A stretch of 4,635 nucleotides of DNA from IMG/VR virus record IMGVR_UViG_2675903254_000011; one strand, given 5' to 3'. The notes below the pieces were generated by a model. The model saw nothing but the letters and a program-made list of their open reading frames with translations. It did no database searches and was not told the origin of the DNA. This document shows positions 1 to 4,635 of this stretch, in pieces. The position numbers were made by a program, and so were the translations under genes. The number at the start of each line of letters is the position of its first letter. The first letter of the stretch is position 1. This DNA is from a virus. Lineage: Duplodnaviria > Heunggongvirae > Uroviricota > Caudoviricetes.

Positions 1-446
1 GTCACCCAGTTACCGTTACGCTGCAACTGAATCAGCAGGCGGACGGATGCCGGGTTACGGTCACCCTGTGAGGTGGTCTCCAACAGTGACTGCACCCCGA
101 AGGTGACCCGCAGGCGGTCAATGTTCGCGGATGTAATGGTGCGCGTTACCGGCTTTGCCTTCGTCACTTCCACGCCCAGTCCGGTTTCAGCTCCGGATGA
201 CTCAAAACCTTCCGGCGGTGTCTGCTCCTGCTCCCCGGCGCGCCAGACCGCTGTCACACCATGTATCACAGGATTACCGTCCGTGTCCGTCAGCGGGGTT
301 TTGTTCACCAGAATACTCTGCAGCCCCTTCACCGGACCTTCCACCGGTCCCTCACCGATGGCATCAATCACGCTCATCATCTGCGTGGACTTAAGATTGT
401 CCTTTGCCTCAACCGGCGTGTGCGCCTTGCCGCCACCTTTACCCAC
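1..446 (-). CDS. J: Tail tip / central tail fiber (host specificity) protein J, N-terminal part; 3' end lies beyond the left window edge
   Basis: My minus-strand translation from GTG at 446..444 reads (M)GKGGGKAHTPVEAKDNLKSTQMMSVIDAIGEGPVEGPVKGLQSILVNKTPLTDTDGNPVIHGVTAVWRAGEQEQTPPEGFESSGAETGLGVEVTKAKPVTRTITSANIDRLRVTFGVQSLLETTSQGDRNPASVRLLIQLQRNGNWVT with no stop to position 1. This closely resembles the lambda gpJ N-terminus as I recall it (MGKGSSKGHTPREAKDNLKSTQLLSVIDAISEGPIEGPV...RLRFTFGVQALVETTSKGDRNP). A Shine-Dalgarno-like AGGAGAGGGGGA lies at 451..462. It is absent from the ORF track because it has no stop inside the window. Confidence 0.85.
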   Translation of the reverse strand, partial: MGKGGGKAHTPVEAKDNLKSTQMMSVIDAIGEGPVEGPVKGLQSILVNKTPLTDTDGNPVIHGVTAVWRAGEQEQTPPEGFESSGAETGLGVEVTKAKPVTRTITSANIDRLRVTFGVQSLLETTSQGDRNPASVRLLIQLQRNGNWV

Positions 447-486
447 TCTGTCCCCCTCTCCTGTCTGATGTCTGAATCTGTTTATG

Positions 487-521
487 CCCCAAAAACGACA
501 GGCACCCCGGAGGGTGCCTGT
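487..521 (-). terminator. Intrinsic-terminator-like hairpin on the minus strand, ~40 nt upstream of the J start
   Basis: Perfect 10-bp stem (plus 498..507 acaggcaccc pairs with 512..521 gggtgcctgt) with a 4-nt loop. On the minus strand it is followed directly by CGTTTTTGGGG (plus 487..497). There is no U-tract on the plus-strand side, so it is oriented for minus-strand transcripts. Confidence 0.55.
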
Positions 522-554
522 GTCATGACGGAATAAAATTTCTGAATTTCTTCA

Positions 555-659
555 CATTTTCTGTACGCCCCCGTGGCAGATATCATTCCCGGGCGTTACA
601 GTTTTTTCGGGCCAATAAAAACAAAACCCCCTGTGGTTAATCTTCATTTTCTGTTCCCG
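555..659. repeat. Imperfect direct repeat units in the I-J spacer core
   Basis: Exact 10-mer cattttctgt at 555..564 and 646..655. CCCCC(T)GTGG at 568..576 and 627..636. TTCCCG at 586..591 and 654..659. Read directly from the sequence. Confidence 0.35.
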
Positions 660-690
660 CAGCCTTCGGTCACTGCGGGATTTTTTCGCT
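655..690 (+). terminator. Intrinsic-terminator-like hairpin on the plus strand, abutting the 3' end of gene I
   Basis: 8-bp GC-rich stem (655..662 tcccgcag pairs with 673..680 ctgcggga). The loop ccttcggtca contains a C-UUCG-G tetraloop-like motif. It is followed on the plus strand by TTTTTT (681..686) then CGCTTTT. On the minus strand the hairpin is followed by ACAGAAAATG, with no U-tract, so it is plus-oriented. Confidence 0.55.
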
Positions 691-691
691 T

Positions 692-1176
692 TTATGCCTG
701 CCGCCCGATAACCACCACCTTCCCGTCACCGCCTTCATCACGGGTACTGATGTCCTGGGAGATTCGCCGTGAGCCAACCAGCATTTCACCGTAAGGCACC
801 GGCATCGGGTTCCCCTGAGCAATCATGTTGTCCAGTGAGGAAAAATACGTGTTCTGTCTGCCGTTATCCGTTGCGCGGTAATCCGGTGTTTTTGCCTTCG
901 GGGCCAGCATCTGTGCCACACCACCCAGTATCATGCTGGCACCCAGTGAAAACAGCATCGTGGTGGCAGAAAAACCGCCGGCACTCAGCGCTGCACCCCA
1001 GGCTGCCATCGATGCTCCGGCCGTGAAGAAAGAGCCCACGATGGCTGCCGCCCCCAGCACAATCTGCAGTCCACCTTTTCCGGCCCCGGCCAGTCGCGGC
1101 AAAGTTGTAAATCCCCGTGAAGGCAGATACGTGCCAGTGGCGGTGACGCCAGGCTGAATGCGTTCGTCGTTGCCAT
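692..1176 (-). pseudogene. I: Tail assembly protein I, disrupted: N-terminal 24 codons in one frame, C-terminal domain in another, apparent internal deletion of ~187 nt
   Basis: The ATG at 1176..1174 (SD-like GGGAGAGG upstream) opens MATTNAFSLASPPLARICLHGDLQ, matching the recalled lambda gpI N-terminus (MAATHTLPLASPGMARICLYGDLQ...). After LQ the frame reads unrelated sequence to a stop at 985. A different minus frame (track ORF 692..1102, open from 1201) encodes LPRLAGAGKGGLQIVLGAAAIVGSFFTAGASMAAWGAA...NTYFSSLDNMIAQGN...GEMLVGSRRISQDISTRDEGGDGKVVVIGRQA, matching the recalled gpI C-terminal domain. ATG-to-stop is 485 nt here against 672 nt in lambda. Confidence 0.65.
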
Positions 1177-1817
1177 TTTTCGGAATACCTCTCCCGTTTA
1201 CTCAGTTGTTCAGGCAGATGGTGAAGCAGCTCACCGTTGCCGCAGTATATGGCGGCATGATTGGCCACCGATGCGCCAAAGCAGCACAGCAGGATATCGC
1301 CAGGCTGTGCGGAAGGCAGGGAAATCCTGTAAAAACCAGTCGCCTCCATATTGTCCAGGTACAGGTTCTGACCATTGCGCCACCAGTCATCCTCACGCTC
1401 AAAATCCGGCATATCAATTCCCGCCAGATGGTATGCATCCCGGAACAGCGTGTAACAGTCCGTCACCCCGTGCTCAAAGCGCCGTCCTGTCAGATGTGGC
1501 ACACAGCGGAATTTATGAATTTCCCCCCGGCAGACCAGCCACCAGGACAGTGCACTTTTTATCTGCAGCCGCCGGTCGGCCTCGCTCAGCCAGGGCAGAC
1601 CACCGGGATGACTGTGGACCAGTGCCACAATCTCCCCCTGCATCTCTGCCCGCAGCCAGTCTTCCGGTGCAATACGAAAATACGCCTCCGGCTCTGCAGA
1701 GATATTCACACAAGGGATATACCGCTCCCCCTCCGGCGTTCTCACCACGAAGCCGCACGACTCCGCAGGCGCACACCGCCGGGCATGCGCCAGAATCGCT
1801 GATTCAGTCTGTGTCAT
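864..1817 (-). CDS. K: Tail assembly protein K (MPN/JAMM plus NlpC/P60 family) with an aberrant C-terminal extension; the K-like part ends near 1104
   Basis: The ATG at 1817..1815 opens MTQTESAILAHARRCAPAESCGFVV..., the recalled start of lambda gpK, 10 nt after the L stop. A JAMM-type motif HSHPGGLPWLSEAD is at 1575..1616, and an NlpC/P60-like Cys (GVTDCYTLF) and His (NHAAIYCG) follow. Similarity to K continues to ...WRHRHWHVSAFTGIYN (~residue 238, nt ~1104); the frame then runs through out-of-frame I sequence to the first stop at 866..864. The ORF-track start at 2078 is an upstream extension inside L and is not used. Confidence 0.8.
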   Translation of the reverse strand: MTQTESAILAHARRCAPAESCGFVVRTPEGERYIPCVNISAEPEAYFRIAPEDWLRAEMQGEIVALVHSHPGGLPWLSEADRRLQIKSALSWWLVCRGEIHKFRCVPHLTGRRFEHGVTDCYTLFRDAYHLAGIDMPDFEREDDWWRNGQNLYLDNMEATGFYRISLPSAQPGDILLCCFGASVANHAAIYCGNGELLHHLPEQLSKRERYSEKWQRRTHSAWRHRHWHVSAFTGIYNFAATGRGRKRWTADCAGGGSHRGLFLHGRSIDGSLGCSAECRRFFCHHDAVFTGCQHDTGWCGTDAGPEGKNTGLPRNG

Positions 1818-1827
1818 AAAACAGGAT

Positions 1828-2526
1828 TTACTGCGAAAGTTTATTGATGGAAAGGAAACCGCCAAAATTAGCCACCATGCCGCGCATCTCACACCCGCGC
1901 ATGCACTTGCTGCATCTGTCCTTACGGATATCGGTGGTGGGTTTATCGAACTCATCCGCCACAGCAGGACCGTTATACCCGCATTCATCTCCCCGGTAAT
2001 CCCACATACAGGTGTTCGCCAGCATGATGCGACCGGGAAACAGCGCCCCGTCCGTCTCGGTCGGTGTGGCCAGCACAAACGAGGCCGTCATGGCCGTCAG
2101 CGATGACATCTGCTCCACCACCCAGCGGTCAGTCAGCTCCTGCTCCGGGTCGGCCTCCGGATTGCCTGCCACAAAGTTCACCGCATCCAGAAAACGGGCA
2201 TACACCCGGCGGCGGACCACCGTGGCACCCACCAGGCTCTGCAAATCCTCCGCCATCCCGGTGACAAGACCGAACAGATTGGACACCGTCAGCGACGGGC
2301 GGGCACTGCTGCCCTTTCCGTTCATCTCAAAGCCACTGCCCTCAATCGGGTACGCCTGATATTGCCGCCCCTGCCAGGTCACCGGCTCCCTTTTTTCATT
2401 CAGCTCATTGCAGAAAAAATACCGCTCACCGCCCTGCACCGTCAGGTCGATTTCCCAGAGCACCACCCGCGGTGACTGCTCTGACTTAACCGACTCGTTC
2501 AGGCTTTCTTCGTGAATATCCTGCAT
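1828..2526 (-). CDS. L: Minor tail protein L
   Basis: The track ORF 1828..2553 contains MQDIHEESLNESVKSEQSPRVVLWEIDLTVQGGERYFFCNE...NFGGFLSINKLSQ, resembling recalled lambda gpL (MQDIRQETLNE...GFLSINKLSQ, 232 aa). I place the start at the ATG at 2526..2524, which overlaps the M stop in a TGATG arrangement and gives 232 aa. The ATG at 2553 is an alternative 9 codons upstream. Confidence 0.88.
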   Translation of the reverse strand: MQDIHEESLNESVKSEQSPRVVLWEIDLTVQGGERYFFCNELNEKREPVTWQGRQYQAYPIEGSGFEMNGKGSSARPSLTVSNLFGLVTGMAEDLQSLVGATVVRRRVYARFLDAVNFVAGNPEADPEQELTDRWVVEQMSSLTAMTASFVLATPTETDGALFPGRIMLANTCMWDYRGDECGYNGPAVADEFDKPTTDIRKDRCSKCMRGCEMRGMVANFGGFLSINKLSQ

Positions 2527-2867
2527 CAGTTCACCACCTGCTCTATCGTGCAACTGAAATCACTGTACCGGGCATTATCCGTGACACTCCACTCACGGCA
2601 CACAACCCTCACCGTCCGGTTATGTTTCGGCGGTCGCCACAAAAAGGCACGGTAACCACCATGCCACGATAAAAACTCTTCCAGCCAGCGCCTGGTTGAC
2701 TCATCCGTCACCCGGAACACCGCCTGAAACGTCTTCAGTTGAGGATTCAGCCCTGTGGGGCGGCGCTGTTCATAACCGTCACCAAACCGCACCCTCACCA
2801 CCGACGGCTTCTCACTCACCTGCATCCCTTCACGCGGGACCAGATGCAGCGTTTTTATCTCAGCCAC
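2526..2867 (-). CDS. M: Minor tail protein M
   Basis: 113-aa ORF: MAEIKTLHLVPREGMQVSEKPSVVRVRFGDGYEQRRPTGLN...FLWRPP...IEQVVN, resembling recalled lambda gpM (MKTFRWKVKPGMDVASVPSVRKVRFGDGY...FEQVVN, 109 aa). The start is GTG at 2867..2865, preceded by GGAGGA and overlapping the last H codons. The position matching the lambda ATG is ATA here. Confidence 0.82.
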   Translation of the reverse strand: MAEIKTLHLVPREGMQVSEKPSVVRVRFGDGYEQRRPTGLNPQLKTFQAVFRVTDESTRRWLEEFLSWHGGYRAFLWRPPKHNRTVRVVCREWSVTDNARYSDFSCTIEQVVN

Positions 2868-4635
2868 TCAGCATTCCTCCGTCACGTCGCATGGACAGCA
2901 TCACCGCCTGCACCCGCTGGTCAATCAGCTGCACAAGACTGCCTGCCGCCTCCGGCCCTATCTGGCCATTAGTCCCGTCATTCTGAATGGCGATATGGTA
3001 GACCGGGGAATACACCAGACCCGCACTGCCGTTCATACTGCCCACCGCGCGCACACCCAGCGAGCCATCCGCCGCCCGCGTCAGAGGCATAATGGCTTCA
3101 GGTCCGGCCTCCCCCATCAGCCCGGCCCCTTTTGCAAAGGCAAAGTACGTGGGCGTATCCACAATACTGTTGCTGTACGCACTCAGGTTTGCCGAGGTAT
3201 ACACGCCGCCTTTTGCATTGGCCACCGCCCCGCCCAGCCAGTCACCAATGCTGCCGAGAAATCCTCCCGCACCGGACATACCGTTTGCCGCCGTCTTAAT
3301 TCCGTTGACAATCGCGGCATTCATAAGAACTTTTGATATTTCCTGCAGCACTGATGAGGCCCAGCTGCGCCATTCCACTTTATTCCCGTTCAGCATCTCC
3401 GTGATGTTATTCACCATCCCTGAGATACCCTCCGTCGCAAGCTGTGCTGCCTGTGAGGCGTAATCGGACGCATTATCCACCCAGTTACTGAACCCCTCCT
3501 GCAGCCCTTTCTGCCAGTCCGCACGCTGCACATCCGATTCGGCATAAAAGGCTTCCTGCTCTTTCAGACGTTCACTCAGATACTGTGCATTCTGCGCCAG
3601 AGCCTGTCTGTAAAAATCCTCACCGATATCCCCGGTCTGATACTGAGACTGAAGGTCCGCATCCTTCTGGCGGAAGCTGTCGCGGATCTGCTGCAACTCC
3701 CGCATGCGTTCTCTGGCTCGTTCCCCCTGCCCGTACCCCAGCAGTTCAGCATCATTCGACGCACGCGCAGCCGCATTCTCATTCTTCAGTGTCTCTTCCC
3801 GGGATCGCAACTGTTCCCGGATTTTTTGCTGGTCAATCAGGGCCGCATTACGCAGCAGCTCCTGCTTCTGCATCTCCGTCAGGGTTTTCAGTTCGCCCTG
3901 CGCAGTCTGGTATTTCAGCTTCGCCAGCTCTGTATTCTGCCCCACCAGTGCCAGTTGCTCTTTCTGCTGCTTCAGCAGCCGGGAAAAACTGTCTTCCGCT
4001 TTTTCCGTCTCTGATTTTCCACCCCGGGATTTGGGTTTATTCGCCTCGTTATTGCGCCAGGCTTCCAGGGCATTACTGATATAACGTTGTCTCGCCTCCT
4101 GATACGGATCACCCACAAAACCGAGGTCATCCGCCGCATACCCCAGCCGGACACGCTCTTTTTCTTCCCCTTTCAGTCTGGACAGGGCCAGCTCACGCTC
4201 TGTTTTTGTCAGGGCACTCTGCTGTTTATCATCCAGAGTGGCCTGTGGCAGCCGTAACGGCACATTCACCAGTCCCTGCCGCTGCTGAAGCAGTTCATTA
4301 CCCAGCCCCAGCAGACGGTTGAATTCCGTATGCTGACCATTCATAACCAGCATGGACTGGTACACCTTATTCTGCTCTGCCGCCTGCTGACGAATTAACG
4401 CCACACGACGGTCTTCCAGCCCGGCAAGCACATCCTGAATGGACTGCGCTTTTTCCTGCATCTGTGCCAGACGGGACTGCTCAACGGCAAGCTGCTCTGT
4501 TGCCTGAGCAAGCCCTTCCGTTACGGTCTTCACCGAGGTCAGATGGTTTATCATGAATCCGTCACCGGTCGTCCAGCCCGGGTTCGCCAGAACATACTGA
4601 TATCCTGCGATTTTTTCCTGCAGGGATTTCACCCG
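2860..4635 (-). CDS. H: Tail tape measure protein H, C-terminal ~590 aa; 5' end lies beyond the right window edge
   Basis: A continuous minus-strand frame runs from the window edge to TGA at 2862..2860. It encodes a long Q/E/R/K/L-rich predicted helical region followed by a Gly/Ala-rich hydrophobic segment (GMSGAGGFLGSIGDWLGGAVANAKGG) and a C-terminal tail, as is typical of tape measure proteins. It sits immediately upstream of M-L-K-I-J as in lambda. The track ORF starts at an internal GTG (4632); the frame stays open to 4635. Confidence 0.88.
   Translation of the reverse strand, partial: RVKSLQEKIAGYQYVLANPGWTTGDGFMINHLTSVKTVTEGLAQATEQLAVEQSRLAQMQEKAQSIQDVLAGLEDRRVALIRQQAAEQNKVYQSMLVMNGQHTEFNRLLGLGNELLQQRQGLVNVPLRLPQATLDDKQQSALTKTERELALSRLKGEEKERVRLGYAADDLGFVGDPYQEARQRYISNALEAWRNNEANKPKSRGGKSETEKAEDSFSRLLKQQKEQLALVGQNTELAKLKYQTAQGELKTLTEMQKQELLRNAALIDQQKIREQLRSREETLKNENAAARASNDAELLGYGQGERARERMRELQQIRDSFRQKDADLQSQYQTGDIGEDFYRQALAQNAQYLSERLKEQEAFYAESDVQRADWQKGLQEGFSNWVDNASDYASQAAQLATEGISGMVNNITEMLNGNKVEWRSWASSVLQEISKVLMNAAIVNGIKTAANGMSGAGGFLGSIGDWLGGAVANAKGGVYTSANLSAYSNSIVDTPTYFAFAKGAGLMGEAGPEAIMPLTRAADGSLGVRAVGSMNGSAGLVYSPVYHIAIQNDGTNGQIGPEAAGSLVQLIDQRVQAVMLSMRRDGGMLSG

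Follow-up and report, generated by a model that had tools for sequence, protein, structure and literature searches.

PasB is an 83-nt sRNA of the EPEC strain E2348/69 whose stability depends on Hfq (Pearl Mizrahi et al. 2021, PMC8550237). Thirty-seven RIL-seq interactions were described for it, including those with bfpB, bfpI, ler, perB, ftsZ and galE, and no target motif was reported in that paper (PMC8550237). Its gene is reported to be common among strains other than EHEC, mostly as a single copy. EcOnc22, EcOnc23 and EcOnc24 were described as plus-strand Hfq-CRAC peaks in prophages Sp15, Sp14 and Sp11, respectively, of the EHEC strain Sakai (Tree et al. 2014, Table S2, PMC4104026). EcOnc22 gives a northern band of about 85 nt, and is destabilised in a delta-hfq strain (PMC4104026); the three RNAs are given as ‘targets unknown’ in a review (PMC7873438). 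They are mentioned in neither of the two PasB papers (PMC8550237; bioRxiv 10.64898/2026.05.13.724894), where the equivalence between EcOnc22-24 and PasB seems to be unstated. An Hfq-dependent sRNA at the site studied below has been reported twice, under two names, and the element itself is not new. Autonomous extra genes placed between conserved phage genes are known as morons (Juhala et al. 2000, as cited in PMC4104026).

The window, by which we mean the whole stretch of 4,635 nucleotides analysed here, carries tail genes in the order H-M-L-K-I-J on its minus strand. J starts with a GTG codon at 446..444 (minus strand) and its Shine-Dalgarno region, GGAGAGGGGG, lies at 461..452, the complete feature spanning 444..461; the start was placed from the sequence and by alignment to the annotated start of Sakai ECs_2944, and the translated N-terminus is lambda-like (VGKGGGKAHTP...). 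The stop codon of I is found at 694..692, on the same strand. Since both boundaries match the Sakai Sp15 annotation once aligned, the I-J spacer extends from 447 to 691, that is 245 bp, compared to 60 bp in lambda (15445-15504). These are the sizes that an earlier note on this DNA had given, the lambda one approximately. The same note described the spacer as having an AT-rich core with direct repeats. The core (522-654) does have 41.4% GC, versus 58-60% in the flanking I and J genes. The repeats did not stand: the longest one is 10 nt long (555-564 and 645-654), a repeat at least as long was obtained in 107 out of 2000 simulated Markov-1 spacers (5.4%), which is chance level, and it is specific to this allele, the others being devoid of it. 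In the J 5′ leader, the heptamer TGTCTGA is present twice in tandem (462..475, no strand assigned); its copy number differs among alleles, with three copies in L028 and four in L034 in the allele alignment. On the other side of the spacer, the tail assembly gene I (692..1176, minus strand) is disrupted. Its C-terminal 136 codons (692-1102) are out of frame with the N-terminal start (ATG at 1176), due to a 193-bp deletion at about 1101 that disrupts K/I in this window.

The spacer was compared with the PasB and EcOnc22-24 genes using covariance models (CM). A first model (R1), built from 23 alleles from which the window-type ones were excluded, matches window positions 593-686 over its full length, with 49.7 bits and an E-value of 1.3e-15, the next match being at E 0.55. 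A second model in which the stem was specified (R2) matches 593-691, with 65 bits (E 7e-9). Identity of the window RNA is 73.5% with PasB and 71% with EcOnc22, and the longest exact word common to the window and PasB is 17 nt. PasB itself is encoded at NC_011601 1466343->1466261, antisense to the flanking I and J homologues, and aligns to window positions 608-687; the probe used for its northern corresponds, in reverse complement, to the terminator hairpin of the PhiR12_2-type allele.

To place the EcOnc22-24 peaks, the old coordinates of the published table were calibrated against Rfam matches for AsxR, Esr41, EcOnc03 and AgvB1, which gave an offset of +128 to +142. The calibration extends only to 1.94 Mb, and beyond this point the offset was bounded by the total length difference. 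We take the length of the old Sakai chromosome to be 5,498,450 bp. With the offset applied, all three peaks fall inside the plus-strand CM match of an I-J spacer, antisense to the tail genes. When read directly on NC_002695.2, EcOnc22 falls on the plus strand over the hairpin at the left end of the spacer (window 470-531), a placement that we rejected because the table uses an older genome version. We concluded that PasB and EcOnc22-24 are one gene family at one conserved site, of which the window element is, as judged from its sequence, a divergent and unannotated copy.

The earlier note had suggested searching the spacer against sRNA databases. A scan of the window with Rfam 15 at E <= 1 returned only a spurious match to the snoRNA sR32 inside J (16 bits, versus a gathering score of 40). 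No Rfam match was obtained either for the Sakai I-J spacers at gathering thresholds, although these runs did recover AgvB, AsxR, Esr41 and STnc100, each at its own locus. The PasB family fits no Rfam 15 model, AgvB (RF02702), AsxR (RF02703), STnc100 (RF02076) and Esr41 (RF02676) included. Identity with AgvB or AsxR was rejected, as those genes are located at the PR′ moron site and their models have no match here.

The predicted sRNA gene occupies the right two thirds of the spacer, about 530-690, and lies on the plus strand, in the direction opposite to the tail operon. Its anatomy is conserved across 59 distinct alleles: an upstream block, −35 and −10 boxes at fixed spacing, a GCGTTA start, a variable body, a conserved box and a terminator. 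The upstream block, GGAATAAAATTTCTGAATTTCTTCACATTT (530..558, plus strand), was delimited on allele alignments; it is AT-rich and may act as an UP element. It lies directly upstream of the −35, precedes each unit in tandem arrays, and is the best-conserved part of the cassette. At least 120 viral contigs were matched in a search with the pattern of this block, and the block is intact in the window, where 532-559 fits the pattern. The putative promoter (559..586, plus strand) consists of a −35 box TTCTGT at 559-564, a 16-nt spacer and a −10 box TATCAT at 581-586, assigned by column-wise homology to the TTCACA-16-TATAAT of the PasB allele. It is most likely weak, because only 7 positions out of 12 match the consensus (2/6 in the −35, 5/6 in the −10), and a consensus promoter scanner made no call at 559-586; the critical A2 and T6 of the −10 are retained. 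With the same scoring, the PasB-type allele of EPEC reaches 11/12 and is flagged by the scanner, and the Sakai EcOnc22 allele has 6/12 and is missed. Four promoter types, with 7/12, 11/12, 10/12 and 6/12, are distinguished among the alleles. The weak promoter that had been pointed out by eye in the earlier note, GTTACA at 595-600 and TAAAAA at 617-622, was discarded, as it falls inside the predicted transcribed region and is not conserved.

The predicted sRNA (593..687, plus strand) was delimited with the covariance models and with the PasB ends, by alignment. It should start at about G593, 7 nt after the −10, and end within the U-run 681-687, with an expected length of 80 to 95 nt. The PasB 5′ end, which was derived from RNA-seq coverage, corresponds to position 608. 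This is some 15 nt further downstream than the −10 would predict, which points either to processing of the 5′ end or to an error in one of the estimates. Taken as a whole, the predicted RNA is no more stable than shuffled sequence (z = −0.4), and structure is found only in the terminator. Directly 5′ of the latter, at 636..654 (plus strand), are a conserved box, GTTAATCTTCAT, and a U-rich tract, UUUUCUGU (641-654), which is unpaired in the predicted fold. This region is a candidate for Hfq binding, as suggested by the module of this kind that Tree et al. cite (PMC4104026), or for a seed-adjacent role.

The predicted Rho-independent terminator (655..687, plus strand) is made of a stem UCCCGCAG/CUGCGGGA at 655-662/673-680, a variable loop and U6 at 681-686, and it ends 5 nt short of the I stop codon. 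A plus-oriented, terminator-like hairpin had been noticed previously at this end of the spacer, and both fold (−14 kcal/mol, z = −2.7) and allele comparison agree with it. The stem and a run of at least 5 U are kept at nearly all of the 79 loci, with loops that differ and some alternative stems. CCCGCAG/CTGCGGG is the conserved stem of the family, and it is the one present in the window as in most alleles. RNAalifold applied to a MAFFT alignment found no structure, the 5′ arm being mis-registered in the divergent alleles; the stem was then specified and the alleles were realigned with the CM. In this structure-aware alignment, 89% of the cells are paired, and two pairs exhibit double changes.

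Data available for the homologues were then considered. In EPEC, the baseMean of pasB is 482-1082, versus 5 for the flanking I gene and 15 for J. The PasB chimeras detected by RIL-seq stop at the U-run homologous to that of the window, and they form in an Hfq-dependent way with unlinked host and plasmid mRNAs. Homologous spacers thus give a discrete, Hfq-bound sRNA in two pathotypes, EPEC and EHEC, which supports the idea, put forward in the earlier note, of a moron-like small-RNA insertion transcribed on its own in the lysogen. For comparison with the CRAC data, window-type genes were looked for in Sakai: seven PasB-like genes were found, and zero was of window type.

Very probably, then, what expands the I-J spacer is a small gene, autonomous and placed antisense to the tail operon right after the I stop, whose product is a regulatory RNA of the PasB/EcOnc22-24 family that depends on Hfq. 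From the homologues, we infer expression, Hfq binding, a 5′ end and targets for the window allele along the following lines. A sigma-70 promoter at 559-586, with the AT-rich block in front of it, would fire rightwards in window coordinates, away from J. Its product would be an RNA of some 80-95 nt, running from about 593 or 608 to 687, where the intrinsic terminator of the gene (655-687) would release it. With the late operon silent in the lysogen, this RNA would be made independently, and would bind Hfq via the U-rich tract, the terminator hairpin and the U tail, while its variable 5′ and central part would base-pair in trans with host and virulence mRNAs. As it is this very part that distinguishes the window allele from PasB and EcOnc22, the allele probably has a different set of targets.

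Alternatively, the RNA may act mainly in cis, as an antisense RNA with a role for the phage. By pairing with the late mRNA at I-J, leading to RNase III cleavage and to the uncoupling of J from I, or else by interference between convergent promoters, it would tune the expression of J and the tail tip, or delay tail synthesis. This is consistent with the invariable position of the gene at the I-J junction, in antisense orientation to the tail operon, with the perfect complementarity between the RNA and about 95 nt of the late transcript, and with the constant distance of 145 nt that separates the J-proximal unit from J, which suggests a positional constraint. However, the RNA overlaps no coding sequence and the J ribosome-binding site is more than 130 nt away. 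Moreover, PasB is abundant in lysogens in which I and J are almost silent, and its chimeras involve mRNAs unlinked to the prophage. Finally, the body diverges strongly between alleles and between the units of an array in an otherwise unchanged context, in line with diversifying targets in trans. We therefore consider a mainly cis-acting RNA unlikely, keeping in mind that cis and trans roles are not mutually exclusive.

PasB-like genes, oriented opposite to the tail genes, occupy the I-J spacer of EPEC PP6, of Sakai Sp4, Sp10, Sp11, Sp12, Sp14 and Sp15, and of phage contigs; the one of Sakai Sp9 adjoins a truncated L gene. The window element (593-687, plus strand) is found at this family locus, between J (start at 446, minus strand) and I (stop at 692, minus strand). 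Tandem arrays of 2 to 4 PasB-family units were observed in some phages. As for morons, the window element is absent from the 60-bp lambda junction, has a predicted terminator and, by homology, a promoter, and the GC content of the core is unlike that of its flanks. Sequences of window type (at least 95% identity) were found at 1,547 places in 464 of 5,426 E. coli genomes, which represents 8.6% of the complete genomes, and were never annotated; the median is 3 copies per genome in STEC. O157:H7 strains 9000 and Z852 are among the carriers. When one genome per species was scanned, the only two matches returned came from Asaia and Parendozoicomonas contigs 460 and 546 bp long; these are probably contamination, uninformative on host range. 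In the published survey of PasB distribution (Zhu, Shabalina and Storz 2026, bioRxiv 10.64898/2026.05.13.724894), the BLAST word size was 28, so the window allele was probably left uncounted. Such a high-stringency survey would greatly understate the diversity of the family and its abundance in STEC.

This distribution also bears on the possibility that the window allele is a decayed relic of the PasB family, with a degenerate promoter, essentially silent and devoid of function in a defective prophage. Several traits go in this direction: a promoter further from the consensus than that of the PasB allele and ignored by the scanner, a shorter U tail, the frameshifting deletion of 193 bp in K/I of this prophage, and CRAC and RIL-seq data that cover other alleles than the window type. 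Nevertheless, the window-type promoter and body make up the commonest type among viral contigs (22 of the 79 loci), and 1,547 occurrences at 95% identity or more in E. coli genomes are not what one would expect of a sequence in decay. For the Sakai allele, the promoter is poorer still and is also missed by the scanner, and yet a northern band and CRAC peaks are obtained. In addition, the window allele has kept the A2 and T6 of the −10 and shows no damage to the AT-rich block, the GCGTTA start, the conserved box or the terminator. Decay appears quite unlikely to us, and a probably active gene of the PasB family is the reading that we retain.

A tentative extension, plausible though not one we would rely upon, is that the I-J junction of lambdoid STEC and EPEC prophages would be a modular sRNA locus, hosting one to four tandem PasB-family units that share the upstream block and the terminator and differ in their bodies. 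Paralogous seed variants, namely PasB, EcOnc22-24 and the window type, would be shuffled between prophages by recombination, the window type being a separate regulator with its own targets. Because the variable part would specify the targets, different prophages may plug different regulators into the Hfq network of the host. If so, the window type would be a regulator that nobody has studied to date, present about 1,500 times across 464 complete genomes, most of which are STEC.

At the left end of the spacer, upstream of J and in the direction of the late operon, lies a hairpin resembling an intrinsic terminator (491..521, minus strand), recognised by its stem-loop, its U-run and the existence of a lambda analogue. 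It has a perfect 10-bp stem (521..512/507..498) with 7 GC pairs and a 4-nt UCCG loop, followed by CG and U5 (495..491) on the minus strand. At −25.5 kcal/mol (z = −4.1), it was the top match of the entire window in the terminator scan, in keeping with the minus-oriented hairpin previously seen there. Its U-run exists on the minus strand only, and by sequence it is predicted to be an intrinsic terminator. The hairpin is present in every allele, with C-G<->U-A compensation, and the U.G intermediates mostly pair on the minus strand only; in allele PPompW_699 it is swapped for a hairpin with T-runs at both sides. It is probably an older I-J element, separate from the sRNA insert, and probably ancestral, since the 60-bp spacer of lambda, which has no cassette, already contains a comparable hairpin on the sense strand. 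It would halt RNA polymerase that lacks the Q modification, and be read through by the Q-modified enzyme during lytic growth.

The earlier note had interpreted the two hairpins as the walls of an insulated cassette, which could terminate a short transcript from either strand. For the plus strand, such a transcript is documented in the homologues; nothing supports an RNA ending at 487-521 on the other. That the spacer is a two-sided cassette with a short minus-strand transcript ending there, or purely a bidirectional insulator without functional RNA, would agree with the strength of the minus-strand terminator and its compensatory changes, as well as with the T-runs on both sides of the PPompW_699 hairpin. 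But no minus-strand promoter was found in the spacer by scanning, and none is conserved; the Hfq-CRAC peaks and PasB are all on the opposite strand to that of the tail genes; and the EPEC tables searched contain no sense-strand intergenic RNA from the I-J locus. Given also the hairpin of the lambda spacer, we regard both versions as very unlikely, and the left terminator as an ancestral element rather than a wall. Least credible of all is a small protein gene on the sense strand (ORF 647..552, MKINHRGFCFYWPEK..., 31 aa), which has an SD-like GGGAAC upstream, coincides with a ‘hypothetical protein’ in the PhiR12_4 record (CDS in PV340553) and shows ‘MKIN’ and an ‘ELF’-like stretch in several alleles, but whose start is ACG or ACA at 20 or more of the 79 loci, with the box missing at 13 more, and whose length varies from 15 to 50 codons with indels shifting the frame between alleles, the recurring residues being explained by the conserved sRNA sequence of the opposite strand; no protein-sized ORF fits, as had been noted earlier. 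In terms of annotation, the ‘empty’ 245-bp I-J spacer of Stx phages would thus become an sRNA gene plus an ancestral J-leader hairpin.

Comparison with lambda concerns the left part of the spacer. Between the I stop and the J ribosome-binding site, lambda (15445-15504) has a GC-rich hairpin on the sense strand with a U-rich tail, like window 491-521. It reads AAACCGCC-UGCG-GGCGGUUU, followed by UUUUGUCAUUU, and is unrelated in sequence to that of the window; its U tail is interrupted, whereas the window has U5. The simple scanner called no terminator on the lambda hairpin, and no record of a function was found for it. A second point of comparison is sodC, encoding a Cu/Zn superoxide dismutase, which in Sakai Sp4 and Sp10 occupies the same I-J site, likewise in antisense to the tail genes. 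This moron differs in being protein-coding, with about 530 bp, and a PasB-like gene is found just downstream of it on the same strand in both prophages. The presence of sodC implies that the junction tolerates independently transcribed cargo.

Closest to the window are PasB and EcOnc22-24. With PasB, encoded by prophage PP6 of EPEC E2348/69, it shares the I-J locus, a 3′ end abutting the I stop and the strand relative to the tail genes, as well as the upstream block, the position of the promoter, the conserved box and the terminator stem. The body, which presumably bears the seed, is AACCCCCUGUGG in the window and AACUCCUUCACA in PasB, where it holds an anti-SD-like CUCCUU. The putative promoter is far weaker in the window (7/12 versus 11/12), and the U tail is 6 nt long, compared to 7 in PasB and EcOnc22. 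EcOnc22-24, from Sp15, Sp14 and Sp11 of EHEC O157:H7 Sakai, have the same locus, strand and architecture as the window; the left 115 bp of the spacer are nearly identical, the consensus promoter is weak in both, and both types are found in O157 strains, on Stx or lambdoid prophages. The body and the terminator loop of EcOnc22 differ from those of the window, and EcOnc22 has been characterised by CRAC, northern and hfq dependence, the window allele by its sequence. More distantly, AgvB and AsxR (RF02702, RF02703) differ from the window element by their site, downstream of PR′ and near the stx and lysis genes, by their shorter length (51-60 nt) and by the absence of sequence or CM similarity. 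Like the I-J sRNA, they are short, Hfq-dependent prophage sRNA morons at a fixed position. As in the PasB family, a conserved 3′ Hfq/terminator module is joined to a 5′ targeting part that varies, and a genome often has several copies.

Read antisense, the window covers the tail-gene region of a lambdoid (Stx-type) prophage from an EHEC-like E. coli, with H (2860-4632), M (2526-2867), L (1828-2526), K, I and the first part of J each encoded on the minus strand. Gene I stops with TAA at 694..692 and J starts with GTG at 446..444, preceded by GGAGAGGGGG; by alignment, both boundaries are annotated gene ends in the Sakai prophage Sp15, which sets the I-J spacer at 447-691 (245 bp). The lambda spacer is 60 bp, in line with the figure that the earlier note gave when calling this one expanded. 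Several records of Stx1a, Stx2a and Stx2d phages match the window's spacer at 100% identity. Among 5,426 complete E. coli genomes, 781 contain spacer-like sequences, in several copies each and annotated in none.

Both hairpins that had been proposed to bound the spacer were recovered. At the right end, a plus-strand stem (655-662/673-680) is followed by T6 at 681-686 (z = -2.7). At the left end, a minus-strand hairpin of 10 perfect pairs (498-521) is followed on that strand by CG-U5 (z = -4.1), and is the top terminator-like site of the entire window. The AT-rich core with direct repeats proposed between them stood for its composition (522-654, 41% GC compared to 58-60% in the flanking genes) and not for its repeats, which are attributable to chance: a 10-mer repeat or longer arose in 5.4% of simulated spacers, and the window's repeat is missing from other alleles. 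A consensus scanner called no promoter across the window, in agreement with the inspection by eye. The suggestion of a moron-like small-RNA insertion was well founded, as published RNAs come from homologous spacers.

The first of these is PasB of EPEC E2348/69 prophage PP6, an 83-nt RNA (NC_011601 1466343->1466261; Table S6, Pearl Mizrahi et al. 2021, PMC8550237). It is located between E2348C_1436 and E2348C_1437, the I and J homologues, antisense to both, and aligns to window positions 608-687. In the PhiR12_2-type allele of the spacer, the plus-strand terminator hairpin is exactly the reverse complement of the probe used for PasB northern blots. Stability of PasB is Hfq-dependent, and 37 RIL-seq interactions were reported, including bfpB, bfpI, ler, perB, ftsZ and galE (PMC8550237); the chimeras end at the U-run. 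Its read count, 482-1082 versus 5 for I and 15 for J (PMC8550237), is far above that of the flanking genes, meaning that PasB transcription in the lysogen is independent of theirs. The others are the EHEC Sakai Hfq-CRAC peaks EcOnc22 (Sp15), EcOnc23 (Sp14) and EcOnc24 (Sp11), all on the plus strand, opposite minus-strand tail genes (Table S2, Tree et al. 2014, PMC4104026). For EcOnc22, northern blotting showed an RNA of ~85 nt, destabilised in delta-hfq (PMC4104026).

The conserved upstream block served to gather 79 loci from viral contigs, with 59 distinct sequences among them. All have the same layout: the upstream block GAATAAAAnTTCTGAAnnTCTTCACATTT, -35 and -10 hexamers separated by 16 nt, a near-invariant GCGTTA start, a variable body, a box (G/A)TTAATCTTC(A/G)T, and a terminator with stem CCCGCAG/CTGCGGG, variable loop and 5-8 U. 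The promoter was TTCTGT-16-TATCAT in the window type (22 loci, 7/12 consensus positions), TTCACA-16-TATAAT in the PasB type (19 loci, 11/12), TTCACA-16-AATAAT in 15 loci (10/12) and TCCGGC-16-AATAAT in the EcOnc22 type (9 loci, 6/12). The window promoter is thus weak, and the U tail of the window RNA is 6 nt. At the homologous site of the PasB type, the scanner does call a promoter; it does not call the Sakai EcOnc22-type promoter, though its RNA shows on northern blots, so the missing call in the window is not evidence of silence.

A covariance model built from 23 alleles, window type excluded, gave a single full-length match in the window, at 593-686 (+), with 49.7 bits and an E value of 1.3e-15, the next match having an E value of 0.55. 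With the stem specified, the match was 593-691, at 65 bits. In a structure-aware alignment 89% of stem cells were paired, with double changes in two pairs, and the hairpin is kept by alternative stems such as CCCACAG/CTGTGGG. Identity of the window RNA was 73.5% to PasB and 71% to EcOnc22, versus 75% between these two. The start predicted from the -10 is at ~G593 and the coverage-derived 5′ end of PasB falls at 608, giving a predicted RNA of 80-95 nt; the 15-nt gap could be due to processing at the U-rich 5′ stretch, or to imprecise coverage-based ends. No Rfam 15 model matched the family when the window and Sakai spacers were scanned. Sakai has seven family members (Sp4, Sp9, Sp10, Sp11, Sp12, Sp14, Sp15), none of the window type. 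Judging from sequence, we conclude that the window cassette is very probably a functional element, of a kind already described: it is a divergent allele of the PasB/EcOnc22 family, both new and widespread.

Placed uncorrected on the current Sakai record, the EcOnc22-24 peaks lie within I-J spacers, 22-84 nt from the J start; these positions were rejected, as the table predates NC_002695.2. The Rfam-anchored AsxR, Esr41, EcOnc03 and AgvB1 are 134-146 nt further along in NC_002695.2 than in Table S2 (PMC4104026), the shift being about +135 to +142 nt at least between 1.27 and 1.94 Mb, and reuse of this table on the current record would misplace peaks. An offset of +128 to +142 was applied. The whole-chromosome length difference is +128, with an old chromosome length that we take to be 5,498,450 bp. 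After offset, EcOnc22 (~2902842-2902916, +) falls within a plus-strand covariance-model match at 2902836-2902930, which is an RNA body running into the plus-strand terminator, and EcOnc23 and EcOnc24 likewise fall inside such plus-strand matches. Separately, EcOnc06 (Sp17) coincides with a match to STnc100 (RF02076).

The best-supported reading is that of an autonomous gene for an Hfq-dependent, trans-acting sRNA, carried as an antisense moron. Hfq binding would come from the conserved 3′ module, and targeting from the variable 5′/central part. Where PasB has the anti-SD-like ...AACUCCUUCACA..., the window body has ...AACCCCCUGUGG..., and with a body so unlike that of PasB, the window allele likely has a different target set. 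Action in cis on the late transcript is possible, given that the RNA is fully complementary to it within the spacer, but the RNA overlaps neither the J ribosome-binding site nor any coding sequence. Decay of the window-type allele is argued against by its abundance: its body was found at ≥95% identity in 1,547 places in 464 genomes (O157:H7, O145, O103 and O111 strains), and this type is the commonest among viral contigs (22/79 loci). The sense-strand ORF at 552-647, which one phage record annotates as a hypothetical protein, was rejected as a small protein gene, its start codon being lost in many alleles and its length varying from 15 to 50 codons.

Besides the putative trans-acting sRNA gene, the spacer holds the left minus-strand hairpin, present in every allele. 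It has a C-G <-> U-A compensatory pair; U.G intermediates pair on the minus strand only in 8 loci versus the opposite in 2, and the U-run is on the minus strand only. The lambda spacer, without sRNA gene, has a sense-strand hairpin, then UUUUGUCAUUU, upstream of the J ribosome-binding site, which leads us to read 447-525 as the presumed ancestral junction (hairpin, J leader, SD) and 526-691 as a presumed insertion. The hairpin may block unmodified RNA polymerase from J in the lysogen, Q-modified polymerase reading through; alternatively, it may protect the upstream message by stabilising its 3′ end. Tandem copies of the heptamer TGTCTGA in the J 5′ leader number 2 in the window (462-475), 3 in allele L028 and 4 in allele L034, a variation that changes the spacing between this hairpin and the J ribosome-binding site. 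In Enterobacteria phage PPompW_699 (L013 325-666) the spacer is 342 bp, and an unrelated ~170 bp replaces the usual J leader and hairpin; it contains a hairpin, AAACCCCGGTATC-AGCAG-ATACCGGGGTTTTCTTT, with A/T runs on both sides, possibly a bidirectional terminator. The Sakai Sp12 spacer is of like size (L141 12393-12733, 341 bp).

Antisense-oriented cargo recurs at the I-J junction. Tandem arrays of 2-4 PasB-family sRNA genes, ~225 nt apart, occur there in some phage contigs (L052 318-1084; L095 12170-12936; L094 8169-8738; L019 9815-10094; L031 1603-1878; also L055 and L068); every unit has an AT-rich upstream block and a -10, a body that differs between units, and a terminator of its own. 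Arrays always start after the stop codon of I and end before the start of J, the J-proximal unit at a constant 145 nt from J, and the window-type body resembles unit 3 of L052 and L095, and unit 2 of L094. In Sakai Sp10 (L139 13485-14335) and Sp4 (L140 42488-43338), the spacer is ~850 bp and, in antisense orientation to the tail genes, holds sodC (Cu/Zn superoxide dismutase), followed ~90 nt downstream on the same strand by a PasB-like sRNA gene. The conserved promoter block of the E. coli prophages was also found on 546-bp and 460-bp contigs in assemblies of two unrelated species, Asaia platycodi (L142) and Parendozoicomonas haliclonae (L143), most likely E. coli or phage DNA contamination.

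Outside the spacer, 193 bp that Sakai Sp15, Sp12 and Sp10 have are missing from the window; the junction, at ~1096-1101, shows a 6-bp microhomology. This deletion, within the K/I overlap and not a multiple of three, leaves I (692-1176) in two parts, an N-terminal ORF of 63 codons and a C-terminal frame of 136, while K (ATG at 1817) loses its normal stop and continues to 864. All listed phage records with a match to 1030-1170 align in two pieces spanning ~337 bp, meaning that these records keep the segment, including phages with a spacer identical to the window's. The prophage copy in the window is probably tail-defective, with its sRNA cassette intact.

The locus has already been described under two names, PasB and EcOnc22-24. 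Neither PasB paper mentions EcOnc22-24, which were given with unknown targets in a 2021 review (PMC7873438). A recent survey of PasB distribution used a BLAST word size of 28 (bioRxiv 10.64898/2026.05.13.724894); as the window allele shares no exact word longer than 17 nt with PasB, and the Sakai allele none longer than 15 nt, both were probably missed. Although unrelated to the PasB/EcOnc22 family in sequence and site, the AgvB/AsxR anti-sRNAs are organised similarly: their 3′ module is conserved and their 5′ part variable, their moron site is fixed, and they occur in multiple copies.

Follow-up and report, generated by a model that had tools for sequence, protein, structure and literature searches.

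The window that we analysed is a stretch of 4,635 nucleotides from the virus record IMGVR_UViG_2675903254_000011. Its minus strand carries a lambda-type tail module with the gene order H, M, L, K, I, J (Table 1). The J translation opens with VGKGGGKAHTPVEAKDNLKS, and the J product is annotated as gpJ in identical and near-identical records. Prophages of E. coli O157:H7 and Stx1a-converting phages contain the region around the gap between I and J with 100% identity. Furthermore, among 5,426 complete E. coli genomes, 1,044 match the spacer region, and a matching genome does so at a median of five places. At the K/I junction, 187 bp are missing around positions 1096-1101 when the window is compared to its relatives. 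Through this deletion, K loses its end, I loses its first ~170 bases and the reading frame is shifted, so that the tail operon of the window may no longer be functional. Such a K/I arrangement in one piece is absent from the complete E. coli genomes of our collection. The tail module of the window is probably defective, and the hairpin that we describe below may be a relic in this copy.

Table 1. Position and strand of the genes, signals and putative regulatory elements in the window.
Feature	Position	Strand	Details
Tape-measure gene H	open at the window edge (4632), end 2860	minus	
Gene M	2867-2526	minus	
Gene L	end near 1828	minus	
Gene K	start 1817	minus	
Gene I, 3' part (tail assembly protein)	692-1102	minus	stop codon 694-692; 5' part deleted
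Small RNA gene of the EcOnc22-24/PasB type (candidate)	593-688, 5' end approximate	plus	antisense to the tail operon
Predicted intrinsic terminator of the small RNA	655-688	plus	UCCCGCAG...CUGCGGGA, then U6; score 15.9, the best in the window
-10-like hexamer TATCAT (putative, for the small RNA)	581-586	plus	
CRP-like palindrome	541-556		TGTGA-N6-TCAGA read on the minus strand
Conserved U-rich linker	522-540		AAAUUUUAUUCCGUCAUGAC on the sense strand; flanked by the CRP-like palindrome and the hairpin
Putative terminator, stem-loop	498-521	minus	ACAGGCACCC / UCCG / GGGUGCCUGU
Putative terminator, tail	487-497	minus	CG, U5 (495-491), GGGG; read from the sequence
J leader	447-486	minus	Shine-Dalgarno region ~462-451; no promoter-like site
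Gene J, 5' part (host specificity / tail tip protein)	1-446	minus	GTG 446-444

The spacer between I and J measures 245 nt in the window (447-691), compared to 60 nt in lambda and its close relatives. Spacers of the family to which the window belongs (type b) have a length of 234-253 nt, and those of a further type (type c) have a length of 336-343 nt. The 245-nt spacer is an insertion relative to lambda that carries the antisense small RNA gene EcOnc22-24/PasB. It contains two hairpins: one close to J, on the strand of the tail genes, and one adjoining I, on the opposite strand.

The J-side hairpin had been described in a first-pass annotation of the sequence as a minus-strand structure between I and J, with a perfect 10-bp stem followed by U5 at positions 487-521. 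We find that coordinates and strand are correct. The stem is complementary at 10 of 10 positions, including seven G-C pairs, it closes a loop of 4 nt, and it is the sole perfect inverted repeat of at least 10 bp in the window. When a 39-mer containing the hairpin is folded alone, it reaches -23.1 kcal/mol (z = -4.6), and none of 200 dinucleotide shuffles is as good; the energy of the hairpin ranges from -20.8 to -23.1 kcal/mol. Folding of the mRNA had been proposed as a check, and the hairpin is favoured in the RNA of the whole spacer, where the minimum-energy structure of the complete 245 nt and the centroid structure both contain it. The stem also lies within the range known for intrinsic terminators (about 5-14 bp, a loop of 3-8 nt, rich in G+C), and a U-rich tract follows it within 0-2 nt (CG, then U5).

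To score terminators, we applied a d'Aubenton-Carafa-type score to both strands; it is made up of the stem energy per nucleotide and a weighted term for the U tail. Only three sites in the window score above 0 on either strand: positions 655-680 on the plus strand (15.9), 2665-2646 on the minus strand (12.8) and the J-side hairpin at 520-499 on the minus strand (5.2). By comparison, 25 dinucleotide-preserving shuffles of the window yield a mean of 0.04 such sites. The tail score of the hairpin is low (1.3-2.1), and when the stem boundaries are set by hand, the total score is -9 to -2. The score of 5.2 is the lowest of the spacer family, in which the sister variants reach 12 to 25. This is explained by the tail of the window's copy, where 2 nt separate the stem from only five U, which are then followed by four G. 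Based on the structure, the fold and the shuffle statistics, we conclude that the hairpin is real, is located where the annotation had placed it and lies well beyond chance expectation. Rfam covariance models assign no family to the window; one match at chance level was found elsewhere in it (E = 0.45). The start codon of J follows 44 nt past the end of the hairpin's U tract. A sigma-70 scan detected no promoter-like site anywhere in the window and hence none between the hairpin and J, which agrees with the earlier claim that the hairpin leaves no room for a promoter before J.

The hairpin adjoining I belongs to an RNA that is known from related prophages. Tree et al. (2014) described EcOnc22, EcOnc23 and EcOnc24 as Hfq-bound RNAs of the Sakai prophages Sp15, Sp14 and Sp11 (PMC4104026); on northern blots, the RNA has a length of ~85 nt and is destabilised without Hfq (PMC4104026). 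PasB of EPEC E2348/69 is an Hfq-dependent RNA of 83 nt (Pearl Mizrahi et al. 2021, PMC8550237), which is also covered by a preprint of Zhu, Shabalina and Storz (2026). EcOnc22-24 lie on the plus strand and the tail genes of Sp15, Sp14 and Sp11 on the minus strand. The 35-mer northern probe for EcOnc is the reverse complement of TAACTCCATAACGTTAATCTTCATCGTTCTCTCCC, a sequence that is located directly 5' of the I-side hairpin, which adjoins the I stop codon, and not at the hairpin near J. PasB (probe AATCCCGCAGTGATCGCGGAGCT; coordinates 1,466,343 to 1,466,261 on the minus strand of E2348/69) belongs to prophage PP6, where it occupies the spacer between I and J and runs antisense to both genes. 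Thus, the EcOnc and PasB probes fall at homologous positions, and on the corresponding strand, in Sp15, Sp14 and Sp11 of Sakai and in PP6 of E2348/69, which identifies EcOnc22-24 and PasB as the same gene family. We found no literature that links PasB with EcOnc22-24; the table of Pas RNAs gives EcOnc names for PasA and PasD and none for PasB. Likewise, we found no literature on a sense-strand terminator or a CRP-like site in this spacer.

The sequence features that define the EcOnc22-24/PasB cassette, namely an antisense position in the I-J spacer, the conserved UUAAUCUUC block and an end formed by UCCCGCAG...CUGCGGGA and a U run, are all present on the plus strand of the window at 636-688. 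The stem of the plus-strand terminator is the inverted repeat I5, which we also folded. The ends of the small RNA are conserved in the window, and its middle segment differs from the published copies. By sequence, the RNA encoded here would be a variant of the EcOnc22-24/PasB gene.

The assignment of the published RNA to one of the two hairpins depends on the version of the Sakai genome. The EcOnc22-24 peak coordinates in Table S2 of PMC4104026 refer to NC_002695.1; without a shift, they land on the J-side hairpin in NC_002695.2. We estimated an offset of ~+128 to +136 between the two versions near Sp15, based on three probe positions and on the published 3' end of StxS (2,925,944) compared to the U run of tR' in version 2 (~2,926,080). 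When the offset is applied, the peak falls on the RNA of the other hairpin, with the probe centred in the peak. The J-side hairpin of Sp15 itself occupies 2,902,741-2,902,764 of NC_002695.2, and its U run ~2,902,735-2,902,738. The J-side hairpin was thus rejected as the EcOnc22-24 peak.

The J-side hairpin is located ~70 nt upstream of the start of the small RNA, on the opposite strand. It is not the terminator of the cassette, since the cassette runs the opposite way and has a separate terminator of its own. We infer that a cassette of ~185 nt was inserted between the I stop codon and the J-side terminator, so that the hairpin forms the border of the small RNA cassette on the J side. This cassette corresponds to a moron in that it is extra DNA compared to lambda and has its own terminator and a putative promoter, consisting of the -10-like hexamer and the CRP-like site. 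The first-pass annotation thus recognised the right kind of element and attached a plausible logic to it, but it missed the antisense small RNA insertion in the spacer. Two further candidates in the spacer were rejected. A possible gene for a protein of 31 aa (647-552, sense strand) has lost its start codon in many variants, and its sequence past MKIN is unrelated between them. Pairing of the small RNA with the ribosome-binding region of J is weaker than that of shuffled sequences in three variants.

The putative promoter of the small RNA includes a palindrome that resembles a CRP site. The window contains one match to TGTGANNNNNNTCACA with at most one mismatch, where 0.17 are expected by chance, so that the match by itself is not significant. 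Among the 29 unique spacer variants, the half-sites of the palindrome are invariant save for one variant with a single change, and the inner 6 nt vary. In four variants (the window, Sakai, the L041 type and E2348/69), the palindrome and the -10-like hexamer are a constant 24 bp apart; the hexamer reads TATCAT in the window, AATAAT in Sakai and the L041 type, and TATAAT in E2348/69. The palindrome is a candidate activator site of the small RNA. Its centre would be at ~-44.5 if the hexamer is the -10 element and at ~-59.5 if the 5' end of the published 83-nt RNA is the start, and this geometry gives no clean fit to a standard CRP class. The published RNA sizes of 83-85 nt suggest either a start ~10-15 nt past the one predicted from the hexamer or 5' processing. 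Upon inspection, we rejected a CRP-dependent sense promoter that would drive J from the far side of the hairpin, as there is no conserved -10 at a workable distance. The conserved CRP-like site suggests a link of the small RNA to the carbon source.

To estimate conservation within the family, we calculated the mean majority frequency per segment across the 29 unique spacer variants. The palindrome half-sites reach 1.00, the linker 0.91, the hairpin 0.92 and its tail 0.92, which makes these four segments together the best conserved block of the type b spacer. The variable body of the small RNA has a frequency of 0.71 and the J leader 0.82. The identity of the J leader to the window is only 0.52 across the variants, and no other part of the J-proximal half is less conserved than the leader. 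This low identity arises because several unrelated versions of the leader are joined just past the U run. Every type b variant has a run of U4-U5 after the stem, beyond which we find at least four unrelated leaders.

The hairpin itself is kept in 47 of 47 type b loci, with one mismatch in two of the unique variants. On the sense strand, 97% of the cells in the hairpin columns are paired. One pair shows a compensatory change from C-G to U-A, and there are several changes to G-U. The covariation is not significant within the family: the observed score is reached by 172 of 500 column shuffles and the variants are too alike, so that covariation is by itself no evidence for the structure. The G-U pairs are also weak as proof of the strand, as 97 cells are paired on the sense strand compared to 94 on the other.

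We then compared the I-J junction across phages. We sampled 15 distinct junction types and counted sites with a score above 0 within 130 nt upstream of J. A terminator-scoring site precedes J in ten of these types, namely in lambda, mEp235, ECP1, mEp043, Serratia phage Swain, phiA2-1, TSK1, tonnikala and the spacer types b and c. The other five have overlapping or abutting I and J genes or no comparable spacer, and they lack a terminator; an element before J is thus not obligatory. The hairpins of lambda and its counterparts are located 7-56 nt upstream of J on the same strand, with scores from 6 to 43, and a U-rich tract follows the hairpin in all ten independent versions. In lambda, the 60-nt spacer contains CCGCC-UGCG-GGCGG followed by UUUUGUCAUUUAU (~15,466-15,479), 25 nt before the start of J. 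No terminator is annotated at the I-J junction in the GenBank record of lambda, and we found no literature on a lambda I-J terminator.

The elements at this junction, each a hairpin with a U tract, are not homologous to each other. For instance, the homologous hairpin is gone in type c, where an unrelated CCCCGGUAUC-UGCU-GAUACCGGGG followed by UUUCUCUUU occupies the same stretch. The HK97-like mEp235 and ECP1, mEp043, Swain and the T1-like phages phiA2-1, TSK1 and tonnikala each have a different hairpin. The hairpin of the window thus shares position, strand and terminator shape with the lambda hairpin and its counterparts, but no sequence homology. The terminator of the T1-like phage tonnikala is overlapped and followed by a sequence that resembles a promoter (TTGCGC-17-TATAAT), which fits a boundary between transcription units at I|J; judged from this sequence, a new transcription unit seems to begin with J in this phage. 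In the lambdoid phages, no promoter follows the terminator before J, which suggests that J is reached by read-through. Taken together, phages whose tail tip is of the lambda type, lambda itself included, appear to have a recurrent transcription boundary at I|J.

In lambdoid phages, transcription of the late operon starts at PR', and Q makes the polymerase resistant to terminators. The window itself spans only H to J, and we take the Q context from its relative Sakai Sp15. This prophage has a close variant of the spacer; an annotated antiterminator Q, tR' and stx1 are found upstream and share the orientation of the tail genes. The Q-antiterminated setting that had been proposed for the hairpin is coherent with this arrangement. 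We consider it somewhat probable, on the sequence data, that the hairpin is an intrinsic terminator that marks the I|J boundary, which a Q-modified polymerase would pass and at which an unmodified polymerase would stop. During lytic growth, the Q-modified polymerase from PR' would ignore the hairpin, so that J would be made within the long late transcript. A polymerase without the Q modification would stop at the hairpin and stay out of J. Such a polymerase could start inside the late region of the prophage, from inserted cassettes or from spurious promoters. In one relative with a 100% identical spacer, L and K are separated by an Arc/Arc/Ant insert in which ant has the sense orientation. This insert may be one natural source of unmodified sense transcription.

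The poor U tract of the window's hairpin suggests partial termination at best, and we predict that this copy (CG, U5, G4) is a partial rather than a tight terminator. The common variant of the tail reads UG, U5, GUG. In a published table of an EPEC lysogen, the BaseMean is 4.8 for I and 15 for J. Both values are very low, and as the two genes are barely expressed, the table is uninformative on a drop across the hairpin. For Sakai, PMC7547250 gives the GEO accessions of Term-seq, dRNA-seq and total RNA-seq data, for which NC_002695.1 served as the reference. The additional claim that the hairpin attenuates J relative to the upstream genes finds no support. In lambda, the genes just upstream of J (M, L, K and I) themselves encode low-abundance products.

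The hairpin resembles known terminators within Q-antiterminated late operons: it is a G+C-rich hairpin with a U run, located on the operon strand and within the late transcript. By its sequence, it would be a further example of a well-known kind of element, an intrinsic terminator that is ignored by the antiterminated polymerase. There is also a likeness to terminators that bound morons (Juhala et al. 2000, in the part cited by PMC4104026), since the hairpin likewise edges extra DNA that is absent from lambda. It differs from these in that the neighbouring cassette is transcribed the opposite way and has a separate terminator, and in that the hairpin matches in position lambda's own hairpin in the 60-nt spacer. 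Compared to EcOnc22-24/PasB, the hairpin shares the same I-J spacer in the same prophage family but lies on the other strand, whereas the RNA ends at 655-688.

An explanation that we consider unlikely, although several observations speak for it, is that the hairpin is the terminator, or the Hfq-binding 3' module, of a small RNA on the sense strand, which would derive from the 3' UTR of I or from its own promoter. Such an RNA would be fully complementary to EcOnc22-24/PasB and form a sense/antisense pair with it, similar to the dyads near PR'. The U-rich single-stranded AAAUUUUAUUC, the stable hairpin and the U tail together have the composition of an Hfq-dependent module (PMC4104026), the block with the hairpin is the best conserved part of the spacer, and paired small RNAs are known in these prophages (PMC4104026, PMC7873438). 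However, the spacer has no sigma-70 promoter on the sense strand, the EPEC network table has no RIL-seq node named after the flanking genes E2348C_1436 or E2348C_1437, and around the three Sakai copies, Table S2 of PMC4104026 lists nothing on the minus strand. The Hfq-CRAC screen left out sites on the sense strand if a coding region was within 100 bp; the filter would remove a site of this kind, and its absence from the CRAC list thus carries little weight. Lambda and other phages have the terminator without the small RNA cassette.

A role after transcription has, in our view, an equally low probability. The hairpin might affect the stability or processing of the late message, either by shielding the M-L-K-I segment from 3' exonucleases or as a protective 5' hairpin of a processed J message. 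It is well established that hairpins between bacterial cistrons can give the parts of a message different stabilities. The stem described here is strong, it is stable within the spacer fold, and it resides inside a transcript that the antiterminated polymerase would not end there. Nevertheless, the U-rich tract that is found in all ten independent versions would be superfluous for a stabiliser, and the promoter-like sequence after the hairpin of tonnikala points to a transcription boundary. A stem of 10 bp is also too short for RNase III.

It is very doubtful that the hairpin is a functionless leftover from the exchange of tail modules or cassettes. A leftover terminator would be tolerated, since the Q-modified polymerase ignores it. 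The spacers are indeed mosaic: hybrid hairpins with one mismatch exist (L007), and unrelated J leaders are joined past the U tract. Moreover, the tail module of the window is damaged and its copy of the hairpin has a weak tail. However, the same type of element is found at the same place with non-homologous sequence in ten of 15 junction types, and most of the sequence around the hairpin is less conserved than the hairpin; a neutral relic would be expected to show neither. Lastly, it is extremely improbable that a dimeric protein, for example one that regulates the neighbouring small RNA promoter, recognises the inverted repeat as DNA. In favour of this, the repeat is perfectly palindromic, 20 bp separate it from the CRP-like site, the promoter of the small RNA lies downstream of it, and the compensatory change preserves the DNA symmetry as well. 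However, the G-U variants (5 cells, sense strand) retain the RNA pairing and break the DNA symmetry, the U tract is conserved on one side only, and the same RNA shape occurs with unrelated sequence in phages including ones with no small RNA promoter nearby.

An intrinsic terminator at I|J, the reading that we prefer, would be of interest for two reasons: its recurrence across phages, and its position at the border of a small RNA cassette that is present in multiple copies in EHEC and EPEC prophages. Such a boundary at I|J would bear on the silence of the host-range gene in lysogens and on the sites at which tail modules are exchanged. We also considered a wider proposal, which we regard as rather improbable, in which the terminator and the antisense small RNA act as one unit and the terminator before J is a conserved checkpoint in lambda-type tail modules. 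If this were true, sense transcripts that end at the hairpin would carry a tail of ~200 nt that is fully complementary to EcOnc22-24/PasB, so that unmodified sense transcripts would sponge the small RNA. The small RNA would in turn bind the I-J segment of the late message by base pairing and so determine the amount of the host-range protein J. The checkpoint before J would make the host-range gene a separately controlled unit.

Other small RNAs of these prophages have been compared to the RNA of the I-J spacer. HnrS (EcOnc10-12), AgvB, AsxR and StxS are likewise short, Hfq-associated and terminator-ended, and they occur in multiple copies in these prophages. HnrS is located between lysis and packaging genes, and AgvB, AsxR and StxS are located at the PR' insertion site. 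AgvB and AsxR were rejected as RNAs of the I-J spacer, as the paper places both at the PR' insertion site (PMC4104026). PasA, PasC and PasD are located near Q and the lysis genes and are hence a different element. HnrS has a length of 66 nt, and the distance from the palindrome to U5 is also 66 nt; as HnrS maps between the lysis and packaging genes, this match in length is coincidental.

The spacer between I and J carries, on the strand opposite to the tail genes, a variant of a small RNA gene that has been published as Hfq-dependent. Four small RNAs, namely EcOnc22, EcOnc23 and EcOnc24 from EHEC Sakai (published in 2014) and PasB from EPEC E2348/69 (published in 2021), map to the identical spot and strand. 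We thus conclude from their position that they appear to form a single small RNA family; none of the papers we saw connects the EcOnc22/23/24 names with PasB. The placement depends on the version of the genome record. The coordinates in Table S2 of PMC4104026 follow the numbering of NC_002695.1, and near 2.9 Mb the record NC_002695.2 is shifted by about +128 to +136 bp relative to them. If the shift is ignored on NC_002695.2, EcOnc22–24 land on the wrong hairpin, that is, the minus-strand hairpin in the same spacer.

Features of the window, with strand where assigned
Feature	Position	Strand	Location or remark
CRP-like palindrome, TGTGA-N6-TCAGA	541-556		
-10-like hexamer	581-586	+	
Variant of published Hfq-dependent small RNA gene	~593-688	+	I-J spacer, antisense to tail genes
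Terminator of small RNA gene	655-688	+	
187-bp deletion vs all relatives	~1096-1101	-	
Second sense-strand terminator-scoring hairpin	2646-2665	-	within M coding sequence

Across 29 spacer variants, the half-sites of the CRP-like palindrome are unchanged, except for a single change in one variant, and its inner six bases vary. The distance of 24 bp between the palindrome and the -10-like hexamer is constant in four divergent variants. The palindrome suggests that the small RNA is under cAMP-CRP control. The distance from the palindrome to the published 5' end of the small RNA gives no clean match to a standard class.

A terminator-shaped hairpin between I and J also occurs in other phages. In lambda (J02459), it lies at about 15,466–15,492 within a spacer of 60 nt and is not annotated in the GenBank record. 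Unrelated terminators occupy this junction in HK97-like phages, mEp043, a Serratia phage and T1-like phages (beyond lambda, loci L126, L127, L128, L130, L133, L134 and L138). In tonnikala, a promoter-like TTGCGC-17-TATAAT overlaps the terminator and extends past it. In mEp043 (L127, ~820–846), the U7 of the terminator directly adjoins the annotated start codon of J, which leaves no space for a conventional Shine-Dalgarno sequence, and the sole AGG-like motif is located within the 5' arm of the hairpin. Initiation is unusual in this phage unless the annotated J start is wrong.

The hairpin inside gene M (GGCAUGGUGG-UUAC-CGUGCC followed by U5; terminator score 12.8) lacks conservation in the copy from the Sakai prophage Sp15. 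As only UUUUUGUGG, which codes for F-L-W, is retained there, this hairpin is probably fortuitous.

Through the 187-bp deletion, K has lost its 3' end and I its 5' part, and the frame is shifted, such that the reading frame of K continues to 864. The same junction was not found in any complete E. coli genome of the collection. The tail module of the window is probably defective. The E. coli E2865 prophage (L001), whose I-J spacer is 100% identical to that of the window, differs by an Arc/Arc/antirepressor Ant insert between L and K (L001 positions 104–1699), with ant oriented in the same way as the tail genes; no such insert is present in the window.

Short contigs in many assemblies labelled as unrelated organisms (L087, L089, L091–L125), including Streptomyces, Leeuwenhoekiella, Bradyrhizobium, Paenibacillus and various metagenome-assembled genomes, carry either a lambda J that is 74% identical to the query or the EHEC-type spacer at 95–97% identity. 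These matches look like contamination of the assemblies with lambda or E. coli DNA.

Follow-up and report, generated by a model that had tools for sequence, protein, structure and literature searches.

Why should a terminator-like hairpin that faces plus-strand transcripts stand at the 3′ end of gene I, in a tail operon that is read from the minus strand? The window, the whole 4635-bp stretch of DNA analyzed here, is part of a lambdoid prophage tail operon of the E. coli O157 type, and every protein-coding gene in it was confirmed to lie on the minus strand (Table 1), as the first-pass annotation had stated for the recognizable genes. RefSeq describes identical or near-identical DNA as ‘C40 family peptidase’, ‘tail assembly protein’ and ‘phage attachment tail tip protein J’; around the I–J junction it marks only ‘tail assembly protein’ and ‘gpJ’, and leaves the small-RNA gene discussed below unmarked. 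Our analysis leads to the conclusion that the hairpin and its T-tract are very probably the Rho-independent terminator of a small RNA of the PasB/EcOnc22–24 family, encoded by a self-contained cassette between I and J that is antisense to the tail operon.

Table 1. Features of the window, with positions, strand and the basis of each assignment.
Feature	Position	Strand	Basis
H, tape-measure protein	4632..2860	-	ORF
M	2867..2526	-	ORF
L	2553..1828 as listed, start probably near 2526	-	ORF
K, JAB and NlpC/P60 domains	from 1817	-	ORF, domains
I, C-terminal part	stop codon 692-694	-	ORF
Terminator U-tract T6, transcription end	681..686	+	sequence; last U of the equivalent tract is the published PasB 3′ end (E2348/69)
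Terminator stem-loop of small RNA	655..680	+	sequence, RNAfold, invariant stem/variable loop, RNAalifold consensus (25 alleles)
PasB/EcOnc22-family small RNA, predicted ~78 nt: A-rich 5′ part, core GUUAAUCUUCAU (636-647), terminator	609..686	+	nhmmer, allele alignment
Candidate -10 hexamer TACAGT	597..602	+	predicted from TAnnnT in every allele
Candidate -35 hexamer GTGGCA, 18-nt spacer	573..578	+	predicted from conserved GTGGC island with variable flanks
CRP-like palindrome TCTGA-N6-TCACA (TCTGAATTTCTTCACA)	541..556	.	9/10 CRP core positions; hypothesis only
Second terminator-like hairpin, ACAGGCACCC-TCCG-GGGTGCCTGT followed by CGTTTTT	489..521	-	terminator scan, relatives
I-J non-coding spacer, 245 bp, contains the cassette	447..691	.	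ORFs, comparison with relatives
J, beginning; GpJ FNIII-A domain	GTG start 446	-	ORF, domain

On the plus strand, the element reads T655, CCCGCAG (656–662), a loop CCTTCGGTCA (663–672) that contains cUUCGg, CTGCGGG (673–679) and A680, followed by T6 (681–686), CGCTT (687–691) and TTA (692–694), which is the I stop codon TAA on the minus strand. Pairing of 655–662 with 673–680 (UCCCGCAG/CUGCGGGA) gives a stem of 8 bp with six G–C pairs, and RNAfold of 640–700 (+) recovered this hairpin at −15.2 kcal/mol (z = −2.7; 2 of 200 shuffled sequences were equally good). Sequence and fold agree with the first-pass description of a GC hairpin with T6 at 655–690 in plus-strand orientation, and the T-tract does end 5 nt from the I stop codon. 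The GC-rich stem stands directly before the U-tract, as in an intrinsic terminator, and the nominal 10-nt loop (CCUUCGGUCA), which includes the two inner pairs of cUUCGg, is longer than the loop of approximately 3–8 nt found in textbook terminators; other alleles have loops of 9–16 nt. A simple terminator scan of the window did not call the hairpin at 655–680 because its nominal loop exceeds 8 nt, and called a trivial neighbor at 675–689 instead. The UUCG-type loop highlighted in the first reading is present in the window allele but is not conserved across alleles, and is therefore not essential.

Conservation of the hairpin in related prophages had been proposed as a check on its significance. 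We collected 80 viral contigs solely by similarity to the C-terminal part of protein I and then extracted the I–J interval, so that the resulting 78 I-anchored loci are unbiased for the hairpin. The stem, the following A and T6 beside the I stop are identical in 77 of these loci, and the remaining locus has a single stem mismatch. The loop is represented by 23 different sequences of 9–27 nt among the I-anchored loci and the matches of a pattern search of the viral collection. When annotated records are included as well, there are 206 copies of the element, of which 193 adjoin an I stop, four are upstream members of tandem arrays and nine are in unrelated AT-rich contigs. The invariance of the stem in the main family could partly come from recent spread by recombination.

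These data bear on the possibility that the hairpin is a functionless product of chance. Short GC hairpins and T runs are common, the window has 11 terminator-like matches in the simple scan versus 3.8 expected, and the same 7-bp stem with T6 occurs in unrelated AT-rich phage contigs. However, 77 of 78 loci keep the element while the flanks and loops vary, its fold has a z-score of −2.7 and published RNAs end at this site (see below), so that the comparative and published data effectively refute such a reading, which we regard as vanishingly improbable. The nine pattern matches outside I–J were rejected as homologues, since the phage contigs that contain them are AT-rich and unrelated and have only the generic stem in common. 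Seven unrelated AT-rich viral contigs (L088, L110, L115, L129, L144, L178 and L188) have in common a non-coding region of approximately 130 nt (GGAGCCACCAGCTAAAGCCGCTTTCAAG...) that ends in a CCCGCAG/CTGCGGG hairpin with other loops and T6; this region may be a different small RNA of another host group.

The stem is in effect a near-perfect palindrome, so it would also form in the late tail mRNA directly after the I stop, where it could act as a 3′ stabilizer, as an RNase III or RNase E processing site, or as an I–J translational coupler. On the minus strand, however, the stem is followed by AACAGAAAA and no U-tract, which limits the terminator geometry to the plus strand, and the plus-strand A and T6–8 are as invariant as the stem itself. 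Lambda-like phages have the same I and J genes but not the element, and tandem arrays repeat the hairpin together with a promoter, far from any I stop. A role in the tail mRNA is therefore highly improbable.

Two sets of published RNAs coincide with the plus-strand terminator. PasB (pathogenicity-associated small RNA B) of EPEC E2348/69 is an 83-nt RNA from prophage PP6, whose minus-strand coordinates in NC_011601 are 1466343 to 1466261 (Pearl Mizrahi et al. 2021, Table S6, PMC8550237). It is strongly Hfq-dependent, with log2 changes of −6.8 and −2.4 in an hfq mutant, has 37 RIL-seq interaction partners, and has a 3′ end on the U-tract according to RNA-seq coverage and Northern blot in E2348/69 (PMC8550237). 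In NC_011601, plus-strand gene I has its end at 1466255 and plus-strand gene J its start at 1466496; PasB therefore occupies the spacer between them, is antisense to the tail operon and terminates with the final U of the tract, leaving 5 nt to the I stop. The Northern probe for PasB, AATCCCGCAGTGATCGCGGAGCT (PMC8550237, Table S6), is the reverse complement of the hairpin loop and 3′ arm of the commonest allele (loop CTCCGCGATCA).

In EHEC Sakai, EcOnc22, EcOnc23 and EcOnc24 are homologous plus-strand Hfq-CRAC peaks in prophages Sp15, Sp14 and Sp11, respectively (Tree et al. 2014, Table S2, PMC4104026). The EcOnc22 row reports a Northern band of approximately 85 nt that is destabilized without Hfq, and a Rho-independent terminator was not flagged for any of the three (PMC4104026); their targets were still listed as ‘targets unknown’ in a 2021 review (PMC7873438). 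The tail operons of Sp15, Sp14 and Sp11 are all on the minus strand, the peaks are in or beside the I–J spacers, and the three Sakai copies are mutually identical. The Table S2 coordinates refer to the first version of the Sakai record and are approximately 136 nt lower than those of NC_002695.2 at 1.94–2.93 Mb. Two calibrations agree on this offset of approximately +136: the old AgvB peak is at 1941783–1941835 versus an Rfam match at 1941920–1941981, and the StxS 3′ end is given as 2,925,944 versus a tR′ terminator T-tract at approximately 2,926,079–81. The strand convention of Table S2 was also checked with AgvB. After correction, the EcOnc22 peak covers positions 4851–4911 of locus L082, from just after the conserved −10 hexamer into the 5′ arm of the hairpin, whose stem is at 4896–4902/4913–4919 and is followed by T7 at 4921–4927. 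Uncorrected, the same coordinates put EcOnc22 over the J-proximal hairpin (window approximately 470–530), a placement ruled out by the AgvB and StxS offset; a shift of this size matters for features as small as the EcOnc RNAs, since it would assign the RNA to the wrong hairpin.

No EHEC homologue is given for PasB in Table S6 (PMC8550237), and we found no published link between PasB and EcOnc22–24 in the literature searched, where ‘EcOnc22’ is named in one review only. PasB and EcOnc22–24 are one family at the same site. The ends, sizes and Hfq binding or dependence of these RNAs come from the work of others on homologues, and the anatomy, homology and conservation from the present analysis.

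The window allele matches both published RNAs in position, with the hairpin and T6 (655–686, plus strand) between the minus-strand I stop and J start codons, and each RNA gave one significant nhmmer match on the plus strand. PasB matched 614–685 (+) with E = 1.7e-7 and a global identity of 74%; a second PasB match at 545–586 (E = 2.1) fails the inclusion threshold. The 77-nt Sakai EcOnc22 gave a single match at 619–686 (+) with E = 1.6e-5 and a global identity of 72%. The 3′ stem-loop is followed by poly-U and its stem is identical to those of PasB and EcOnc22; the U-tract, the core GUUAAUCUUCAU and an A-rich 5′ segment are also common to the three, whereas the 5′ 30–45 nt or so and the loop of the window allele differ from both published RNAs. 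Like PasB, the window RNA would be antisense in the I–J spacer with a 3′ end 5 nt from the I stop, and it has the same terminator stem, U-tract, −10 position and GAUCUUCAUUU-type core at a comparable length (approximately 78 nt predicted versus 83 nt), but the terminator loop is CCUUCGGUCA rather than the CUCCGCGAUCA of PasB, and the first 30 nt or so are different. With EcOnc22–24, which are Hfq-bound in Sakai, it has site, strand and terminator stem in common, and the differences are again in the 5′ region and the loop. A covariance model (R1) scored 73.9 bits at window 609–687, a value that is not independent because the window allele is in the training set. Rfam gave no relevant match in the window at E ≤ 1 and none in the Sakai I–J loci at the gathering threshold, although AgvB was found in a control locus.

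A short plus-strand RNA starting somewhere within 522..654 and ending at the hairpin had been suggested in the first-pass annotation. This idea is supported by a predicted allele at 609–686 (+) that is 72–74% identical to the published RNAs and has a conserved −10 hexamer, and by the presence of PasB and EcOnc22–24 at homologous loci. A generic sigma-70 promoter scan called no promoter in the window, so the promoter assignment is based on conservation and on the homologues, including the published PasB 5′ end. Elsewhere in the family the −10 hexamer is TAATGT, TAGTGT, TACTTT and others. In E2348/69, the published PasB 5′ end is 6–7 nt after the equivalent hexamer TAGTGT and 1 nt from the predicted start, and in Sakai the offset-corrected EcOnc22 CRAC peak begins at the equivalent start position. 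The window RNA is accordingly predicted, by alignment with these homologues, to start near G609, inside the range first suggested, which would give an RNA of 78 nt.

Upstream of the candidate promoter is a CRP-like palindrome (Table 1). Class I CRP sites are centered near −61.5 and resemble TGTGA-N6-TCACA. The center of the CRP-like site is 48.5 nt upstream of the −10 hexamer in 45 of 47 promoter variants, approximately 60.5–61.5 nt upstream of the predicted start, and the site recurs with each tandem cassette. The pattern by itself is not significant in the window, as 31 of 200 shuffled sequences match it, and the whole 531–560 block is conserved, not the half-sites alone. Among alleles, the half-sites are kept and the 6-nt spacer between them varies. 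PasB is higher in overnight static, glucose-free LB than in DMEM, the opposite of the CRP-repressed Spot 42. This pattern agrees with CRP control but is suggestive only; growth phase confounds the comparison and other explanations exist. The site near −61 may control the small RNA, which provides a testable regulatory hypothesis.

The I–J spacer is 60 nt in the lambda-like phages HK630 and vB_EcoS-640R1 and 41 nt in mEp213, compared with 245 bp in the window. The short lambda-like spacer has only a hairpin on the tail-operon strand and no small-RNA cassette, which indicates that the plus-strand hairpin belongs to an insertion cassette of the ‘moron’ type: extra DNA between conserved late genes, absent from close relatives and equipped with its own transcription signals. 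Spacers fall into size classes of 234–260 bp (window-like), approximately 343 bp and approximately 851 bp, and every class begins directly after the I stop with the same stem, A and T6. The spacer and its flanks (window 400–760) are matched in 1044 of 5426 complete E. coli genomes, at a median of five places per positive genome. A spacer 100% identical to that of the window is present in O157:H7 strains such as 9000 and E2865. Two minus-strand ORFs of 31 and 34 amino acids were rejected as spacer proteins; neither is conserved, with some alleles lacking the start codon and indels causing frameshifts.

The 851-bp class (L004 and 14 other loci) carries a gene for a periplasmic Cu/Zn superoxide dismutase (sodC; Pfam Sod_Cu, E = 4e-32) in the spacer; the gene opposes the tail operon in direction and immediately precedes the small-RNA promoter. 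In these loci the promoter elements of the small RNA are kept and the CRP-like box is absent. An antisense gene that points at a hairpin which always adjoins the I stop would be expected if the hairpin were mainly an insulator that stops antisense transcription from the I–J ‘moron’ slot from entering I and K, with no functional RNA of its own. However, sodC has its own terminator approximately 60 nt upstream of the cassette promoter, the promoter elements persist there, and a discrete Hfq-bound RNA of approximately 83 nt that ends at the hairpin is documented in homologues, which makes a purely insulating role very unlikely. Insulation follows automatically from a terminator and need not be its purpose. 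The same applies to the earlier proposal that the hairpin blocks antisense transcription into K and I: the effect stands as a consequence of the same terminator, but not as a separate function.

Two further variations in spacer length were seen. Spacers of approximately 338–344 bp (L034 and 27 other loci) have an extra segment of approximately 100 bp with a symmetric hairpin (AAAACCCCGGTATCTGCTGATACCGGGGTTTCTCTTT) between A and T runs, at spacer positions of approximately 205–245 in tail-operon orientation, which might serve as a bidirectional terminator or represent a further small RNA. In L014 and L026, the spacer is longer because 14 nt (TCAGACATCAGACA) are directly duplicated immediately before the J ribosome-binding site (corresponding to approximately 455–470 of the window).

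The second terminator-like hairpin of the window, on the minus strand at 489–521, is strong, with a 10-bp stem and a tetraloop, and precedes the J start by approximately 45 nt. In relatives, a C–G pair of its stem is replaced by T–A in a compensatory change, and a lambda-like counterpart, AAACCGCC-TGCG-GGCGGTTTTGTC, is found inside the 60-nt I–J spacer. Tandem array L141 has this J-proximal hairpin once and the cassette four times. It lies outside the small-RNA cassette; Q-modified polymerase presumably reads through it.

Variants of PasB are reported to differ by a few nucleotides, usually with one variant per genome (Zhu, Shabalina & Storz 2026 preprint, distribution); with so few differences reported, the window allele was probably outside the BLAST net of that study. 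The family is far more diverse than these few differences, and the median of five spacer copies per positive genome contrasts with the usual single variant. We gathered 43 distinct alleles of 75–85 nt, and three loci (L131, reverse strand; L136, 1–710; L141, reverse strand 640–1520) contain two to four tandem cassettes in the I–J spacer, every cassette having a separate CRP-like box, −35, −10 and terminator. RNAalifold of 25 alleles found the terminator to be the only common structure, with no conserved 5′ RNA structure among them, and detected no covariation in the terminator of the main family because its stem never varies. A paralogous cassette subtype with the same architecture and place has another, longer terminator (UCUCCCGU/ACGGGAGA followed by U6–7), in which four pair positions are changed on both sides; these stems give independent support for the hairpin structure. 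The paralogous subtype also has a near-consensus −10 hexamer, TACAAT, and a body that contains CUCCUUAAGG, an anti-Shine–Dalgarno-like motif. This kind of RNA is already known, having been published twice under two names, and the window allele is an undescribed variant of it. The second terminator subtype, the number of alleles and the arrays of up to four cassettes are useful refinements rather than surprises, and the finding is correct but largely already explained. An Rfam family for the PasB/EcOnc22–24 RNA would improve prophage annotation in pathogenic E. coli.

In the proposed mechanism, O157-type lambdoid prophages carry, inserted between I and J, a cassette of promoter, RNA of approximately 78 nt and terminator. 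Transcription by sigma-70 RNA polymerase would begin near G609, after the TACAGT hexamer, proceed through an unstructured, A-rich body that contains GUUAAUCUUC, and end with release of the RNA at U681–686. The 3′ hairpin and U-tail would also form the usual Hfq-binding, stabilizing end. By analogy with the PasB and EcOnc22–24 RNAs, which are Hfq-bound, Hfq-stabilized and expressed from the lysogen, the product would act in trans by base pairing; as a side effect, the terminator would keep small-RNA transcription out of I and K. For the window allele, we infer the start site, expression and any CRP control from these homologues.

The RNA would be perfectly complementary to approximately 78 nt in the I–J region of the late tail mRNA, in its own prophage and in sibling or incoming lambdoid phages with the same cassette. 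It is therefore conceivable that it also works as a cis-acting or allele-specific antisense RNA that cleaves or silences the I–J junction, as a form of prophage–prophage or prophage–phage interference that might be tuned by cAMP-CRP through the site near −61; we give this no more than a slim chance. If it were true, the 5′ allelic diversification and the arrays of up to four cassettes would reflect an arms race. Pairing of the RNA with the J translation-initiation region was no better than for shuffled sequences in three alleles (fraction at least as good 0.12, 0.46 and 0.51) and was rejected. Lambda OOP RNA, a phage RNA of approximately 77 nt, has a promoter and an intrinsic terminator of its own and is transcribed against a phage operon; it covers the 3′ end of cII and exerts its effect in cis by way of RNase III. 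In contrast, PasB-type RNAs overlap only the intergenic spacer and, according to published data, act in trans with Hfq.

The favored assignment, a terminator of a PasB/EcOnc22–24-family RNA, was also compared with other prophage elements. The AgvB/AsxR anti-sRNAs and HnrS (EcOnc10–12) are likewise short, Hfq-binding, multicopy prophage RNAs of EHEC, in which the 3′ terminator module is conserved and the 5′ part varies more, and they too occupy insertion-tolerant lambdoid slots. Their site, however, is near the lysis genes and downstream of the late promoter rather than in the I–J interval, and their sequences are unrelated. Identity with AgvB/AsxR was rejected on the basis of that location and of their Rfam models (RF02702 and RF02703), which, like any other Rfam family, do not match the window, and identity with HnrS was rejected because its locus is different. 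Tail-region ‘morons’ such as prophage sodC are also autonomous units of promoter, gene and terminator between late genes that are absent from lambda, and some relatives carry sodC in the identical I–J slot in the same antisense orientation; the cargo in the window is, however, a non-coding RNA of approximately 80 nt and not a protein gene.

None of the complete E. coli genomes in the collection is identical (100%) to the whole window, the best match being 98.3% in several pieces. Compared with intact relatives, the window is missing 193 bp of K and I, with a junction at approximately 1096–1101 that shows 6-nt microhomology. The K stop and the middle of I are gone and the frame is shifted; the K frame stays open as far as 864, and I is left as two ORFs, an N-terminal one of 63 aa (1176..985) and a C-terminal one of 136 aa (1102..692). 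The window prophage is probably tail-defective and, with this deletion, may be decaying. An otherwise similar prophage, that of L001 (E. coli E2865), has an antirepressor Ant gene and two Arc-family genes between K and L (7663–9258), an insertion that is absent from the window and marks another insertion slot in the tail operon.

Follow-up and report, generated by a model that had tools for sequence, protein, structure and literature searches.

Has the lambda-type tail-tip module carried by this contig lost the end of its K gene and the N-terminal core of its I gene, or is the apparent loss a product of how the contig was put together? The window -- the whole stretch of DNA that was analysed, 4,635 bp -- is the entire contig LOFJ01000112.1 (L003) of draft assembly GCA_001608005.1, an accession for which a literature search returned no match. 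The module lies on its minus strand in the order H'-M-L-K-I-J', with K and I seemingly joined out of frame. An earlier note on this DNA had taken the join for a frameshifting deletion of ~185 nt that would make the tail-tip module defective, like that of a cryptic prophage, or else for an assembly indel. On the evidence below, the K/I "deletion" is very probably an under-sized scaffold gap over a collapsed repeat and not a real deletion.

Sequences compared

Two relatives served as the main references: E. coli 95_0274 (L001), 99.7% identical to the window across K-I, and Stx2a_WGPS2 (L002, NC_049941), 99.2% identical over the same region. To these were added contigs from three other draft assemblies (L010, L011 and L012), two prophage copies within one complete O157:H7 genome, PV15-279 (L014 and L013), and lambda itself (L015, NC_001416). 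Judging from its nearest relatives, the source genome would be that of an EHEC/STEC-type E. coli. From H to M the window follows the Stx2a_WGPS2 type, and the L001-like similarity begins only at the M/L boundary, so that a mosaic joint, of a kind typical of lambdoid phages, can be placed at about position 2542; owing to this joint, whole-window identity to any single genome is only ~98%.

K and I as they read in the window

Taken literally, K starts at an ATG at 1817 on the minus strand and stays open to a stop at 864, giving 317 aa, of which 238 are native residues and 79 form a tail; the earlier note's description of this frame is borne out in the window as given. The genuine part of K, codons 1-238 (1104..1817, minus strand), is 99.7% identical to the 247-aa K of 95_0274 and Stx2a_WGPS2, and its final 9 codons, with the stop, are inside the gap described below. 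Both K domains are complete in the window -- a JAB/MPN domain (PF14464, residues 3-105, 1.3e-15) and an NlpC/P60 domain (PF00877, residues 111-224, 4.1e-13), each passing the Pfam cut-offs -- and the Pfam scan of K found no match past residue 224. The tail (864..1101, minus strand) consists of out-of-frame I coding sequence and is spurious, having arisen because the gap is written as two bases.

I starts at an ATG at 1176 and terminates after 63 aa, while its C-terminal part, which ends at 692, lies in a different frame from both the I N-terminal end and K, much as had been reported. Alignment to the relatives and gap filling identify the genuine 5' end of I as codons 1-24 plus 1 nt (1104..1176, minus strand); by gap filling, the genuine 3' part begins with 2 nt of codon 91 and continues through codon 226 to the stop (692..1101, minus strand), a stretch in which L011 and L012 match the window at 100% identity. 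Neither I fragment of the window gave a match in the Pfam scan; the Lambda_tail_I domain (residues 15-97) falls inside the gap. The distances in the window are 1136 nt from the L stop to the I stop and 485 nt from the I ATG to the I stop. The corresponding lambda values given in the earlier note are correct at 1317 and 672 nt, as is its placing of the lambda K stop about 100 nt past the I ATG (the K/I overlap there is 103 nt).

The junction in the contig record

LOFJ01000112.1 and the reverse complement of the window are identical over 4,635 bases except at window positions 1102-1103, where the record reads "nn" and the window's minus strand shows TT and its plus strand AA. These are the only two N's in the whole contig. 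The K/I junction is thus undetermined sequence, and the record holds no sequenced deletion junction; the bases at 1102..1103 (no strand) are placeholders for a gap standing for ~198 nt of real sequence.

The best megablast matches, both among phage records and among complete E. coli genomes, came in two pieces, with 1497 nt set against 1301 nt of query. Alignment to 95_0274 and Stx2a_WGPS2 placed a single 196-column gap between ...GGGGATTTACAAC and TTTGCCGCGACTGG..., the break lying at window 1104|1101 and the K stop codon within the missing stretch. The net shortfall against these 99.7%-identical relatives is therefore 196 nt rather than ~185 nt. In 95_0274, Stx2a_WGPS2 and L014 the same flanks are separated by 198 nt, that is 66 codons, in frame; since the NN placeholders are not to be counted, the length unrepresented in the window is also 198 nt, a multiple of 3. 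One mismatch stands directly after the 196-column gap. A GTG-to-TTG (Val-to-Leu) polymorphism was considered as its cause and set aside, the base in question being one of the N placeholders.

NCBI conventions do not flag two N's in a row as a gap, and these could formally represent two low-quality bases; a run is usually taken for ambiguous bases, not for a gap, as long as it has fewer than 10 N's. This, together with the continuity of the contig when it is taken literally, speaks for a real, private 196-nt deletion with two ambiguous calls at its junction, in a tail-defective, decaying prophage. K would then run on into I sequence read in the wrong frame, and I would be left without its ubiquitin-like N-terminal domain. 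Against it, ambiguity at exactly the two junction bases has the look of a gap rather than of a read-supported junction, and the breakpoints offer no usable microhomology. A microhomology-mediated deletion between GCCGC motifs, which the reference has on both sides, was tried specifically, and the window does not have the sequence of that product; once the N's had been found at the junction, the microhomology question became moot.

Distortions in the stored gene calls for LOFJ01000112.1 can be traced to the NN. K is omitted; a 124-aa ORF antisense to it is called (L003 2834-3208, minus strand, equal to window 1428-1802); and a 155-aa ORF made of an I fragment is called from an ATT start across the NN, with XX in its product (L003 3477-3944, plus strand, equal to window 692-1159).

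The contig is listed in 2 samples, which may be GenBank and RefSeq entries for a single assembly; should they instead come from independent assemblies, the reading of the NN as a scaffold gap would have to be re-examined.

Filling the gap

In a repair test, the 198 nt of a relative were put in place of the two N's. The repaired K is 247 aa long, with 1 difference from the K of 95_0274, and its stop codon falls 30 nt into the inserted stretch; the repaired I is 226 aa long, with 0 differences from the 95_0274-type I, and matches PF06805 (Lambda_tail_I) over residues 15-97 at 3.3e-15. Most probably the genome itself carries both genes whole, with a K of 247 aa and an I of 226 aa. The earlier note had held that evidence restoring an I of ~223 aa and a K of ~246 aa would speak against its deletion, and gap filling restores, in substance, just such a pair. 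Its figure for K agrees with the relatives, at 247 aa, and not with the lambda RefSeq annotation, at 199 aa.

With two N's at the junction, 198 nt missing in frame, and both genes recovered when the gap is filled, the picture of a defective tail-tip module in a cryptic prophage has no support. The assembly indel that the same note had offered as its second choice was essentially right in pointing to an assembly artefact, though the artefact is a scaffold gap of under-estimated length and not a sequencing indel.

The junction in other genomes

A 40-mer centred on the junction was searched with megablast; because the program requires a 28-mer, this probe can match only sequences with the same join. 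It had 0 matches in 5,426 complete E. coli genomes and 0 in 50,697 phage records. A junction 32-mer likewise had no match in the GTDB species-representative genomes, IMG/VR or the JGI metagenomes, and an exact-protein look-up of the 317-aa K read-through product found nothing on record.

These searches bear on the possibility that the window shows a genuine alternative K-I architecture, in which a 317-aa K is made together with a truncated, internally started I, or I is reached by programmed frameshifting. The 317-aa frame is indeed open, and so is the frame of the I C-terminal part upstream of the junction, as such an arrangement would have it. But the K extension is out-of-frame I sequence with no family match, neither an intact phage nor any other genome of the collections searched shows the arrangement, and the TTG "start" of the 136-aa ORF that would serve as the internally started I includes a placeholder base, where the relatives have GTG (Val91 of I). 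As the junction bases are N's, this architecture is effectively refuted, and we give it next to no credence. The same lack of the junction in any other genome of any collection searched also counts against a real deletion and, with the H', M, L and J' frames all open, against the defective prophage of the earlier note.

Repeat structure around the gap

EHEC/STEC-type genomes carry many lambdoid prophages with near-identical repeated tail genes. In EHEC-type strains the missing piece is found at up to 11 places per genome, and the missing piece and each 198-nt flank at up to 11-13 places per genome. PV15-279 provides the clearest view: there both flanks match the window at 100% identity and stand exactly 198 nt apart. 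When its two prophage copies L014 and L013 are aligned, 56 sites differ in columns 73-710, within K; columns 711-937 (227 nt) are identical, and differences resume at 938. The gap of the window corresponds to columns 715-912 and so lies wholly within this 227-nt identical block.

In each of the three other draft assemblies a contig (L010-L012) opens 2-4 nt upstream of the window's right-hand breakpoint, and two of the three match the window at 100% identity from their starts onward. Coincident contig starts of this kind at the right-hand breakpoint are the signature of a branch point in the assembly graph. The left breakpoint is only 4 nt past the last SNP that distinguishes the PV15-279 copies, where one would look for a simple de Bruijn unitig to run further, so that the exact contig ends do not follow from this picture.

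For the real deletion, these comparisons are awkward: without the N's the missing stretch is exactly 66 codons and coincides with an exact intragenomic repeat, the contigs of other assemblies break at the same spot, and the neighbouring genes are all intact. In its favour, EHEC genomes often carry defective lambdoid prophages, and several relatives have an IS66-family insertion in the adjacent I-J spacer, so that lesions do gather in this module. On balance a real deletion is very unlikely.

A probable scaffold gap over a collapsed repeat

The events behind the favoured explanation, a scaffold gap over a collapsed repeat, would have run as follows. A stretch of ~200 nt, comprising the end of K and the Lambda_tail_I domain of I, would be identical among prophages resident in the same genome while its flanks differ, and for that reason the assembler would have broken off at K/I, closing one contig at ...GATTTACAAC and opening the next at TGCCGCGACTGG... 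A scaffolder would then have linked the two contigs through read pairs with a minimal gap of two N's, ~198 nt being actually absent; scaffolders write a minimal run of N's when the estimated gap is near zero. In the window, finally, the two N's stand as plus-strand A's, which makes an in-frame gap look like a frameshifting deletion of 196 nt. Two steps here we infer: the writing of the N's by a scaffolder, and a repeat structure in the source genome like that of its relatives.

The case shares these features with other scaffold gaps over collapsed repeats: N's stand exactly between the two blocks, every near-identical complete genome holds an extra stretch of fixed length at that place, this stretch is an exact multi-copy repeat at which other assemblies also break, and the contig is just 4.6 kb of multi-copy prophage sequence. 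It differs from the usual scaffold gap in having 2 N's only, which is shorter than the recognised gap length, and in that these were replaced in the window by ordinary bases, which masked the gap.

A related artefact would be a chimeric misjoin of two prophage copies, in which the left and right flanks were never truly adjacent. Both flanks are multi-copy and the contig is a short one from a repeat region, as this would entail; in PV15-279 and the Z-series O157:H7 genomes, however, the flanks (99.6-100% identity) are found in one prophage, 198 nt apart, and their adjacency in complete genomes makes the linkage itself plausible. The chance of a misjoin is accordingly very slim, and were it true it would still be an assembly artefact and not a biological deletion.

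There is no evidence, then, of broken K or I genes: the feature that had been reported is not real, and nothing about it is novel. It carries little biological weight, there being no sign of damage to the tail-tip genes of the prophage. In draft contigs, short runs of N's shown as ordinary bases can give rise to convincing false frameshift deletions; because N runs mimic deletions in this way, sequence scans should keep or flag the positions of N's.

Relationships to lambda and the Stx phages

The gene order H-M-L-K-I-J is the same in lambda (NC_001416, K 14276-14875, I 14773-15444) as in the window. As in lambda, K has a JAB/MPN and an NlpC/P60 domain, I (gap filled) combines an N-terminal Lambda_tail_I domain with a conserved C-terminal part, and in the relatives I starts ~103 nt before the K stop, as annotated for both NC_049941 and lambda. 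Unlike in lambda, K is 247 aa here, with the gap filled, and in the relatives, against 199 aa annotated for lambda; I is 226 aa (gap filled) against 223 aa, and the I-J spacer is 244 nt long against 60 nt. The end of K and the N-terminal domain of I, both present in lambda, are unrepresented in LOFJ01000112.1.

The Stx phages and O157:H7 prophages, including Stx2a_WGPS2 (NC_049941), the Stx1a phage LC645428 and others, share 99.2-99.7% identity with K-I of the window, and in the Stx-converting lambdoid prophages of O157:H7 and other EHEC the flanks and the spacer are as in the window. The difference is that these Stx-converting relatives all contain the 198-nt stretch and have K and I intact. 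With its gap allowed for, the module is nothing out of the ordinary: it belongs to the lambda K/I tail-tip assembly system known from Stx-converting and other lambdoid prophages of EHEC.

In lambda, the first ~45 residues of the 247-aa form of K (MTQTESAILAHARRCAPAESCGFVV...) are encoded just upstream of the annotated K, in another frame, and it is for this reason that the RefSeq K has only 199 aa. The lambda reference has one base fewer than the window, GAGGC-TATTTCCG as against GAGGCGTATTTTCG, in the region L015 1133-1290 (lambda 14132-14289), and this one-base difference leaves the annotated K without the beginning of its JAB domain. Either the laboratory lambda truly carries a frameshift here, or its sequence contains an old error.

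The start of I is annotated inconsistently. PGAP begins it right after the K stop, giving 193 aa (L001 4824-5405, L013 927-1508, L014 929-1510), while the phage RefSeq entry (L002 3725-4405) gives 226 aa from an ATG 103 nt inside K, as in lambda.

Neighbouring genes and the I-J spacer

All four genes around K and I -- H', M, L and J' -- are open frames on the minus strand of the window. The tape measure gene H is represented by its 3' part (2860..4635), which is open to the contig end and matches PF06120 and PF09718. M (2526..2867, 113 aa) is intact, its GTG start overlapping the H stop. A lesion of the M start codon, with ATA replacing ATG, was considered and rejected, since Stx2a_WGPS2 has the identical sequence here and is annotated with the upstream GTG as its start. 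L (1828..2526, 232 aa) is also intact, with a match to PF05100; its exact protein is on record, and a look-up of that protein traced the window to LOFJ01000112.1. The 5' part of J (1..447) begins with a GTG at 447 and is open to the contig end; the call in the record carries PF24801.

The 244-nt I-J spacer (448..691, minus strand) is outside the artefact. It contains a terminator-like hairpin running from 521 to 498, with a stem of 10 bp that includes 7 G-C pairs and is followed by TTTTT, ~50 nt upstream of the J start; a strong hairpin of the intrinsic-terminator type thus sits inside what is expected to be a single late operon. The Rfam scan of the window, the spacer included, matched no RNA family. 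The folding of the spacer is stronger than that of shuffled controls (z = -3.1).

The IS66-like element ISEc22 is found in this spacer in Stx2a_WGPS2 (L002 4663-6998), in PV15-279 (L014 from 1768) and in F3113 (NZ_CP038374.1), which suggests that the I-J spacer may be a tolerated or preferred insertion site.
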